NCBI GenBank assembly: GCA_934179675.1
Contig: CAKPQS010000002.1
Coordinates: 752 to 64,751, forward strand
Direction: 5' to 3'
DNA length: 64,000 nt
DNA from: an uncultured Bacilli bacterium
GTDB taxonomy: Bacteria; Bacillota_I; Bacilli_A; RF39; UBA660
Part shown: piece after piece, positions 1 through 64,000 of the stretch
How positions within the stretch are numbered: the stretch's first letter is position 1
How the letters are laid out: each line of letters opens with the position of its first letter
Position numbers and translations under genes: made by a program
The notes under the pieces: generated by a model
What the model was told of the DNA's origin: nothing
Databases searched by the model: none
Seen by the model: only the letters and a program-made list of their open reading frames with translations

Positions 1-658
1 TTCTAAAATAACAGTAAATTATATCGCTGAGGCATCAACACTAGTAGATAAAATGATTGATACTAATTATATAGGTGGTGGTAGTAGTAGTAGTGAATCA
101 TCTAAAGGCAATGTTATAAAAGGAAATATAATTCCAGAATATTCAATTATAATAACAGGTAATGATGATATAAAATATGAATCTAATAATAGAGTAAAAG
201 GTACAAAAGTAACTTTAACATCTATATCAGGTAATAATTATGTAACATCATTTAAAATGAATGGAACTACCATAAATGGAAATGAATTTATAATGCCTGA
301 TAACGATGTAACAATAAGTGATATAGTAACAATATCTTGTAAAACAATTGAGTCTGCTCATAATCCATACCCTGATTCGCAAGATAATGTTATACTTGGT
401 GAACATACATTCGAAGGAGCAAAAGCTTTAACAGTCATACTAGATTATCAAACTGAAAGTGCATGGTGTGATTACTTCTTAATATATGATTCTTCTTCCT
501 CAACAACAGGTATAAACAATAATAAAAAATATGGTGGAAGTACTAGAACAAAAGAAACAATAACAATTAACTCTAACTATATCAAAATAACATTTACAAG
601 TGATAGTTATGATAACAACTTTTATGGCCTAAGAGCAATCGTAATCCCTAACTATTAA
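1..658 (+). CDS. 3' part of a DUF285-repeat surface protein paralog. The ORF is open to the window start and carries a ~200-aa C-terminal extension ending ...GLRAIVIPNY.
   Basis: No stop in frame from nt 2. Residues KITVNYIAEASTLVDKMI align with the C-terminus of the 2800-3924 protein (KITVNYTSSTSTLVDNMI), followed by an extra Ser/Gly/Asn-rich tail. Confidence 0.6.
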   Translation, partial: SKITVNYIAEASTLVDKMIDTNYIGGGSSSSESSKGNVIKGNIIPEYSIIITGNDDIKYESNNRVKGTKVTLTSISGNNYVTSFKMNGTTINGNEFIMPDNDVTISDIVTISCKTIESAHNPYPDSQDNVILGEHTFEGAKALTVILDYQTESAWCDYFLIYDSSSSTTGINNNKKYGGSTRTKETITINSNYIKITFTSDSYDNNFYGLRAIVIPNY

Positions 659-779
659 TATATTTAGAAACTATAATGAAATGAAATATTTTTATGCAGA
701 GATTATTGAAAGAGTAGTTAAAATAAAAACTGATATTTAGAATTATTTTCTGTTGAGTCTGTAAATAAATTTGTGTAAA

Positions 780-2150
780 GATAAAATCCTTTCTATGGTA
801 ATATAGAAATATAGAACCAAGGAAGGATTTTTGTATGAAGGAAAATAAAAATAATGAAGTTGTTAAATATTTATTAGAAAATTATGATATTAAAAATGCA
901 AATGATATTGCTTATGCATTAAAAGATATGTTTAAAGATACTATTAAAACTATGATGAATGCTGAATTTGATTCATCTATGGGTTATGAAAAAACGATAA
1001 TAAAGTAGAAAAATCAAACTATAGAAACGGTTATTCTTCTAAAAAGGTAAAAAGTCAATTTGGTGAATTTGAACTATCAGTACCAAGAGATAGAAATGCT
1101 GAATTTGAACCTCAAATTGTTCCTAAAAATAAAAGAGATATCTCTGGTATTGAAGAGAAAGTTATAAATCTTTATGGCAACGGTTTATCTACTAGAAAAA
1201 TAAGTGATTCTATCGAAGATATCTATGGAGTTCAACTATCTGCTACAATGATTAGCAATATAACAAATGCAATTTTAGAAGAGATAGAAGAATGGCAAAA
1301 AAGACCATTAAAAGAGGTATAACCAATTGTATTTATTGATGCTATACATTTTAATATTAAACAAGAAAATGTTATAGTTAAGAAAGCTGCTTATGTAATA
1401 CTAGGTGTTAATGCTGATGATTTTAAAGAAGTGCTTTGAATATGGAATGGAGAAAATGAGTCAGCTAGATATTGGTTAGGTACTTTAAACGAATTAAAGA
1501 ATCGTGGTGTTAAAGATATTTTAATTATATGTTCTGATGGATTAAAAGAAATAAATGAGGCAATCAAAGCAGTTTATCCAAAAGCTATGCAGCAAAGATG
1601 TATTGTTCATTTAATTAGAAATTCTGTTAAATTTGTTTCTTATAAAAATTTAAAAGAATTTTGTAATGATTTAAGAACTATATATAAATCAAATACTGAA
1701 AAGGAAGCAAGAGAAAATTTAGAAAAAGTAAAAAACAAATGGGGTTCTATTTATCCAACAAGTTTAAAAGTTTGGGAAGATAATTGTGAAGCAATTTGTA
1801 CATTATTTAACTATTCCAAGGAATTAAGAAAAATAATGTATACAACAAATGCGATAGAAAGTTTAAATCGTTCATATCGCAAATATACCAAAACAAAAGG
1901 AGTATTTACTAGTGATAATTCTTTAATGAAATGTTTGTTTTTAGCTACTAAAAATGTAGAAAAAAATGGACTACTAGATATCCTAATTGGGATATGATTT
2001 ATAATGAATTAAATATATTATATCCAGAACGATTAAATTGATCTTTGAAAATTATTAAATTTATGTTATTATTTAAGTAACAAAAAGAGATTGATACTAA
2101 TCAACTTTGAACATCTTTATTACCATGGATTGGTAACTTTACAAAAAGTT
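780..2150 (+). mobile_element. Degenerate IS256-family insertion sequence. Boundaries are approximate and no clean terminal inverted repeats were resolved.
   Basis: Contains an IS256/mutator-type transposase reading frame (GYEK...YRNGYSSK...PIVFIDAIHF...CIVHLIRNS...YTTNAIESLNR) broken by several lesions. Confidence 0.55.
837..2041 (+). pseudogene. IS256-family transposase pseudogene. Lesions: a -1 frameshift in an A-tract near 1000, TAA at 1319-1321 in place of the conserved Tyr of the IS256 ...EVYPIVFIDA... region, TGA at 1437-1439, and a frameshift near 1990.
   Basis: Three reading-frame segments each align collinearly to IS256 transposase; the last intact piece is ORF 1587-1997. Confidence 0.7.
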
Positions 2151-2253
2151 TTTTACACTCTCATATAGTATTTGTTGCCCGATATTTTTCTTCTTTTCTT
2201 CATTTAATTTGGTTATTCTTTTCATATTTGCTAAAAAGAGCGTAGTTGTCCCT

Positions 2254-2496
2254 TTATATTGTAATGTCTAGTTTTCCACAAGCATTAGCTTTATCATATC
2301 CATAACTTTTCTTTAGATCAGCATTTTTAGCTTCTAACATATATCTATTTGAATATAATTCTCTAAATTCATCAGTATTCATATAGTCCATTTGTTCAAT
2401 ATGTGTTTCATCTTTTATTTTTACATTAAATGTTTTTGCTTTAGCTCCCTCTTTATAACAACCATCTTTAAATGGACAATGCTTGCATTTTTTCAC
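2254..2496 (-). pseudogene. Fragment of an IS1182/IS5-like transposase (CxxC...C motif region), truncated at both ends.
   Basis: 80-aa ORF with a GTG start: CKHCPFKDGCYKEGAKAK...RYMLEAKNADLKKSYGYDKA resembles the Zn-knuckle and following region of IS1182-family transposases. There is no upstream continuation and it abuts the IS256 remnant. Confidence 0.3.
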
Positions 2497-2520
2497 ATCA
2501 AAAATTTTTAATTATTTTTG

Positions 2521-2551
2521 GTTAATCTATTGTTTTCAATTTAAAAAAATG
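2521..2551 (+). promoter_or_regulatory. Sigma-70-type promoter (TTGTTT-16-TGTATAAT) driving the leader ORF plus DUF285 gene.
   Basis: Hexamers with 16-nt spacing and a TG-adjacent -10, ~35 nt upstream of the leader ORF RBS (AGGATAAGGTG). Confidence 0.45.
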
Positions 2552-2584
2552 TATAATTGATATAGAAGGATAAGGTGTGTATAT

Positions 2585-2803
2585 ATGAATATTGTTGATA
2601 AGTCTATAAATAAAAATACATACATACATACATACATACATACATACATACATACATACATACATACATACATACATACATACATACATACATTACTAAA
2701 TAATAAAAAAATTAGTATTTTTGATAGTGATTTAATAGGAGTAGATTATATAGATTCTGGTCCTATTTTTAGTGTATTTAATTTATTGGGAGGAACAATA
2801 TGA
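2585..2803 (+). CDS. Leader ORF (72 aa) containing the tetranucleotide repeat, translated as (YIHT)n. Its stop codon overlaps the start of the downstream DUF285 gene (ATGA).
   Basis: ATG with RBS. The ORF reads through the (ATAC)19 tract and ends in TGA at 2801-2803, overlapping ATG 2800. The first 10 codons (MNIVDKSINK) are conserved in the second cassette copy at ~38010. Confidence 0.5.
   Translation: MNIVDKSINKNTYIHTYIHTYIHTYIHTYIHTYIHTLLNNKKISIFDSDLIGVDYIDSGPIFSVFNLLGGTI
2616..2691 (+). repeat. Perfect tetranucleotide repeat (ATAC)19 (equivalently (TACA)n) inside the leader ORF.
   Basis: 76 nt of uninterrupted ATAC units, counted directly. The paralogous leader at 38030-38045 has only ~1-2 units. 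Confidence 0.95.
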
Positions 2804-3924
2804 AGAAGAAAATTTTATTTTTATCAATATTATGTTTATTATTTGTAACATTAAGTTATACTTATTCATCATTTAATAATACTATTGTAGGTACTATAAC
2901 AGCTAATGTAAAAGATTGGGTATTTAAAGTAAGTGTAAATAATGGTACTATCAAAGATGGTGGATATAATTTACATTTAAGTGGTACTAGTGGATCATTT
3001 AACATTAATATTAATACTACTGGATCTAAAAGTGGAGCAGATTATACTATTGAATTAATAGGAGATAGTTCAATTAAGTTTTATACAGATAGTAGTTATA
3101 CTAAATTAATTAATAATAATATATATAGTGGATCTATAGATAGTAATACTAGTAGTAGTGTTACAATATATTATAAGTTTGATACTAATATTAATAGTGA
3201 TATTTTAATAAAAACTAAAGGTACTATAATGGAAATTGCAACGATGAAGAATGGGAATATTTTTTATCTTCGTAGTACTGAATTTTGGAATGCAGCATAT
3301 AGACCTTATATAAGAACGATTAATTTTGGTAATGATTTAAGTAATTTACCAAGTACTTGTACAGAAGAAAATTTATGTTGGGATATATCTGAAAGTCCAA
3401 CTCAAAAGAAGAAAGTGTATGGATATTTAGTTGATACTGGATTAAAAGATAGTACTGATAATACAGAATCATTATATAATTTATATATTGTAAGTGAAGC
3501 ACCGATATTTGCACCATCAAATTGTAGAGGATTATTTTCATTATCAACAATTGGACATAGTAAAGAAATATCAAATTTAATATCTATAAATTTTAATGAT
3601 AATTTTAATACCGCAAATGTAACATCTATGGAAAGTATGTTTTCTGACTGTTCATCCTTAACAAGTATAGATTTAAGTGGTTTTAATACTTCGAATGTAA
3701 CAAATATGGAAGAAATGTTTTTTTATTGTGAATCCTTAACAACAACAATAAATATAATGAGTACAAGTGTTACGAATTATTCAGAAATGTTTAGTGCTGC
3801 AGCAACAGCTAGTGGTGCTAAAATAACAGTGAACTATACATCATCAACAAGTACTTTAGTAGATAACATGATTGCAACTAAATCATCTAATAGCAATGTT
3901 ATAAAAGGAGTCCAAATAAATTAA
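2800..3924 (+). CDS. Secreted surface protein with C-terminal DUF285-type (Mycoplasma-like) leucine-rich repeats. It has an N-terminal signal peptide and may be phase-variable.
   Basis: Signal peptide MKKKILFLSILCLLFVTLSYTYSSF. C-terminal repeats of type MFSDCSSLTSIDLSGFNTSNVTNMEEMFFYCESL fit the DUF285 motif. Strong RBS GGGAGG 6 nt upstream. Confidence 0.75.
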   Translation: MKKKILFLSILCLLFVTLSYTYSSFNNTIVGTITANVKDWVFKVSVNNGTIKDGGYNLHLSGTSGSFNININTTGSKSGADYTIELIGDSSIKFYTDSSYTKLINNNIYSGSIDSNTSSSVTIYYKFDTNINSDILIKTKGTIMEIATMKNGNIFYLRSTEFWNAAYRPYIRTINFGNDLSNLPSTCTEENLCWDISESPTQKKKVYGYLVDTGLKDSTDNTESLYNLYIVSEAPIFAPSNCRGLFSLSTIGHSKEISNLISINFNDNFNTANVTSMESMFSDCSSLTSIDLSGFNTSNVTNMEEMFFYCESLTTTINIMSTSVTNYSEMFSAAATASGAKITVNYTSSTSTLVDNMIATKSSNSNVIKGVQIN

Positions 3925-3953
3925 ATATAATTTTAAAATAATATTAATATATA

Positions 3954-3980
3954 AATCAGGTTATTCCTGATTTTTATTTT
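3954..3980 (+). terminator. Rho-independent terminator (AATCAGG-ttatt-CCTGATT followed by a T-run).
   Basis: 7-bp stem, 5-nt loop and TTTTTATTTT tail downstream of the 2800-3924 CDS. Confidence 0.7.
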
Positions 3981-4058
3981 AAAAATAAATAAAAAAATAA
4001 AAAATTTAGTTTAAAAACAATAAAAATTTGGTATAATACTATAGAAGTTGGTGATATT

Positions 4059-6866
4059 ATGGATAAAATAATAATAAAAGGAGCAAGAGAAAATAATTTA
4101 AAAAATATTAATATTGAATTACCTAAAAATAAATTTATAGTAATGACAGGTGTATCAGGATCAGGGAAAAGTAGTTTAGCATTTGATACAATATTCGCCG
4201 AAGGAGAAAGAAGATATATAGAATCATTAAGTGCTTACGCAAGACAATTTTTAGGTGGATCAGAAAAACCAGATGTTGATAGTATAGAAGGATTAAGTCC
4301 CGCTATTGCGATCGATCAAAAAACAACCAATAAAAACCCAAGAAGTACAGTAGGAACAGTAACAGAAATATACGATTATTTAAGACTACTATATGCAAGA
4401 GTAGGAGTACCATATTGTCCAGTACACAATAAACCTATAACAAGCCAAAGTATAGAAGAAATGACAAACCAAATAATGAATCTAGAAGAAAATAGTAAAA
4501 TAAGAGTCTTAAGTCCTATTGTATATGGAGAAAAAGGAACTCAAGCAGATATATTTGACAAATTAAGAAAAGAAGGATACGTAAGAGTTGTTATAGATGA
4601 TGAAGATTATGATCTAAGCGAAAATATTGAATTAGATAAAAATAAAAAACATAATATTTTTGTTGTAGTAGATAGATTAATAATCAAAGATGGTATTAGA
4701 ACAAGACTATACGAATCAATTGAAAACGCAAGCAAATTAAGTAAAGGTAAAGTATGTATTGATTATATAGGTCATGAAATGATTGTAATGAGTGAAGCAT
4801 ATGCATGCCCAGACTGCGATTTTAGCCTACCAGAACTAGAACCAAGAATGTTTAGCTTTAATGCTCCTTATGGATCATGCCCTGAATGTAAAGGATTAGG
4901 CATAAAACAAAAAATTGATCCAGATTTAATAGTATCTGACTATAATTTAAGTATATATGAAGGCGCAATTATACCACTCAATAGCGAAGATTCTAATATC
5001 TTTTTTACTCAATTAGAAGCAACAGCTAAAAAATATAATATTGATTTAAACAAAAAATTAAAAGACCTAAAAAAAAGTGAATTAGATATTATATTTTATG
5101 GATCAAAAGATGAAATAGATGTTAAATACGTTGCTAAAAATGGTAATGTAAGATATGCCAAAGAAAAATATGAAGGTATAATTACCAATTTAGAAAGAAG
5201 ATACATTGAAACAAAAAGTGATTGGATAAGAAATTGGATTGAACAATTTATGACAGAATTAGAATGCCCTAAATGTCATGGAGCAAGATTAGATGATTCA
5301 GTACTATCAGTAAAAATAAACAAAAAAAACATCTATGAATTAACATGTTTAAGTATCGAAGAATTAAAAACATTTTTAGAAAATTTGAAATTGAGTAAAG
5401 AAAAAGAAGAAATAGCAAAACTCCTAATAAAAGAAATATTATCAAGATTAACATTTTTAGTAAATGTAGGGCTAGACTATTTAACATTAGCACGAAGTGC
5501 CTATACATTATCTGGCGGTGAAGCCCAAAGAATACGTTTAGCAACACAAATAGGATCAAGATTAACAGGCGTATTATATGTACTTGATGAACCATCAATA
5601 GGACTTCATCAAAGAGATAACCAAAGATTAATAAACAGTATGCTAGAAATGCGTGATTTAGGAAATACCTTAATAGTAGTTGAACATGATACAGATACAA
5701 TGCTAGCAGCTGACTATTTAGTAGACGTTGGACCTGGAGCAGGAATTCATGGTGGCAATATAGTAGCACAAGGAACACCAAAAGAAGTAATGCAAAATGA
5801 AAATAGTATAACAGGTGCATATTTAAGTGGCAAAAGAAAAATAGAAGTTCCAAAAACAAGAAGAAAAGGCAATGGATTATATTTAGAAATAAAAGGTGCC
5901 AGCGAAAATAATTTAAAAAATATTAATGTAAAATTCCCATTAGGTAAATTTATATGTATAACAGGAGTATCTGGTTCAGGTAAAAGTTCGCTTATCAATG
6001 AAATATTATATAAAGCTGTATATAGTAATATTTATAAATCTAAAATAAAACCAGGAAAATTCAAAAAAATACTAGGACTTGAAAATATTGATAAAGTAAT
6101 TGATATATCACAAGCACCAATAGGTAGAACACCACGAAGTAACCCAGCAACCTATACAGGTGTATTTGATGATATTAGAGACGTATTTACAGAAACAAAA
6201 GAAGCTAAAATAAGAGGATACGATAAAGGTAGATTTTCATTTAATGTAAAAGGTGGAAGATGTGAAGCATGTTGGGGAGATGGTGTCAAAAAAATAGAAA
6301 TGCACTTTTTACCAGATGTATATGTTCCATGTGAAGTATGTGGAGGAACAAGATATAATAGAGAAACACTTGAAATAAAATATAAAGGAAAATCAATATA
6401 TGATGTTCTGGAAATGAGAGTTGAAGAAGCAATCGAATTTTTTGAAAATATACCAAAAGTAAGAAATAAACTTCAAATGTTATCAGATGTAGGATTATCT
6501 TATGTAAAATTAGGACAAAGTGCTCCAACATTATCAGGAGGAGAAGCAGGAAGAGTTAAACTTGCTAAAGAACTTCAAAAAAAAGCAACTGGTAAAAGTT
6601 TATTTATACTAGATGAACCAACAACTGGTTTACATTCAGAAGATATTAAAAAATTATTAGTAATTCTAAACAGAATAGTTGATAATGGTGATACAGTTAT
6701 TGTAATTGAACATAATTTAGATGTTATTAAAGTAGCTGATCATATAATTGATTTAGGCCCAGAAGGTGGCGAAAAAGGAGGCAACATAATTGCCCAGGGA
6801 ACACCAGAAGAAGTAGCAAAAATAAAAGGAAGCTATACAGGTGAGTTTTTAAAGAAATATTTATAA
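4059..6866 (+). CDS. uvrA: Excinuclease ABC subunit A.
   Basis: 935 aa with two ABC ATPase modules (GVSGSGKSSL twice), Zn-finger Cys clusters and LSGGEAQRIRLA signatures. An extended -10 (TGGTATAAT) lies upstream. Confidence 0.95.
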   Translation: MDKIIIKGARENNLKNINIELPKNKFIVMTGVSGSGKSSLAFDTIFAEGERRYIESLSAYARQFLGGSEKPDVDSIEGLSPAIAIDQKTTNKNPRSTVGTVTEIYDYLRLLYARVGVPYCPVHNKPITSQSIEEMTNQIMNLEENSKIRVLSPIVYGEKGTQADIFDKLRKEGYVRVVIDDEDYDLSENIELDKNKKHNIFVVVDRLIIKDGIRTRLYESIENASKLSKGKVCIDYIGHEMIVMSEAYACPDCDFSLPELEPRMFSFNAPYGSCPECKGLGIKQKIDPDLIVSDYNLSIYEGAIIPLNSEDSNIFFTQLEATAKKYNIDLNKKLKDLKKSELDIIFYGSKDEIDVKYVAKNGNVRYAKEKYEGIITNLERRYIETKSDWIRNWIEQFMTELECPKCHGARLDDSVLSVKINKKNIYELTCLSIEELKTFLENLKLSKEKEEIAKLLIKEILSRLTFLVNVGLDYLTLARSAYTLSGGEAQRIRLATQIGSRLTGVLYVLDEPSIGLHQRDNQRLINSMLEMRDLGNTLIVVEHDTDTMLAADYLVDVGPGAGIHGGNIVAQGTPKEVMQNENSITGAYLSGKRKIEVPKTRRKGNGLYLEIKGASENNLKNINVKFPLGKFICITGVSGSGKSSLINEILYKAVYSNIYKSKIKPGKFKKILGLENIDKVIDISQAPIGRTPRSNPATYTGVFDDIRDVFTETKEAKIRGYDKGRFSFNVKGGRCEACWGDGVKKIEMHFLPDVYVPCEVCGGTRYNRETLEIKYKGKSIYDVLEMRVEEAIEFFENIPKVRNKLQMLSDVGLSYVKLGQSAPTLSGGEAGRVKLAKELQKKATGKSLFILDEPTTGLHSEDIKKLLVILNRIVDNGDTVIVIEHNLDVIKVADHIIDLGPEGGEKGGNIIAQGTPEEVAKIKGSYTGEFLKKYL

Positions 6867-6924
6867 TTAATCTTTTGATATAAAGAATTAACATTAAAAA
6901 AAATTTGTGTAAATAATTATCAAT

Positions 6925-6949
6925 AAAAGCTTAAATGCTTTTTCTTTTT
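6925..6949 (+). terminator. Rho-independent terminator after uvrA (AAAGC-ttaaat-GCTTT plus T-run).
   Basis: Hairpin followed by TTTCTTTTT. Confidence 0.55.
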
Positions 6950-6984
6950 GTACAAAAATGATATAATTTTAGAAGGAGAAAAAT

Positions 6985-9036
6985 ATGGTATTAATAATTG
7001 CAGAAAAACCAAGCCTTGCAAGAAATATAGTAGCAGGAATAGGTGAAATGAAAAAATTAAATGGTTATTTTGAAGGATGTGGATATATAGTATCTTGGGC
7101 ATATGGACATCTTTTTTCATTATGCGATATAGAAGATTATCTAGAAGATAAAAATCCTAAATGGCGATTAGACAATATACCATGTTTTCCACAACAATTT
7201 AAATTTAAATTAAAAAACGATGATTCAGGAATAACTAAACAATTTAATTTAATAAAAACACTATGTAATAGAACTGATGTTGAAAAAATAGTAAATGCTG
7301 GAGATGCTGATAGAGAAGGCGAAATAATAATAAGATTATGCGTAAATAATGCCCTAAAAGAAACTAAACCATTCTATAGATTATGGCTTCCTGATCAAAC
7401 ACCAGAAACAGTAAAAAAAGCATTATCTGAAATGAAAAATGAAACATTCTATAACAATTTAGCAAACGAAGGATTTGCACGAACATATATTGACTGGCTA
7501 TATGGTGTTAATTTAACAAGATTTGCGACCTTAAAAACAGGAACACTATTAAGAGTAGGAAGAGTAATAGTACCAATAGTAAAAGCAATATATGATAGAG
7601 ATACACAAATAAAAAATTTTATACCAGATATATATTATGGTATTTCCAGTAAAGAAGAAACAAATGGTGAAATTGTAGAATTAAATAGTAAAATAAAATT
7701 TAATAAAAATGAAAAAGAAAAAGCAATAAATTATTGTAAAGAATATAACAATTTAGAAGCAATAGTAGAAGATAAAAAACAAAAAAAAGATACCCTTTCA
7801 CCAGGTAAACTATATTCATTATCAAAACTACAAAATGTCCTTGGAAAAAAATATAAAATGTCAATGGATAAAAGTTTAAGTATTGTTCAAAAACTATATG
7901 AAGAAGGATACTTAACATACCCAAGAACCAATAGTGAGTATCTAGCAACCGCTGAAATGGATAAATTTAAACAAATAATTAACAATATAAAAAAAATGGG
8001 ATATAGTGTAGAATTTAAAAATAAAAAAACAATTTTTGATGATTCAAAAATAGAATCACATTCAGCATTAACACCAACATATAAAATACCTAAAAAAGGT
8101 GTCTTAAAAGATGAAGAATTGACAGTATATTTAACCGTATTTAAAAGATTTTTAGCAGTCTTTTGTAGTGAAGATGCTATTGTTAATAAATGTGAAATAG
8201 TAGTTAATTTAGGAAATAAAGAAAAATTTACTTTAAAAGGATCAACAATATTAGAACAAGGTTGGACAAAGTATGATGATTATACAACCAAAGATAAAAT
8301 ATTACCAAATTTAAATATAGGCGATAAAGTAAATATCAATTTTAAAGAAATTGAAAAAGAAACAACACCACCAAAACATTATACAATTGAAACATTAAAT
8401 AATTATCTTAAAAATCCATTTAAAGATGAAAAAGCAAATAATGATGATGATACTGAAGACTATAAAGCAATATTTGAAGGATTAGAATTAGGAACAGAAG
8501 CAACAAGAACAGGAATTATTGATAATGCTAAAAAAAGTGGATATATTGAATTAAAAAAAGATACATACTATATTTTACCAAAAGGAGAATATTTAATAGA
8601 ATCATTAAAATCAATGAATATATCAATGGATAAATATAAAACAAGTGAATTAGGAAAAGCTTTAAAAAAAGTTTATCGTGAAGAAATAGAAATAAAAGAT
8701 GCTGTTAATTTAGCATGTAATGAAATAAAAGAAATATTTGATTCTAAAAATAAAATAGATGATAATGGTTTTTTTGGTGATATAGTTGGAAAATGTCCAT
8801 TATGTGGTGAAGATGTTATAAAAAATAGATATGGATTTGGATGTCGAAACTATGTTAATTGTTCGTTTAAAATAAACGGAACAATATGTAAAAAAATAAT
8901 ATCTTTAGAAAATGCTAAAACATTGCTAGAAAATGGTAAAACAAATAAAATAACAGGTTTTATATCTAAAAATGGTAAATCATTTGATGCCTATTTAAAA
9001 TTAGATGAAAATAAAAAAATAGTATTTGAATTTTAA
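6985..9036 (+). CDS. topB: DNA topoisomerase III (type IA).
   Basis: Toprim N-terminus (IIAEKPSLARNI...SWAYGHLF), topoisomerase IA core, C-terminal Zn ribbon CPLCGEDV...GCRNY. Confidence 0.85.
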   Translation: MVLIIAEKPSLARNIVAGIGEMKKLNGYFEGCGYIVSWAYGHLFSLCDIEDYLEDKNPKWRLDNIPCFPQQFKFKLKNDDSGITKQFNLIKTLCNRTDVEKIVNAGDADREGEIIIRLCVNNALKETKPFYRLWLPDQTPETVKKALSEMKNETFYNNLANEGFARTYIDWLYGVNLTRFATLKTGTLLRVGRVIVPIVKAIYDRDTQIKNFIPDIYYGISSKEETNGEIVELNSKIKFNKNEKEKAINYCKEYNNLEAIVEDKKQKKDTLSPGKLYSLSKLQNVLGKKYKMSMDKSLSIVQKLYEEGYLTYPRTNSEYLATAEMDKFKQIINNIKKMGYSVEFKNKKTIFDDSKIESHSALTPTYKIPKKGVLKDEELTVYLTVFKRFLAVFCSEDAIVNKCEIVVNLGNKEKFTLKGSTILEQGWTKYDDYTTKDKILPNLNIGDKVNINFKEIEKETTPPKHYTIETLNNYLKNPFKDEKANNDDDTEDYKAIFEGLELGTEATRTGIIDNAKKSGYIELKKDTYYILPKGEYLIESLKSMNISMDKYKTSELGKALKKVYREEIEIKDAVNLACNEIKEIFDSKNKIDDNGFFGDIVGKCPLCGEDVIKNRYGFGCRNYVNCSFKINGTICKKIISLENAKTLLENGKTNKITGFISKNGKSFDAYLKLDENKKIVFEF

Positions 9037-9049
9037 TACTATACAAATT

Positions 9050-9059
9050 AAAAAAAAAA
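9050..9059 (+). repeat. Homopolymeric A10 tract in the promoter region of the DUF285 paralog at 9077.
   Basis: Ten consecutive A residues, 3 nt upstream of TATATAAT and ~17 nt upstream of the RBS. Confidence 0.9.
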
Positions 9060-9076
9060 TTATATAATTATAATAG

Positions 9077-10081
9077 GTGAAAAGAATGAATAAGAATGTA
9101 AGAACATTAATATTAATTGGGGCTATATTAATAGGAATAGGAATAATATTTTGTATCAAAAATAAATTGATTGATAAAAATATAGAAATACGTGTTTTAA
9201 ATAATTCTACAACATATAAAAATAATAAAACAGTTGCTAATAAAGGTAAAAAAGGTAAAATAAATATCAAAATGAATGTTGATAAAGCAGGCTTTTATAG
9301 AATAGATTTTATCAATTTACAAGAAGGCTTTAATATATATTCAGATAGTGAATATAATAATAAAATTTCATCAATTTATAAAATATATAATGATTCTATA
9401 AGAGATGAATTTTCTGTTTATTATAAAAATGATGGAGATAAATATAATTGCGATATTAAAATAGAAGTTAAATATTCTGAAAATGTTGAAACTATGACTA
9501 ATTTAGCACATACAAAAGAATATATTTGGAGTGACGAATATAGACCTTATATAGAAAGTATTACATTTGAAAAAAATAATGATTTTATATGTGAAGATTT
9601 ATGTTTTGATATATCAAATAAAATAGGTAAAGTATATGCAAAATTAATAAAAAAAGAAAATAATTATGATTTAAAAATAATATCTGATACAGAAATATAT
9701 TTACCAATTGATTCATCTTATTTATTCAGTGATTTTACAAATTTAAAAAATATTGAATTTTCTAATATAAACACTAATTATCTTGAAAATGTAAGTTATA
9801 TGTTTGCACAAGATCCTAAACTTGAAAAATTAGATTTATCCATTTTTAATACATTAAAAATAAAAAATATGGATTATATGTTTATGAATTCATCAATGCT
9901 AAAAGAAATAGATTTAAGTACCTTTACATTTGATGATAAAACTACAGATAATTTATTTATGAATATTAAAGAAGATTCAATAATATATGTAAAATCATCA
10001 GTTGAACAAGCTTGGATATTTGGACCAAATAATACAAATAGGCCTCAAAGTTGGAAAGCTAGAAATGTTTTAATTAAGTAG
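9077..10081 (+). CDS. Membrane-anchored DUF285-repeat surface protein, a paralog of the 2800-3924 protein.
   Basis: N-terminal TM/signal anchor (LILIGAILIGIGIIFCI). Shares the central motif EYRPYIESITF / CFDISNKIGKVYAKL with YRPYIRTINF / CWDIS..KVYGYL of the first copy. C-terminal repeats: SNINTNYLENVSYMF...LDLSIFNTLKIKNMDYMF...IDLSTF. Confidence 0.7.
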   Translation: MKRMNKNVRTLILIGAILIGIGIIFCIKNKLIDKNIEIRVLNNSTTYKNNKTVANKGKKGKINIKMNVDKAGFYRIDFINLQEGFNIYSDSEYNNKISSIYKIYNDSIRDEFSVYYKNDGDKYNCDIKIEVKYSENVETMTNLAHTKEYIWSDEYRPYIESITFEKNNDFICEDLCFDISNKIGKVYAKLIKKENNYDLKIISDTEIYLPIDSSYLFSDFTNLKNIEFSNINTNYLENVSYMFAQDPKLEKLDLSIFNTLKIKNMDYMFMNSSMLKEIDLSTFTFDDKTTDNLFMNIKEDSIIYVKSSVEQAWIFGPNNTNRPQSWKARNVLIK

Positions 10082-10088
10082 GTGGAAT

Positions 10089-11729
10089 ATGAGAAAAAGA
10101 AAATTAAGAGTTGGCAGAATTATATTAGCGCTATTAGTATTTTTGTTATTAGCGTTCGCCATTGCATTTACAGCTAAATATATTGTAAAAAAATTTAAAA
10201 ATAATTTTTTAAATACTAAAGAGGGATATGTAGCAAGTATAAATACAACTATTAAATTATATGATAATGAATTTAATGAAAAAGAAGAAATAACAAGAGG
10301 TGAAAAAATTAGTTATCAAGATGAATTAATAAATGAAAAATATTATAAATTAGTAGATAAAGATCTATATATTTTAAATGATAATATTACTAATAATTAT
10401 GAAAATGTTGTTTTAGAACAAAAAAAATATGTAAGAACACCAGTAACAATATATAAAGAAGAAAATTCTAGTAAAATAGAAAGCTATGCACCAAAAGGAT
10501 CAAAATTAGAAATTATAGGTTTTGATAAATTAGAAAATGGTAAAGTAAATAAATATAAAATAAAATATAACAATATAGAAGGTTATGTTTATGAAAAATA
10601 TTTAGTCGATGATGAACAAACAGCACTTATCAATTATGATAATGGTAGTTATGAAAAACATAACCAAAGGACAAATTATTATGATAAAACAGAAAGTGCT
10701 AGTATGCTCGACTATTATCCAAGAGAAAAAGGCAATTTTAAAGACAATATAATGCCAGAAGTAGTAAATGCATTCTATTTATCAATGGGTGATCTAGGAA
10801 GCGTAGACTCATTTATAAATGTTGCTAAAAATACAGGTATAAATGCTTTTGTTGTAGATATAAAAGATGGACAATTAGCTTATGTATCTGATGTTGCCAA
10901 AATATATTCACCTAAAGATATAGGATATTATAGTGTTGAAGACTATAAAAAAGCAATTCAAAAAATTAAAGACAATGGTTTTTATGTAATAGGAAGAATA
11001 TGTGCTTTTAAAGATGGTGCCTTTGCACTAGCTAATCAAGATGATGCTTTGAGTAGAAAAGGGAAAATATATTATTACGGCGGAGAATATTGGCCAAGTG
11101 TATTTTCAAGAAAAGTATGGGAATATAAAGTAGAATTAGCAAAAGAAGCAGTAACATTATTTGGTTTCAATGAAATACAATACGATTATGTAAGATTTCC
11201 AGAAACAGCACCATGGCTTACAAATGAAGAATTAAAAAATAAATATAATGAAACAAAATCACAAGGAATTCAAAATTTCTTAATATATGCTGTTGATCAA
11301 TTACATGAACTAGGAGTATATGTATCAGCAGATGTATTTGGTGAATCATCATCATCATACATTCCTGGATATGGTCAATACTGGGCATCAATAAGTAATG
11401 TTGTTGATGCTATAAGCTCAATGCCATATACAGACCATTTTGGAAGTGAATATGACACATGGACTAATCCATATAATGTAATGTATAATTGGGCAACAAC
11501 AGCAGCGGCACGACAAAAAGAAACAACAAGTCCAGCAATCGTAAGAACATGGGTAACAGCATATAATGTTCCATATTGGAATCCAACAGTTAACTGTGAT
11601 ATTAATTATATTAAATTACAAATGAAAGCTCTAACTGATAATAATTTAAAAGGAGGAGTAATGACATGGAATGCTTGGGGTGCAGCAAGTAAACTAGCAA
11701 AATATAAAGAAATAGTAGGAGCATTTTAA
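10089..11729 (+). CDS. Membrane-anchored putative polysaccharide hydrolase: N-terminal TM, two SH3b-like domains and a TIM-barrel GH-like (DUF4015-type) domain.
   Basis: TM LALLVFLLLAFAIAF. SH3b-like segments (...GYVYEKYL). C-terminal NAFVVDIKD...YDYVRFPE resembles glycoside-hydrolase-like TIM-barrel families. Assignment is from motif memory only. Confidence 0.4.
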   Translation: MRKRKLRVGRIILALLVFLLLAFAIAFTAKYIVKKFKNNFLNTKEGYVASINTTIKLYDNEFNEKEEITRGEKISYQDELINEKYYKLVDKDLYILNDNITNNYENVVLEQKKYVRTPVTIYKEENSSKIESYAPKGSKLEIIGFDKLENGKVNKYKIKYNNIEGYVYEKYLVDDEQTALINYDNGSYEKHNQRTNYYDKTESASMLDYYPREKGNFKDNIMPEVVNAFYLSMGDLGSVDSFINVAKNTGINAFVVDIKDGQLAYVSDVAKIYSPKDIGYYSVEDYKKAIQKIKDNGFYVIGRICAFKDGAFALANQDDALSRKGKIYYYGGEYWPSVFSRKVWEYKVELAKEAVTLFGFNEIQYDYVRFPETAPWLTNEELKNKYNETKSQGIQNFLIYAVDQLHELGVYVSADVFGESSSSYIPGYGQYWASISNVVDAISSMPYTDHFGSEYDTWTNPYNVMYNWATTAAARQKETTSPAIVRTWVTAYNVPYWNPTVNCDINYIKLQMKALTDNNLKGGVMTWNAWGAASKLAKYKEIVGAF

Positions 11730-12007
11730 TGAAAAAATATAAATTTAATGAAATAGAATATGAATTAATAGAAGAATATAAAGATGGTTTTGATTTAGAA
11801 GAAGCCGAAAAAAAAATAACAGATTATTTTATTCCTTATGATTATATAGTTGGTGATTGGTCTTATGGAAAATTAAGATTAAAAGGATTTTGTAATAAGG
11901 AAAATGAAATATTTAAAAATATAAATGATGTTGATAATTTAAAAAAATATCTTCAAGAAAATTGTTCTTTTAATTGCAAATATTTTGTATTAAAAAGACT
12001 AGATTAG
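11729..12007 (+). CDS. yutD: YutD-family protein (DUF1027).
   Basis: YDYIVGDWSYGKLRLKGF...CSFNCKYFVLKR matches B. subtilis YutD (DYIVGDWGYGQLRLKGF...CNFGCPYFVLKR). Confidence 0.75.
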   Translation: MKKYKFNEIEYELIEEYKDGFDLEEAEKKITDYFIPYDYIVGDWSYGKLRLKGFCNKENEIFKNINDVDNLKKYLQENCSFNCKYFVLKRLD

Positions 12008-12017
12008 AAGGTGAAAA

Positions 12018-12419
12018 ATGAATAAAGGATATACTTTAGTAGAATTACTTGCTGTAATAACTATACTAGCAATACTTGCAGGTGTGGGAATCGTTAGTGT
12101 CAATAACTCTATAAAAGCATCTAGAGATAAATCATTAGAACTTCAATATGAAACTATAGAAGAAACAGCAGAATCATTTTGTCAAAAACACTTATTAGAT
12201 GAAATAACACCTAGTTCTACATGTGCATTAAAAAGCGAAAATTGTTGTACAAAAGTTCCATCAGAAGGAGAAATATGTTATATTGTTCTAGAAGATTTAA
12301 TAACAGAAGGTTTGACAGAAGAATTAAAAGATCCTAAAAATGGTGGCTATATAGATAATCAAACATTAATTGAAATAACTTATCGTAATAACCAATTTAT
12401 AACTAGAGCAATACATTAA
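12018..12419 (+). CDS. Prepilin-type N-terminal methylation-domain protein (ComGC-like pseudopilin), encoded alone.
   Basis: MNKG|YTLVELLAVITILAILAGV has a class III signal with Glu at +5. Four Cys in the C-terminal region. Confidence 0.65.
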   Translation: MNKGYTLVELLAVITILAILAGVGIVSVNNSIKASRDKSLELQYETIEETAESFCQKHLLDEITPSSTCALKSENCCTKVPSEGEICYIVLEDLITEGLTEELKDPKNGGYIDNQTLIEITYRNNQFITRAIH

Positions 12420-12432
12420 CAAATATAAAAAA

Positions 12433-12465
12433 GCCTCATATAATGATATGAGGTGATTTTTATTT
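12433..12465 (+). terminator. Rho-independent terminator after the pseudopilin gene (CCTCATAT-aatg-ATATGAGG followed by a T-run).
   Basis: 8-bp perfect stem followed by TGATTTTTATTT. Confidence 0.7.
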
Positions 12466-12896
12466 ATAGAATTTATACAGTTGGAATAAATGATACTTTA
12501 GATTCAATCGCACAAAGTTTAGGAATAAAATCAGATGATTTAAGAAAAATAAATGGTTTTTCAGATATTCATACAATAAAATATGGTGATCAAATTATAA
12601 TTCCAACAAATGATGGTAATTTTAAAAATTATACAATTTTAAAAGGTGATAATTTGTATGAAATTGCTAAAAAACATAATACAACAGTAGAACAATTAAA
12701 ACTATTAAATGGTTTTGATGATGATTATTTATATCCAGGTGAAATAATAGTTGTACCAAATGATAATGTTAAATTTTATATCACATCTGAAGGCGAAAAT
12801 TTAAATAAAATTTTAAATATTCTTGGTGTAGTAAATCCACTTGAAAATCAAAATATATATTTATTACCAAACCAATTAATCGTCTATAAAAATTAA
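12453..12896 (+). CDS. Protein with three LysM domains (peptidoglycan-binding). The 5' end is uncertain.
   Basis: Three repeats of the YxVxxGDTLxxIA...LxxLN type. The ORF-track start is a GTG inside the upstream terminator, so the true start is probably further downstream. Confidence 0.6.
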   Translation: MIFIYRIYTVGINDTLDSIAQSLGIKSDDLRKINGFSDIHTIKYGDQIIIPTNDGNFKNYTILKGDNLYEIAKKHNTTVEQLKLLNGFDDDYLYPGEIIVVPNDNVKFYITSEGENLNKILNILGVVNPLENQNIYLLPNQLIVYKN

Positions 12897-12952
12897 AAAA
12901 AGGACTTCCTTTTTTTTTGTTAATATTATATAATTGATATGAGGTAAATAAA

Positions 12953-13318
12953 ATGAAAAAAGTATTATTATTAATTCTTATATTATTATTATGTGGATGT
13001 CAAAAAAAATATATTACTTATGATGAATTTTATAAAAAAATAAATAGTTATGATAGTTATTCATTAGTATTATGTAGCAAAGAATGTGAAGAAATTGAAA
13101 AAAATATCCAAGAGAATAATATTTACTATATGAATACAAATAAATTAACAGAAAAACAAGAATTAATAATAGAAGGACTATTATTTAATGGTGGAACAAT
13201 AACTTCACCATCTATAATAATAGTTGAAAAAGGAATTGTAAAAGCAAAATTAACAAGTAATTTAACAACAAAAAATATAAATGAATTTTTTAAAAATAAT
13301 AGAATAGAGGGAAAATAA
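12953..13318 (+). CDS. Small lipoprotein of unknown function.
   Basis: Signal peptide with lipobox LLLCGC|Q. Confidence 0.55.
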   Translation: MKKVLLLILILLLCGCQKKYITYDEFYKKINSYDSYSLVLCSKECEEIEKNIQENNIYYMNTNKLTEKQELIIEGLLFNGGTITSPSIIIVEKGIVKAKLTSNLTTKNINEFFKNNRIEGK

Positions 13319-13319
13319 A

Positions 13320-14309
13320 ATGGATGATATAGAATTAATTGAAGTAAATGAAGAAAATGAAGGCTTTAGTGTTTTAAAAACGTATGGTGAAGATTTAACA
13401 GCTAAAAAATATATTACTAATCCTGCAATTGCTCGTGATGATGAAATAAGAAAATTAATTCTTATATTACTAACACCAGATAAATCAGGATTATTAATAG
13501 GTAAAGCAGGTATAGGTAAAACAGCTATTGTTGAAGGATTAGCATATTTAATTCAACAAAATAAAGTACCAGATGCTCTAAAAGGTTATCGTGTTGTTAA
13601 AATAAATTCAACATCATTAGTAGGAAAAATTATTATTGATAACAAAGAAGAAATGGCAATCAGTTTATTAATGCGAGAATTAAAAAATGTTAAAAAAACA
13701 ATTCTTTTTATTGATGAAGTTCATACTTTAATAGGTGGTAAAACCGATGGGCCAATGGATTTAGCAAATATTTTAAAACCAGCTTTAGATAGAGGAGATA
13801 TTAAAGCAATTGGTGCAACAACAACAATTGAATATGAAACATATATTGTAAGAGATAGAGCTTTCTTAAGAAGATTTGAAAGAATCGATGTTCCTGAACC
13901 AGATGAAAAAACAACAGTTGAAATATTATTTAAATCACTTCCAAGAATTGAATATAAAACAGGTGCCAAATTTAAATATAATGATTATGTTGTTAAAAAA
14001 TTATTAACAGCAATAGTATCAGCAACAACAGAACATAAAAGAGTATATGGTCTAGCAGCAATGTATCCCGATGTAGCATTTTCAGTTTTATCGGCAGCTT
14101 TTTCTAATGCTGTATTTGAAAATAGAAAAGAAGTTAATGTATTAGATGTTTATAATGCAATAAAAAATAGTAAACGTATTTATCCAGCAACAATAATAAA
14201 AGAACTAGATTTGTTCAGAAACAATTTTAAATCAATAGCGATAGAAGAAGGCATAAATTTGCCATTAGTATTAATAGAAGATTTAGATAAAGAGGAGACG
14301 ATAATGTGA
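13320..14309 (+). CDS. Standalone AAA+ ATPase equivalent to the D1 module of ClpB/ClpC. It lacks the N-domain, M-domain and D2.
   Basis: Collinear with Clp D1: YGEDLT...ARDDEIRKLILIL...LIGKAGIGKTAIVEGLA (Walker A), ILFIDEVH (Walker B), ILKPAL, AIGATTTIEYETYIVRDRAFLRRFERIDVPEPD (sensor/arginine). Total length only 329 aa. Confidence 0.6.
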   Translation: MDDIELIEVNEENEGFSVLKTYGEDLTAKKYITNPAIARDDEIRKLILILLTPDKSGLLIGKAGIGKTAIVEGLAYLIQQNKVPDALKGYRVVKINSTSLVGKIIIDNKEEMAISLLMRELKNVKKTILFIDEVHTLIGGKTDGPMDLANILKPALDRGDIKAIGATTTIEYETYIVRDRAFLRRFERIDVPEPDEKTTVEILFKSLPRIEYKTGAKFKYNDYVVKKLLTAIVSATTEHKRVYGLAAMYPDVAFSVLSAAFSNAVFENRKEVNVLDVYNAIKNSKRIYPATIIKELDLFRNNFKSIAIEEGINLPLVLIEDLDKEETIM

Positions 14310-14809
14310 TAAATGTAGTATTGTTTGAACCCGAAATACCCCAAAATACTGGCAATATAATGAGAACATGTGTTGCAACAAATACTCATTTACATTTAAT
14401 AAAACCATTAGGTTTTTATATGGATGAAGCTCATTTAAAAAGAAGTGGTGTTAATTATGTAAATGAATGTAAATATACAATATATGAAAATTTTGATGAC
14501 TTTTTAAGTAAAAATTCGGGTGAAATGTATTTCTTTACTAGATATGGGAAAAAGCCTCATTCTGATTTTGATTATAAAAATGATAAAAATATTTATTTGA
14601 TATTCGGTAAAGAAAGTACAGGTATTCCTAAAGAAATATTAAAAAAGCATTTAGATAAATGTATAAGAATTCCCTCAACTGATGGTGTAAGGGCTTTAAA
14701 TTTGTCTAATTGTGTAGCTATAGGAATATATGAAGTAATGCGTCAAAAAAATTATCAAGGATTATTAAAAACAGAACCATTTAAAGGAGAAAATTATTTA
14801 GAAGAATAA
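14306..14809 (+). CDS. trmL: SpoU/TrmH-family tRNA (cytidine/uridine-2'-O)-methyltransferase TrmL.
   Basis: FEPEIPQNTGNIMRTC...LHLIKPLGF...LKRSGVNY motifs, ~160 aa. Confidence 0.75.
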   Translation: MINVVLFEPEIPQNTGNIMRTCVATNTHLHLIKPLGFYMDEAHLKRSGVNYVNECKYTIYENFDDFLSKNSGEMYFFTRYGKKPHSDFDYKNDKNIYLIFGKESTGIPKEILKKHLDKCIRIPSTDGVRALNLSNCVAIGIYEVMRQKNYQGLLKTEPFKGENYLEE

Positions 14810-14888
14810 AATTAATATCAATTTAATAAAATTTATTGAATATATTTTAAATTTGTGGTATTCTAGAAATATAAGATAGGAGGATATA

Positions 14889-15368
14889 ATGGAAAAGATT
14901 TTAGAATTTGTTTCAAATAATTATATATGGTTTATAGTGGTTGGTGGAATATTACTTATAATTGCACTTATATTACTATTTGTAAAAAAAGATCCTGTTA
15001 AAGTAGAAAAAACAGAATCTGTTAAACCAAAAGAAAATATAGATGACATTCAAATTGAAGAAGAAGTAAAAATTGATGAAGAACCATCTACAATCGAAGA
15101 AGTAACAATACCTACTGAAACAAAAGTAGAAATGCCAAACAATGTGGACCCTCAATTTTCAGTTGAAACAGTTATGGATGCCCCAATTAAAAATGATACA
15201 CAAGATGTAACTGAAACATTGGATATAATTGATGATTCAGAAACAAATAGTTTTCCAAATCCTGAAGTACAAACAGAAAACAATGTTGGAGAAGTAAATA
15301 TTCCAAGTGAAGTTGTTAATACTGATAATGCCAATAGTACATCAGATGATGATATATGGAAATTTTAA
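14889..15368 (+). CDS. Bitopic membrane protein with an acidic extracellular tail, function unknown.
   Basis: One TM segment (IWFIVVGGILLIIALILLFV) followed by an E/D/T/V-rich low-complexity region. Plausible upstream promoter (TTGAAT...TATTCT). Confidence 0.4.
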   Translation: MEKILEFVSNNYIWFIVVGGILLIIALILLFVKKDPVKVEKTESVKPKENIDDIQIEEEVKIDEEPSTIEEVTIPTETKVEMPNNVDPQFSVETVMDAPIKNDTQDVTETLDIIDDSETNSFPNPEVQTENNVGEVNIPSEVVNTDNANSTSDDDIWKF

Positions 15369-15437
15369 AATAAAGTAAGTGAGGATTAAAAATCCTTTTT
15401 ATTTTGCAAAAAATTATCATATTTTATCACTTAAGTA

Positions 15438-15465
15438 TTGACAGTGCTAATAAAAGTGATATAAT
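15438..15465 (+). promoter_or_regulatory. Sigma-A promoter of the hrcA operon (TTGACA-16-TATAAT).
   Basis: Consensus hexamers at 15438-15443 and 15460-15465. Confidence 0.75.
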
Positions 15466-15469
15466 TATA

Positions 15470-15496
15470 TTAGCACAAAAGGAAAAGGAGTGCTAA
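15470..15496 (+). promoter_or_regulatory. CIRCE operator (HrcA binding site), TTAGCACAA-N9-GAGTGCTAA.
   Basis: One mismatch to the CIRCE consensus TTAGCACTC-N9-GAGTGCTAA. Located between the promoter and hrcA. Confidence 0.9.
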
Positions 15497-15539
15497 AAAA
15501 GTTGTATACTATGTAGATAACTGAATATAATAACTAGAG

Positions 15540-16538
15540 GTGATAAATTTGATAACCGAAAGACAAATCAGTTTACTTAAAATAATTGTTGAAGAATATA
15601 TAAAAACTGCACGACCTGTAGGTTCTAAAGCAATATGTGCAAAATTAAAATGTTCTAGTGCAACAGTAAGAAATGAAATGAGTAATTTAGAAGAATTAGG
15701 TTACCTTGAAAAAACACACACATCATCTGGTAGAGTACCAAGTGATAATGGATACAGATATTATGTTGATCATATTATGGTACCTAAAGAATTAAATGGC
15801 GATGAAATGCTAAAACTACAAACAATATTTAAAAATAATAGTTTGATGTTAAATGATGTTGTTTTGAGAAGTATGGAAATAATTTCTGAATTAACAAATT
15901 ATACAGCGATTGTTTTAGGAAGTTCATCAAAAGAAAACTTACTTAGCAGAATGGAAGTAGTACCACTTGCTAATAATAAATTTTTAGCAATCGTAATTAC
16001 AGATAAAGGTCATGTAGAACATAGAAATATGGAATTAAATGAAAATATAAGTTTAGATGAAATAAAAAAAACAGTTGAATTAATTAATAGATTAATTGTT
16101 GGAACCCCTATAGATGAAATATGTACTAAACTAGAATTTGAAATTAAACCAATAATTGGAACATATATTAAACAACATGATGCTATATATAATGCATTTT
16201 ATAATGCTTTAAATGATTTTAAAGAAGAAGCAAGTGTTAAAGTATCAGGTGCAAGTAATATTCTTATGCAACCAGAATTTAGTAATGCTGATAAAATAAG
16301 AGAAATAGTTAGCAAATTTGAAGACAAAAGCATTGTAAGCAGTATTAAAGAAGAAGAAAGTGGTATTAATATTTATATTGGAAGTGAAAATACATTAGAT
16401 GATGATGTAGCTATAATTAAAACCAAATATTCTGTCAATGGTGAAGAAGGAACAATTGCCTTAATAGGACCTAAAAGAATGGAATATAGTCGAGCAACAG
16501 CACTTCTAAATTATATAAAGAAAAACATAGAGAGGTAA
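15540..16538 (+). CDS. hrcA: Heat-inducible transcription repressor HrcA. The true start is probably TTG at 15549.
   Basis: N-terminal winged helix LTERQISLLKIIVEEYIKTARPVGSKAI, full length ~330 aa. RBS AGGTGA is 6 nt before TTG 15549. Confidence 0.85.
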   Translation: MINLITERQISLLKIIVEEYIKTARPVGSKAICAKLKCSSATVRNEMSNLEELGYLEKTHTSSGRVPSDNGYRYYVDHIMVPKELNGDEMLKLQTIFKNNSLMLNDVVLRSMEIISELTNYTAIVLGSSSKENLLSRMEVVPLANNKFLAIVITDKGHVEHRNMELNENISLDEIKKTVELINRLIVGTPIDEICTKLEFEIKPIIGTYIKQHDAIYNAFYNALNDFKEEASVKVSGASNILMQPEFSNADKIREIVSKFEDKSIVSSIKEEESGINIYIGSENTLDDDVAIIKTKYSVNGEEGTIALIGPKRMEYSRATALLNYIKKNIER

Positions 16539-16540
16539 AT

Positions 16541-18998
<2,458 letters not shown>

Positions 18999-19000
18999 AA

Positions 19001-19033
19001 GAAGTTCTGGTATAAACCAGAACTTACTTTTTG
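19001..19033 (+). terminator. Rho-independent terminator after dnaK (AGTTCTGGT-ataa-ACCAGAACT followed by a T-run).
   Basis: 9-bp stem followed by TACTTTTTG. Confidence 0.75.
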
Positions 19034-19043
19034 AAAGGAAAAT

Positions 19044-20843
19044 ATGATTGAATCAAGAGAAAAAATAGATAAAAAATATAAGTGGAATTTAGAAAAAATA
19101 TATAAAACAAATGAAGATTTTATAGAAGAATTAGAGTATATTACTAAAAAACAAGAATATATTGCAAAATATAAAGGAATAATTTTAAAATCAAGTGAAA
19201 ACCTTTATAATTTATTAAAAGATATGAATGATTATGATATGATTTTATCAAAATTATATGTATATGCTAAAATGCGTTTAGATGAAGATTCAAACAAAAA
19301 TATATATAAAGACTATGTTGGAAGAATTGAAAATACATTAACACGTTTTAGTACTCTTACATCTTTCATTCAACCAGAATTATTAAACTCTGATTATGAA
19401 TTAGTACTAAAATATATTTTAGAAAATGATAAATTAGAAACATATAAAAAACTATTACAAGATATTTATAGATATAAAAGTCATACATTAACAAATAAAG
19501 AAGAACATATACTTGCATCATTATCAAAAGTATTAAATTTAAGTGAACAAACAGCTTATTATTTAAGAAATGCGGATATGAAATTTGGCAAAATAATAGA
19601 TGAAAATGGGAAAAAACAAGAATTAACAGATTCTAATTATTCAATCTATATAAAATCTAAAAATCGTAAGGTAAGAAGAAGTGCTTTTAAAGAAATGTTT
19701 AAAACATATAAATCACTTGTAAATACTTATGCAAGTTTACTAGGAGGAACAGTTGAATTAAATAATGAAACAGCTAAATTAAGAAAATATAATTCCTCTT
19801 TAGAAATGTCACTTTATAATGATGATATAGATGTTGAATTATATGATAAATTAATTAAAGATGTTCATAAAGGATTACCATTTTTATTTAAATATTATAA
19901 ACTAAAAAAACAAGTATTAAATGTTAATGAATTACATATATATGATGTATATGCTGAATTATCGGAAAAATCAGATAAAAAATATGAATATGAAGAAGCA
20001 AAAAAAATAATAAAAAAGGCATTAAGTGTATTTGGTGATGAATATATAAGTATCATAGATAAAGCCTTTTCTGAAAATTGGATTGACGTATTTGAAAACA
20101 AAGGGAAAAAATCAGGAGCATATTCATGGGGAGCATACACAACAGATCCATATATATTAACAAATTATAATTATGACTATAACAGTGTTTCTACACTTGC
20201 TCATGAATTAGGTCATTCAGTTCATTCTTATCTATCAAACCATAATAATACATACCATGAATCAGGTTATCCAATATTTTTAGCAGAAATAGCGTCCACA
20301 GTAAATGAACTATTACTTGCATATTATATATTAGATAATACAGATGATATTAATGAAAAAAAATACATAATTAGTAATATGCTTGAACTTTATAGAGCCA
20401 CTATATATCGTCAAACAATGTTTGCTGAATTTGAAAAAGAAATTCATGAAAAAAATATGCAAGGATTAGTTTTAACAAGTGAAACATTATCAGATATTTA
20501 CTATGATAAAATAAAAACTTACTTTGCTAAAAACATCAAAATTGATGAAGAAATTAAATATGAATGGGCAAGAATTCCACATTTCTATGATTCATTTTAT
20601 GTATATAAATATGCAACAGGATTATCAATTGCAAGTTATATAGTAAAAAGAATAAGATCTAATGATACAGAATTTAAAAACAAGTATATTAACCTTTTAA
20701 AAAGTGGTGGAAAAGATTATCCACTAGAATTATTAAAAAAATGTGATATAGATGTCTTAAATGATAATATAGTATATGAAGCTTTAGAATCATTTAATGA
20801 ATTAATTGATAAGGAGTATGTTTATGAAAAAAGATTATTATGA
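19044..20843 (+). CDS. pepF: Oligoendopeptidase F (M3 family).
   Basis: HELGHSVHSY Zn motif, ~600 aa, M3B architecture. Confidence 0.8.
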   Translation: MIESREKIDKKYKWNLEKIYKTNEDFIEELEYITKKQEYIAKYKGIILKSSENLYNLLKDMNDYDMILSKLYVYAKMRLDEDSNKNIYKDYVGRIENTLTRFSTLTSFIQPELLNSDYELVLKYILENDKLETYKKLLQDIYRYKSHTLTNKEEHILASLSKVLNLSEQTAYYLRNADMKFGKIIDENGKKQELTDSNYSIYIKSKNRKVRRSAFKEMFKTYKSLVNTYASLLGGTVELNNETAKLRKYNSSLEMSLYNDDIDVELYDKLIKDVHKGLPFLFKYYKLKKQVLNVNELHIYDVYAELSEKSDKKYEYEEAKKIIKKALSVFGDEYISIIDKAFSENWIDVFENKGKKSGAYSWGAYTTDPYILTNYNYDYNSVSTLAHELGHSVHSYLSNHNNTYHESGYPIFLAEIASTVNELLLAYYILDNTDDINEKKYIISNMLELYRATIYRQTMFAEFEKEIHEKNMQGLVLTSETLSDIYYDKIKTYFAKNIKIDEEIKYEWARIPHFYDSFYVYKYATGLSIASYIVKRIRSNDTEFKNKYINLLKSGGKDYPLELLKKCDIDVLNDNIVYEALESFNELIDKEYVYEKRLL

Positions 20844-21927
20844 AGTCTTAGGCATATCTAAAACAGCAACTGATGCAGAAATAAAAAGTGCCTTTAGAAA
20901 AATGGCAAAACAATATCATCCAGATATAAATAAAGCACCAGATGCAGCAGAAAAATTTAAAGAAGCCCAAGAAGCATATGCCGTTTTATCCGATCCAAAC
21001 AAAAGAAAACAATATGATCAATACGGTCATGCAGCATTTGACAATAACGGTTCAACAGGAGGTTATGATTTTTCTGGCTTTGATTTTTCTGATATTTTCT
21101 CTGACCTTTTTGGAAGTTCTTTTGGCGGATTTAATTTTGGTGGAAGAACTAATACATCAAGAGGAAGTCGTAAAGGCGAAGACAATTTAGTAAGAGTTAA
21201 CTTAACATTTTTAGAAGCAATTAACGGCTGTAAAAAAACAATTAAAGTTGCAACAACTGAATTATGTCCAGACTGCAATGGTAAAGGCGGATTAGGAGAA
21301 AAAACATGTTCAGTATGTCATGGAAGTGGAACTGTTACAAGTGAACAAAGATCATTATTTGGATCATTTATGACAAGAACAACATGTGATAATTGCCACG
21401 GGAAAGGAACAACTTACGAAAAAAATTGTACAACATGTCGTGGAACAGGTAAAATAAACAAAACAAAAGAAATAGAAGTAAAAGTTCCGGCAGGTGTTGA
21501 TAATGGTAATCAATTAAGAATAGCTGGAAAAGGTGGAGCGGGTTATAATGGTGGCCCAAATGGAGATTTATATATTGAATTCACTGTTGAAGAACATCCA
21601 ATTTTCGAAAGAGAAGAAGATGATATATATTTATTTTTACCAATTACTATTGTAGATTGTGTACTTGGGTGCAAAAAGGATATTCCAACACTTGAAGGAA
21701 CAATTAAATTAACTATTCCCGAAAATTCTAAAACAGGTGATAAATTAAGAATAAAAGGAAAAGGTATAACTAATGTTAATACAGGTAAAAAAGGAGATAT
21801 GTATGTTGTCTTAAATATTTTACCACCAACAAAAATAACAAGAGAACAAAAAACACTACTAGAAAAATTAAGAGAAACAGATTTAGAAGATAATAAAGAA
21901 TTCAAAAAAATAAGAGAATATTTATAA
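20824..21927 (+). CDS. dnaJ: Chaperone DnaJ. Its start overlaps the end of pepF.
   Basis: J domain (DYYEVLGI...HPD), G/F region, four CxxCxGxG repeats. RBS AAGGAG 7 nt upstream of ATG 20824. Confidence 0.9.
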   Translation: MKKDYYEVLGISKTATDAEIKSAFRKMAKQYHPDINKAPDAAEKFKEAQEAYAVLSDPNKRKQYDQYGHAAFDNNGSTGGYDFSGFDFSDIFSDLFGSSFGGFNFGGRTNTSRGSRKGEDNLVRVNLTFLEAINGCKKTIKVATTELCPDCNGKGGLGEKTCSVCHGSGTVTSEQRSLFGSFMTRTTCDNCHGKGTTYEKNCTTCRGTGKINKTKEIEVKVPAGVDNGNQLRIAGKGGAGYNGGPNGDLYIEFTVEEHPIFEREEDDIYLFLPITIVDCVLGCKKDIPTLEGTIKLTIPENSKTGDKLRIKGKGITNVNTGKKGDMYVVLNILPPTKITREQKTLLEKLRETDLEDNKEFKKIREYL

Positions 21928-21932
21928 TCTTC

Positions 21933-21943
21933 TTTTTTTTTTT
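21933..21943 (+). repeat. Homopolymeric T11 tract at the -35 position of the promoter of the VirD4-like gene.
   Basis: Eleven consecutive T residues, ~12 nt upstream of an extended -10 (TGcTATACT at 21953-21961). Confidence 0.85.
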
Positions 21944-21989
21944 ACAAAAAAATGCTATACTATATTTAGATTAAAAAGCGGAGGACATT

Positions 21990-24071
21990 ATGAAAATAAA
22001 AGCTGAAAAAAAAGATTGGATAAAATTTATTGTTATATCAATTGCCTTATTTTATTTATCAACATTAATTGTTGAAAATTTAGCAAACTGGGCTAGTTAT
22101 GGAATAGTTGAACCATATATATGGCTATTTCCATACCATATTTATATGCCAGTTAGATTAATAGGAAGTATTTTACTTTTTATAGTATTAATGATATGGA
22201 TATTAACAAGTGTAAGTTCATTAATTTTTGATAAAGAAAAAGGAATAGGATTTGCTGTTAAGAAAAAGGAAAGCGATGGCTATTCTCATTGGGCAAAAGA
22301 AAAAGAAATTAAAGAACAATTAAAAATGGTTAAAGTAACTGATGAAAAAATGAAATATGGTGGTTTGCCTTTAATAAACAATGGCAAAGAAATATATGTT
22401 GATGATGGTGAATCCCATTCATTAATAATTGGTTCTACAGGTAGTGGTAAAACACAATATATGGTTTTACCAGCAGTTAAAATACTTGCTCGAAAAGGCG
22501 AATCAATGATTATAACCGATCCTAAAGGTGAAATATATGAAGAAACAGCAGAAATGCTAAAAGAAAAAGGTTATAATATTGTTTTATTAAATTTCCGTGA
22601 ACCGCAAAAAGGTAATTCATGGAATCCATTAAATTTGCCTTATTCATTATACAAAGAAGGAAACAAAGATAAAGCAATTGAATTATTAGACGATTTAGCA
22701 GCTAATATTTTGTATGATGAAAAAGCTCAAAATCAAGATCCATTTTGGGAAAAATCATCAGCTGATTATTTTTCTGGTTTAGCACTAGGTTTATTTGATG
22801 ATGCATCACCAGATGAAATAAATTTAAACAGTATTAACTTAATGAGTACAATAGGTGAAGAAAGATGTGGAGCTTCAACATACATTAAAGAATATTTTTC
22901 AACAAAAGATGCAGCTAGTAGTGCTTATGTAAATGCAAGTAGTGTTTTAATGGCACCATCAGAAACAAAAGGTGGTATTCTTGCTGTATTTAAACAAAAA
23001 GTAAAATTATTTACATCAAGAGAAGTATTATCAGAAATGCTTGCTCATAATGACTTTGATATGAAAGATATTGGAAGACAAAAAACAGCAGTATTTATAG
23101 TTATACAAGATGAAAAGAAAACATATCATTCATTAGTTACAATATTTATAAAACAATGTTATGAAACATTAATTGATGTAGCTCAAGAATGTGGTGGGAA
23201 ATTACCATATAGAACAAATTTTATATTGGATGAATTCGCTAATATGCCTCCATTAAAAGATGTTACAACAATGGTAACAGCAGCTAGAAGTCGTTTAATA
23301 AGATTTAACTTTATTATCCAAAACTTTGCTCAATTAAATCAAATATATGGTAAAGAACAAGCTGATACAATAAAAGGTAACTGTGGTAATATTATTTATT
23401 TAATAAGTACTGAAGTTGCAGCCCTAGAAGAAATAAGTAAATTATGTGGTGAAAAGAAATCAAAAGAAAAAGATAAAACAGCATCAACACCATTAATTAC
23501 TGTAAGTGATTTACAAAGATTAAAACAAGGCGAAACTATTATTTTAAGAACAAGGCAGTGGCCATTTAAAACTAAATTAGTCATGAACTGGAAAATAGAT
23601 TGGGGTAAAAAATATGATAAAGCAACATACCCAACTCGTGAAAAATTAAGTATTCCTATGTTTGATATAAAAGAATTTGTTGATAAAATTAAAGCTGAAA
23701 AATTTCAAAACATGGTAGGAAATATGAATCAACAACCTGCATTTCCATTCGGTGGTGCTAATCCATTTGGTGGTAATAATCCATTTGGTGAAAACTTTGG
23801 AAATAATAATTCATTTACTAATAATCAAGGTGCTGGTATTGATTTAGATGAAGTAGTTAAAAGAATCGATGCTAAAATAGCTGAATTAGAAGCTGAAGAA
23901 ACACTAGAAAAAGAAAAAGATTGGTCTTATGATGATAACAATGAAGTAAAAGAAATTAGTATGCCAGAGGAAATACCAGAGGAAACTAATATTTCTGAAG
24001 AACCTAAAAAGACAAGAGATGAAGTTACAGATGATGAGTTCTTTGATGATTTTTGGAGCGATGGAGAATAA
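21990..24071 (+). CDS. VirD4/TraG-family type IV coupling protein homolog with no adjacent relaxase or VirB4. It has an N-terminal 2-TM anchor and a C-terminal low-complexity tail.
   Basis: Two N-terminal TMs, Walker A GSTGSGKT, Walker B ILDEFANM, ~690 aa. Tail PFGGANPFGGNNPFGENFGNNNSF followed by an acidic stretch. Confidence 0.6.
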   Translation: MKIKAEKKDWIKFIVISIALFYLSTLIVENLANWASYGIVEPYIWLFPYHIYMPVRLIGSILLFIVLMIWILTSVSSLIFDKEKGIGFAVKKKESDGYSHWAKEKEIKEQLKMVKVTDEKMKYGGLPLINNGKEIYVDDGESHSLIIGSTGSGKTQYMVLPAVKILARKGESMIITDPKGEIYEETAEMLKEKGYNIVLLNFREPQKGNSWNPLNLPYSLYKEGNKDKAIELLDDLAANILYDEKAQNQDPFWEKSSADYFSGLALGLFDDASPDEINLNSINLMSTIGEERCGASTYIKEYFSTKDAASSAYVNASSVLMAPSETKGGILAVFKQKVKLFTSREVLSEMLAHNDFDMKDIGRQKTAVFIVIQDEKKTYHSLVTIFIKQCYETLIDVAQECGGKLPYRTNFILDEFANMPPLKDVTTMVTAARSRLIRFNFIIQNFAQLNQIYGKEQADTIKGNCGNIIYLISTEVAALEEISKLCGEKKSKEKDKTASTPLITVSDLQRLKQGETIILRTRQWPFKTKLVMNWKIDWGKKYDKATYPTREKLSIPMFDIKEFVDKIKAEKFQNMVGNMNQQPAFPFGGANPFGGNNPFGENFGNNNSFTNNQGAGIDLDEVVKRIDAKIAELEAEETLEKEKDWSYDDNNEVKEISMPEEIPEETNISEEPKKTRDEVTDDEFFDDFWSDGE

Positions 24072-24097
24072 ATAACATATAATATATTGGTGATTAT

Positions 24098-24379
24098 ATG
24101 AATTCAATTAGTATCGAAGAATTAAAAAAATATACAAATTATAAACTAATTGATATAAGAGATAAAGAAAGTTATATGAAGGGGCATCTAAAGGGTGCAG
24201 TTAATGTGGAAATAGAAGATATTCTTGCTTTTCCAAACAAATATTTAAGTAAAAATTTAACATATGTCTTTTATTGTGATGAAGGAAAATCAAGTTTAAA
24301 ATTAGTGCAAACTTTAAAAAAAAATTATGATGTTTTAAGTCTAAATGAAGGATATAATAAACTAAAAGGAATGAGATAA
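24098..24379 (+). CDS. Single-domain rhodanese (sulfurtransferase-like).
   Basis: LIDIRDKESYMKGHLKGAVNV with active-site loop YCDEGKSS. Confidence 0.65.
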   Translation: MNSISIEELKKYTNYKLIDIRDKESYMKGHLKGAVNVEIEDILAFPNKYLSKNLTYVFYCDEGKSSLKLVQTLKKNYDVLSLNEGYNKLKGMR

Positions 24380-24449
24380 AACTTATTCTTTTTTAGTTAA
24401 TGATATTTCTTTTTTATAGAAATAATGATATACTTATAACGGTGATAAA

Positions 24450-25520
24450 ATGGAATATGTAATAATATTATTAATAGTTATAAACTTGATATTAACAGTT
24501 ATAACATTAACAAAAAACATAAATGAAAGAAATATAACAGATAAAATAAGCAATCTAGAAAAAAATACAATTCAAGAATTAAGTGATTTTAGATCTTCTC
24601 TAACAAAAGATCTAACTGATGATTTTAATAAATTAAGTGATAGAATAGAAAATAAAATGGTAACAATAGATAATAAAGTAAATAGTAGATTAGATGAAAA
24701 TTTTGAAAAAACAAATAAAACATTTACAAGTGTATTAGAAAAATTAGCAAAAATAGATGAAGCCCAGAAAAAAATAGATACATTATCAACAGATATAATA
24801 TCATTACAAGGAATTTTAACAGATAAAAAAGCTAGAGGTACATTTGGTGAAGTTAATTTAAAACATATTATGAATAGTGTATTTGGCAATGATACAAAAC
24901 TATATCAAATGCAATATAAATTTGCAACCGGCGAAATAGCTGACTGTGTTTTATTCGCACCCGATCCATTAGGTTTAGTCGCAATTGATTCAAAATTTCC
25001 CCTTGAAAATTATCAAAGAATGGTTGATAAAAATTTAAGCCAAAATGCTAGAGATTTAGCCGAAAAAGCATTCATTCAAGATTTTAAAAAACATATTGAT
25101 GATATCTCTAAAAAATATATCATTCCTAATATAACAAGTGATCAAGCATTTATGTTCTTACCAGCAGAAGCCGTTTTTGCCGAAGTACAAGCTTATCATC
25201 AAGAATTAATTGATTATGCCTATAAGAAAAAAGTTTGGTTAGTTTCACCAACAACACTAATAAGTACGTTAACTACAATCCAAATAATTGTTAAAAATGT
25301 TGAAAGAGATAAATATGCAAGTATAATACATGATCAATTAAAACTATTAGATGTTGAATTTAGGAGATATAAAGAAAGATGGGATAAATTATCAACCCAT
25401 ATTGAAACAATTAATAATGATGTTAAAGATTTGCACACAACAAGTGAAAAAATATGTAAAAAATTTGATTCAATTAATAAAGTTGAAATAAAAGAAATAG
25501 AGGATAAAAATGGAAGATAA
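24450..25520 (+). CDS. rmuC: DNA recombination protein RmuC.
   Basis: N-terminal TM, long coiled coil, C-terminal RmuC nuclease-like domain (ARGTFGEVNLKHIM...LVAIDSKFPLENY). Confidence 0.7.
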   Translation: MEYVIILLIVINLILTVITLTKNINERNITDKISNLEKNTIQELSDFRSSLTKDLTDDFNKLSDRIENKMVTIDNKVNSRLDENFEKTNKTFTSVLEKLAKIDEAQKKIDTLSTDIISLQGILTDKKARGTFGEVNLKHIMNSVFGNDTKLYQMQYKFATGEIADCVLFAPDPLGLVAIDSKFPLENYQRMVDKNLSQNARDLAEKAFIQDFKKHIDDISKKYIIPNITSDQAFMFLPAEAVFAEVQAYHQELIDYAYKKKVWLVSPTTLISTLTTIQIIVKNVERDKYASIIHDQLKLLDVEFRRYKERWDKLSTHIETINNDVKDLHTTSEKICKKFDSINKVEIKEIEDKNGR

Positions 25521-27633
25521 AATAGTAGAACTTTTAAAAACAGAAAATAGAGGATTTAGTTTTGAAGAAATAATTAATTATTTAAATTTAAAAGAAACAA
25601 ATGATTTAGAAGAAGTAGTTAAATGTTTAAATAATATGCAACAAAAAGCAACAATTTATCAGTCAAAAGCTAAAAAATATATGTTATTAATTAATAGTCA
25701 TTTAAAAACAGGAAAATTTGTAGGTAATAGAAAAGGATTTGGTTTTGTAATTATTCAAGGAGAAGAAGATACTTTTATTGCTAAAAATAACGTAAATGGT
25801 GCGATTGATGGTGATACAGTTGTACTTGAAATATTTAAAAAAGGTATGAAACCAGAAGGCAGAATATTAAGTATTGTCAATCGTGAAAATAAATTATTTG
25901 TTGGTGAATATTACTATAAAGATAAAAAAGGTCATATTATTTTTGATGATAATAAAATAAGTATTGATGTTATAATTGAACCATCAAAATCAATGAATGC
26001 TATGGATGGACATAAAGTATTAATTAAATTAGGCAAAAAATTAAAAGCAAATACTTATGAAGGTGAAGTTGTAAAAATAATTGGTCATAAAAATGATCCG
26101 GGAGTTGATATATTATCTATAATTGCCAAATATGATTTTTCTGATCAATTTCCAGAAGAAGTAATGAAAGAATTAGATGATATACCAAATGAAATAGATG
26201 AAAATGATATAAAAAATCGTGTTGACTTAAGAAGTATAGAATTATTTACGATCGATGGTGATGATGCTAAAGATCTAGATGATGCTGTAAGTCTAAAAAT
26301 GCTTGAAAATGGAAATTATGAATTAGGGGTTCATATTGCTGATGTTAGTTATTATGTCAAAGAAAATACAGCAATAGATAAAGAAGCATATAATAGAGGA
26401 ACAAGTGTATATTTAGTTGATCGTGTTTTACCAATGTTACCACATAAATTATCAAATGGAATATGTTCATTAAATGGAGGCGTTGATAGATTTGCACTAT
26501 CTTGTATAATGGAAATAAACGAAAAAGGTGATGTTGTTAATTATAATGTTTTTCCAAGCGTAATTAAATCAAAATTAAGAATGACATATAAAAAAGTAAA
26601 CGATATTCTTGAAAAAAATATAGTTGATGAGTTATATGAACCATTTGCAAATACATTAAGAAATATGAAAAAATTATCTGATATTTTAAGAGAAAATAAA
26701 AAAAGAAGAGGATATATTGATTTTGAAATACCAGAGGTAAAAATAATAGTTGATGAAAAAGGGAAACCAATTGAATTATCAAAAAGAGTACAAGGAACAG
26801 GGGAAAAATTAATTGAAGATTTTATGATTGTTGCTAATGAAACTGTTGCAACATATATAAATAATATGGAATTACCTTTTATATATCGTGTTCATGGTGA
26901 ACCAAGTCAAGAAAAATTAAATAATTTTTTAAATTTTGTAAGCATTTTGGGATATAAACCAACAGGTAAACTAAAAAAATCAAGTCCTCAATCAGTACAA
27001 AATTTATTGAATCAATTAAAAGATAAACCAGAATTCCCAATATTTTCGGAATTATTATTAAGAAGTATGCAAAAAGCCGTTTATAGTGATACAAATATTG
27101 GTCATTTTGGATTAGGAAGTGAATGCTATACACATTTTACATCACCAATAAGAAGATATCCTGATACAACTGTTCATAGATTACTTAGAACTTATATTTT
27201 TGAAGGTCATATAGATAATTATACTGTTGATGCTATGAATATAAAAATGCCAGTTATAGCAGAACATACAAGCGAAAAAGAAGTTGATGCTATTGAGTGT
27301 GAAAGAGAAGTAGATGACATGAAAATGGCTGAATACATGGAAGATCATATAGGTGAAGTATATGTTGGAAGAATAAGCGGTGTTATGAATTTTGGTTTAT
27401 TCGTTGAACTTGATAATTTAGTTGAAGGTTTAATAAGAATAGAAGATTTAGATGATGATTTTTATATTTATGATGAAGAAAATTATAGATTAATAGGTAG
27501 AAAACATCATAAACAATATCGAATTGGTGATAATATAAAGATTATTGTAAAATCGGCTTCGAAAGCATCTAAAACTATTGACTTCTTAATTTACAAGGAG
27601 GAAGAAAATGGAAATACTAAACAGAAAAGCTAG
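25510..27633 (+). CDS. rnr: Ribonuclease R.
   Basis: Cold-shock/OB N-terminus, RNB catalytic domain (DGDDAKDLDDAVS, HIADVSYYV), C-terminal S1 domain. Confidence 0.9.
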   Translation: MEDKIVELLKTENRGFSFEEIINYLNLKETNDLEEVVKCLNNMQQKATIYQSKAKKYMLLINSHLKTGKFVGNRKGFGFVIIQGEEDTFIAKNNVNGAIDGDTVVLEIFKKGMKPEGRILSIVNRENKLFVGEYYYKDKKGHIIFDDNKISIDVIIEPSKSMNAMDGHKVLIKLGKKLKANTYEGEVVKIIGHKNDPGVDILSIIAKYDFSDQFPEEVMKELDDIPNEIDENDIKNRVDLRSIELFTIDGDDAKDLDDAVSLKMLENGNYELGVHIADVSYYVKENTAIDKEAYNRGTSVYLVDRVLPMLPHKLSNGICSLNGGVDRFALSCIMEINEKGDVVNYNVFPSVIKSKLRMTYKKVNDILEKNIVDELYEPFANTLRNMKKLSDILRENKKRRGYIDFEIPEVKIIVDEKGKPIELSKRVQGTGEKLIEDFMIVANETVATYINNMELPFIYRVHGEPSQEKLNNFLNFVSILGYKPTGKLKKSSPQSVQNLLNQLKDKPEFPIFSELLLRSMQKAVYSDTNIGHFGLGSECYTHFTSPIRRYPDTTVHRLLRTYIFEGHIDNYTVDAMNIKMPVIAEHTSEKEVDAIECEREVDDMKMAEYMEDHIGEVYVGRISGVMNFGLFVELDNLVEGLIRIEDLDDDFYIYDEENYRLIGRKHHKQYRIGDNIKIIVKSASKASKTIDFLIYKEEENGNTKQKS

Positions 27634-28042
27634 ATTTAATTATGAAATAATAGATACCATTGAATGTGGAATAGTATTAAAGGGAACTGAAATTAAGTCA
27701 ATAAGAGCAGGAAAAGCAAATATTAAAGATAGTTATGGAATTATAAAAAATAATGAAGTATATATATTAAATATGCATATTAGTACTTATGAAAATGGTG
27801 GTGTATTTAATCATGATGAAACAAGAACAAGAAAACTTTTGCTGCACAAAAATCAAATCTTAAAATTAAAAAATAAATTAGAACTAGATGGATTTACATT
27901 AGTACCATTAAAATTGTATTTTGTAAATGGCCGAGCTAAAATAGAACTTGGATTATGTAGAGGAAAAAAAATATATGATAAAAGGGAAAGTTCTAAAAAA
28001 AGAGATATTGAAAGAGAATTAAAAAAGCAATATAAAGTATAA
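27608..28042 (+). CDS. smpB: SsrA-binding protein SmpB.
   Basis: RKARFNYEIIDTIECGIVLKGTEIKSIR...; terminator hairpin downstream at 28050-28078. Confidence 0.9.
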   Translation: MEILNRKARFNYEIIDTIECGIVLKGTEIKSIRAGKANIKDSYGIIKNNEVYILNMHISTYENGGVFNHDETRTRKLLLHKNQILKLKNKLELDGFTLVPLKLYFVNGRAKIELGLCRGKKIYDKRESSKKRDIERELKKQYKV

Positions 28043-28294
28043 AAAATGAAAAGTAAACATTAAAATAGTTTACTTTTTTGGGCTAGATGTAATATATATT
28101 AAGATATTTAATATAGAATTAAAAAAATGTGGAATTATTGATATAAGAAATTATAAAAGATAGTTTTATTCACATTATAAATTTAGATGAATAAAAAATA
28201 TATGAAAATTTAATTCCTTCAATCATACAAAATACCTTGCAATAATAATAAATTATGGTATAATATTTTTTATAGGGATAACCTATTAACTATT

Positions 28295-28629
28295 GGGGAT
28301 GCCAGGTTTCGACAGAAATATGAGAGTATTGGCCGCAAGTCGTAGGAACACGTTACGAACAAAAATAAAATAACTGGAAACAGAAATCAATTAGCTTTCG
28401 CTTAATATAAGAAGGCGCTTCACTTAATTTTCTCCCATGAAATTATTTGGGGCTCATTTAATGGGATATATTAGTTTATTTGCCTAGATAAATTAATGAA
28501 TAATAAAGGCTACTAAATTAGGGATTGCTAGTTATCAACTTTCTTTAGGACATTTATTAACTAGATAAACTTGTAGAAACTGATAGATGATTATTTTTGG
28601 ACAGGATTTCAATATCCTCATCTCCACCA
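28295..28629 (+). ncRNA. ssrA: tmRNA (SsrA). Predicted tag reading frame ends ...GNRNQLAFA.
   Basis: 5' GGGGATGCCAGGTTTCGACAG and 3' GGACAGGATTTCAATATCCTCATCTCCACCA (tRNA-like acceptor/T-arm, CCA). Internal ORF ends GCT TTC GCT TAA. Upstream extended -10 promoter (TTGCAA...TGGTATAAT). Sits downstream of smpB as in Bacillus. Confidence 0.85.
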
Positions 28630-28635
28630 TAAGAA

Positions 28636-28665
28636 ATCAAAGATTCATTTTTTGAATCTTTTTTA
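28636..28665 (+). terminator. Rho-independent terminator after ssrA (AAAGATTC-attttt-GAATCTTT followed by a T-run).
   Basis: 8-bp stem and T-run directly after the CCA end. Confidence 0.65.
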
Positions 28666-28721
28666 GTTATATTAAATATATGATATTTTTATAAGAACAT
28701 ATTTTATAATGAGGTGATAAA

Positions 28722-29294
28722 ATGTCTAGATTAATAAAAGACAAAAATATATCTATAACTCAAAAATATGGTAAAAATCATACAGGAATAGATATCATAG
28801 GAACAGTAGGAGGTAATTCTTACATAAAAGCACATACTGATGGTACAGTATATAAAATTGTAGATGGAAGAAATAATGATACAAATACTAAAGGAGCAAA
28901 TAGATATGGAAACTATATCCAATTAAAACATAAAGGTGGTTATTATACTTTGTATGCTCATTTACAAAAAGGCTTAAAATTAAAAGTAGGCGATAAAGTA
29001 AAACAAGGCGATATAATAGGAATTATGGGTAATTCAGGAAACGCTTATGGAACACATCTTCATTTTGAAGTAAGAAAACCAGATAACTATGTTATAGATC
29101 CTGAAAATTATTTAGAAAATAATTTGCCAAATGAAGAAGATGATATTAAATTATATTATAGGGTACACTTGTTAAAAGAAAATAAATGGTTGTCATGGAT
29201 AAAACAAAACAATAATGAAAATCCTAATAGTTATGATTATGCAGGAATATATGGAAAAGAAATAGATGGTATTCAAATCAAAGTAGAAAAATAA
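28722..29294 (+). CDS. M23 family metallopeptidase (LytM domain) without a signal peptide; C-terminal domain of unknown function.
   Basis: HTGIDI...YAHL...GDIIGIMGNSGNAYGTHLHFEV motifs. No N-terminal hydrophobic segment. Confidence 0.7.
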   Translation: MSRLIKDKNISITQKYGKNHTGIDIIGTVGGNSYIKAHTDGTVYKIVDGRNNDTNTKGANRYGNYIQLKHKGGYYTLYAHLQKGLKLKVGDKVKQGDIIGIMGNSGNAYGTHLHFEVRKPDNYVIDPENYLENNLPNEEDDIKLYYRVHLLKENKWLSWIKQNNNENPNSYDYAGIYGKEIDGIQIKVEK

Positions 29295-29415
29295 TAACTT
29301 AATTTTATAAAAATATTTGCATTTATTATATATCATGGTGTAAAATGTATATGGAATGGTAAGTTTTACCATAAACTAGAAATTATCTAGTATAACATCT
29401 ATTTTGGGAGGAAAA

Positions 29416-30873
29416 ATGAAAAAATTAAATGAATTAATTGACTTAAAAGAAAATATAGATCTAGAAATTGATAATTTAAACGATGATTCAAGAAATATAA
29501 AAGAAAAAGGATTATTTTTTGCAATCAAAGGTTTAACAAATGATGGAAACAAATATATAGAATCAGCTATAAAAAATGGAGCTGTTGCAATTGTAACAGA
29601 AGAAGATATAGAAGCAAGTATTCCAGTAATTAAAGTAAATGATGTTCAAATGACATATAATAATGCATTAAATATTTTTTATAATAAACCATTAGATAAA
29701 ATAAAAATAATATCAGTAACTGGTACAGATGGAAAAACAACAGTTGCAGAAATAATTTATCAATTATTAAATAATTATACAAAAATAGGATATATAGGAA
29801 CAAATGGTATAAAATATAAAAAATTTAAAATGGATAATCCTCATACTACACCATTACCAGATGTATTATTTAGTGCTTTGAATGAATTTGTTAATTTAGG
29901 ATGTGAGTATGTTGTAATGGAATCATCTTCAGAACGATTAGCAACTAAAAAATTAGACAAAATAAATTTTGATGTTTCTATTTTTACAAATCTATCAAGA
30001 GATCATTTAGACACTCATAAAACAATGGAAAATTATGCATTAGCAAAGGCAAAAAGTTTTGAACAATTAAAACCAGATGGTCTAGGAATAGTAAATTATG
30101 ATGATAGCTATAAAGAATATTTTATAACAAAATGTAATGGTAAATGTTTAACATATTCATTAAAAGATAGTAATGCTGATATATATGCAAGTCATATTTT
30201 AGTAAGATATAATCGTTTAGAATTTGATATAGATGGTATTTATGGACATCACCATGTTATATCACATATATCAGGAGAATTTAATGTTTATAATCTAATG
30301 AGTGCGATTTTATGTTTGAAACATTTAGGATATGATACCAAAAGTATTATTAAAAATATAGCTTTATTAAAACCAATTGATGCTAGACAACTATTAATAA
30401 AAACAAACTTTGGCTTTAATATTATGATAGATTATGCACATACAGCCAATGCTTTTAAAAATTTATATAATTATATGAAAAATACTTTTAGTGGAAGATG
30501 TATTGTTGTAACTGGAGCACCAGGAGGTCGTGATGAAAGAAGAATGATTGAAATGGCCAATTATTGTACAGAAACAGTTGATTATTGCTATTTTACAATC
30601 GATGATGCAAGAGATTCTGATCCAAACTATCTTCTTAATTTAATGGTAAGTGAAACAAAAAAAGATAATTATGAATTAATTATTGATCGTGATGAAGCTA
30701 TAAAAAAAGCTTTAATGAACGCTAAAAAAGGAGATTTAGTATTTGTACTTGGAAAAGGATTGGAAAAATATCAATTAACAAAAGGCAAAAATGTAGCACG
30801 ACCAAATGATGTTGAATCATGTAAAAAAGTACTAAAATATCTTGAAAAATGTAATGAAAAAAATGTCATTTAG
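29416..30873 (+). CDS. murE: UDP-N-acetylmuramoyl-tripeptide synthetase MurE-like Mur ligase.
   Basis: ISVTGTDGKTT P-loop, TNLSRDHLD, DNPHTTP. Three-domain Mur ligase, ~485 aa. Confidence 0.75.
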   Translation: MKKLNELIDLKENIDLEIDNLNDDSRNIKEKGLFFAIKGLTNDGNKYIESAIKNGAVAIVTEEDIEASIPVIKVNDVQMTYNNALNIFYNKPLDKIKIISVTGTDGKTTVAEIIYQLLNNYTKIGYIGTNGIKYKKFKMDNPHTTPLPDVLFSALNEFVNLGCEYVVMESSSERLATKKLDKINFDVSIFTNLSRDHLDTHKTMENYALAKAKSFEQLKPDGLGIVNYDDSYKEYFITKCNGKCLTYSLKDSNADIYASHILVRYNRLEFDIDGIYGHHHVISHISGEFNVYNLMSAILCLKHLGYDTKSIIKNIALLKPIDARQLLIKTNFGFNIMIDYAHTANAFKNLYNYMKNTFSGRCIVVTGAPGGRDERRMIEMANYCTETVDYCYFTIDDARDSDPNYLLNLMVSETKKDNYELIIDRDEAIKKALMNAKKGDLVFVLGKGLEKYQLTKGKNVARPNDVESCKKVLKYLEKCNEKNVI

Positions 30874-32458
30874 ACATTTTTTTTTCATTAAACAAATCAG
30901 GTAAATCATTTTCAAGCAAAACATAAGTTTTATTATCTCTTAATTTTTCAATTAAAGTAAAAGCATCTTTAACATCATTTAAAACAAATATTTTATTTTT
31001 ATCATAATTATTACTTAATAAACCATTATATATAGGTTTTGTTTGCTTTTTTCCAATCAATATTGTATAATCAGCAACTTTACTAATTTGTCTTCCAAAC
31101 TCGTAATTAGCGTCATATTCTTTATCCTTTAATTCAATCATACCAGGTGTTACAATTATTTTTCTTCCAGGCATTAAATCTAAAACATCAACTGCCATTT
31201 TAGATCCAACAGGATTTGAATTATAAGCATCATCAATAATTGTATAATTTTGTAATTTTTTAACTTGTAATCTATGTTCAATTGGTTTTATATTAGAAAC
31301 ACCTTTAATCATTTCATCATAACTTAATCCAAGTTCATAAGCTATAGCTAAAGCTGCTAGTATATTATATATATTTGGTTTTTCAAAAAGACATGTTTTT
31401 AAGGATATTTTTTTATTATCTTTTTTGAATATACAATCAAATGTAGTACCTTCATAAGTATATTTTATATTTGTTGCATATATATCGGCTTTATTATCAA
31501 TTCCAATCCAAATAATTTTGCACTTATTCTTAATTTTATATTCAACTTGTTTAGGATCATCAGCATTTAATACTCCGATCCCATTTTCTGGTAAATTTTC
31601 AATAAGTTCAAATTTAGCTTTTTGAATATTTTCAATTGTTTTAAAATTTTCAAGATGAGCGATTCCAATATTTGTAATTATTCCATATTTAGGCTTTACA
31701 ATATCACAAGATCTCTTTACATCATTTGATTTTTTATCGGCAACTGACATTTCAGCAATAAATATTTCCTCGAATTTATCTAAATAATTATTTATAGTTT
31801 TCATTAAACCAAGTGGTGTATTTAAATTACCTGGTGAAGCATAAGTTCTATATTTAACACTTAAAATATCATGTAAAATATTTTTACTACTTGTTTTACC
31901 ATATGAACCAGTAATACCAATATTAATAGTATTTAACTCTTTTAGTTTTTTTCTTGCTTTCTTTTTATAATGATTATATATTATTTTTTCAATAGGTAAA
32001 TTAATCAAAAAAGCTATATATACTTGATAATAAGCTAAAATAGCTAAAATAGATAAAGAACTAATTAAAATATAATAATTATTTATTTTATAATTTAAAT
32101 ATAACATTAAAATATTTAATAATATTGTTGTAAAAATTAGTCTTTTAATTCTGAAAGTATAAACAAGTGGTAATTTAACTTGATCATTTCTTTTTAAATT
32201 ATATCTATAAAAAAATAAAATTAAATAAAATATAAATAATATTATAAAAATTAATAAATTATTATTAAATAAAGGTAAAATAATTAAAAATAAACCAAAT
32301 AGATCAGGTGTTATAATAGTTTTATATTTATTTTTGATAATCCAATTAAGATATCTATTTCCCTCATTGTAAAAATTTTGTTGAAGCATTTGCATACCAT
32401 GAATAATTTTTAAATATGTATATAAAAAATATGGTATTAATAATATGTACATAAACAT
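30866..32458 (-). CDS. MurF-like Mur ligase (D-Ala-D-Ala-adding type) fused to an N-terminal ~170-aa five-helix membrane domain.
   Basis: C-terminal 350 aa: IGITGSYGKTSSK, ITNIGIAHLENF, IDDAYNSNPVGS (MurF-type). N-terminal part has five hydrophobic helices. Convergent with murE, with an 8-nt 3' overlap. Confidence 0.6.
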   Translation of the reverse strand: MFMYILLIPYFLYTYLKIIHGMQMLQQNFYNEGNRYLNWIIKNKYKTIITPDLFGLFLIILPLFNNNLLIFIILFIFYLILFFYRYNLKRNDQVKLPLVYTFRIKRLIFTTILLNILMLYLNYKINNYYILISSLSILAILAYYQVYIAFLINLPIEKIIYNHYKKKARKKLKELNTINIGITGSYGKTSSKNILHDILSVKYRTYASPGNLNTPLGLMKTINNYLDKFEEIFIAEMSVADKKSNDVKRSCDIVKPKYGIITNIGIAHLENFKTIENIQKAKFELIENLPENGIGVLNADDPKQVEYKIKNKCKIIWIGIDNKADIYATNIKYTYEGTTFDCIFKKDNKKISLKTCLFEKPNIYNILAALAIAYELGLSYDEMIKGVSNIKPIEHRLQVKKLQNYTIIDDAYNSNPVGSKMAVDVLDLMPGRKIIVTPGMIELKDKEYDANYEFGRQISKVADYTILIGKKQTKPIYNGLLSNNYDKNKIFVLNDVKDAFTLIEKLRDNKTYVLLENDLPDLFNEKKMSK

Positions 32459-32575
32459 TCCTCCTTAAATATTATAGCAGATATATAGTTTTTTTTAAAT
32501 AAATACTTTAAAAAAACACAATTTTATGGTATAGTATCTACGTGTTTGAAAAAAATAAAGAAAAGGGATGATAAA

Positions 32576-34177
32576 ATGAAAAGAAACATTTTAATAGGAG
32601 GAGCATGGCCTTACGCTAATTATTTATTACATATTGGTCATTTATCAGCACTACTTCCAGGAGATGTAATTGCACGATATTACAGAGGAAATGGTGATAA
32701 TGTAGTATATGTATCAGGTACCGATTCCCATGGAACTCCAATAACTCAACGAGCAAAGAAAGAAAATAAAACTCCTGAACAAATAGCATCTTTCTATCAT
32801 GAAGAATTTAAAAAATCATTTTTAAAAGCTGAATTTTCTTATGATTATTATGGATGTACTTTTGAAAAATATCATGAAGATGAAGTAAAAAAATTATTTA
32901 AACTTATTTATGATAATGGTTATATTTATGAAAAAGAAGAAAATGAAGACTTTTGTCCTAAATGCAATATATTTTTATCTGATAGAGATATAATAGGAAC
33001 ATGTCCAAAATGTGGAGGTCATGCAACAGGTGAGCAGTGTGATGACTGTTTAACAACTTTGGAAGCTAAAGAAGTATTAAATAAAAAATGTAAAAATTGT
33101 TTGGAAAATACTATTACTAAACCTAATAAACACTTATATTTTAAATTATCAGCTTTTCAAGATGAAATTAATAAATATGTTGAAAATCATAAAGATAAAT
33201 GGCGCAAAAATGCATATGGTGAAACTAAAAAGTTTTTATCAATGGGTTTAATTGATAGGGCTGCAACACGTGAATTATCTTGGGGAATAGAAGTACCAAT
33301 TTCTGGTTATGAAGATAAAAGAATATATGTTTGGATAGAGGCTGTTATGGGTTATTTATCAACATGTAAAAAAGTATTAGAAGAAAAAAATATGAATTTT
33401 GAAGAATTTATAAAAGATCCTAATTTAAAATCTTATTATGCTCATGGCAAAGATAATATACCATTCCATACTGTAATTTATCCTGCTTTAATTATGGCAA
33501 TGAAAAATAATTATAATTTACCAGAATATATTGTATCTGGCGAATATATAAATATGAATGATGAAAAAATGAGTAAATCAAAGGGTAATTTATTAACTGT
33601 TAATGATTTAGTTGACATGTATGGTGCAGAAACAATAAGATATTATATGATTGCAAATGGTCCTGAAAAAAAAGATGTTAATTTCACAAAAAGTGATTTA
33701 ATTCAAGCACATAATAAATTTTTAGTTGGTGTTTTAGGTAATTTTGTTAATAGAAATTTATCATTTATATCTAAAAAATTTGATGGCAATATAACAGAAG
33801 GTAATATTGATCCAAAAATAAGAGAAATAACAAAAGAAAAATATCAAAAAATAGGTTTATTAATTGAACAAGCTGAATTAAAAAGTGCTTTAGAAGAAGT
33901 ATTTGATTATATTAATTTAGGAAATAAATATTATGATGAAAATACACCATGGGTAGCAGTTAAAGAAGACATAAATAAATTTAATGATATTACATATACA
34001 TGTATTTACATGATTAGTAATATTGCTAATTTAATTAATCCATTTTTACCAGAAACTAGTAAAAAAATAAAATTAATGTTAAATTTAAATGATTTTAAAT
34101 GGGATGAAGAAAATATAAAAGGCAATATAAAAATAAATAATTTACAATTATTATTTAATCGAATTGATGAAGTTTAG
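32576..34177 (+). CDS. metG: Methionyl-tRNA synthetase (short form, no C-terminal tRNA-binding extension).
   Basis: HIGH-type motif (LHIGH), KMSKS, Zn knuckle CPKC...CPKCGG. Confidence 0.85.
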   Translation: MKRNILIGGAWPYANYLLHIGHLSALLPGDVIARYYRGNGDNVVYVSGTDSHGTPITQRAKKENKTPEQIASFYHEEFKKSFLKAEFSYDYYGCTFEKYHEDEVKKLFKLIYDNGYIYEKEENEDFCPKCNIFLSDRDIIGTCPKCGGHATGEQCDDCLTTLEAKEVLNKKCKNCLENTITKPNKHLYFKLSAFQDEINKYVENHKDKWRKNAYGETKKFLSMGLIDRAATRELSWGIEVPISGYEDKRIYVWIEAVMGYLSTCKKVLEEKNMNFEEFIKDPNLKSYYAHGKDNIPFHTVIYPALIMAMKNNYNLPEYIVSGEYINMNDEKMSKSKGNLLTVNDLVDMYGAETIRYYMIANGPEKKDVNFTKSDLIQAHNKFLVGVLGNFVNRNLSFISKKFDGNITEGNIDPKIREITKEKYQKIGLLIEQAELKSALEEVFDYINLGNKYYDENTPWVAVKEDINKFNDITYTCIYMISNIANLINPFLPETSKKIKLMLNLNDFKWDEENIKGNIKINNLQLLFNRIDEV

Positions 34178-34231
34178 CATAATGCTAGACTTTTTAATTT
34201 TTTTGATATATAATTATTTTAGTTAAGGAAG

Positions 34232-34816
34232 ATGTTTATGAAAATTATTGAAAAAGTAAAAGGCTTTAATTATTTTTTGCCAATTGTATATTTTGTATTG
34301 GGACTATTAATGGTAATATTTCCAGAAACTATAAATGATATAATTAATTATATAATTGGTGGTTTATTAATGCTTTTTGGTATAGATTATATAGTTAGAT
34401 ATTTATCTAATAATAAAGTAACAACATACTCAAAATATAGTTTAACAGTTGGTATAGTACCAATAATATGTGGTGTATTTCTAATATGTAATCCAGAAGT
34501 ATTAGTATCAATTATACCATTTGTAGCTGGAATGATAATATTAATGGATGCATTTGAAAAATTAAAACATGCAATTGATTTAAAGAAAATGAAATATGAT
34601 GAATGGTGGGTAGATTTAATAGTTGCAATACTATTTATAGTATTTGGTATTATAGTAATTATGAATCCGTTTGATGCCGCAAAATTATTAATAAGAATAT
34701 TAGGAATATTCTTCTTGGTAGATTGTTTTATAGATGTATGGACTAATTTTTCTTATGAAAAAATTAAAATCAAAAATGGTGAAGATAAGAAAATTGTCGT
34801 AATTGATGAAAAATAG
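34232..34816 (+). CDS. HdeD/DUF308-family membrane protein.
   Basis: Six short TM segments with repeated GxxxxxG/DxxW patterns typical of DUF308. Confidence 0.5.
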   Translation: MFMKIIEKVKGFNYFLPIVYFVLGLLMVIFPETINDIINYIIGGLLMLFGIDYIVRYLSNNKVTTYSKYSLTVGIVPIICGVFLICNPEVLVSIIPFVAGMIILMDAFEKLKHAIDLKKMKYDEWWVDLIVAILFIVFGIIVIMNPFDAAKLLIRILGIFFLVDCFIDVWTNFSYEKIKIKNGEDKKIVVIDEK

Positions 34817-34924
34817 AATAAAATAAGTTGACAAACATATATTAAATAAGTATAATAAGATAGAAATTTAAAAAAAGAAAGAAGAAATATCCATTTCTCA
34901 CCTGATTATAGTAGTAATAGGTAA

Positions 34925-34975
34925 AAAGCTTTGTTAAGTCTTTTTAAAGTGGATATTTAAACCCACTTTTTTTAT
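34925..34975 (+). promoter_or_regulatory. Leader terminator/attenuator upstream of infC (AAAGTGGA-tatttaaac-CCACTTT plus T7). Probable L20-responsive attenuation element.
   Basis: Strong hairpin plus U-tract ~20 nt before the infC RBS. B. subtilis regulates infC-rpmI-rplT by L20-dependent attenuation in the leader. Confidence 0.5.
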
Positions 34976-34992
34976 GTTGGAGGTGTCGGGGT

Positions 34993-35523
34993 ATCGCAAA
35001 TAAAGAAAAGAATTTGTTTATTAATGAACAAATAAGAGCAAAAGAAGTAATGGTTATTGGACCAAAAGGTGAACAATTAGGAACTAAAATACTTAAAGAT
35101 GCATTAACATTAGCGTCGTATGCAGGATTTGATTTAGTTTTAATCAATCCTAATAGTAATCCACCAGTATGTAAAATAATGGATTATAATAAATATAAGT
35201 ATGAAAACAAGAAAAAAAATAAGGAAAATCTAAAAAAGCAAAGAGAAACTAATCTTGAATTAAAAGAGTATCGTTTATCTGTTACAATTGATGTTCATGA
35301 TTTTGATACAAAAGTAAAACAAGCGTCAAAGTATCTAGAAAAAGGTCATAAAGTAAAAGCATCAATTCGTTTTCGCGGAAGAGAAATGGCACATACTGAT
35401 TTAGGTCTAAAAGTTTTATTAAGATTTGCAGAAGCTTTAGAAAGTTGTTCACAAGTTGAACAAAAACCAATTTTAGAAGCTCGTACAATGACTATGATTC
35501 TAGCACCCAAAAAAGAAAAATAG
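34993..35523 (+). CDS. infC: Translation initiation factor IF-3. It probably starts at a non-AUG codon (ATC 34993, RBS GGAGG 9 nt upstream); the ORF-track start is TTG 35014.
   Basis: (M)ANKEKNLFINEQIRAKEVMVIGPKGEQLG aligns with the Bacillus IF3 N-terminus. IF3 genes classically use AUU/AUC/AUA starts for autoregulation. Confidence 0.85.
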   Translation: MANKEKNLFINEQIRAKEVMVIGPKGEQLGTKILKDALTLASYAGFDLVLINPNSNPPVCKIMDYNKYKYENKKKNKENLKKQRETNLELKEYRLSVTIDVHDFDTKVKQASKYLEKGHKVKASIRFRGREMAHTDLGLKVLLRFAEALESCSQVEQKPILEARTMTMILAPKKEK

Positions 35524-35532
35524 GAGGATTTT

Positions 35533-35727
35533 ATGCCAAAGTTAAAAACACACAAAGGAACAAAGAAAGTTCTAAATATTAGACAAAGTGGTTCCATAAA
35601 AATTGGAAAACCAGGAAGCAGACATAATACAGGTAAAAAACCAGCAAGTTTCAGTAGAGCTTGTGCTAATGGATCTGCTTTAGACAAAACAGATTTAAAA
35701 AGAATAAAGAGTTTAATAGTAAAATAA
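35533..35727 (+). CDS. rpmI: 50S ribosomal protein L35.
   Basis: MPKLKTHKGTKK..., 64 aa, basic, between infC and rplT. Confidence 0.85.
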   Translation: MPKLKTHKGTKKVLNIRQSGSIKIGKPGSRHNTGKKPASFSRACANGSALDKTDLKRIKSLIVK

Positions 35728-35739
35728 GGAGGAAGAAAT

Positions 35740-36258
35740 ATGCCAAGAGTTAAAGGTGGAACAATTCATGCTGCTCGTCGTAAAAAAGTTTTAAACGAAG
35801 CAAAAGGATATTTTGGTTCTAAACATCGTTTATACAGAACAGCTAAAGAACAAGTAATGCATTCATTAAGTTATGCTTACAGAGATAGAAGACAAAAGAA
35901 AAGAGATTTTAGAAAATTATGGATTACAAGAATTAACGCTGCATGTCGTCAAAATGATATCAGTTATTCTAAATTCATAAATGGATTAGCAAAAGCAGGA
36001 GTAGAAGTTAACAGAAAAATGTTATCTGAAGTTGCTATAGCAGATCCTAAAGCATTTACTAATTTAGTTAATATTGCTAAAGCAGGTTTAGAAGGTAAAA
36101 CTATTGAAGTAAAAGAAACTAAAAAAGTTGTTAAAGAAGAATCTAAAGATTTATCTAAATTAACAGTTGCTGAATTAAAAGAATTAGCAAAAGCTGCTAA
36201 TGTTGAGGGTTATACTTCAATGAAAAAAGCTGAACTAGTTGAAGCATTATCAAAATAA
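35740..36258 (+). CDS. rplT: 50S ribosomal protein L20 with a ~50-aa C-terminal extension resembling a Rho_N/SAP-like helix-hairpin-helix.
   Basis: L20 core [18 protein letters not shown]...; the tail ...[33 protein letters not shown] matches the Rho N-terminal-domain-like motif. Confidence 0.85.
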
Positions 36259-36343
36259 GGTGTTTTAAAACATCTTTTTTGTTAATATTTTTATTTACTT
36301 TAAATATAATTATGATATAATACATAAAAAAGAAGGTGAACTC

Positions 36344-36841
36344 ATGAAAAATTTATATATTGATTTTGATGGCGTAATAATGGATACAATTAATAAAGCG
36401 TATCAAATGATGGATGATGAAAATATTAATAGAACTAATATAGAAGATGTCAGTAATTTCTTTAAAAACCTTGAATGGAACAAATTATTGAATGAAACTG
36501 ATGAAATAAATGGTGCTATTAATAAAGTGAAGAAGTTAAATGATTCAAATAAATTTAATGTTGCAATTTTAACGCATGTTAATTCATTAAATGAAGCTAT
36601 TGAAAAGGTAAAATTCATTCGAAAATTTTATAATGATATTACAGTTATACCTGTTCCTAAAGAAATATCGAAAACAAAAATGGTTCATACAAAAGATGCT
36701 ATTTTAGTTGATGATTATACAAGTAATTTGGTTGAATGGAAAAGTGAAGGCGGAATTGGTATTAAATTTTCTGTAAAGCCTAAACAAAGTAAGTTTATAG
36801 TTATAGATGATTTAGATAAATTGTTTACAATTTTTGAATAA
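36344..36841 (+). CDS. HAD-superfamily 5'(3')-deoxyribonucleotidase-like protein.
   Basis: IDFDGV (DxDG) motif; ~165 aa NT5C-like fold. Confidence 0.45.
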   Translation: MKNLYIDFDGVIMDTINKAYQMMDDENINRTNIEDVSNFFKNLEWNKLLNETDEINGAINKVKKLNDSNKFNVAILTHVNSLNEAIEKVKFIRKFYNDITVIPVPKEISKTKMVHTKDAILVDDYTSNLVEWKSEGGIGIKFSVKPKQSKFIVIDDLDKLFTIFE

Positions 36842-36910
36842 ATAGATAATATCTATTTTTTTCTTGCAATGGCAACTAAAACAATATATAATTAAATAGG
36901 AGATGATAAA

Positions 36911-37909
36911 ATGCTAATACTTGCAAAGGCAACAATGGCAATGATGATAGGATTTATACTAGCGATCATTTTGGGATTAATATTAATACCTATTTTAAGA
37001 AAATTTCATATTGGTCAATCAGTAAGTATATATCTACAAGAAAAGCATAAGAAAAAAAATGGTATTCCAACAATGGGTGGATTAATATTTATAATAACAA
37101 CAATAGTAACGGTAATCATATTATTGATAATGAAAAAAATAGAATTTTCAGAAAATTTATTTATTTTAATGTATGTTTTTGTAGCATATGGAATATTAGG
37201 ATTTATTGATGATTATTTAATTGTTGTTAAAAAAAATAATAAGGGATTAACAGAAATTCAAAAATTGTTGGGGCAACTTTTTATAGCGCTTGGTTTTTAT
37301 ATAATTTATATGAAAAGTGGACATCCGCCAGTACTTGAGGTAAATGCTTTTGGATTAAATATTGATATTAATTTTGGAGCTTTTTATATTTTATTTATAA
37401 TGTTTATTATGGTAGCAAGTAGTAATGCTGTAAATATAACAGATGGTTTAGATGGTTTAGCAGGTGGTTTATCAATTATTTCATTTTTATGTTTTGCTTT
37501 AATAGCATGGAATTCAAAATGGATTGTTGGATATGAAGATATGGCTATATTTTGTTTTATTTTAATAGGATCATTGATGGGCTTTTTAATGTTTAATACA
37601 TATCCTGCTAAAATATTTATGGGTGATACTGGATCACTTGCAATTGGTGGAGCACTTGGTGCTGTTGCTATTTTAACTGGTCGTGAATTTACTCTTATTT
37701 TAGTAGCAGGTGTATTTGTAATAGAAACTTTGTCTTGTATTATTCAAATACTATCTGTTAGATTAACTGGAAAAAAGGTATTTTTGATGACACCACTTCA
37801 TCATCATTTTGAAAAATTAGGATGGCAAGAAAATGATATTGTAAAATCATTTTGGGTAATTGGTTTATTATTTGCAATGATAGCAATAGCATTTGGTGTA
37901 TGGATATAA
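36911..37909 (+). CDS. mraY: Phospho-N-acetylmuramoyl-pentapeptide transferase MraY.
   Basis: 10-TM protein with the DD..NAVNITDGLDGLA and PAKIFMGDTGSLAIG motifs. Confidence 0.85.
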   Translation: MLILAKATMAMMIGFILAIILGLILIPILRKFHIGQSVSIYLQEKHKKKNGIPTMGGLIFIITTIVTVIILLIMKKIEFSENLFILMYVFVAYGILGFIDDYLIVVKKNNKGLTEIQKLLGQLFIALGFYIIYMKSGHPPVLEVNAFGLNIDINFGAFYILFIMFIMVASSNAVNITDGLDGLAGGLSIISFLCFALIAWNSKWIVGYEDMAIFCFILIGSLMGFLMFNTYPAKIFMGDTGSLAIGGALGAVAILTGREFTLILVAGVFVIETLSCIIQILSVRLTGKKVFLMTPLHHHFEKLGWQENDIVKSFWVIGLLFAMIAIAFGVWI

Positions 37910-37991
37910 GGTATAGGAAACTATACTTTTTTTAATTAATTTTGATTTATAATTGCATAATAATGTTGATTGTGATAAGACATAAGTATAA

Positions 37992-38153
37992 GAATGGTAA
38001 GGTGTGTGTATATGAATATTGTTGATAAGTCTATAAATAAAGATGCATACTAAATAATAAAAAGATTAGTATTTTTAATAATGATTTAATAGGAGCAGAT
38101 TATATAGATTCTGTTCCTATTTTTAGTGTATTCAATTTATTAGGAGGAAGTAT
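37992..38153 (+). repeat. Second copy of the DUF285-gene 5' cassette (promoter, leader ORF start, RBS), ~90% identical to 2568-2799 but with the ATAC tract collapsed to ~1-2 units.
   Basis: Direct alignment: ...GGTGTGTGTATATGAATATTGTTGATAAGTCTATAAATAAAGATGCATACTAAATAATAAAAAGATTAGTATTTTTAATAATGATTTAATAGGAGCAGATTATATAGATTCTG... versus the copy at 2570. Confidence 0.85.
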
Positions 38154-38366
38154 ATGAAGAAGAAAGTTTTGTTTTTATCAATATTATGTTTATTATTTGT
38201 AACATTAAGTTATATTTATTCGTCATTTACGGCTACAATAGCTATAAACAATAATAAAAAATATGGTGGATTAAGTTATAGTGGATATAGTGAGTATTCA
38301 AGAACATCAGAAACTATAACTATTACTAGCAATTACATAAAAATAACATTTACAAGTGATAGTTGA
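38154..38366 (+). pseudogene. Chimeric or truncated DUF285-family gene remnant: signal peptide of the 2800-type gene joined to a tail related to the C-terminal extension of the 1-658 paralog.
   Basis: MKKKVLFLSILCLLFVTLSYIYSSF... then INNNKKYGG...ETITITSNYIKITFTSDS*, compared with INNNKKYGGSTRTKETITINSNYIKITFTSDSYDNNFYGLRAIVIPNY* at 545-658. Terminator-like hairpin at 38388-38412. Confidence 0.6.
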
Positions 38367-38476
38367 GGAAATAATTATTAATACTATATATCAGAGTAAT
38401 AATCTCTGCTTTTATATTGCTAATTGATTTTTAATATATAAATGTGATATAATTAGTCTAGTCAAAGAGGTGACTT

Positions 38477-39061
38477 ATGAAAGTAAAAAATGTTGATTTA
38501 AAAATAAGTGCAGTAAGAAGAAGTCAATATCCAGGCGACGAATTACCAGAATTTCTATTAGTAGGAAGATCAAATGTTGGCAAAAGTAGTTTTATAAATA
38601 CACTAATAAATAGAAAAAACTACGCTAGAACATCATCAACACCAGGTAAAACCCAAACAATAAATTTTTATTTAGTAAATGAAGAATTTTATTTAGTTGA
38701 TGCACCTGGATATGGATATGCAACACTATCAAAAAGAGAACAAAAGAAATTTGGTCTAATGATGGAAGATTATTTAATAAACAGAAAAAACTTAAAACAC
38801 GTATTTATGTTAGTAGACTTTAGAAATAAACCAAGTAATGATGACTTACAAATGTATAAATTTTTAAAATATTATAAAGTACCAGTAACAATAATCGCAA
38901 CTAAAGTAGATAAAGTATCAATAACACATCAACAAAAACAAAGAAGTGTAATACTAAATAATTTAGATTTAGTTGTCGGAGATGACTTTTTAATGTTTTC
39001 CAACGTAACAAAACAAGGAAGAGATGAAGTTTACGAAAAAATAGAACGAATAATTGCCTAA
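38477..39061 (+). CDS. engB: Ribosome biogenesis GTPase EngB/YsxC.
   Basis: LVGRSNVGKSSFINTL P-loop, DAPGYGY, ATKVDK. Confidence 0.85.
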   Translation: MKVKNVDLKISAVRRSQYPGDELPEFLLVGRSNVGKSSFINTLINRKNYARTSSTPGKTQTINFYLVNEEFYLVDAPGYGYATLSKREQKKFGLMMEDYLINRKNLKHVFMLVDFRNKPSNDDLQMYKFLKYYKVPVTIIATKVDKVSITHQQKQRSVILNNLDLVVGDDFLMFSNVTKQGRDEVYEKIERIIA

Positions 39062-39086
39062 AACATAATATATTTTAGGTGATAAA

Positions 39087-39527
39087 ATGCATATTGAAAA
39101 TTTTGATGAAAAATTAATTATTTATATAAATAAAAAAATTAATTTAGAAGATATAAGTACTATATTATTAAAATCAAAAATATTAGGTCTTGACATAAAA
39201 AAATATGATAATATTGTTATCTATGAAGATGAAATATTAGGTACAATATTAGAACTAACACTAGAAAATGATAACTATTTTACATCCTTTGATATGAATA
39301 TATCCGTATCCAAAGAAAAAGGTTTTCTATTAAAACTAGAAGAAAATATTGATTTTGATATAAAAAATGATATCTATAAATACAAAAATAATTACTATAT
39401 GCAAGTAAAAGATAATGATTTTATAAAAATAGGACGTATTTTAGAATATTCTAAAATAATATATGGAAATATTATCAAAAAAATCAAAAAAGAAAAAAAC
39501 AAAATAAATGGAGGTATTGTAGTATGA
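39087..39527 (+). CDS. Hypothetical protein (146 aa), translationally coupled to der.
   Basis: ORF with RBS; its stop overlaps the der start. No recognisable motif. Confidence 0.3.
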   Translation: MHIENFDEKLIIYINKKINLEDISTILLKSKILGLDIKKYDNIVIYEDEILGTILELTLENDNYFTSFDMNISVSKEKGFLLKLEENIDFDIKNDIYKYKNNYYMQVKDNDFIKIGRILEYSKIIYGNIIKKIKKEKNKINGGIVV

Positions 39528-40840
39528 GAAAAAATGTAGTCGCCCTAGTTGGAAGACCAAACGTTGGTAAATCAACACTATTTAATAGATTAGTAGGAAG
39601 AAAACAAGCAATAATTGAAGATATACCAGGTATTACGCGAGATAGAATATATGGCCTTGTTAATTACAATAACTATAGTTTTCACTTAATAGATACAGGT
39701 GGAATAGATCTTGGAACAGATTCTTTTAGACGCGAAATAAAAGGACAAGTAGATTTAGCGATCGACGAAGCAAATATAATTGTATTTGTAGTAGATGCTA
39801 AAGAAACACTAACAGCAAATGATTATGCTGTAAGAGATATGCTTTTAAAATCGGGCAAAAAAGTTATTGTCGCAGTTAATAAATGTGACAGTAAAGAATC
39901 AGAAAATCATAAATATGATTTTTATGAATTAGGATTTGATGAATATATTTATATAAGTGCTGAAGCTAAAGATGGAATAAGTGAACTATTAGATAAAATA
40001 GTTGAAAATTTTGATGAAACACCTTATGAAGAAGAAAAAGGAATCAAATTCTCAATAATTGGAAGACCGAACGTTGGTAAAAGTAGTTTGACAAATGCCT
40101 TATTAAACGAAGAAAGAGTAGTAGTATCACCAGTAGCAGGAACAACAAGAGATGCAATTGATACACCATTTAAATATAATGGAGCAGACTTTACAGTAAT
40201 TGATACAGCAGGAATGAGAAAAAGAGGAAAAATATACGAAAATGTTGAACACTATAGTTTATTAAGAGCCTTAAAAGCAATAGATCGTTCTGATGTCTGT
40301 GTACTTGTATTAGATGCTAAAGAAGGAATAATTGAACACGATAAACATATAGCAGGCTATGCTTTAGAATCTGGTAAACCTGTAGTAATAGTTGTAAATA
40401 AATGGGATATTGTTGAAAATAAAGATGAAGAAATGAAAAAATTCAAAGAAAATATCCGCAATAATTTTCAATTTATGCCTTATGCACCAATAGTATTCTT
40501 ATCAGCAAAAACTAAAAAAAGAATTGGTACACTAATGCCAGAAGTAATAAAATGTTATGAAAATACACATAAAGAAATAAAAACATCAGCAATAAACGAT
40601 TGTATAATGGATGCATACCTATTAAATTTGCCACCATCATATAAAGGTAAAAGACTTAAAATTTACTTTACAAAACAAGTATCATCCGCACCACCAACAT
40701 TTAATATTTCTGTTAATAATAAAGGATTGATCCATTTCTCATATCCAAGATATTTAGAAAATAAAATAAGAGAAACGTTCGATTTTAGTGGTACACCAAT
40801 AGTATTACAATTTAAAAATAAAGGTGAAGAGGATATATAA
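39524..40840 (+). CDS. der: GTPase Der (EngA), tandem GTPase domains plus KH-like domain.
   Basis: VALVGRPNVGKSTLFN and FSIIGRPNVGKSSLTN P-loops. Confidence 0.9.
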   Translation: MRKNVVALVGRPNVGKSTLFNRLVGRKQAIIEDIPGITRDRIYGLVNYNNYSFHLIDTGGIDLGTDSFRREIKGQVDLAIDEANIIVFVVDAKETLTANDYAVRDMLLKSGKKVIVAVNKCDSKESENHKYDFYELGFDEYIYISAEAKDGISELLDKIVENFDETPYEEEKGIKFSIIGRPNVGKSSLTNALLNEERVVVSPVAGTTRDAIDTPFKYNGADFTVIDTAGMRKRGKIYENVEHYSLLRALKAIDRSDVCVLVLDAKEGIIEHDKHIAGYALESGKPVVIVVNKWDIVENKDEEMKKFKENIRNNFQFMPYAPIVFLSAKTKKRIGTLMPEVIKCYENTHKEIKTSAINDCIMDAYLLNLPPSYKGKRLKIYFTKQVSSAPPTFNISVNNKGLIHFSYPRYLENKIRETFDFSGTPIVLQFKNKGEEDI

Positions 40841-40891
40841 TATCCTTTTTTGGTACATAAAAAATAGTAATTCATATAATGTTCTAGGAGG

Positions 40892-41140
40892 ATGTTAATG
40901 AATTTTTCAGATAATTTTTTTAGAAGAGTAGAAAGGAAAACTAATGTTGATAAAGGAACAATATTAGATTTAGCTAAAAAATTACAAGAAACAGATTTAA
41001 AAAATGAAAATACATTAAGAGAAATAATACAAACATTAGGAAGTATGACAGGAAGAGAAATAAGTAAAGAAAGAGAAAATAAAATAATAAAAGCAGTTGT
41101 AAATGATGAAGTACCTAAAAATATTGATAAAATGATATAA
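40892..41140 (+). CDS. Small protein resembling stage VI sporulation protein F (SpoVIF/YjcC family).
   Basis: FFRRVERKTNVDKGTILDLAKKLQETDLKNENTLREIIQTLGSMTGREISKERENKIIKAV resembles SpoVIF (FFKNIEKKTGV...IRKIS..ANKPVSKEKEDKIV.AI). Assignment from memory. Confidence 0.4.
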   Translation: MLMNFSDNFFRRVERKTNVDKGTILDLAKKLQETDLKNENTLREIIQTLGSMTGREISKERENKIIKAVVNDEVPKNIDKMI

Positions 41141-41142
41141 CC

Positions 41143-41395
41143 TTGACTTTATCAGATATAAGTGATAAAATCATAGTCAAGAAAGCAATGATTATATCAA
41201 AGTAGTTATTTTAAGACTCTTACAGGAACAATAGATAACTGAGAACTATTGAGAAAGATAAAATAATGAATTTCAATATATGAGCTTTAACCGTTAAAAT
41301 GAGCGTTAATCATAAAGAGCCTTAAAAGGAATATGGGTGGTACCGCGGAATTATTCGTCCCATAATTTTGTGGCTCTTTTTTATTTTGAGGAGGA
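41143..41395 (+). promoter_or_regulatory. Promoter (TTGACT-17-TAAAAT) plus a Phe-specific T-box riboswitch leader with terminator for pheST.
   Basis: T-box sequence AATATGGGTGGTACCGCGG at ~41330-41348. Terminator AAAGAGCC...GGCTCTTTTTTATTTT. TTC in the specifier region AATTTCAAT. Confidence 0.8.
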
Positions 41396-41398
41396 AGT

Positions 41399-42436
41399 AT
41401 GAAAGAAGAACTAAAAATAATAAACTCTAAAATGTTAGATGAAATAAAAAATATAAACAACATTAAAGAATTAAATGAATTAAAAGTTGCATATCAAGGT
41501 AAAAAAGGCATAATAACAGAATTATTATCTAAAATGAAAGAATTACCAAATGAAGAAAAAAAAGAATATGGAATGCAGGTAAATGAATTAAGAAATAATT
41601 TTAATACAATATATGAAGAAAAAATGAAAGAATTAAATGAAAAAGAACTAAATGAAAAATTGGAAAAAGAAGCAATAGATGTTACATTACCAGCAACTAA
41701 AATTAAAACTGGAAGTCCTAATATATTAGAAAAAGTGATTGAAGAAATAGAAGAATTAATGATATCAATGGGATATGATGTTGTAGATGGTCCAGAAATA
41801 GAAGAAGATCATTATAATTTTGAATTATTAAATATTCCCAAAGGACATCCAGCAAGAGATGCTCAAGATACATTTTATTTAGAAGATGAAAAAATACTAT
41901 TAAGAAGTCAAACATCACCTGTTCAAGCAAGAGTAATGTTAGAAGGAAAAGGAAAAACACCAATTAGAGTAATATGTCCAGGAAAAACATATCGTAGAGA
42001 TGATGATGATGCTACACATTCTCATCAATTTATGCAAATAGAAGGATTATTAGTTGATAAAAATGTTAGCTTATGTGACCTAAAAGGTACATTTGATGTA
42101 ATTGCAAAAAAATTGTTTGGTGAAGATTGTACAACAAGATTTAGACCAAGCTACTATCAATTTACTGAACCATCAGTTGAAATGGATATAAGTTGTTTTG
42201 CATGTCATGGTAAAGGATGTTCGTTATGTAAAAATACTGGCTGGATAACAGTATCCGGAGCTGGAATGGTTCATCCAAATGTTTTAAGAAATTGTGGATA
42301 TGATCCAAAAGAATGGACTGGATTTGCTTTTGGTTTTGGAGCAGAACGATTAGCAATGTTAAAATATGGTATCAATGATATAAGAGTATTTTATAATACT
42401 GATCTAAGAGAATTAGAAAATTTTAGTAGGAGGTAA
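41399..42436 (+). CDS. pheS: Phenylalanyl-tRNA synthetase alpha subunit.
   Basis: Class II core (HPARDAQDTFY, FRPSYYQFTEPS, GAGMVHPNVL). Confidence 0.9.
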   Translation: MKEELKIINSKMLDEIKNINNIKELNELKVAYQGKKGIITELLSKMKELPNEEKKEYGMQVNELRNNFNTIYEEKMKELNEKELNEKLEKEAIDVTLPATKIKTGSPNILEKVIEEIEELMISMGYDVVDGPEIEEDHYNFELLNIPKGHPARDAQDTFYLEDEKILLRSQTSPVQARVMLEGKGKTPIRVICPGKTYRRDDDDATHSHQFMQIEGLLVDKNVSLCDLKGTFDVIAKKLFGEDCTTRFRPSYYQFTEPSVEMDISCFACHGKGCSLCKNTGWITVSGAGMVHPNVLRNCGYDPKEWTGFAFGFGAERLAMLKYGINDIRVFYNTDLRELENFSRR

Positions 42437-42439
42437 AAA

Positions 42440-44812
42440 ATGATTAGTTTAGAATGGTTAAATGATTATGTAGATATAGCAAATATTGATCCTAAAGACC
42501 TTGCAGAAAAAATAACTAAAGCAGGTGTTAATGTCGAAAAAATAATAACAAATCATATAAATAATCTAGTAATAGGTGAAGTAATAGAATGTGAAAATCA
42601 TCCAGATAGTGATCATTTACATATCTGTAAAGTAAATATTGGAAGTAAGATCTTACAAATAGTATGTGGAGCATCAAATGTCAGAGTTGGACTAAAAGTA
42701 ATAGTCGCACTTGAAGGAGCAATTTTACCAGGTAATTTTGAAATAAAAAAAGGAATTATTAGAGGTGTTGAATCTAATGGAATGTTATGCGCTTTATTTG
42801 AACTAGGTTTAGAAGAAAAAACAGAAGAAAATTATAATAAAGGTATTTGCGAATTAGATAAAGAAGCACCTGTTGGTATAGATCCATTTAAATACTTACA
42901 TTTAGATACAACACTATATGAACTTGATATTCATAAACACAGAAATAATGACTGTTTTTATCATATAGGCTTTGCTTATGAAGTAGGAGCAATTTTAAAT
43001 AGAAAAGTAAAATTACCAGATTTAACAATAAATGAAATAAAAGATGATATAAATAAGTATTTTAGTTTAAAAATTGAAACTAAAAAATGTCCTTACTATT
43101 TAGCACGCATGGTAAAAGATGTTGAAATAAAAGAATCACCAGATTTTATCAAAAAAAGATTAATTGATGCAGGAATGAGACCAATAAATAATGTTGTTGA
43201 TATATCTAATTATGTTATGTTAGAATATGGACAACCATTACATTTTTTTGATAAAAATAAATTAGGTAATAATATAATAGTAAGAGATGCTTATGACAAT
43301 GAAAAAATTATAACATTAGATGAAAAAGAAAGAGTTTTAGATCATAATGATATCGTTATAACAGATGGAATTAAACCAGTTGCCATAGCAGGTGTAATGG
43401 GTGGATTAAATACAGATGTTGATGAAAATACCAAAGATATTTTAATTGAAAGTGCTATATTTGATGGTGTTAGTATAAGATATACATCAAATAAATTAAA
43501 CTTAAAAAGTGAAGCATCTATTAGATATGGTAAAGGTTTAAACTACGAATATACAAAAGATGCTATTGAAAGAGCATGTCATTTATTAGAACAATATGCA
43601 AATGCTAAAATATTATCAGGTATAGTAAAATATGATAATATTGACAAAACACCAAAAATAGTAACATTTGATGTAAGTGATGTTAATAAGATGTTAGGTA
43701 TTGATATATCTAAAGAAAATATGGAAAAAGAATTTACAAGATTAGGCTTTGCTTATAAATTAAATGATAATACATTTACAATTACAATTCCAAATAGAAG
43801 ACTAGATATAGAAGCAAATGTAAATGATATTGCTGAAGAAATTGGTAGATTATATGGATATCATAATTTAGTTGGTACCTTACCTTCATTAGGCCTAAAA
43901 AAAGGTGAATATAAAGGTGATTTAAAATTAAGAAAAGATTTAAGTAAGCATCTTCGAAGTCTTAATTTAAATGAAGTTAAAACATATACTTTAGTTTCAC
44001 CAGAAATGGCTCAATTATTTAATTATGAAAATAAAGAAAAAGCTATTTTACCTAATCCAATGAGTATTGATAAAAGTGTTGTTAGAACAACTTTAATACC
44101 ATCATTATTAAATATTTATGAATATAATAAAGCTAGAAAAGTAAATGATATTTTGATTTATGAAATATCAAAAACTTATGATAAAGAATACAAAGAAGAT
44201 GTAAAATTAAGCATTTTAATGAAAGGAAATTATATATCCAATGATTGGATGAATAGTAAAATAAAAATTGATTTCTATTTAATTAAAGGAATAATTGAAA
44301 ATATATTAAATTATTTAGGATTTAAAAATAGATATTCATTTGATAAAGAATTAATTAATAATTTACATAATGGTATAAGTGCTTCTATTTCTGTTGATAG
44401 AGAAAAAGTAGGTATAATTGGTAGAATTCATCCAACAATTACTAAAGATGATGTTTATGTATGTGAAATATCTCTAACAAAATTAAATAAACCAGTTAAA
44501 CCAATCAAATATAAAGAATCATCTAAATATCCTGAAATTAAAAAAGATGTTGCTTTTGTTGTAAATAAAGATATTTTATCTAAAGATATTGTAGAATGTA
44601 TTAAAAAAGCAGGTGGAAGACTTTTAAATAATATTGATGTATTTGATGTTTATATGGGCGAAAATATAAGTATAAATGAAAAGTCTATCGCCTATACTTT
44701 AACATTTAAAGATGAAAGTAGAACTTTAAATGATGAAGAAGTAAATATTATATTTAGAAATATAATAGATAAAGTAACTGAAAAATTTAAAGCCCAAATA
44801 AGAGACAAGTAG
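42440..44812 (+). CDS. pheT: Phenylalanyl-tRNA synthetase beta subunit.
   Basis: 790 aa; tRNA-binding OB domain, B3/B4, B5, FDX-ACB domains. Confidence 0.9.
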   Translation: MISLEWLNDYVDIANIDPKDLAEKITKAGVNVEKIITNHINNLVIGEVIECENHPDSDHLHICKVNIGSKILQIVCGASNVRVGLKVIVALEGAILPGNFEIKKGIIRGVESNGMLCALFELGLEEKTEENYNKGICELDKEAPVGIDPFKYLHLDTTLYELDIHKHRNNDCFYHIGFAYEVGAILNRKVKLPDLTINEIKDDINKYFSLKIETKKCPYYLARMVKDVEIKESPDFIKKRLIDAGMRPINNVVDISNYVMLEYGQPLHFFDKNKLGNNIIVRDAYDNEKIITLDEKERVLDHNDIVITDGIKPVAIAGVMGGLNTDVDENTKDILIESAIFDGVSIRYTSNKLNLKSEASIRYGKGLNYEYTKDAIERACHLLEQYANAKILSGIVKYDNIDKTPKIVTFDVSDVNKMLGIDISKENMEKEFTRLGFAYKLNDNTFTITIPNRRLDIEANVNDIAEEIGRLYGYHNLVGTLPSLGLKKGEYKGDLKLRKDLSKHLRSLNLNEVKTYTLVSPEMAQLFNYENKEKAILPNPMSIDKSVVRTTLIPSLLNIYEYNKARKVNDILIYEISKTYDKEYKEDVKLSILMKGNYISNDWMNSKIKIDFYLIKGIIENILNYLGFKNRYSFDKELINNLHNGISASISVDREKVGIIGRIHPTITKDDVYVCEISLTKLNKPVKPIKYKESSKYPEIKKDVAFVVNKDILSKDIVECIKKAGGRLLNNIDVFDVYMGENISINEKSIAYTLTFKDESRTLNDEEVNIIFRNIIDKVTEKFKAQIRDK

Positions 44813-44846
44813 AAATACTTGTTTTTTATATCCAAAACAATGTATA

Positions 44847-45668
44847 ATGGAATTAGAGGTAGTATGTATGATAATAATGGGAAAATATGTTGGATTTTGT
44901 AAAGGAGTAGAAAATTCTGTTAATAAAACAATAGAAATTTTGAAAAAATATAAAAAAGTATATGCTCTTGGTATGCTTGTACATAATGAAAATGTTGTTA
45001 AAGAACTAGAAAATGAAGGTATCATATTTGTTGATTCGATTAATGATGTACCAAATAATTCACATTTAATTTTTAGAGTTCATGGTGTAAGTAAAGAAAT
45101 ATATGAACAAGCAAAAAATAAAAATTTAATAATTCATGATTTAACTTGCCCAAATGTTTTAAAAATTCATAAAATTGTTCAAGAATTAAATGATAAAGGA
45201 TATTATATAATATTATGTGGAAATGCTAATCATCCAGAATCAATTGGTACCATAAGTTTTTGTAATGGTATTGTTACAGAAAATATAGAAAATATTGTAA
45301 TACCAGAAGAAAAACCAGTTGCTCTATTATGCCAAACAACAATAAGTATCGAAAAATTTACAAAAATTAAGAACTATTTATTAAATATAAAACCAAATAT
45401 ATTAATTTATAATACTATTTGTAGTGCTACTAAAAAAAGAGAAGAAGAAGTAATGGAATTATCAAAAATGGTTGATAATTTACTAGTGCTTGGTTCAAGT
45501 AAAAGCTCAAATACTAAAAAATTAATTGAAGTTTCTAAATGTAAAAATACTTATTTAGTAGATGATGTTGATAAATTTAATATTGAATTAACTGGAAAAA
45601 TAGGTATTGTGACAGGTGCAAGTACTGATATTAAAGATGCCATTAAATTGCGAGGTAAATATGAATAA
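44847..45668 (+). CDS. ispH: 4-hydroxy-3-methylbut-2-enyl diphosphate reductase IspH (LytB). The 5' end is uncertain.
   Basis: FCKGV, HN.NV, RVHGV, LTCPNV, LLCQTT, NTICSAT, LVLGSSKSSNT motifs. Confidence 0.75.
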   Translation: MELEVVCMIIMGKYVGFCKGVENSVNKTIEILKKYKKVYALGMLVHNENVVKELENEGIIFVDSINDVPNNSHLIFRVHGVSKEIYEQAKNKNLIIHDLTCPNVLKIHKIVQELNDKGYYIILCGNANHPESIGTISFCNGIVTENIENIVIPEEKPVALLCQTTISIEKFTKIKNYLLNIKPNILIYNTICSATKKREEEVMELSKMVDNLLVLGSSKSSNTKKLIEVSKCKNTYLVDDVDKFNIELTGKIGIVTGASTDIKDAIKLRGKYE

Positions 45669-46278
45669 AAAAGAAAAAAATAAAATATTATTTGAAGATA
45701 TTTTATATGAATTATTAAATCCATTAAAAAAAATATATTATAAAATAATTAATAAATATTTAAAAATAAAATATAAAAATAAAACTAATATATTTGAATA
45801 TAAAAATAAATTATATTATAAAAATGATAATATATTTTTATATCAAAATTATAGTACATTATTTTCAGCAATTTTTTTTGCTCCAACATATCATTATTCT
45901 GTAAAAAACAAAATATTTCATGAACATGATTTTGAAACAGTTTTAAGAAGTTTATATTTTTATCCTGAATCATTTAAAATATTAGATGAAAATAAAGAAG
46001 AATATTCAAAACAGGAATTAAATTTTATTGATAATATAAAACAAGAATTAATTAAAATGGAATATAAGGATTGTGAAAAAGATAATGAACCTATATACGA
46101 AGAATATTTAAAAAGAAATTGTCAAAAAAATTATAAAAATGCTTATTATTATAATTTATATATGAATAATAAAGATGAATTGGAAAAAGAAAAAACAAAA
46201 AGAAAAATAATTTTAAAAATAGTATTTATTGTTATTATATTATGTTTAATAATTTTTTTAATATTACAAAATAATTAA
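45661..46278 (+). CDS. Lys/Asn/Tyr-rich hypothetical protein with a C-terminal TM anchor.
   Basis: ORF with ATG overlapping the ispH stop; C-terminal ILKIVFIVIILCLIIFLIL. Confidence 0.35.
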   Translation: MNKKEKNKILFEDILYELLNPLKKIYYKIINKYLKIKYKNKTNIFEYKNKLYYKNDNIFLYQNYSTLFSAIFFAPTYHYSVKNKIFHEHDFETVLRSLYFYPESFKILDENKEEYSKQELNFIDNIKQELIKMEYKDCEKDNEPIYEEYLKRNCQKNYKNAYYYNLYMNNKDELEKEKTKRKIILKIVFIVIILCLIIFLILQNN

Positions 46279-46349
46279 TGTAAAATTTACTAAAAATAAA
46301 GACTAATATTTATAAATATGTTATAATTTAATAGAAAGGAGTAGATAAA

Positions 46350-46757
46350 ATGGAATATTTCGATGCAATAGACTTAATATCATCTGATAAAACAATAACA
46401 GCATCATTTGTATGGATTATAATGTCTGTATTTGTTGCGTTAATTGGCGGAATCGCACTTTATTTTTGTTTTACTGATAAAGAATTTCGTAAAAAATTAA
46501 ATGGAAAAGCTAAAAAAATAGTTGAATTTTTGTCATTCGAAAAAAATATTTTAGTACCAGCATTAAAAATATCTTATTTGGTATTAACGATATTTATAAC
46601 ACTATTTTCTATTATGCTAATAAGAGTAAGCTTTTTCTCATTTTTAACAACTCTAATATTTGGTAATTTATCTATTAGAATAGCTTACGAAATGATTATG
46701 TTATTTGTTAATTTAACAAAAAATGTTAAAGATATTAAGAAAGGATTAAGGAAATAG
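46350..46757 (+). CDS. Small polytopic membrane protein, hypothetical.
   Basis: Three or four predicted TM helices. Confidence 0.35.
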   Translation: MEYFDAIDLISSDKTITASFVWIIMSVFVALIGGIALYFCFTDKEFRKKLNGKAKKIVEFLSFEKNILVPALKISYLVLTIFITLFSIMLIRVSFFSFLTTLIFGNLSIRIAYEMIMLFVNLTKNVKDIKKGLRK

Positions 46758-46779
46758 TAAACTATTTCTTTTTGAAAAT

Positions 46780-47325
46780 ATGAAAGAATTAGAAACAGAA
46801 CGATTAATTTTAAGAAAAATTGAATTATCTGATGCAGAAGAAATGTTTAATAACTGGTGCAATGATAAAGAAGTATGTAAATATTTACCTTGGAATGTTC
46901 ATGAAAATATTGAAGTAACATATAACCTTGTTAATTTTTGGATAAATGAATACCAAAATGAAGATACATACAGATGGATGGTTGTATTAAAAAAAACAAA
47001 TGAATGTTTAGGAACAATTGATATTGTAAAACAAGATAAAATAAATAAAGTCTATGAAATAGGGTATTGTTACAAAAAAAGTGCTTGGGGACATGGTTTT
47101 GGAACTGAAGCTTTAAAAAGAGTTATAAAATTTTTGTTTGAAGATATAAAAGCAGAACTAGTATGCGCAAAACATTATGAAAATAATATTGGAAGTTATA
47201 AAGTAATGGAAAAATCAGGAATGAAAGTAGATTGTCTTTTGCGTTCTCGAGTAATATTTGAAGGCAAGAGAATAGGTGAACTTTATCACTCAATAACAAA
47301 ACAAGAATATGAGGAAAATTTATGA
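46780..47325 (+). CDS. GNAT-family N-acetyltransferase (RimJ/RimL-like).
   Basis: TERLILRKIELSDAEEMFNNW...GTIDI...GYCYKKSAWGHGFGTEALK. Confidence 0.7.
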   Translation: MKELETERLILRKIELSDAEEMFNNWCNDKEVCKYLPWNVHENIEVTYNLVNFWINEYQNEDTYRWMVVLKKTNECLGTIDIVKQDKINKVYEIGYCYKKSAWGHGFGTEALKRVIKFLFEDIKAELVCAKHYENNIGSYKVMEKSGMKVDCLLRSRVIFEGKRIGELYHSITKQEYEENL

Positions 47326-48332
47326 CAATAATTATACCTGCATATAATCCAGATTATCATTTATTAAAAGTTGTAGATGAATTAAAAAACTATAAAATTA
47401 TTGTAGTAGATGATGGTAGTACATCAAAAGAAATATTTAAAAAATTAAAAAATGTAATCCTTTTAAAACATGATATTAATTATGGAAAAGGCAAAGCAAT
47501 GAAAACAGCAATGGAATATGTTTATAAAAATAATTTAGATGATGGCATTATTTTTGTTGATGCTGATGGTCAACATAAAACGAATGATATCAAAAAAATA
47601 ATTAATATTTTTAATAGAAATAAAGATTCATTAATATTAGGTGTAAGAACATTTAGTAAAGATGTTCCTTTTAAATCAAGAATGGGCAACAAAATAACTA
47701 AATATTTATTTAGATTATTTACAGGTAAAAACGTATCAGATACTCAAACAGGCCTTAGAGCAATTAATACTAGCTATATTCCATATTTATTAAAAATAGA
47801 AGGAAATAGATATGAATATGAAATGAATATGCTATTATCAGTTGTTTCCAAAAAAATAAATATAATTGAAGTTCCAATTGAAACTGTATATGAAGATGAA
47901 AAAAATTCAACATCGCATTTTAAAGTAATAAGAGATTCTTTTCTAATTTATAAAAATTTTTTAAAATTTATATTATCAGGTATTATATGTTTTATAATTG
48001 ATTATATTAGTTTTATATTACTAATGCATTTATTTAAAAATACACCATCAAATATATTTTTATGTAATTTACTTGCACGATTAATAAGTGGAACATGTAA
48101 CTATAATATTAATAAAAATTTTGTTTTTAATTCAAATAATAAAAGTGTTAAAGAATACATAATGTTATCAACAGGAGTAATTTTAATAAACAGTTTAATT
48201 TTGAATATATTTATAAGTAAATTAAAAATAAATATTTATTTAGCAAAAATACTAATAGAAATAATACTATTTATAGTTAATTTTATAATTCAAAATAATG
48301 TTATATTTAAAGAAAAAAGGAGGAAAATATGA
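47322..48332 (+). CDS. Family-2 glycosyltransferase (GtrB/CsbB-like polyprenyl-phosphate sugar transferase) fused to a C-terminal GtrA-like 4-TM flippase-associated domain.
   Basis: IIIPAYNP...VVDDGST...FVDADGQH (GT2 DxD) followed by four TM helices. Confidence 0.7.
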   Translation: MTIIIPAYNPDYHLLKVVDELKNYKIIVVDDGSTSKEIFKKLKNVILLKHDINYGKGKAMKTAMEYVYKNNLDDGIIFVDADGQHKTNDIKKIINIFNRNKDSLILGVRTFSKDVPFKSRMGNKITKYLFRLFTGKNVSDTQTGLRAINTSYIPYLLKIEGNRYEYEMNMLLSVVSKKINIIEVPIETVYEDEKNSTSHFKVIRDSFLIYKNFLKFILSGIICFIIDYISFILLMHLFKNTPSNIFLCNLLARLISGTCNYNINKNFVFNSNNKSVKEYIMLSTGVILINSLILNIFISKLKINIYLAKILIEIILFIVNFIIQNNVIFKEKRRKI

Positions 48333-49213
48333 CACTAGTTATAATGGCTGCTGGAATGGGAAGTAGATTTGGTGGTTTAAAACAAATTGAACCAATGGAT
48401 CAATATGGAAATTTTATAATTGATTATTCCATTTATGATGCTATAAAAGCAGGATATAATAAAGTAGTATTTATAATTAAAAAGGAAAACTATGATATTT
48501 TTAGGGAAACAATCGGTAAAAGAATAGAAAATAAAATAAAAGTAGAATATGTTTTTCAAGAATTAACAAATTTACCTAAAGGTTATAGTGTTCCAGAAGA
48601 AAGAGTTAAACCTTATGGAACAGCACATGCTATATTATGTGCTAAAGATAAAGTAAATGAATCATTTACAATTATAAATTCTGATGATTTTTATGGTTTA
48701 GATGCTTATATAAAAGCAAGTTCATTTATTAAAGAAAATAAAAATAATTATGCCATTATAGGATATAAAGTAAAAAATACTATAACAGAAAATGGAAATG
48801 TTAAAAGAGGAGTATGTAAAATTGAAAATGGTTTTGTTACACAATTAATAGAATCAGAAATAGAATATAAAAATGGTAAATATATTGCTTATCCACTTGA
48901 TGGTAGTACTTCATTTGAAATAAATGAAGATACGATTGTATCAATGAATATGTTTACATTTACACCTAAAATATTTGCATATTTAGAAAAAGAATTCCCA
49001 ATATTTTTAGATAAAAATAATAATAATTTAAAAAGTGAATTTTTAATACCTGATTTAGTATTTAAACAAATAAAAATGGAAAATATTAAAGTAGAAGTTA
49101 TTGAAACAGATGCTAGATGGTTAGGTGTTACTTATAAAGAAGATAAAGAAAATGTTGTTGCAAGTTTAAGAAAATTAGTAGATAATGGTGAATATAAGAA
49201 AGGACTATGGTAA
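48329..49213 (+). CDS. Sugar-phosphate nucleotidyltransferase family protein (IspD/TarI/LicC-like fold).
   Basis: N-terminal VIMAAGMGSRFGGLKQ motif; translationally coupled to the GT2 gene. Confidence 0.5.
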   Translation: MTLVIMAAGMGSRFGGLKQIEPMDQYGNFIIDYSIYDAIKAGYNKVVFIIKKENYDIFRETIGKRIENKIKVEYVFQELTNLPKGYSVPEERVKPYGTAHAILCAKDKVNESFTIINSDDFYGLDAYIKASSFIKENKNNYAIIGYKVKNTITENGNVKRGVCKIENGFVTQLIESEIEYKNGKYIAYPLDGSTSFEINEDTIVSMNMFTFTPKIFAYLEKEFPIFLDKNNNNLKSEFLIPDLVFKQIKMENIKVEVIETDARWLGVTYKEDKENVVASLRKLVDNGEYKKGLW

Positions 49214-49264
49214 TCCTTTCTTTACTTTTGTCAAAAAAACATATATAATGAATATGGTGATAAA

Positions 49265-49807
49265 ATGAAAAGGGTGTTTTCCATAGTAATAAGTTTTATA
49301 TTTGGTATAGTATTATTGTTTTTTATTACGGGTATATCATTTAAGGTATATAATATAAATGATTTTAATAGTATGATTACATTGATGAGTAATAATTTAA
49401 ATATAAATAAAATTAATATGGATTTTATTTATAAACAAGCATTTATGAATATAAATTTTATAATATTTATAGCATTGTTTATATTAGTAACTTTGATAAA
49501 CATTAAAAATAAATTTTATAGTTCATTTAAATATATAGGATCATCTGCATTAATAAGTAGTTCATTTATATTAATAGGGGGAATATTCTTTGATAAAATA
49601 ACATCAATGCTAGATAAAAATGTTGCCATTATTTTAAATAGTAATCGTATAGGATTTTTAAATTCAATAAATAGAAAAGGTATTTTATTTTTAATGTTAG
49701 GATTTTTATTAATTATTTTATATTCTGTTATAGATACATTATATGAAAAATACAAAAATAAAAAAATAGTAAATGATACTATAGAACTTATAGAAGAAAC
49801 TAAATAA
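49265..49807 (+). CDS. Hypothetical polytopic membrane protein.
   Basis: Four predicted TM helices. Confidence 0.35.
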   Translation: MKRVFSIVISFIFGIVLLFFITGISFKVYNINDFNSMITLMSNNLNINKINMDFIYKQAFMNINFIIFIALFILVTLINIKNKFYSSFKYIGSSALISSSFILIGGIFFDKITSMLDKNVAIILNSNRIGFLNSINRKGILFLMLGFLLIILYSVIDTLYEKYKNKKIVNDTIELIEETK

Positions 49808-49823
49808 AAATATTAAATTAATT

Positions 49824-49861
49824 GAAGAAATTAACTATTTTTATTAATTTCTTCTTTTTAA
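49824..49861 (+). terminator. Rho-independent terminator (GAAGAAATTAA-ctatttttat-TTAATTTCTTC plus T-run).
   Basis: 11-bp perfect inverted repeat followed by TTTTTAATT. Confidence 0.7.
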
Positions 49862-49961
49862 TTGAATCCTAAAATTAAAACATCACGATTATATTTTTTT
49901 GCGCTAATCAAATATTGAAAAAAACATATAAAAAGTGTATAATATAAAAAGTGGTGAGAAA

Positions 49962-51422
49962 ATGAAAATAGTAAAATATATAATAATTGGTGTATTTACT
50001 GTATTACTTGCATGTATTCCATTTATCAGTAAAAGTATGCCATCATCAAGAAATCCCTATACATACTACCGAGTTTATTATGATGGCGAATTACTAGGAA
50101 CAATAAAATCAGAAGAAGAATTATTAAATTATATAGATAAAAATAATCAAGAATATAAGAATAAATATGGTATTACAACAGTATATAAACCCAATGATTT
50201 ATTAATAAAATCATATAAAACATATGAAAGTATTGTTGATGATACATTAGATATTTATAAAAAAATAGAAAATTTAGCAAGCTTTACATTAAAAGGATAT
50301 GAATTTTCAATAATAAATGGCGAAAATACGGATATTATATACGTATTAGATGAAAAAGTATTCAATGATGCAATAGAAACAGTTATCAAAACATTTGTTA
50401 ACGAAAAAGATTATGAAGATTATAAAAAAGGAAATACTAGTAAAGCAAGTAGAATAGATAACGTTTATGTTAAAGAAAATATTAATTATAAAGAAGTATA
50501 TATCCCCATAAATGAAAAAATATATACAGATTCAGTTGATTTAGCATCTCATTTATTATATGGAGATGAACCAAATGTTAAAAAATATAAAGTTAAATTA
50601 GGTGATACAATTGAAAGCGTATCATTTGCAAACGAAATAAGTACAGGCGACTTTTTAATCGCTAATCCCGAATATAGCAGTGCCAATAATTTATTAGCAG
50701 TTGGTTCAAATGTAACTATTAAACCATTAAAACCATCAATAAATGTAGTTGTTGAAAAAGTTGAAACAACTGAAGATAGCAAAGATTATAAAGTTGAAAC
50801 AACTTATGATGAACAAAAAAATCAACAATACTATAGAGTACTTCGTAAGGGCGAAAACGGATATGAAAGAGTAACCAGAAGAATAGAAACAATTAATGGT
50901 GTTGATACCTATGCATTAACATTATCAAAAGAAGAATTAAAACCATCTATTTCGCAAATAGATGTTAAAGGAAGTAAAGTAGTTTCTCGTGTTGGTGGAT
51001 ATAACTGGGGATGGCCAACAGAAAGTGGTTATTATATAAGCGATAGATATCGATATCGTTATAATCCAGTTTACGGATACTATGAACATCATACAGGCTT
51101 AGATATAACAGGAACAGGATGTTATTCCGAAATATATGCTGCCAATAATGGTGAAGTTATAATGGCAACAAATGTTGATAATGGAGGCTATGGTAAATTT
51201 GCAGTTATCAATCATCATAATGGTTATAGTACTTTATATGGCCACATGGTAAAAGTTGTCGTAAATGTTGGCGATGTTGTTGAAAAAGGACAAGTAATAG
51301 GTTATATGGGATCAACAGGTATTTCAACAGGCTGTCATTTACACTTTGAAGTATGGAGTGGATATCCATGGACAAATGGCCATCGATTAAATCCAAATGT
51401 AATATCAACTTATAATAGATAA
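49962..51422 (+). CDS. Membrane-anchored M23 family peptidoglycan endopeptidase.
   Basis: N-terminal TM. C-terminal HTGLDI...YGHM...GQVIGYMGSTGISTGCHLHFEV. Consensus promoter TTGAAA-17-TATAAT upstream. Confidence 0.75.
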   Translation: MKIVKYIIIGVFTVLLACIPFISKSMPSSRNPYTYYRVYYDGELLGTIKSEEELLNYIDKNNQEYKNKYGITTVYKPNDLLIKSYKTYESIVDDTLDIYKKIENLASFTLKGYEFSIINGENTDIIYVLDEKVFNDAIETVIKTFVNEKDYEDYKKGNTSKASRIDNVYVKENINYKEVYIPINEKIYTDSVDLASHLLYGDEPNVKKYKVKLGDTIESVSFANEISTGDFLIANPEYSSANNLLAVGSNVTIKPLKPSINVVVEKVETTEDSKDYKVETTYDEQKNQQYYRVLRKGENGYERVTRRIETINGVDTYALTLSKEELKPSISQIDVKGSKVVSRVGGYNWGWPTESGYYISDRYRYRYNPVYGYYEHHTGLDITGTGCYSEIYAANNGEVIMATNVDNGGYGKFAVINHHNGYSTLYGHMVKVVVNVGDVVEKGQVIGYMGSTGISTGCHLHFEVWSGYPWTNGHRLNPNVISTYNR

Positions 51423-51500
51423 ATAATCATATTTATCTATTTTTTTAATAAATTGACTTCTAAAAATATATATGCTAAACTTTATATGAAAGGTGAGAAT

Positions 51501-53780
51501 ATGAATTATGGATTAACTAATATAGAGGTAGAAAAGAGAATCAATAAGGGTTTAATAAATATAGAAAATGATGTAAAAACTAAAAGTATAAAAAAAATAA
51601 TTTTAGATAATTCATTAAATATATTTAATATTGTAAATACTTTTTTTGGTATTATAATTATAATAATTGGTATTATATATAAAATATATTGGTTAGATAT
51701 AATTAAAAGTATAACTTTTATGTTTATAATGATAATAAACACAATAATAAGTATATATCAAGAAATATCAAGTAAATTAATAGTTGATAAATTATCTATA
51801 ATAAGTAAATCACCAGTTATAGCATTAAGAAATAATAAAGAACAATATATAAATATAAATGAAATAGTTTTAGATGATGCCTTAAAATTTAAAATAGGAA
51901 ATCAAGTAGTAGTAGATTGTATAGTTCTAGATGGTACAGTAGAAGTAAATGAATCATTTATAACAGGTGAATCTAGAACAGTAATCAAAAGAAAAAATGA
52001 TAAAATATTATCAGGATCATTTATTGTAAGTGGCGAAGTAATTGTAAAAGCAATCGCAGTAGGTAAAGATACTTATACATCTAAAATAACAGCATCAACT
52101 AAAAAGAAAAATAAAATTAATTCTTGTTTAATGGATTCATTAAATTTTATAATTAAAAATATATCCAAAATAATAATACCAATGGGAATAATAATGTTTA
52201 TAAAACAATATAGTATAGGATCTAATAATATTTATGATGCTGTTATAAGAACAGTAGCATCAATGGTAATGATGATACCAGAAGGTTTAGTATTATTAAC
52301 AAGTACAGTACTTGCAGTAAGTGTAATAAGATTAAGTAAAGTTAAAGTATTAGTTCAAGAATTATACTGTATTGAAACCCTTGCAAGAGTTGATACATTG
52401 TGTTTAGATAAAACAGGAACACTAACGGAAGGAATAATGGAAGTATATGATTGTATTAAAAAAGAAAATATAGATATTGAAGAAATATTAAGATCTTTTT
52501 CTATGAATTTAGTACATAATAATACTTTAGAAGCAATTAATAAAAAATATGGTAATAAAGGTATAAGAGCAAATAAAAAAGAAGAATTTTCATCAAGTAA
52601 AAAGTTTTCAATGATAAATTATAATAATTATGATTATTTTTTAGGAGCACCCGAAATATTATTTCCAGGGATAAATATAACAGAATATTCTGATTATAGA
52701 GTACTTGCACTTGGATATAAAAAAGAAACAGAAAAAAATTTAAAATTAGCAGCTTTAATATTATTACAAGATAAAATAAGAAATAAGGCTAAAGAAACAT
52801 TAGAATACTTTAAATCTCAAGGAGTAGATGTTAAAATAATATCTGGTGATAGTACAGAAACATTATTAAAAATAGCTCAAAGATTAAATATTGAAATAAA
52901 AGGGTATATCGATATGAAAAATGTTGAAATAATAGATAAAGAAACAATAAAAAACACTATTTTTGGCCGTGTAACACCATTTCAAAAAAAAGAATTAGTT
53001 GAAAGAATGAAGTTAGAAGGACATACAGTGGCAATGACAGGTGATGGCGTAAATGATGTTCTTGCTTTAAAAGAAGCTGATTGCAGTATTGCCATAGCAA
53101 ATGGATCAGATGCTGCTAAAGCAGTTTCGAGATTAGTTTTATTAGATAGTAATTTTGATAGTATTCCTAGTATTGTATATGAAGGAAGAAGAACAATTAA
53201 CAATATAACCAGAAGTGCAACATTATTTTTGTCTAAAACAGGATATGCTATTTTATTTACATTGATATACTTAATACTAAAAGTAAGTTATCCATTTGAA
53301 CCAGTTCAAATATCATTAATAAGTTCTCTTACAATAGGAATTCCATCATTTTTTCTAGCACTAGAAGATAATAAAGAAAGAGTAGAAGGTGATTTTTTAA
53401 AAAACGTTTTATATAAATCTATTCCAGTAAGTGTAACATCTGTTATAAGTGTATTATTAGTAGAACTAATTGGATCAATATTTAATTTGTCACAAATAGA
53501 AAAATCAACTATAGACGTAATATTAATTGAATTTATAGGATTTATGTTAATATTCAAAATATCATTACCATTTAATAAAATGCGAAAAATATTATTTTCT
53601 TTTTGCATAATTTGTTTTATAATATGTGTAATATTTTTAAGAGATTTTTATTCACTTACAATATTAAAAGGAGAATTAATTGTATTAACATTCACTTTAA
53701 TGGCAATAAGTATATATATATTAATATTTTTATATAAAATATTTAATAAATTAATTAATAAATGGGAGGTAAAAAAATGA
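51501..53780 (+). CDS. Cation-transporting P-type ATPase (P2-type, Ca2+/Mg2+-like).
   Basis: TGES, DKTGTLT, MTGDGVNDVLALKEAD; 10 TM helices. Confidence 0.8.
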   Translation: MNYGLTNIEVEKRINKGLINIENDVKTKSIKKIILDNSLNIFNIVNTFFGIIIIIIGIIYKIYWLDIIKSITFMFIMIINTIISIYQEISSKLIVDKLSIISKSPVIALRNNKEQYININEIVLDDALKFKIGNQVVVDCIVLDGTVEVNESFITGESRTVIKRKNDKILSGSFIVSGEVIVKAIAVGKDTYTSKITASTKKKNKINSCLMDSLNFIIKNISKIIIPMGIIMFIKQYSIGSNNIYDAVIRTVASMVMMIPEGLVLLTSTVLAVSVIRLSKVKVLVQELYCIETLARVDTLCLDKTGTLTEGIMEVYDCIKKENIDIEEILRSFSMNLVHNNTLEAINKKYGNKGIRANKKEEFSSSKKFSMINYNNYDYFLGAPEILFPGINITEYSDYRVLALGYKKETEKNLKLAALILLQDKIRNKAKETLEYFKSQGVDVKIISGDSTETLLKIAQRLNIEIKGYIDMKNVEIIDKETIKNTIFGRVTPFQKKELVERMKLEGHTVAMTGDGVNDVLALKEADCSIAIANGSDAAKAVSRLVLLDSNFDSIPSIVYEGRRTINNITRSATLFLSKTGYAILFTLIYLILKVSYPFEPVQISLISSLTIGIPSFFLALEDNKERVEGDFLKNVLYKSIPVSVTSVISVLLVELIGSIFNLSQIEKSTIDVILIEFIGFMLIFKISLPFNKMRKILFSFCIICFIICVIFLRDFYSLTILKGELIVLTFTLMAISIYILIFLYKIFNKLINKWEVKK

Positions 53781-54664
53781 AATCAGGATTTGTTGGAATA
53801 ATAGGAAGAAGTAATGTTGGAAAATCAACATTAATAAATAATTTAGTAGGAAGAAAAGTTGCAATTACATCAGATAAAGTACAAACAACAAGAAATATAA
53901 TTCAAGGAATATATAATGATTCTGAAAGTCAAATTGTCTTTGTAGATACACCAGGAATACATAAACCAACACATAAATTAGGTAACTATTTAAATAAAGA
54001 AGCTTATTTTAGTATCGAAGATGTAGATGTTATTCTATTTGTTGTAGATGGCAGTGTAAGTATTGGTCCTGGTGATAAATTTGTAATTGAAAAATTAAAA
54101 AAAGTTAATAAAGATGTTATTTTAGTTATCAATAAAATAGATAAAATGACAAATGAATATATAATGAAAAAAATATTAGAATATAAAGAATTATATGATT
54201 TTAAAGAAATAGTACCTGTAAGTGCTCTAAAAAGTAAAAATAAAGATGAATTAATCAAAACAATAAAATTATATTTAAAAGATGACATTAAATATTATGA
54301 TGATGATACATTTACAAATAAACCAGTAAAATTTTTAATAAGTGAATTAATAAGAGAAAAAATATTTAATTTAACAAGAGAAGAAATACCACATTCTGTT
54401 ACAGTTGTAGTTGAACAAATGAAAAGAAATAAAGGAAATCTTGTAATAAATGCTATGATTGTAGTTGATAGAGATGCCGTTAAAAAAATAATTGTAGGAC
54501 ATAATGGTTTTATGATAAAAGAAATAGGAATAGAAGCAAGGAATGATATAGAAGAATTATTAGGAGAAAAAGTATATTTAGAATTGTTTGTTAAAACTAT
54601 TGATTCATGGCGTGATATTGATAAATATATAAAAGAATTTGGATATAATGAAATAGATGAATAA
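53777..54664 (+). CDS. era: GTPase Era.
   Basis: GIIGRSNVGKSTLIN, DTPG, C-terminal KH domain. Confidence 0.9.
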   Translation: MKSGFVGIIGRSNVGKSTLINNLVGRKVAITSDKVQTTRNIIQGIYNDSESQIVFVDTPGIHKPTHKLGNYLNKEAYFSIEDVDVILFVVDGSVSIGPGDKFVIEKLKKVNKDVILVINKIDKMTNEYIMKKILEYKELYDFKEIVPVSALKSKNKDELIKTIKLYLKDDIKYYDDDTFTNKPVKFLISELIREKIFNLTREEIPHSVTVVVEQMKRNKGNLVINAMIVVDRDAVKKIIVGHNGFMIKEIGIEARNDIEELLGEKVYLELFVKTIDSWRDIDKYIKEFGYNEIDE

Positions 54665-54779
54665 AATATAAAAAAGTAATCATAATCTATATTAGGTGAG
54701 AATATGAAAGATATGTTATGGTTACTTTTTAAAAATACAGGTAAAATAGAGTATTTTATGAAATATAAGGAGTTAGAAC

Positions 54780-55511
54780 ATGAACGAAATAGAGGGAATA
54801 ATAGTAAATGAAATAGATTATCAAGATAAAAGTAAAATTATTTATGTTCTAACAAATAGTGGTTTAATTAGTATGATTGCTAAAGGATGTAAAAGTCCTA
54901 AAAGTATACTTAGACCTTATACAGATAAATTAACATATGGTAAATTTTATATAAAATATAAAGAAAATAAATTATCCATATTAAATAATTTTGATAATTA
55001 TATAAATTTCAAAAATATAAGAAATGATTTTAATAAATTAGGATTTTCTATGTATTTATTAAATTTAAGTTATCAAGTAGCAAAAGAAAATTTTAAAAGT
55101 AATGTTTATTATAATTTAATTGAAGGACTAAAAAAAATAGAAGAAGGTATTAATCCATTAGTTATAACAAATATAATCGAACTAAAATATTTAAATAATT
55201 TAGGAGTTGAACCAATTTTGGATAAATGTTCATGTTGTATGCAGCAAAATAATATAGTTGGATTATCCATTAGTAAAGGTGGATTAGTATGTTCAAATTG
55301 TTTTAGTAATGATATGGTAGTAGATGAAAAAGTAATTAAATTAATTAGATTATATTATTGTATTGATATTAAAAAAATAAAATGTTTTAATGTAGATAAA
55401 AGTATAGTAAATGAAATAAATAGATTTTTAGATAATTATTATGAAAAATATACAGGTTTATATTTAAATGGTAAAAAAGTAATAAGTGATATATTTAATA
55501 GGCTTTATTAA
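54780..55511 (+). CDS. recO: DNA repair protein RecO.
   Basis: Position after era; OB-fold N-terminus; C4 Zn motif CSCC...CSNC. Confidence 0.75.
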   Translation: MNEIEGIIVNEIDYQDKSKIIYVLTNSGLISMIAKGCKSPKSILRPYTDKLTYGKFYIKYKENKLSILNNFDNYINFKNIRNDFNKLGFSMYLLNLSYQVAKENFKSNVYYNLIEGLKKIEEGINPLVITNIIELKYLNNLGVEPILDKCSCCMQQNNIVGLSISKGGLVCSNCFSNDMVVDEKVIKLIRLYYCIDIKKIKCFNVDKSIVNEINRFLDNYYEKYTGLYLNGKKVISDIFNRLY

Positions 55512-55567
55512 ATATATACTTTTTTTTTATTTAATGATATAATTAATAAACGAAAGCGAGTGGTTCT

Positions 55568-56368
55568 ATGTATTTATTAATACCTCAAAATGAAGAAGAA
55601 ATATATGAATTAAAAGAATATTATGATGGACTAATATTAAGTGTAGAAAATTTAAGTATTAATTATAAAACATTTAGTTTAGATAAAATTAAAGAAATTA
55701 TTCAAAATGTTAAAAATAAAGAAATATTTATTAATTTAAATAAAAATATGCATAATAAAGATATTCCTTTATTAAAAGAAACATTAAAAATTCTTGATGA
55801 ATTAGAAATTAAAGCTATTTTATATTATGATATTAGTATTGTTAATATAGGATCTAAACATGATTTAGTTTGGTCTGCATGTCATATGACAACTAATTAT
55901 AAAACAATGGATTTTTGGTATAAAAGAGGAGTAAAATATACATTTTTATCAAATGAAATTACTTTAGAAGAAATTAAAGAAATAAGTAAAAATACAAAAA
56001 TGGAATTAATGGTTCAAGTATTTGGATATACTCCTATATTTGCGTCAATTCGTGATATTGTAAAAAATTATCGCAAAACATTTAAATTAGAAGACAATTC
56101 AAAAGTAAACTATATAAAACATGAAAATGATCTATATCCAATTGTAAATGAAAAAGAAACAGTAGTATATAATTCTAAAATATTAAATGCAATTGATGAA
56201 ATAGATGAATATAAAAAAATGAATATAAAATATTTTATTATTAATTCATTTTTAATAGATGATATAAAAGAAGTATTACAAAATTTTAAATCAAACAAAA
56301 AATTTAATTATCAAAATCAAGGAAAGGGTTTCTTATATGAAGAAACAATATATAAGGTGAAAAAATGA
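55568..56368 (+). CDS. Peptidase U32 family protein (YrrN-like partner).
   Basis: U32-like TIM-barrel protein encoded in tandem with, and overlapping, the next U32 gene. Confidence 0.55.
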   Translation: MYLLIPQNEEEIYELKEYYDGLILSVENLSINYKTFSLDKIKEIIQNVKNKEIFINLNKNMHNKDIPLLKETLKILDELEIKAILYYDISIVNIGSKHDLVWSACHMTTNYKTMDFWYKRGVKYTFLSNEITLEEIKEISKNTKMELMVQVFGYTPIFASIRDIVKNYRKTFKLEDNSKVNYIKHENDLYPIVNEKETVVYNSKILNAIDEIDEYKKMNIKYFIINSFLIDDIKEVLQNFKSNKKFNYQNQGKGFLYEETIYKVKK

Positions 56369-57576
56369 AAAAGCCCGAATTACTCGCACCTGCTGGTGAT
56401 TTAGAAAGACTAAAAGTAGCACTTAATTATGGTGCTGATGCTGTTTATTTTGGTGGAACAATGTTTGGATTAAGAGCAAATGCTATTAATTTTTCAATGG
56501 ATGATATAAAAGAAGGAACAAAATATGCTCATGATCTAAATAAAAAAGTGTATGTAACGGTTAATATTGTTTTACATAATAAAGAAACAGAAAACATTTT
56601 AGAATATTTAAAAGAATTAGATAAAATAGGAATAGATGGTATAATTGTGTGTGATCCTTATATAGTAGAACTTGCTAAAAATAATACTAATTTAAATATT
56701 TGTATATCAACTCAACAATCAACTCTTAATTATGAAGCTGTAAAATTTTGGCATAAAGAAGGTGTTACAAGAGTAGTATTAGGTAGGGAAGCTACTAAAG
56801 AAGATATTATTAAAATAAAACAAGAAGTACCAGAAATGGAAATAGAAACATTTATTCATGGAGCAATGTGTGCATCATATAGTGGAAGATGTGTATTATC
56901 TAATTATTTTACTGGAAGAGACGCTAATAGAGGAGGATGTGCTCAAATATGTAGGTGGACATTTGATCTATTGGATGAAAATAAAAATTTAATTAAATGT
57001 GCAAAAAAATTTACATTTCAAACAAAAGATTTAACAATGTTAAAATATATTCCTGAAATGATAGATATAGGTGTTGATTCATTTAAAATTGAAGGAAGAA
57101 TGCGATCAATTTATTATATAGCATCAGTAGTAAGTATATATCGTAAAGTAATCGATGAATATTGTAATAATAAAGAAAAATATGAATATAATTTAAATTG
57201 TGAACGCACTTTATCATCTGTTGCCAATCGTGATTCAATTACACAATTTTTTAATGGGAAAAATAATGAAGAATGTCAATACTATAATGAAAGAAAAGAA
57301 ATATCTAATCAAGAATTTGTCGCCCAAGTATTATCTTATGATAAACAAACTTCATTAGCAAAAATGCAACAAAGAAATAATTTTAAAAAAGGTGATACAA
57401 TTGAAATATTTGGACCCGAAATAGAAAATATTAAAATAATTGTAAATGAAATGTATAATGAAGATATGGAACAAATTGATGTCGCACCCCATCCACTACA
57501 GATAATATATATAAAAATACCTAAAATTGTATATAAAAATAATTTAGTAAGAAAAATTATTGACAAAGATGAATAA
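56365..57576 (+). CDS. Peptidase U32 family protein (YrrO/RlhA-like).
   Basis: KPELLAPAGDLERLKVALNYGADAVYFGG...; Cys cluster region. Confidence 0.8.
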   Translation: MKKPELLAPAGDLERLKVALNYGADAVYFGGTMFGLRANAINFSMDDIKEGTKYAHDLNKKVYVTVNIVLHNKETENILEYLKELDKIGIDGIIVCDPYIVELAKNNTNLNICISTQQSTLNYEAVKFWHKEGVTRVVLGREATKEDIIKIKQEVPEMEIETFIHGAMCASYSGRCVLSNYFTGRDANRGGCAQICRWTFDLLDENKNLIKCAKKFTFQTKDLTMLKYIPEMIDIGVDSFKIEGRMRSIYYIASVVSIYRKVIDEYCNNKEKYEYNLNCERTLSSVANRDSITQFFNGKNNEECQYYNERKEISNQEFVAQVLSYDKQTSLAKMQQRNNFKKGDTIEIFGPEIENIKIIVNEMYNEDMEQIDVAPHPLQIIYIKIPKIVYKNNLVRKIIDKDE

Positions 57577-57620
57577 ATATAGTATATTTAAATGCGTTAA
57601 ATTTAAAGAGGTGAAAATAA

Positions 57621-58088
57621 ATGGATGAAAAGAAAATATATTTAACAGAAGAAGGATTAAACGAGTTAAAAAATGAACTTGATTATTTAAAATTAGAAAA
57701 AAGACCTGAAATAATAAACGCTTTAAAAGATGCAAGAGCACTTGGAGATTTAAGTGAAAATGCTGAATATGATGCTGCAAGAAGTGAACAAGCATCAACA
57801 GAAGCAAGAATCAAGGAATTAGAAAAAATGCTTGAAAACGTAGAAATCATTTCAGATGTTAAAACTGATTCTGTCGCACTTGGTACAAAAGTAAAATTAG
57901 AATATGTAGGAGACGATGAAACTGATGAATTTTCTATAGTTGGTTCAAAAGAAGCCGATCCATTTTCAAATAAAATATCTAATGAAAGTCCAATTGCACA
58001 AGCAATATTAGGTCATAAAGTTGGCGATATTGTCAATGTTATTAGTCCTAATGGTGAATATCAAGTAAAAGTTGTAGAAATTTTTTAA
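57621..58088 (+). CDS. greA: Transcription elongation factor GreA.
   Basis: LT.EG...L..EL..L; C-terminal FKBP-like domain. Confidence 0.9.
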   Translation: MDEKKIYLTEEGLNELKNELDYLKLEKRPEIINALKDARALGDLSENAEYDAARSEQASTEARIKELEKMLENVEIISDVKTDSVALGTKVKLEYVGDDETDEFSIVGSKEADPFSNKISNESPIAQAILGHKVGDIVNVISPNGEYQVKVVEIF

Positions 58089-58109
58089 AGGCAAAAAGCC
58101 TTTTTTTTC
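58087..58109 (+). terminator. Rho-independent terminator after greA (AAAGGC-aaaaa-GCCTTT plus T8).
   Basis: Hairpin followed by a T-run. Confidence 0.65.
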
Positions 58110-58170
58110 AAAAGTAGTTGAAAAAAAGTCAAAAATATTATATACTAATAATCGTATTTAAGGAGGAATT

Positions 58171-59415
58171 ATGAAAAAAGAAATATCTAAAAAATTAGAT
58201 GGTGCTGCTTGGGAAAAACAAATTGAAAAAGCTTATGAAAAAGCAAGTAAAAATTTCAAAGTTGATGGATTTAGACCAGGACATGCTCCAAAAGATATCT
58301 TTATGAAAAAATACAAAGAAGAAACATTATGGATGGATGCAGCTGAAAATTATATTGAAGATGCTTATAAAGAAGTAATGGAAGAAAATAAAGATTTAGA
58401 ATTAGTTGCACAACCTAAAGTAGAAATTAAAAGTTTAGATAAAAATGGTGTTGAATTTGTATTTACATTAGTAACGAAACCAGAAGTAAAATTAGGTAAA
58501 TATAAAGGTTTAGGAATTAAAAAAGAAGAAACAACCGTTACTAAAGAAGAAATTGAAAAAGCTATTGAAGAAATGAGAAATCATTATGCTGATTATGCTA
58601 TTAAAACTGGCAAAATAGAAAATGGCGATATTGCTGTTATTGATTTTGAAGGATTTAAAGATGGTGTTGCTTTTGAAGGTGGTAAGGGTGAAAACTATTC
58701 ATTAACAATTGGTTCAAATACATTTATTCCAGGTTTTGAAGATCAATTAATTGGTCATGAAGCTGGGGAAGAAGTAGATGTAAATGTAACATTCCCAGAA
58801 GATTATCATGCTGAAAATCTAAAAGGTGCTAAAGTAACATTTAAAGTTAAAATTAATACAGTAAAAGAAAAAAATATTCCAGAATTAGATAAAGATTTCT
58901 TTGCTGATTTAGGTATGGAAGGTATTGATTCAAAAGAATCTTTAGAAAAACAAGTTGAAGAAAATATTAAAACAAGAAAAGATTACGATAACGAAAATAA
59001 ATATATTGATGCTCTACTTGATGTTGCTACAGATAATATGGAAGTAGAAGTACCAGAAGAAATGGTATATGATGAAACATCAAGAATGTTAAAAAGATAT
59101 GAAGAACAACTTGGTATGCAAGGAATTAAATTAGAAGATTTTTATAAATTTACTAAATCAAATGAAGAAAATTTAAGAGAAAAAATGAAAGATGAAGCTT
59201 TAAAAGTAGTAAAACAAAGATTATTACTTGAAGCAATAGTAAAAGAGGAAAGTTTAGAAGTAACAGATGAAGAAGCTGAACATGAAGCTGAACATTTAGC
59301 AGGACATTATAATATGTCAAAAGAAGATTTCCTAAAAGAATTTGGTGGATTAGAAGCTGTTAAATATGATTCACTAGTAAGAAAAGCATTAGAAATATTA
59401 AAAGAAAATGACTAG
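58171..59415 (+). CDS. tig: Trigger factor.
   Basis: 414 aa; ribosome-binding N-domain (GFRPGHAPK), PPIase domain, C-terminal domain. Confidence 0.9.
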   Translation: MKKEISKKLDGAAWEKQIEKAYEKASKNFKVDGFRPGHAPKDIFMKKYKEETLWMDAAENYIEDAYKEVMEENKDLELVAQPKVEIKSLDKNGVEFVFTLVTKPEVKLGKYKGLGIKKEETTVTKEEIEKAIEEMRNHYADYAIKTGKIENGDIAVIDFEGFKDGVAFEGGKGENYSLTIGSNTFIPGFEDQLIGHEAGEEVDVNVTFPEDYHAENLKGAKVTFKVKINTVKEKNIPELDKDFFADLGMEGIDSKESLEKQVEENIKTRKDYDNENKYIDALLDVATDNMEVEVPEEMVYDETSRMLKRYEEQLGMQGIKLEDFYKFTKSNEENLREKMKDEALKVVKQRLLLEAIVKEESLEVTDEEAEHEAEHLAGHYNMSKEDFLKEFGGLEAVKYDSLVRKALEILKEND

Positions 59416-59629
59416 TTTTGTCGTTTTTCCCAAATATTAAAATAAATATGATATTATTTATCTAGGTGATAAATATTAAAAAAATTGATCAAATGTTTAA
59501 TGAAATATTAAATGATGTTCAAAAAATAAAAAAATCTACATGGTTAAAACTTAAAGAATAATCTTTAAGTTTTTTCTTAACATTTAAAAAAAAGTATGTT
59601 ATACTTATATAGTAGTATGGAGGAGTTAA

Positions 59630-60487
59630 GTGGCAAGGGATAGAAAAGACGCTAAAAGAATAAAAAATTTAACATCGACACAAAGAGTAATATATTATTT
59701 GAAGAAAAAAAGATGTGATTCAGATGTCTATATTAATATGAAAGTTGATATGACAAATGCAATAAAATATATTGAAAAACAAAAAAATGATGGTAAACAT
59801 ATAACGTATTTTCATTTTTTCTGTGCAGCAGTTGCAAAAACAATATATAATAGGCCATTATTAAATAGATTTATAATGCCAGGTGGTAAAGTTTATGAAC
59901 ATAATGATGTATCAGTTGGATTTGTTGCAAAAGTTAAGTTTGAAGATTATTCAGAAGAATATTTAGCAGTTGAACATTTGAAAAGAGAATATAATTTATA
60001 TGATGTTTCAGATAAATTAAATAAAACAGTTGAAAATTTACGAAAAAATAATAAAAATGCGACCGATAAAACAGCAGATTCATTAGCGAAATTACCAGCA
60101 CCTATATTTGATATTGTAATGAAAATAATAAAATTTATGGATAATCATGATTTATTACCTGAAACTATAACAAAAAATAGTTTATATCATTCATCAATTA
60201 TAGTATCAAATTTAGGAAGTTTTAAATCATCTTCTATATATCATAATTTAACAGATTTTGGAACGGCATCAAGTTTAATAACAATGGGTGCTATACATAA
60301 AGAACCTGTTATAAATAATAATGGAGAAGTAGAAGTAAAAGATATATGTGATTTTGGAATCAATTTAGATGAAAGAATAGGGGATGGCTATTATTTTGTT
60401 AAAAGCATGAAAATGTTTGAATATATAATAATGCATCCAGAAGTTCTAGAAGAGCAATTAGGCGATCAATTGACAATTGACGAATAA
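59630..60487 (+). CDS. Standalone 2-oxoacid dehydrogenase E2-type (CAT-fold) acyltransferase catalytic-domain homolog with a His-to-Glu substitution in the DHR..DG motif.
   Basis: ...SSIIVSNLGSFKSS...GINLDERIGDGYYFVKSMKMFEYIIMHPEVL aligns to the E2 C-terminus (...S.DHRVIDGA.AARFL..L...LE.P..LL). No lipoyl or E1/E3-binding domains. GTG start. Confidence 0.55.
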   Translation: MARDRKDAKRIKNLTSTQRVIYYLKKKRCDSDVYINMKVDMTNAIKYIEKQKNDGKHITYFHFFCAAVAKTIYNRPLLNRFIMPGGKVYEHNDVSVGFVAKVKFEDYSEEYLAVEHLKREYNLYDVSDKLNKTVENLRKNNKNATDKTADSLAKLPAPIFDIVMKIIKFMDNHDLLPETITKNSLYHSSIIVSNLGSFKSSSIYHNLTDFGTASSLITMGAIHKEPVINNNGEVEVKDICDFGINLDERIGDGYYFVKSMKMFEYIIMHPEVLEEQLGDQLTIDE

Positions 60488-60525
60488 TTTGCTAAAATAT
60501 TAGTCGAGAAGAAAAGGTGGATTGA

Positions 60526-60855
60526 ATGTATCAAGATAGAATTCTATTAACAAGTAAAGATATTTATGAAAAAGAATTTAAAGTCGATACAAGAGGGTAT
60601 CGTCCTCAAGAAGTGGATAAGTTTTTAGATGATATAATGAGAGATTATGAAGAATGGAGAAAAATTGTATCTGAACTTGAGGAAGAAAAAAAAGAACAAT
60701 TAGAAGAAATAATAAAATTAAAGCAAGAAATTAGATACTTAAAAACACAATTAGAAGTAGCAAAAGATGGAAAACCAGAAACAAGTATAAACAATACAGA
60801 TTTATTAAGAAGAATATCTAATTTAGAAAAGGTTATATACGGAAAAGAAGAATAA
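60526..60855 (+). CDS. gpsB: Cell-cycle protein GpsB (DivIVA-domain).
   Basis: ILLTSKDIYEKEFKVDTRGYRPQEVDKFLDDIMRDYE matches GpsB. Confidence 0.85.
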   Translation: MYQDRILLTSKDIYEKEFKVDTRGYRPQEVDKFLDDIMRDYEEWRKIVSELEEEKKEQLEEIIKLKQEIRYLKTQLEVAKDGKPETSINNTDLLRRISNLEKVIYGKEE

Positions 60856-61192
60856 TAACAGACAAACGCTGCATTTTATATAATGTAGAGGAAAGTCCAT
60901 GCTCGCACTATCTGTGATGATAGTAGTGTTCATGTAAGGGGAATAAATAACCCTTAGTAGTTTAAAGCTAACGGCGACTAAAAACCTTAAAAGGTTATAT
61001 GTTGTAAAGTGCCACAGAAACGAGTATTTGGGAAACCAAATAATGAAACGCGGTAAACCCCATGAGCGAGAAACCCAAATTATGGTAGGGGAACCTTGAT
61101 GTCGGAAATAAGAACGAATAAAGGATCGAAAGATAGATAAATGTTTGTCGCCTTTATAGGTACAGAACATGGCTTATGTTATTATTATTTTT
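60850..61192 (+). ncRNA. rnpB: RNase P RNA (type B, compact).
   Basis: P4 5' strand GAGGAAAGTCCATGCTCGCAC, AACGCGGTAAACCCCATGAGCGAGAAACCCAAAT, P4 3' strand ACAGAACATGGCTTA. P1 (AATAATAACA/TGTTATTATT) and P2 (GACAAAC/GTTTGTC) pairings close the ends. Sits after gpsB as in B. subtilis. Confidence 0.85.
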
Positions 61193-61209
61193 TTGAGGAG
61201 TTGAGATGC

Positions 61210-61620
61210 TTGAAGGATATTGGAGCGAAACTTAAAGAAGCTAGAGAAAGTATTGGTGTTTCTGTAGAGGAAGCAGCGGAGGATTTAAAGTTAAAAGTAT
61301 CACAGATTGAAAATCTTGAAGCTGGTAATATGGAAGCATTCCAAGATGTTTTTTACTTAAAATATTTTATTAAGGATTATGCAAAGTATTTGGGTCTTAA
61401 ACATGAAGATTTAGTAGATGAATTTAATGAATATTTATTTGATTATACATCTAAAATATCGATTGAAGATGTTAAAAAGAAACAAGATATTATTGAAGAT
61501 AAAGCTACTATTCATTCACCATATACTAAAAAGTTAAGGGAACCATTAAAATTATCAAGTATTATACCTTATGTGATAATTATTATTGTTGCTATCTTAA
61601 TAGCGTTTATTGTATTGTAG
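61210..61620 (+). CDS. rodZ: RodZ-like protein (XRE-family HTH plus C-terminal TM anchor), short form.
   Basis: KDIGAKLKEARESIGVSVEEAAEDLKLKVSQIENLEAGN (HTH) and C-terminal TM IIPYVIIIIVAILIAFIVL. Upstream of pgsA as rodZ (ymfM) is in Bacillus. TTG start with RBS GAGGAG. The ORF-track N-terminus (61141-61209) overlaps rnpB and is discounted. Confidence 0.55.
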   Translation: MKDIGAKLKEARESIGVSVEEAAEDLKLKVSQIENLEAGNMEAFQDVFYLKYFIKDYAKYLGLKHEDLVDEFNEYLFDYTSKISIEDVKKKQDIIEDKATIHSPYTKKLREPLKLSSIIPYVIIIIVAILIAFIVL

Positions 61621-61629
61621 GAGGCAAAA

Positions 61630-62220
61630 ATGAATTTACCAAATAAAATAACGTTTTCAAGAATAATACTAACGATTTTTATTTTAATTTTACTTGTTTT
61701 TCCGTTTGAAGAAGCAGGTATTAAAATGCCACAATTATTTGTAAGTGAAATGATTGTTGTTGATATTAAGTATCCAATAGCAGGAGTATTATTTATAATT
61801 GCTGCTTTAACAGATATGATAGATGGTAAACTAGCTAGGAAAACAAACCAAGTAACTGATTTGGGTAAAATGTTAGATGCTATAGCTGATAAAGTATTAG
61901 TAAATACAATTTTAGTTGCGTTATCAGCATCAGGATTTGTTCATCCTATTATTCCAATTGTTGTTATATTTAGAGATGAAGTTGTAAATTCTATTAAAAT
62001 GGTATCTGGAAATAAGGGAAAGGTTATTGCAGCTAGTAAAATGGGTAAATATAAAACAGCATGTATGATGACTGGAATAGCGCTTACTTTATTTTATAAT
62101 TTACCATTTGAATTATGGAATTTAAAGGTATCTGATATGCTACTTGTTGTAGCAATGGTATTAAGTGTAATATCAGGTATCCAGTATTATGTAAATAGCA
62201 AAAAAATAATCATGAATTGA
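61630..62220 (+). CDS. pgsA: CDP-diacylglycerol--glycerol-3-phosphate 3-phosphatidyltransferase.
   Basis: CDP-alcohol phosphatidyltransferase motif DMIDGKLARKTNQVTDLGKMLDAIADK. Confidence 0.85.
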   Translation: MNLPNKITFSRIILTIFILILLVFPFEEAGIKMPQLFVSEMIVVDIKYPIAGVLFIIAALTDMIDGKLARKTNQVTDLGKMLDAIADKVLVNTILVALSASGFVHPIIPIVVIFRDEVVNSIKMVSGNKGKVIAASKMGKYKTACMMTGIALTLFYNLPFELWNLKVSDMLLVVAMVLSVISGIQYYVNSKKIIMN

Positions 62221-63486
62221 TTATTTTTTTTTAATTGAGTTTTTTAATTTTTTATTTATTATTTTGTGTCTTATTGGTATTAATTTGTTATAAAGAAAAT
62301 ACATAAATTTATTAGTAATATAATCAAATTCACCGATAAATTCAGTATATTCTCCTCCCCATTTTTTCTTAAAATCATGTAGTCCTACTAATTGACTATC
62401 ACTTGTTGGTTCTCCAATTGTACCAAAAACATCAAATATTTCCATTCCTCTTTTTTTAGAATCTTGAATTTGTTTTTCATAAACTAGATAATTAGCATAT
62501 AATCTTTTATAATTCATATCATTTGCAGCATATAAAGCCCAACTTTTATTACCATAATGTACTATTAGATAAGAACTAACAACGATAGTATTTTTGGGTT
62601 TATCTTTAAAAAAATCTAATTGTTCATTAATACTATTTATATTTTTTATAAGTTCCTTTTTTTGACCAACACTTTTCTTATTATCTAAGTTTTCAATAAT
62701 TTTATATTCTTCGTTTAATTTATTTAATTCTGTTTTTAAGTTGAGTTCAATTTTTTTAATATCTATTTTTCCTAAATATAATGTTACATGATTATTTTTA
62801 GAAAAAACATCGTAAAAGGAAGAAAAATATTTATCATCATGAGAATAAAAACCTTGTCTTTCCTCTGTCATTTTCATTAATCTATTAAATTCTTTAATAT
62901 CTTCTTTAGTTCCAATTTCAACAGTAACACCACATTTTTTTGCTTTTTTTATTCTTTGAATAGTAGTGGTAGAGTATTTTTTTTCAATTTCTTCAATAGA
63001 AGGTTTTAAATCTATTCTAAATGTAAATCTAGGTTGCATTGTTTCAAAATATTTTGTAAGTGGACGATGTTTATAACCTATACTTTCTAAAAAGTTAACT
63101 AATTTATAATTATTTGTTCCCTCAATTTCACAGGCGTTTTCATCAATTGTATGAAGTTTTATATCAGGATCAATTCTAAAGAAAATACCTTTTTTTTCTT
63201 TACAAAATTTTTTAATTTTTAAACTAAAAATTTTAATTAATTCTTCATTATTATAATCTATATTAAAACCTCTTGGAATATAAAAATATGAATAACCCAT
63301 TAATAAATTCTTTTTTAAAAGTAAAGCAGTTGCTACAATAGTATTTTTATCTTTAAGTCCAATATAATAAGGAGTAAAACCTCTTTTTAAAGAAAGTTCT
63401 CCCCATTCATAAGATTCTAAAAAATGTGTATTCATTTTATCAGTAAAAGATCGGTATTCTTTTTCATTTAATGTTACTAATTCCAT
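62221..63486 (-). CDS. FemAB-family peptidoglycan interpeptide-bridge aminoacyltransferase (FemX/MurM-like).
   Basis: ~420 aa with a central coiled-coil insertion between two GNAT-like halves. Start assigned to the Met of MELVTLNEKEY. Confidence 0.65.
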   Translation of the reverse strand: MELVTLNEKEYRSFTDKMNTHFLESYEWGELSLKRGFTPYYIGLKDKNTIVATALLLKKNLLMGYSYFYIPRGFNIDYNNEELIKIFSLKIKKFCKEKKGIFFRIDPDIKLHTIDENACEIEGTNNYKLVNFLESIGYKHRPLTKYFETMQPRFTFRIDLKPSIEEIEKKYSTTTIQRIKKAKKCGVTVEIGTKEDIKEFNRLMKMTEERQGFYSHDDKYFSSFYDVFSKNNHVTLYLGKIDIKKIELNLKTELNKLNEEYKIIENLDNKKSVGQKKELIKNINSINEQLDFFKDKPKNTIVVSSYLIVHYGNKSWALYAANDMNYKRLYANYLVYEKQIQDSKKRGMEIFDVFGTIGEPTSDSQLVGLHDFKKKWGGEYTEFIGEFDYITNKFMYFLYNKLIPIRHKIINKKLKNSIKKK

Positions 63487-63609
63487 GTTTCCTCCTTTAT
63501 TTATATATAAAGTATATAACAATTGTATATTTTAGTCAAGAAACTAAAAGGTTAAAAAAATGTAATAAAGAGGTATTTATCTCATATATTTAAATGAAAG
63601 TAGGTAAAT

Positions 63610-63990
63610 ATGGATAAAATAGAGATAATAAAAAATATCACTGAAAGAACCAATGGTGATATATATTTTGGGGTAGTAGGAGCAGTTAGAACAGGTAAAT
63701 CAACTTTTATCAAAAAAGTAATAGAGACATTAGTAGTTCCAAATATAGAAGATGAATATGAAAAGAAAAGATGTTTAGATGAAATACCTCAATCAGCTCA
63801 AGGAAAAACAATTATGACAACTGAACCAAAGTTTGTTCCATCAAGTGGAGCAACCATTAAAATTGATAATTTTGAAGCATCTGTTAGATTGGTAGATTGT
63901 GTTGGATATGTGATAAAAGGAGCAAAAGGTTATGAAGATGAAAATGGACCTAGAATGGTTCATACACCATGGGTGAGGTTGAATAAGTGA
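63610..63990 (+). pseudogene. spoIVA: Stage IV sporulation protein A (SpoIVA) N-terminal 126 codons. The reading frame is closed in all three frames right after ...HTPW, which indicates truncation or interruption; the window ends at 64000.
   Basis: MDKIEIIKNITERTNGDIYFGVVGAVRTGKSTFIKK...GKTIMTTEPKFVP...RLVDCVGYVIKGAKGYEDENGPRMVHTPW is near-identical in pattern to the B. subtilis SpoIVA N-terminus (full length ~490 aa). Confidence 0.7.
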
Positions 63991-64000
63991 TACCCAAATA

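Follow-up and report, generated by a model that had tools for sequence, protein, structure and literature searches.

In Haemophilus influenzae, tetranucleotide tracts are carried by lic1A ((CAAT)n), lgtC ((GACA)n), hgp ((CCAA)n) and mod ((AGTC)n). Among the mycoplasmas, the vlp genes of Mycoplasma hyorhinis combine a poly-A tract in the promoter spacer with in-frame coding repeats, and the vsa locus of M. pulmonis undergoes site-specific inversion. In M. capricolum and M. mycoides, PARCEL lipoprotein genes with 5' repeats (Vmc/Vmm type) have been described as 'modular contingency loci' (Roske et al. 2010, PMC2996958, within which Wise et al. 2006 is cited for such loci). Candidatus Mycoplasma girerdii has a BspA-like family of 28 copies, in which length-variable dinucleotide repeats occur (PMC5476646), and a 7-nt repeat lies in the 5'UTR of H. 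influenzae hmw1A/hmw2A; in hmw1A a long hairpin is processed by RNase III (PMC12721329).

The locus described here belongs to an uncultured, walled, low-GC human-gut Firmicute, and the M. capricolum PARCEL loci, the Ca. M. girerdii BspA-like genes and the Haemophilus tetranucleotide loci are its nearest analogues. With M. capricolum and M. mycoides it shares the protein repeat family (PARCEL, equivalent to DUF285 and TIGR02167) and, as in M. capricolum, a portable 5' module, consisting of a variable-number repeat and a conserved signal sequence, is joined to many surface-protein bodies, so that combinatorial variation would be expected. However, homopolymers or dinucleotides make up the M. capricolum repeats, which sit in the 5' flank or promoter, whereas here a tetranucleotide lies ~107 nt before the start codon, inside a translated or transcribed leader. 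Moreover, the M. capricolum proteins are lipoproteins of wall-less cells, whereas no obvious lipobox is seen here and the host makes peptidoglycan; of the wall genes listed in the first-pass annotation, two Mur ligases, MraY and LysM were borne out. Germination genes of the GerA type or a gene with a SpoIIIAH domain are present on contigs with the same cassette, and the host probably makes spores. The resemblance to Ca. M. girerdii lies in a large BspA-like family, an uncultured host-associated organism and repeat-length variants in metagenomic data, although there the dinucleotides in or near the ORFs cause truncation and heterogeneity was measured at read level, rather than between assemblies as here. 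Haemophilus offers the parallel of a perfect tetranucleotide tract just past an ATG, with three-state frame logic and strain-variable length, but the tract there is within the regulated gene, and here in a distinct ORF upstream, with a stop that overlaps the start of the regulated gene.

The window is the whole stretch of DNA analysed, 64,000 nucleotides in length. Its first 3,924 positions hold, in the order that had been claimed, the 3' end of a larger paralog, a dead IS256-like element, an IS1182-like fragment, a 5' cassette and a complete gene. The features of the window are:

1-658, plus strand: 3' end of the larger PARCEL/DUF285 paralog (end of the repeat domain and a ~180-aa tail)
754-2163, plus strand: full-length IS256-family element, with terminal inverted repeats at 754-783 and 2134-2163
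835-2038, plus strand: IS256-type transposase (Transposase_mut pieces, 5e-33 and 2.8e-48)
~2142-2511, minus strand: C-terminal fragment of an IS1182-family transposase (DDE_Tnp_1_6), frameshifted
2530-2557, plus strand: candidate promoter P1 (TTGTTT, 16 nt, extended -10 TGTATAAT at 2550-2557)
2585-2803, plus strand: upstream ORF, 72 aa, with Shine-Dalgarno-like GAAGGA/AAGGTG at 2565-2577
2616-2693, plus strand: perfect (ATAC)x19.5 tract, 78 nt (100% matches, score 156)
2694-2799, plus strand: leader between repeat and main start, conserved in the cassette comparison
2721-2749, plus strand: weak second promoter-like site (TTGATA-17-GATTAT), 27 nt downstream of the tract
~2735-2766, plus strand: small local hairpin in the leader
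2788-2794, plus strand: main Shine-Dalgarno sequence GGGAGGA, strong, 7 nt from the ATG
2800-3924, plus strand: complete PARCEL/DUF285 (BspA-like) gene, 374 aa, assigned from profile matches
3953-3973, plus strand: terminator-like hairpin closing the cassette-plus-gene unit
9051-9060, plus strand: A10 tract in the promoter spacer of the 9086 gene
9077/9086-10081, plus strand: distant member of the family (32% identity), with ATG 9086 as the likely start
37990-38366, plus strand: second cassette copy, its repeat down to about one unit (GATGCATAC)
38154-38366, plus strand: 70-aa remnant, a signal peptide fused to the larger paralog's C-terminal tail

The 2800-3924 product scores 52.4 bits against DUF285 (cut-off 25) and 56.9 against the PARCEL repeat (cut-off 30), and begins with a hydrophobic helix, followed by a beta-sandwich domain (~aa 33-149) and then a solenoid resembling leucine-rich repeats (~aa 171-372). 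The larger paralog is open at the window edge (ORF at bases 2-658), the rest of the gene lying upstream; the first 41 aa of this product correspond to the C-terminus of the 2800 gene (51%) and are followed by ~180 extra aa. Its full-length counterpart in another strain (P0041, 571 aa) is 76% identical to the 2800 protein across aa 1-393 and 75% identical to the 1-658 tail, and a partial copy of 565 aa in L002 matches the PARCEL repeat model at 3.7e-34. The view of the family as a large, diversifying set of surface proteins is supported: a search at E<=1e-5 gave 1900 homologues, of which the best 120 have 40-99% identity and lengths of 314-654 aa, and there are tandem copies, IS insertion and decay remnants, with clear strain-to-strain variation across strain loci. 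As to further members in the window, those at 9077 and 38154 are present, but they number two and not three. The 9086-10081 gene is without the cassette, and more distant relatives in other species have neither cassette nor repeat.

Between the two tandem copies, the IS256-type transposase is disabled by two frameshifts (~1000 and ~1960) and two in-frame stops (TAA 1320, TGA 1437), and the IS1182-family fragment, with a DDE_Tnp_1_6 match at minus-strand 2254-2496 (8e-10), is truncated at the start of the cassette. The earlier idea that this IS graveyard forms part of the variation machinery was not sustained, as the corresponding locus in L001 is without the IS fragments. The pieces are strain-specific litter separating two copies and outside the mechanism; they would represent decayed insertions with no role in a switch.

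The most informative feature of the region is the (ATAC)19.5 tract, which the first-pass annotation did not mention. It is the sole such repeat in 64 kb, with 0 expected by chance. The length of the long tracts changes with every fully assembled contig, from 4.5 to 19.5 units; the DNA around them shows 96-99% identity among strains. Next to uvrA, the strains have 19.5, 7.75, 6.5 (plus (AAAT)5) and 4.5 (plus (AAAT)2) units, two contigs end inside the tract after at least 7 and at least 6.5 units, and one allele is without the repeat. Other paralog loci have 8.5, 19.5, 9.75 and 7.5 units, with an interruption in some alleles. As a control, 3-unit tracts were identical in 5 independent samples and 2-unit tracts in 8. 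In the retrieved loci, such tracts are found only ahead of family genes and always inside a Shine-Dalgarno-plus-ATG unit. Taken from assembled sequence, inter-strain length differences can establish instability on an evolutionary timescale but no more. At exactly 78 nt each, the tracts of the window and of L090 may have met a limit from assembler k-mer size, and thus their true length and frame are uncertain.

That the family shares a 5' cassette was upheld: ~2572-2880 and ~37990-38240 are ~92% identical, and the ~300-bp cassette fronts paralogs in six or more genomic contexts of other metagenomes. P1 was read directly from the sequence and falls below the consensus-scan threshold because its -35 is weak; the TGTATAAT block also precedes the cassette in L002, L089, L094, L005 (TTGTCA-16) and L111 (TTGATT-17), in the last directly after a terminator. 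The upstream ORF reads the tract as (TYIH)n, continues for 36 more codons and stops at a TGA (2801-2803) that overlaps the main ATG (ATGA), while the two other frames meet TAA stops just past the tract (2697-2699 and 2701-2703). Gene callers give the small ORF with the 4-nt overlap in L003, L086, L090, L092-L094, L111-L113, L116 and L117, and its peptides form 25 clusters in the protein collection.

These features suggest a contingency cassette, built on a tetranucleotide repeat, that serves a diversifying family of surface proteins, a reading given a probability of about 0.6, with switching and upstream-ORF read-out both inferred. In each cassette-bearing member of the close subfamily, the proposed order is an extended -10, a Shine-Dalgarno sequence with the upstream ORF, a putatively hypermutable (ATAC)n tract within that ORF, a 108-nt leader, and then another Shine-Dalgarno sequence with its ATG, after which a conserved signal peptide and N-terminal domain would follow. 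Slipped-strand mispairing would shift the tract in 4-nt steps, each of which moves the upstream ORF into a different frame. In one of three frames, ribosomes would traverse the leader and end on the main start, so that translation of the surface protein is coupled or protected (ON); in the other two they would halt at the TAA just past the tract, ~100 nt upstream (OFF or low). As the tract is in a separate upstream ORF, any effect must pass via coupling, mRNA protection or leader length.

Frame conservation after the repeat is consistent with such a read-out. The read-through frame is open for 36 codons in 14 of 14 cassettes, sampled by DNA or main protein, whereas shuffled sequences stay open that far in only 1.4% of cases and stops number 5 and 8 in the other two frames; these statistics are post hoc and on closely related sequences. 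The two indels observed after the repeat each measure 3 nt, and a stop arises in none of the 33 substitution states. In the one case of a short, stable tract before an intact gene, the upstream ORF lies in the read-through frame. Nevertheless, the upstream-ORF peptide shows no amino-acid conservation (6 synonymous versus 27 non-synonymous changes, the neutral expectation), full cassettes with long tracts are in the read-through frame in 3/8 (from the SD-proximal ATG), about chance, and in the L002/L089 haplotype (AAAT)n closes every frame. From sequence, nothing visibly forces the main gene to depend on the upstream ORF.

A tentative and rather unlikely alternative is that the tract tunes expression by its length, as a 5'UTR spacer or upstream of the weaker proximal promoter, the upstream ORF being incidental. 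The neutral evolution of the peptide fits this, as do the main gene's own strong Shine-Dalgarno sequence, the promoter-like site downstream of the tract, and the L090 cassette, which is without an upstream promoter of its own and adjoins the stop of another gene. However, the proximal -35 reads TTAATA in about half of the cassettes. Comparable cases are M. gallisepticum vlhA with its (GAA)n tract and Neisseria nadA with an upstream (TAAA)n tract and regulator phasing. The 7-nt repeat of hmw1A is another, and sets a precedent for graded control by a transcribed repeat (PMC12721329). In hmw1A and nadA, as here, the repeat is upstream of an adhesin gene and transcribed or promoter-proximal, and its length modulates expression there. 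Unlike hmw1A, no comparable hairpin was found: the repeat has no hairpin partner, and leader structure is no better than in shuffled controls (z = -1.09, 0.22 and -0.90). Length tuning also leaves unexplained a 36-codon open frame whose end coincides with the main start and whose indels are all 3 nt, and these frame-preserving features have no counterpart in hmw1A or nadA.

It is decidedly unlikely that the tract is a neutral microsatellite hitch-hiking in a multi-copy, recombining cassette, in a family that varies only by duplication, gene conversion, deletion and IS-mediated decay and not by repeat-driven switching. In favour of this, the observed frames fit chance, in L087 the repeat is absent and the gene intact, and distant members do without cassette or repeat. 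Against this, the long perfect tetranucleotide tract stands alone in 64 kb, tracts recur at the same place before family genes, and perfect purity across 78 nt implies ongoing slippage. To our knowledge, long tetranucleotide tracts are very rare across bacteria generally. In addition, BspA/PARCEL surface genes are known targets of repeat switching (PMC2996958, PMC5476646).

That the length differences are metagenome assembly artefacts is very improbable: many contigs break in or beside the cassette and two independent contigs agree at exactly 78 nt, but tracts of 18-40 nt, probably shorter than the assembler k-mers (judged from k141 contig names, which suggest k=141), still vary between samples, also in flanking (AAAT)n counts and interruptions, while short tracts and the A10 are reproducible over 5-8 samples and different assemblers. 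Scarcely credible, too, is the first-pass comparison with vlp or vsa as mechanism, in which promoter-spacer poly-A (vlp), or site-specific inversion bringing silent genes to a single expression site (vsa), would act with the IS elements as machinery. The locus resembles these systems in its clustered, tandem surface-protein paralogs, its shared 5' end with conserved signal peptide and its strain-to-strain variation, and the distant 9086 member has its A10 spacer; however, this A10 is unchanged in 7 strains and is thus a useful stable control, the 2800-gene promoter has no homopolymer, both window cassettes are direct repeats, all retrieved cassette-bearing genes share the orientation of flanking genes, no recombinase was noticed beside the family (in a window not systematically searched), and the L001 locus is free of IS fragments. 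A vlp/vsa-type switch is largely refuted, with no poly-A in the -35/-10 spacer of the 2800 gene and no inverted cassette among the copies in the window; what varies is a tetranucleotide repeat within the transcribed leader.

The contingency cassette also has a second aspect. Sequence comparison showed that L094 and L091 are unrelated upstream and 99.3% identical from the repeat's first base onward, and that L001 and L087 share 99% identity starting in the middle of the leader; which gene lies upstream of the uvrA-adjacent one varies by strain. Since homology between strains and paralogs starts at the repeat or in the leader, the cassette is also a recombination joint. Recombination within it would swap promoter heads and gene bodies, and yield tandem copies and deletion remnants such as 38154-38366, which is an internal deletion product with a matching 70-aa remnant in L004 between mraY and engB. 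Region 1-3924 is probably one of the sites from which a multi-copy family of secreted BspA-like (PARCEL/DUF285) LRR proteins is expressed, and its cassette looks like the random on/off switches of Haemophilus and mycoplasmas, with a small upstream reading frame as a possible means of read-out.

The complete 374-aa PARCEL/DUF285 gene at 2800-3924 (the 2800 gene) is preceded by a shared 5' cassette of about 300 bp, within which lies a perfect tetranucleotide tract, (ATAC)x19.5 at 2616-2693, that had been overlooked in the first-pass annotation. The tract has 100% matches, is the sole such repeat in the 64 kb and has a chance expectation of 0, and is a long perfect simple sequence repeat of the kind by which contingency loci are recognised. 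Taken at sequence level, the feature appears to be a genuine contingency cassette with a tetranucleotide repeat, attached to a recombining family of BspA-like surface proteins in an uncultured gut Firmicute, for which both switching and its read-out are predicted. An Rfam scan of 1-4100 returned a single match, mir-297, which fell on the repeat itself and was discarded as a low-complexity artefact.

Features of the region 1-3924
2-658, + strand: 3' end of a larger paralog; the ORF continues beyond the window edge, and the part present opens with 41 residues that match the C-terminal end of the 2800 gene, followed by about 180 others
754-2163: IS256-family element with 30-nt inverted repeats at its ends
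2511 back to about 2142, - strand: IS1182-like transposase fragment (DDE_Tnp_1_6), C-terminal part
2800-3924, + strand: the 2800 gene, with DUF285 and PARCEL models above cut-offs

The window has a G+C content of about 25% and carries nearly all of its genes on the + strand. Domain matches and ORFs bear out the order proposed in the first-pass annotation (paralog end, IS pieces, cassette, complete gene), and a terminator-like hairpin lies 3' of the 2800 gene. The IS256 pieces match Transposase_mut (PF00872; 5e-33, 2.8e-48 and 7.2e-30) between inverted repeats of 30 nt that are 80% complementary and 1350 nt apart, as is typical of this family of elements of ~1.3-1.5 kb; two frameshifts and two stop codons interrupt the transposase, so the element is inactive. 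The IS1182-like fragment matches PF13751 (8e-10) over profile positions 31-105 of 125, lacks its N-terminal part and takes its IS1182 label from that domain alone. The IS fragments are inactive bystanders that occur only in the lineage of the window and of loci L002, L089 and L094 from other metagenomes. Three further family members had been proposed for the window and two were found: the distant 9086 gene (9077/9086-10081), 32% identical and without the shared 5' region, and a 70-aa remnant (38154-38366) in which the signal peptide is fused straight onto the tail of the larger paralog. By eye, that tail (300-658) resembles a B-repeat and then a CUB-like domain (..HNPYP..DYFLIYD..ITFTSD..YGL.A), and it is the part that survives in the remnant; Pfam has no family for it. 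Elsewhere in the window, a TraG/VirD4-type coupling protein (21990-24071; T4SS-DNA_transf, 3.7e-56) stands amid housekeeping genes and may indicate an integrated conjugative element, or what is left of one. In addition, an in-frame 15-nt coding repeat, AATGTCAATGTGATG, is present in 5.3 copies at 16593-16684, directly after a (AAAAAAGAA)3 tract, near the start of the ORF at 16541-17164, and together they form a Cys-rich repetitive N-terminus.

PARCEL, DUF285 and TIGR02167 are names for one motif, and membership was judged at the curated cut-offs of PF03382 and of TIGR02167, a 26-residue repeat model. The 2800 protein scores 52.4 bits against PF03382 (cut-off 25) and 56.9 bits against TIGR02167 (cut-off 30), with two repeat units, and the larger paralog scores 115.9 bits against TIGR02167, with four. 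The full larger paralog, retrieved from another strain as the 571-aa protein P0041, shares 76% identity with the 374-aa protein over residues 1-393, agrees with it at 59 of the first 60 residues, and adds one 26-residue PARCEL unit and the tail. The family is very large and diverse, with 1900 homologues at E<=1e-5, the best 120 of which are 40-99% identical, and one is named by NCBI as a BspA-family leucine-rich-repeat surface protein. The AF2 model of the 2800 protein (pLDDT 86) combines a hydrophobic helix at the N-terminus with a beta-sandwich and a solenoid of repeats, and gave no match at E<1e-3 in a PDB fold search. The protein has no obvious lipobox. Its N-terminus presumably resembles a SipW/TasA-type signal, a candidate assignment that was set aside as no such NCBIfam matched at E<=0.1.

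The nearest genomes are those of 'Firmicutes bacterium CAG:884' (89%) and a MAG (92%), and matches at 65-70% are labelled in part as Bacilli/RF39 (Ca. Coprovivens, PMC8035907) and in part as Clostridia. Because the window encodes two Mur ligases, MraY and LysM, and contigs with the same cassette carry GerA-type germination genes or a SpoIIIAH-domain gene, the gene content indicates that the host is a walled Firmicute and probably a spore former.

The cassette is preceded by a conserved extended -10 block, TGTATAAT (2550-2557), which is found as TTGATT-17-TGTATAAT immediately after a terminator in L111 and as TTGTCA-16-TGTATAAT in L005. A purine-rich, Shine-Dalgarno-like GAAGG and an ATG (2585) follow and start a short ORF that extends into the repeat. 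The ATAC repeat is stop-free in all frames and translates as (TYIH)n. Immediately after it, two frames meet TAA (2697-2699 and 2701-2703) and the third continues for 36 codons to a TGA that overlaps the main start codon (ATGA). The tract lies outside the main ORF and outside any -35/-10 spacer, within an upstream ORF that in this third frame ends on the main ATG, and its length is predicted to affect expression of the main gene. In many loci the small ORF with its 4-nt overlap is called by gene callers, and its peptides form 25 clusters in the protein collection, which differ in their N-terminal heads and in the number of TYIH units, from none to three or more; Pfam has no family for them.

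Tract length varies between strains. The fully assembled contigs all differ in this respect, with 19.5, 7.75, 6.5, 4.5, 8.5, 19.5, 9.75 and 7.5 units, the 6.5-unit tract being preceded by (AAAT)5 and the 4.5-unit tract by (AAAT)2. An interrupted allele is present in L092 and L093, and in L087 only the last ~75 nt of the cassette remain, without a repeat. A second cassette copy in the window (~37990-38240) is ~92% identical either side of the tract, with GATGCATAC in place of the repeat. By way of control, the 3-unit and 2-unit tracts at the murJ/gerA locus are invariant in 5 and 8 independent samples, the A10 tract 5' of the 9086 gene is invariant in 7 strains, and the DNA flanking the cassette is 96-99% identical between strains. 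Since the short tracts, the A10 tract and the flanks stay constant, the differences, as read from consensus contigs, argue for real, length-dependent instability between strains. Strain polymorphism between conserved flanks, dependent on tract length, is the pattern of a contingency locus. The value of exactly 78 nt (19.5 units) in two independent contigs (window 2616-2693; L090 4817-4892) may represent the k-mer limit of the assembler, and the true tracts may be longer. Five extra contigs found via the exact UvrA protein gave no new repeat alleles, all of them starting inside the N-terminal part shared by the paralogs.

Two homopolymers were observed at other genes. The A10 tract of the 9086 gene (9051-9060, within 9041-9075) occupies the 17-nt spacer between TATACA and TATAAT 5' of the ATG, a vlp-type layout, and is A8 in three related species. 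In loci L102-L110 (nine shown of 12 contigs), which encode the retrieved protein P0068, comparison with the in-frame homologue in L101 (2001-2045) reveals a frameshift in the signal-peptide region. It falls at a T6 run (ATGAGGAAGAGAGTTTTGTTTTTTCAATAG), ~40 nt before the called start, and leads gene callers to choose an internal ATG. The frameshift could represent either a homopolymer switch that is stuck in a single state or a fixed lesion.

Human-gut metagenome contigs (Hadza and other cohorts) encode the 374-aa protein as well as close variants and paralogs of it, and the genomic contexts in which the cassette is found 5' of family members number at least six.

Genomic contexts of the cassette
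Adjoining uvrA: window, L001-L003, L086-L089
After htpG: L005
After a prepilin peptidase gene: L090
Flanked by genes for a Mur ligase and an Asn/Asp/Lys-type tRNA synthetase: L091-L094
After murJ: L111-L117
Between mraY and engB, remnant only: window, L004

The exact cassette pattern had 0 matches in the GTDB representative genomes scanned. More distant family members of other species have neither cassette nor repeat, and by this comparison the cassette is therefore a lineage-specific invention. Firmicutes bacterium CAG:884 has a diverged copy of the leader (L009, 4080-4400) 5' of a collapsed DUF285 remnant, with the peptide frame FIGAINYIDTGPFYSV, a 3-nt indel and only CATAC in place of a long repeat. 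The leader is thus older than the species split, which the long repeat may not be. At L111 (2440-2760; also L112-L118) an orphan cassette, identical in 8 samples, lies downstream of an intact 557-aa family gene, with an MKKEH head, a repeat of two units, an upstream ORF of 42 aa and a stub of the main gene that is both frameshifted and truncated. A GerA/GerAC/spore-permease operon lies beside it on the opposite strand.

Homology between loci starts at the repeat or the leader, and neighbours differ by strain. L094 and L091 encode an identical 575-aa protein, and their 99.3% identity sets in at the first base of the repeat, upstream of which they are unrelated; L001 and L087 reach 99% identity from mid-leader; and L005 joins L091 at the repeat. 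Upstream of the uvrA-adjacent gene are the larger paralog and IS debris in the window, L002 and L089, rsmE and a 201-aa gene in L001, and gyrB and a 176-aa secreted protein in L087. These junctions indicate that the cassette is also a recombination joint, which would account for the tandem copies, the 38154 deletion remnant and the orphan cassette of L111. Nine of the 14 contigs over the uvrA-adjacent gene end in the cassette or the paralog-shared N-terminal region, as a multi-copy repeat would lead one to expect. In L091, direct repeats of ~600 nt (4195-4799 and 6957-7548; 93-94% identical) lie either side of a cassette-plus-gene unit, and downstream of the gene in L094 come the upstream region of L091 type and a further repeat tract, which suggests tandem amplification units of ~2.75 kb. 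The 176-aa protein of L087 (5379-5909) lies directly upstream of the repeat-less allele and by eye resembles the N-terminal beta-sandwich region of the family and TasA/camelysin-type signals; Pfam gives only a weak DUF11 match (E=0.039).

Whether the upstream-ORF frame that passes the leader and ends on the main start codon (the read-through frame) is maintained was considered in 14 cassettes (10 distinct), gathered without reference to the small ORF. It is open in 14/14, a state reached over 36 codons by only 1.4% of composition-matched shuffles, and the alternative two frames hold 5 and 8 stops. Both indels seen in the leader are of 3 nt, and none of 33 substitution states creates a stop (neutral probability ~0.12). 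The peptide itself is unconserved, its synonymous to non-synonymous ratio of 6:27 being the neutral expectation, which counts against a functional peptide. Since the frame stays open while the peptide evolves neutrally, these tests, post hoc and on closely related sequences, are suggestive of selection, if any, on passage of the ribosome through the leader and not on the product.

State of the read-through frame
Read-through from the Shine-Dalgarno-proximal ATG: window, L090, L094
In frame from the second ATG: L005
Out of frame: L001, L091
Blocked by an (AAAT)n tract with TAA in every frame: L002, L089

The mix of states is compatible with a switch caught in different positions, and equally with chance. 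At the murJ locus, the sole intact gene whose tract is short and stable shows the read-through frame. Frame frequency in the protein collection was discarded as a test, because the collection holds only ORFs long enough to be called and is biased to read-through alleles.

Slippage in the leader ORF, and not in gene or promoter, would toggle expression of the surface protein. The read-out would be termination of the upstream ORF on the surface-protein start codon, by translational coupling or leader protection, and the cassette, portable and recombining, would serve many BspA-like genes in an uncultured human-gut commensal that has a wall and probably forms spores. A probability of about 0.35 is given to this reading, in which the tract is read out through an upstream ORF ending on the start codon, as a portable cassette on many BspA-like genes.

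The mycoplasma models invoked in the first-pass annotation fit poorly. A vsa-type inversion finds no footing, as both window copies of the cassette are direct and all retrieved cassette-bearing genes are oriented like their flanking genes; no recombinase was noticed beside them in a window search that was not exhaustive. Nor does a vlp-type switch, given that neither candidate promoter of the 2800 gene has a homopolymer and that the A10 tract of the 9086 gene does not vary. In the lic, lgt and hgp genes of Haemophilus, a tetranucleotide tract lies inside the regulated ORF; the logic is alike, although the tract here is in an upstream ORF. The transcribed 5'UTR repeat of hmw1A controls its gene via an RNase III hairpin (PMC12721329), which is without counterpart in this leader, and a leader riboswitch, thermometer or hmw-like hairpin was dropped since three folds were no better than shuffles. 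Within the family, homopolymer or dinucleotide tracts occur in the 5' flank of some PARCEL lipoprotein genes of M. capricolum, as 'modular contingency loci' (PMC2996958), and 8 of 28 BspA-like genes of Ca. M. girerdii have dinucleotide repeats that vary in length in metagenomic reads (PMC5476646). Relative to known contingency loci, the repeat unit, the host and the position in an upstream ORF ending on the main start codon are new, and the papers searched held no description of an upstream-ORF read-out at a contingency locus.

Repeat-driven phase variation is textbook knowledge for pathogens and mycoplasmas, and no report of it in such uncultured, metagenome-only gut Firmicutes was found in the papers searched. 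The cassette, which is the reason that assemblies of this organism break repeatedly at the family genes, offers something concrete to count in sequencing reads and could serve to ask whether gut commensals vary their surface stochastically within a host, at what rate, and in connection with immune (IgA) or phage pressure. If the cassette works in the way proposed, gut Firmicutes would use mycoplasma-style combinatorial surface variation and, if the upstream-ORF read-out holds, there would further be a new way for a repeat to control a gene.

Follow-up and report, generated by a model that had tools for sequence, protein, structure and literature searches.

Near the beginning of the window (the whole 64-kb stretch of DNA that was analysed, from an uncultured gut bacterium of the Bacilli whose genome has 25% GC) lies a gene for a predicted secreted protein that is preceded by a long tetranucleotide repeat (Table 1). 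The product belongs to the DUF285/PARCEL-repeat proteins, with matches above the curated cutoffs both to Pfam DUF285 (PF03382; E=5.6e-14, 52.4 bits, cutoff 25) and to the NCBIfam PARCEL repeat TIGR02167 (56.9 bits, cutoff 30), and has 1900 homologues at E<1e-5. An identical 374-aa protein is encoded on four other contigs, and this identity holds across contigs that differ in the length of the repeat tract. The host carries the cell-wall genes FtsW, MurG, MurB and FtsQ and uses the standard code; the reading of TGA as Trp (genetic code 4) was ruled out, given that code 11 leaves uvrA and the other ORFs undisrupted and that cell-wall genes are present.

Table 1 Features of the ATAC repeat locus and of the second copy of its 5' cassette in the 64-kb window
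Feature	Position	Strand	Basis
Two transposase remnants directly 5': Mutator-family, 1587-1997 (+), and DDE_Tnp_1_6, 2254-2496 (-)	1587..2496	.	Pfam
Putative sigma-70 promoter: -35 TTGTTT 2530-2535, 16-nt spacer, extended -10 TGTATAAT 2550-2557	2530..2557	+	read directly
Shine-Dalgarno of leader ORF, AAGGTG, 7 nt before ATG	2572..2577	+	sequence
Leader ORF, 72 codons at 19 units, TGA overlapping the main ATG	2585..2803	+	ORF list, frame simulation
(ATAC)19 hypermutable element	2616..2691	+	TRF and regex
Early stops of the two non-read-through frames	TAA 2697-2699; TAA 2701-2703, then TAA 2704-2706	+	sequence, simulation
Intrinsic-terminator-like hairpin, candidate attenuator: arms 2734-2745 and 2756-2767, 10-nt loop, T-run 2766-2770	2734..2770	+	folding
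Shine-Dalgarno of main gene, GGGAGGA, 5 nt before ATG	2788..2794	+	sequence
DUF285/PARCEL-repeat secreted protein, 374 aa, N-terminal signal-peptide-like segment MKKKILFLSILCLLFVTLSYTYS	2800..3924	+	Pfam, NCBIfam
The DUF285 gene's own 3' terminator, calibration standard: 8-bp stem with 3 GC pairs, then T-run	3953..3980	+	terminator scan, folding
Paralogous cassette copy 2: leader ATG 38012, one ATAC unit 38047-38050, early stop TAA 38051	37996..38366	+	sequence comparison
Copy 2, continued: hairpin 38088-38121 and T5, Shine-Dalgarno, 70-aa stub ORF 38154-38366		+	sequence, folding

The tract comprises 19 perfect ATAC units at 2616-2691, as a preliminary description of this DNA had claimed and as a regular-expression search and TRF agree, the latter calling (ATAC)19.5 at 2616-2693 with 100% matches and a score of 156. 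Its length is far beyond chance, and it is the sole long simple sequence repeat (SSR) in the 64 kb, the other perfect SSRs being A10 and T11 only. The tract ends 108 nt before the ATG at 2800 and thus lies outside the structural ORF, so that the locus is not an intragenic ON/OFF contingency locus. It is contained instead in a short leader ORF, and the ORF coordinates confirm the 72-codon reading with a terminal TGA that overlaps the main start codon (ATGA at 2800-2803). Because the unit is 4 nt long, each unit gained or lost shifts the leader frame. When the tract was simulated with 0-30 units, the ATGA was reached only at n = 1 mod 3, the other two frame classes ending at TAA 2697-2699 or 2701-2703, which are 103 or 99 nt before the ATG, respectively. 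The simulation agrees with the earlier proposal that a change in unit number diverts the leader to one of these two codons and that only values congruent to 19 mod 3 read through, and it supports the central claim that the leader frame sets whether ribosomes stop about 100 nt upstream of the DUF285 start or reach it. The switch had been termed 'three-state', but only two outcomes can be distinguished because the early stops are 4 nt apart. These stops are kept in all copies of the cassette.

A sigma-70 promoter can be putatively placed upstream of the leader ORF (Table 1). The consensus promoter scan did not list this site because its -35 matches at three of six positions only; the other loci likewise have, 5' of the leader, the TATAAT/TAAAAT box followed by the ATAGAAGG motif. 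The tract begins 58 nt 3' of this best -10 candidate and, at 76 nt, cannot fit a -35/-10 spacer, and the locus does not appear to be a promoter-spacer switch of the kind in which the SSR separates -35 from -10. The possibility that the conserved TTGATAA 5' of the tract is a -35 and that the tract itself forms the spacer was also rejected, there being no -10 at a workable distance even in alleles with 1-2 units. The only promoter candidate that the scan placed downstream of the tract, TTGATA-17-GATTAT at 2721-2749 (9/12 match), is not favoured, its -35 being TTAATA in most alleles. The Shine-Dalgarno sequence of the leader is good at the present locus and unchanged in copy 2, L001, L002, L011 and L030a; at L003, L013 and L028 it is either less strong or set at another distance.

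Read-through versions of the leader ORF have been called as genes in other assemblies 15 times. Among nine distinct DNA variants that were free of such calling bias, the read-through frame is open in all nine, and both indel sites involve 3 nt; the maintenance of an open frame across the variants is by itself not significant (P = 0.21). The chance that a given frame of this length (36 codons) is open is p = 0.014, and the remaining two frames of the post-repeat leader hold 5 and 8 stops. The variable sites are spread over the three codon positions as 8/10/8 and most substitutions are non-synonymous, which indicates that the amino-acid sequence of the leader is unconstrained. The open frame and this pattern of variation fit a frame that would need to be translatable while the peptide itself is irrelevant. 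A Pfam search with the leader peptide gave no match and, together with the codon-position counts, rules out a conserved protein. A known RNA family was likewise ruled out, since none of the Rfam families matched the leader at gathering score, whereas tmRNA and RNase P did so elsewhere in the window and were alone in this; an E-value scan of 2500-2840 returned only sub-threshold miRNA matches, three of them over the repeat or the leader start and one at 2794-2836 on the minus strand, none at gathering score.

Within the read-through frame, the preliminary description had overlooked a hairpin followed by a T-run (2734-2770). The copy-1 hairpin has a predicted dG of -12.0 kcal/mol (z = -2.7), and the corresponding structure in copy 2, with a perfect 12-bp stem and T5, one of -15.5 kcal/mol (z = -5.1). 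Among the 742 hairpin/T-run sites ranked in the window, copy 1 is 12th and copy 2 is 4th, and most of the other top-ranking sites on the plus strand fall 9-170 nt past ORF ends. Both cassette hairpins are predicted to be stronger than the DUF285 gene's own terminator (-9.6 kcal/mol), although the loop is large (10 nt), the copy-1 stem contains a G-G mismatch and the T-run comprises just five residues. Over ten distinct copies, the 5' arm has a single variable position (U or C, either of which pairs with G) and the T5 is invariant. A covariation test of these ten copies found no compensatory pairs, with 86.7% of cells paired, and is uninformative because the copies are too similar (95% identical); none of the four pair-disrupting substitutions seen in the hairpin is compensated. 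The stem is weaker (-8.8) in the L003/L007/L029 lineage. Loss of the tract and loss of the hairpin go together: in L006 the tract is interrupted and the stem has a dG of -4.8, and in L010, which is without the tract, the 5' arm of the hairpin is deleted. In every allele, 28-38 nt separate the end of the early stop from the hairpin, and the read-through frame crosses the hairpin, its stop lying 69-72 nt past the hairpin base.

The preliminary description had suggested a comparison of the same locus in related genomes, and this proved informative. Gut metagenome alleles of the locus have 19, 6 (with an adjacent (ATAA)5), 2, 4, 4 or 6 units, on flanks and coding sequences that are 99.1-100% identical. 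Two contigs of the same locus, and four over all loci, end at the tract. The locus is present in samples ERZ4559348, ERZ27287138, ERZ27287352, ERZ4559485, ERZ15609756 and ERZ28614707. The same cassette, comprising the leader start, (ATAC)n, the twin early stops, the candidate attenuator hairpin, the Shine-Dalgarno sequence and the signal peptide, is found 5' of PARCEL paralogues at six or more loci, where the tract ranges from 1 unit to at least 19, which bears out the proposal that the tract has expanded or contracted between loci. The unit numbers recorded across alleles and loci are 1, 2, 4, 6, 7, 8, 14 and 19: the recA-adjacent locus has 14 units, and about 7 in P0123; the L006/L007 locus has a decayed tract with 2 units in one case and at least 14 units in the other; L028, L031 and L032 have 7, 19 and at least 8 units, respectively; and L008 has 8 units. 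State assignment for L008 depends on the ATG used because it has two candidate leader ATGs in different frames. Copy 2 in the window is about 93% identical to copy 1 from the leader Shine-Dalgarno through the signal peptide and, as described earlier, has few units (one) and an early leader stop (TAA 38051). The ORF that follows is a 70-aa stub rather than a full DUF285 gene; in L030, which represents the same locus, the stub has 75 aa.

Among 10 alleles that were found independently of leader-ORF calling, three are in the read-through frame, indistinguishable from the one third or so that is expected for a free-running switch, and thus this unbiased set reveals no bias towards that frame. Alleles that share 99-100% identity in their flanks have only 86.5-87.4% in the post-repeat leader, and the cassette is therefore shuffled by recombination; the N-terminal part of the leader is swapped wholesale between loci. 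Allele L010 apparently lacks the leader ORF as well as the tract, and the paralogues L015, L019 and L033 are without the cassette. Look-ups with P0086, P0068 and P0021 led to a cassette-less paralogue between secE and a 134-aa ORF after ftsQ, which served as a negative control. Such exact-protein look-ups were far more productive for finding cassette loci than sequence scans of the collections with GATTTAATAGGAGYAGATTATAT, each of which gave just two useful loci from genomes or metagenomes, with one chance archaeal match (L005) besides.

The arrangement of an SSR in a leader ORF had been considered undescribed, but its logic was demonstrated for the pil1 and pil3 loci of S. gallolyticus, in which an SSR determines how long the leader peptide is and the ribosome keeps a premature terminator from acting (Danne et al. 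2014, PLoS Pathog, PMC3894217). The short-frame stop of pil1 and pil3 lies 39 or 33 bp 5' of the hairpin and the long-frame stops lie within or beyond it, and isolates with the stop at least 28 nt upstream of the hairpin have the low phenotype (PMC3894217). In L. lactis, pil1 remained heterogeneously regulated, and a variant with 23 repeats was expressed at a uniformly high level (PMC3894217). The ATAC locus shares with these systems the order of parts, namely a promoter (putative here), a ribosome-binding site, a leader ORF with a non-triplet SSR, a terminator stem-loop (predicted here), a second ribosome-binding site and a surface-protein gene. It also shares their stop geometry, with a short-frame stop some 30-40 nt before the stem-loop (at least about 28 nt) and a long frame that ends within or beyond the hairpin. 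Further likenesses are repeat numbers that vary between isolates or strains, more than one locus per genome and a gut-associated host from the Bacillota. The repeat unit is ATAC here (4 nt, 19 units) and GCAGA in pil1/pil3 (5 nt, 22 or 13 units); the two are not homologous in sequence, so that the ATAC system is analogous rather than related. One frame in three reads through here, whereas in pil1 out-of-frame changes give long peptides. The predicted hairpins are weaker in this 25% GC genome (-12 to -15.5 kcal/mol) than those of pil1/pil3 (-18.7 and -28.2 kcal/mol). Unlike in pil1/pil3, the long-frame stop overlaps the main start codon and at least six loci have a common recombining cassette, and the target is a secreted PARCEL/DUF285 protein rather than a sortase-assembled pilus. 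The ATAC locus looks like a second natural example of the pil-type stochastic on/off switch and not like a new kind of switch.

Collectively, these observations suggest that the locus acts as a contingency switch, set by slipped-strand changes in the tract and working through leader-peptide attenuation, a reading to which we assign a probability of about 0.5. We regard it as a real contingency locus of a known but rare kind. Its anatomy, frame logic and tract polymorphism are documented here, as are the predicted strength and the conservation of the hairpin; that the promoter is used, that the leader is translated, that transcripts end at the hairpin and which way the effect goes we infer. A promoter at about 2530-2557 would give a transcript starting with a short ORF (ATG 2585, Shine-Dalgarno AAGGTG) that contains (ATAC)n, and each slipped-strand gain or loss of a 4-nt unit would change the leader frame. 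In two frames, the ribosome would halt at TAA 2697 or 2701, about 30 nt before the hairpin and T5; the hairpin would then form and most transcripts would terminate before the DUF285/PARCEL gene (low/OFF). In the third frame (n = 1 mod 3 at this locus, which includes the present 19), the ribosome would translate over both hairpin arms to the ATGA, preventing the terminator and allowing read-through (high/ON). Ribosomes that finish at the ATGA may to some extent start again at the main ATG, and the cassette may thus combine attenuation with re-initiation. Because the cassette precedes at least six paralogous PARCEL genes, each of these would switch independently. More tentatively, and with somewhat less confidence than we place in the single locus, a recombining cassette could have put pil1-like switches before at least six PARCEL/DUF285 genes in an uncultured lineage of gut Bacilli that has a cell wall and probably forms spores. 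An objection to attenuation is that RNA polymerase runs ahead of the ribosome in some Bacillota, a situation unfavourable to ribosome-mediated antitermination. That such a mechanism can work nonetheless is shown by S. gallolyticus.

The same frame logic would serve a mechanism of pure translational coupling, in which ribosomes that terminate the leader re-initiate via the ATGA, transcription is unaffected and the DUF285 gene is otherwise poorly translated. A stop/start overlap (ATGA or GTGA) is present in 19 of the 19 cassette DNA copies examined, and in several alleles the start codon is GTG and the Shine-Dalgarno sequence is less strong (AGAAAGGGAAACAATGTG), so that coupling would matter more there. 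However, the ATGA follows automatically from a start codon followed by AAG (Met-Lys) and is lost in the P0132 allele, whose second codon is GAG. The main gene also has a strong, correctly spaced Shine-Dalgarno sequence of its own (GGGAGGA), whereas coupling calls for the lack of an accessible independent ribosome-binding site. Sequestration of this site as the basis of coupling was ruled out, the site being unpaired in the predicted folds of 2692-2830 and 2565-2830, which are insignificant (z = -1.0 and 0.09). Moreover, L010 seems to manage without any leader ORF, and the conserved hairpin and T5 would be left without a role. Obligatory coupling at the ATGA, which the preliminary description had favoured as the effector, is thus weakly founded, and pure coupling appears unlikely and less likely than attenuation, for which the hairpin would provide a better-precedented effector step. 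A graded effect of tract length, independent of frame and of leader translation, that acts on mRNA level or stability through leader length, structure or protein binding, would agree with the position of the tract between the putative promoter and the start codon, as for AGAT(n) 5' of uspA2, and with the recurrence of long tracts (14 to 19 or more units) at several loci. This explanation seems quite improbable to us, given that the whole-leader fold is no more stable than shuffled sequences and that the open 36-codon frame (p = 0.014), the stops directly 3' of the tract in both other frames and the terminator-like hairpin would all remain unexplained.

The tract might also be a neutral, recombination-prone microsatellite in a 5' cassette that is shared by gene conversion, with the ORF and the hairpin incidental at 25% GC. 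The low identity of the post-repeat leader within near-identical flanks attests to recombination of the cassette, the leader displays neither amino-acid constraint nor covariation, and L010 and the cassette-less L015, L019 and L033 manage without a tract. Against neutrality, the tract is alone of its kind in 64 kb, and bacteria rarely retain 19 perfect tetranucleotide units unless mutability is selected. In addition, the hairpin is among the strongest terminator-like sites in the window, and the open frame, the two immediate stops in the alternative frames and the hairpin with its T-run coincide in the order and spacing of a known mechanism; we therefore consider a neutral origin of the whole arrangement unlikely. 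Least probable by far is a functional small protein as the product of the leader ORF, with phase variation by the tract acting on this protein rather than on the downstream gene. Although the 36-residue C-terminal part of the leader product is recognisable in the 15 called ORFs and the leader indels are in frame, the even spread of mostly non-synonymous substitutions over codon positions, the lack of a Pfam match and the wholesale replacement of the N-terminal part between loci all speak against it, and the similarity is accounted for by nucleotide-level conservation and recombination.

Several other known systems resemble parts of this locus. Haemophilus influenzae reportedly has intragenic tetranucleotide contingency loci, such as that with the mod AGTC tract, which De Bolle and co-workers are said to have described in 2000. 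Long tracts at the H. influenzae loci imply high switching rates. These loci and the present one are alike in having a perfect tetranucleotide tract of about 20 units whose slippage shifts a frame; in H. influenzae the tract is within the structural gene and slippage truncates the protein, whereas here the frameshift falls in a separate upstream ORF and leaves the structural one intact. In mycoplasma surface families, a common cassette of 5' UTR and signal peptide carries an SSR in each copy, as with the poly(A) of M. hyorhinis vlp and the (TA)n of M. mycoides Vmm. The mycoplasma SSRs sit in the -35/-10 spacer or 5' of the promoter, whereas the ATAC tract forms part of a leader ORF and follows the best promoter candidate. 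Mycoplasmas of ruminants are typical carriers of DUF285/PARCEL proteins (PMC10634449); the present host differs from mycoplasmas in its cell-wall genes and standard code. [quoted passage not shown] A long tetranucleotide tract 5' of a surface-protein ORF, with a length that varies between strains, is common to uspA2 and the ATAC locus; the uspA2 effect is graded and is not described as dependent on a leader frame or a terminator, and the host is Gram-negative and the protein family unrelated.

Our literature search found leader-peptide SSR attenuation with experimental evidence in only one species, and no phase variation of DUF285 genes by a leader-SSR route. If the attenuation model is correct, an independent, non-homologous case in an uncultured human-gut bacterium would imply that the mechanism has arisen by convergence and is probably often overlooked (annotation pipelines disregard short leader ORFs and extragenic SSRs), and that it represents a general, repeatedly evolved strategy rather than a peculiarity of S. 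gallolyticus. It would also be the first proposed phase-variation mechanism for PARCEL/DUF285, a very large family of unknown function, and would mark these proteins as surface structures that are exposed to the host or to phages and that face fluctuating selection in the gut. With each gene switching stochastically on its own, combinatorial surface variation would result, together with gene conversion of the switch between loci. Public metagenomes contain a natural series of alleles that span 2 to 19 or more units and are otherwise nearly identical, so that the model can be tested directly and without culturing. The two transposase remnants directly 5' of the locus are part of its context and lie outside the switch; they are absent from allele L003, in which the CDS and the downstream flank are otherwise identical.

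The leader ORF upstream of the DUF285 gene contains 19 perfect ATAC units according to a regular-expression search (2616-2691). The only other perfect simple sequence repeats (SSRs) across the window, which has a GC content of 24.9%, are A10 and T11, so this tract is a clear outlier. The 374-aa protein begins with a signal-peptide-like segment; Pfam assigns it to DUF285 (E=5.6e-14), and it also exceeds the cutoff of TIGR02167, the NCBIfam model of the PARCEL repeat (56.9 against 30 bits). Repeat, ORF and domain analyses thus confirm the arrangement reported in the preliminary description. When the leader was reconstructed in silico for 0-30 ATAC units, the ATGA at which the leader stop overlaps the main start codon was reached solely when n = 1 mod 3, and the other classes terminated at TAA 2697-2699 or TAA 2701-2703, as had been read from the sequence. 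However, these early stops lie within 4 nt of each other, which leaves the switch with two outcomes instead of the three states initially proposed. A 'mir-297' match from an Rfam E-value scan (2633-2693, minus strand; 36 bits; gathering score, 90) was rejected as an artefact of the GTAT/ATAC repeat.

Features of the window and repeat numbers of the cassette alleles (L, contigs or loci from other assemblies; P, retrieved protein or called ORF)
Feature	Position in the window	Details
(ATAC)n tract	2616-2693	Tandem Repeats Finder: 19.5 copies, 100% matches, score 156
Leader ORF, 72 codons, contains tract	2585-2803	TGA overlaps ATG of main gene
Main gene, ORF of 374 aa	2800-3924	Pfam DUF285 and NCBIfam PARCEL matches
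Hairpin and TTTTT	arms 2734-2745, 2756-2767; T-run 2766-2770	loop 10 nt; between early stops and main SD
Cassette copy 2	~37996-38366	~93% identical to copy 1 from leader SD through signal peptide
tmRNA	28295-28629	122 bits
RNase P class B	60854-61180	264 bits
Same locus, window		19 units
Same locus, L001		6 units and adjoining (ATAA)5
Same locus, L002		2 units
Same locus, L011, L012		4 units
Same locus, L003		6 units; leader start differs; without transposase remnants
Same locus, L004, L009		contig ends within tract
Same locus, L010		tract absent; upstream half of leader missing too
recA-adjacent 454-aa PARCEL gene		L013, 14 units; called leader ORF P0123, ~7; L014 breaks at tract
459/486/509-aa PARCEL gene		L006, decayed tract, 2 units; L007, at least 14; L029, 7
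628/644-aa PARCEL gene		L028, 7 units; L031, 19; L032, at least 8 at contig edge
557-aa PARCEL gene		L030, 2 units
L008		8 units

When the DUF285 protein and proteins closely related to it were looked up by exact sequence, the arrangement of leader, DUF285 and uvrA was recovered from other human-gut metagenomes. This comparison, suggested in the preliminary description as a check, revealed 2, 4, 6 or 19 units at the same locus. Wherever the tract is retained, the upstream, coding and downstream segments of the allele are 99.1-100% identical to those of the window; therefore, the tract is the local hotspot and, judging from these sequences, is hypervariable in nature. The read-through frame, that is, the leader frame reaching the ATGA, is present in 3 of 10 unbiased alleles, as expected for a free-running switch. 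In L001, a second SSR, (AAAT/ATAA)5, directly abuts (ATAC)6 (L001:2848-2891), and the leader terminates at a TAA within the ATAA run; the frame could thus depend on both neighbouring tracts.

All 36 post-tract codons are open in the read-through frame in each of nine distinct leader variants, which were collected independently of ORF calling (shuffles: p = 0.014 for the given frame, p = 0.045 for any frame), and the other two frames contain 5 and 8 stops. The post-tract leaders are 111, 114 or 117 nt long, with both indel sites of 3 nt. The variable sites are distributed 8/10/8 over the codon positions and the changes are mostly non-synonymous; no new stops appeared in ~26 substitutions, which is not a significant excess of frame maintenance (P = 0.21). 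Such a pattern would be expected of a frame that has to be translatable irrespective of the peptide it encodes. With the leader as protein query, 15 called read-through leader ORFs with varied N-termini and repeat numbers were retrieved; in one of them, P0132, the TGA overlap is gone. Some loci have a weak leader SD.

The leader hairpin, which the preliminary description had overlooked, has a predicted folding energy of -12.0 kcal/mol (z = -2.7), and that of copy 2, with a perfect 12-bp stem, -15.5 kcal/mol (z = -5.1); the prediction for the 3' terminator of the main gene itself is -9.6 kcal/mol. When all T-runs of the window were scanned on both strands for an adjoining hairpin (742 sites), the copy-2 and copy-1 leader hairpins ranked 4th and 12th; most other top-ranking plus-strand sites lie 9-170 nt past ORF ends and so are genuine terminators. 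The large loop and short T-run would be shortcomings of the predicted leader hairpin as a terminator. Among 10 distinct copies the T-run shows no variation, and only one position of the 5' arm varies, being U or C, either of which pairs with G; no compensatory pairs were found among these copies, which are too similar for covariation. In every allele, 28-38 nt separate the end of the early stop from the hairpin base, and the read-through frame crosses both arms. Loss of a functional tract is accompanied by loss of the hairpin in L006 (interrupted tract, stem of -4.8 kcal/mol) and L010 (no tract, 5' arm deleted), a correlation from two cases only.

The pil1 and pil3 loci of Streptococcus gallolyticus possess a leader-peptide ORF with 22 or 13 GCAGA repeats, and the short frame stops 39 or 33 bp ahead of a stem-loop terminator (Danne et al. 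2014, PMC3894217). Isolates with the stop at least 28 nt upstream have a low phenotype; out-of-frame slippage yields a longer peptide with a stop within or beyond the hairpin, and the translating ribosome then blocks termination, resulting in high-level pilus gene transcription (PMC3894217). Because its parts, their order and spacing equal those of pil1/pil3, we favour leader-peptide attenuation at the ATAC locus by analogy, although the two differ in unit, sequence, target protein family and lineage and are non-homologous. Unlike in pil1/pil3, one frame in three would be ON here, and the cassette is found at six or more loci and exchanged between them. Read-through with n = 1 mod 3, including the 19 units of the window, would represent the ON state, and the remaining n would lead to termination near 2770 and a low or OFF state; leader termination at the ATGA may contribute re-initiation. 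Promoter use, leader translation and termination at the hairpin are all parts of the scheme that we infer. In this phylum, ribosomes may be only loosely coupled to RNA polymerase.

The preliminary description explained the switch by translational coupling through the ATGA. The frame logic of leader read-through is upheld, but pure coupling is less likely given that the main gene has a strong SD, GGGAGGA, left free in predicted folds, that the ATGA arises automatically from Met-Lys and that the hairpin would be left without explanation. Two alternatives are that tract length acts in a graded manner regardless of frame, as described for the AGAT tract of Moraxella catarrhalis uspA2 (PMC7302503), and that the tract is a neutral microsatellite, yet under both the joint presence of an open frame, immediate stops in the alternative frames and a terminator-like hairpin would go unexplained. 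Leader-peptide attenuation would assign the locus to a known but rare kind of switch that works like pil1/pil3, a precedent for the arrangement that the preliminary description had not recognised; our literature search found no report of DUF285/PARCEL gene phase variation by this route.

The 108-nt post-repeat leader (window 2693-2799 compared with L001:2890-3000, L003:2890-3000 and others) is only 86.5-87.4% identical, with 11-12 mismatches and a 3-nt indel, between alleles whose upstream region, coding sequence and downstream flank are 99.1-100% identical; paralogous cassettes have evidently replaced this leader segment by recombination or gene conversion. L028:3251-6867 and L031:1162-5269 share a right flank (DUF285, a 236-aa ORF and radical-SAM/SPASM) but differ on the left, where L028 has prepilin peptidase and L031 has ftsQ and then a 134-aa ORF. 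L003:2063-3001 lacks the two transposase remnants that separate the 201-aa gene from the cassette in the window (53-2800). From these comparisons, cassettes appear to be rearrangement breakpoints. Exactly 19 units, in the read-through frame, occur at two different loci in two assemblies (window 2616-2691 and L031:2317-2392), which may reflect coincidence, an upper limit of short-read assembly or a preferred length. In the recA-adjacent cassette, an (AT)6-7 run between an SD-like sequence and the leader ATG (L013:5790-5808) could be a further short SSR able to change SD-start spacing.

Copy 2 has one ATAC unit and a leader that stops early, in agreement with the preliminary description, but the ORF behind it is merely a 70-aa stub (38154-38366). 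A 75-aa counterpart (L030:4138-4365) shows that the short ORF is conserved in two assemblies, and both retain the family signal peptide; a sub-threshold match of the stub to the NCBIfam lactococcin 972 family (E=0.0057, 16.9 bits, cutoff 32.1) is probably spurious. The paralogue between secE and the 134-aa ORF following ftsQ has no cassette. Its T-rich signal-peptide coding stretch differs by 1 nt between L019:5965-6001 (also L020-L027 and L033) and L015:6001-6040; in 10 or more contigs, the frame starting at the ATG runs into TAG after 9 codons, and gene calling uses a downstream ATG instead, giving a product that lacks the signal peptide. Either a pseudogene or a frameshift switch at a homopolymer could account for this.

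The host is annotated as no more than an uncultured Bacilli bacterium; the tmRNA and RNase P class B fit a Bacillota host, which has cell-wall genes, sporulation-associated domains and the standard genetic code. The N-terminal extension of a GrpE-like protein (16541-17164) is unusual: it consists of a lysine/glutamate-rich stretch and, after it, a cysteine-rich CxC repeat, for which the DNA has 5.3 tandem copies of a 15-nt unit (16593-16672).
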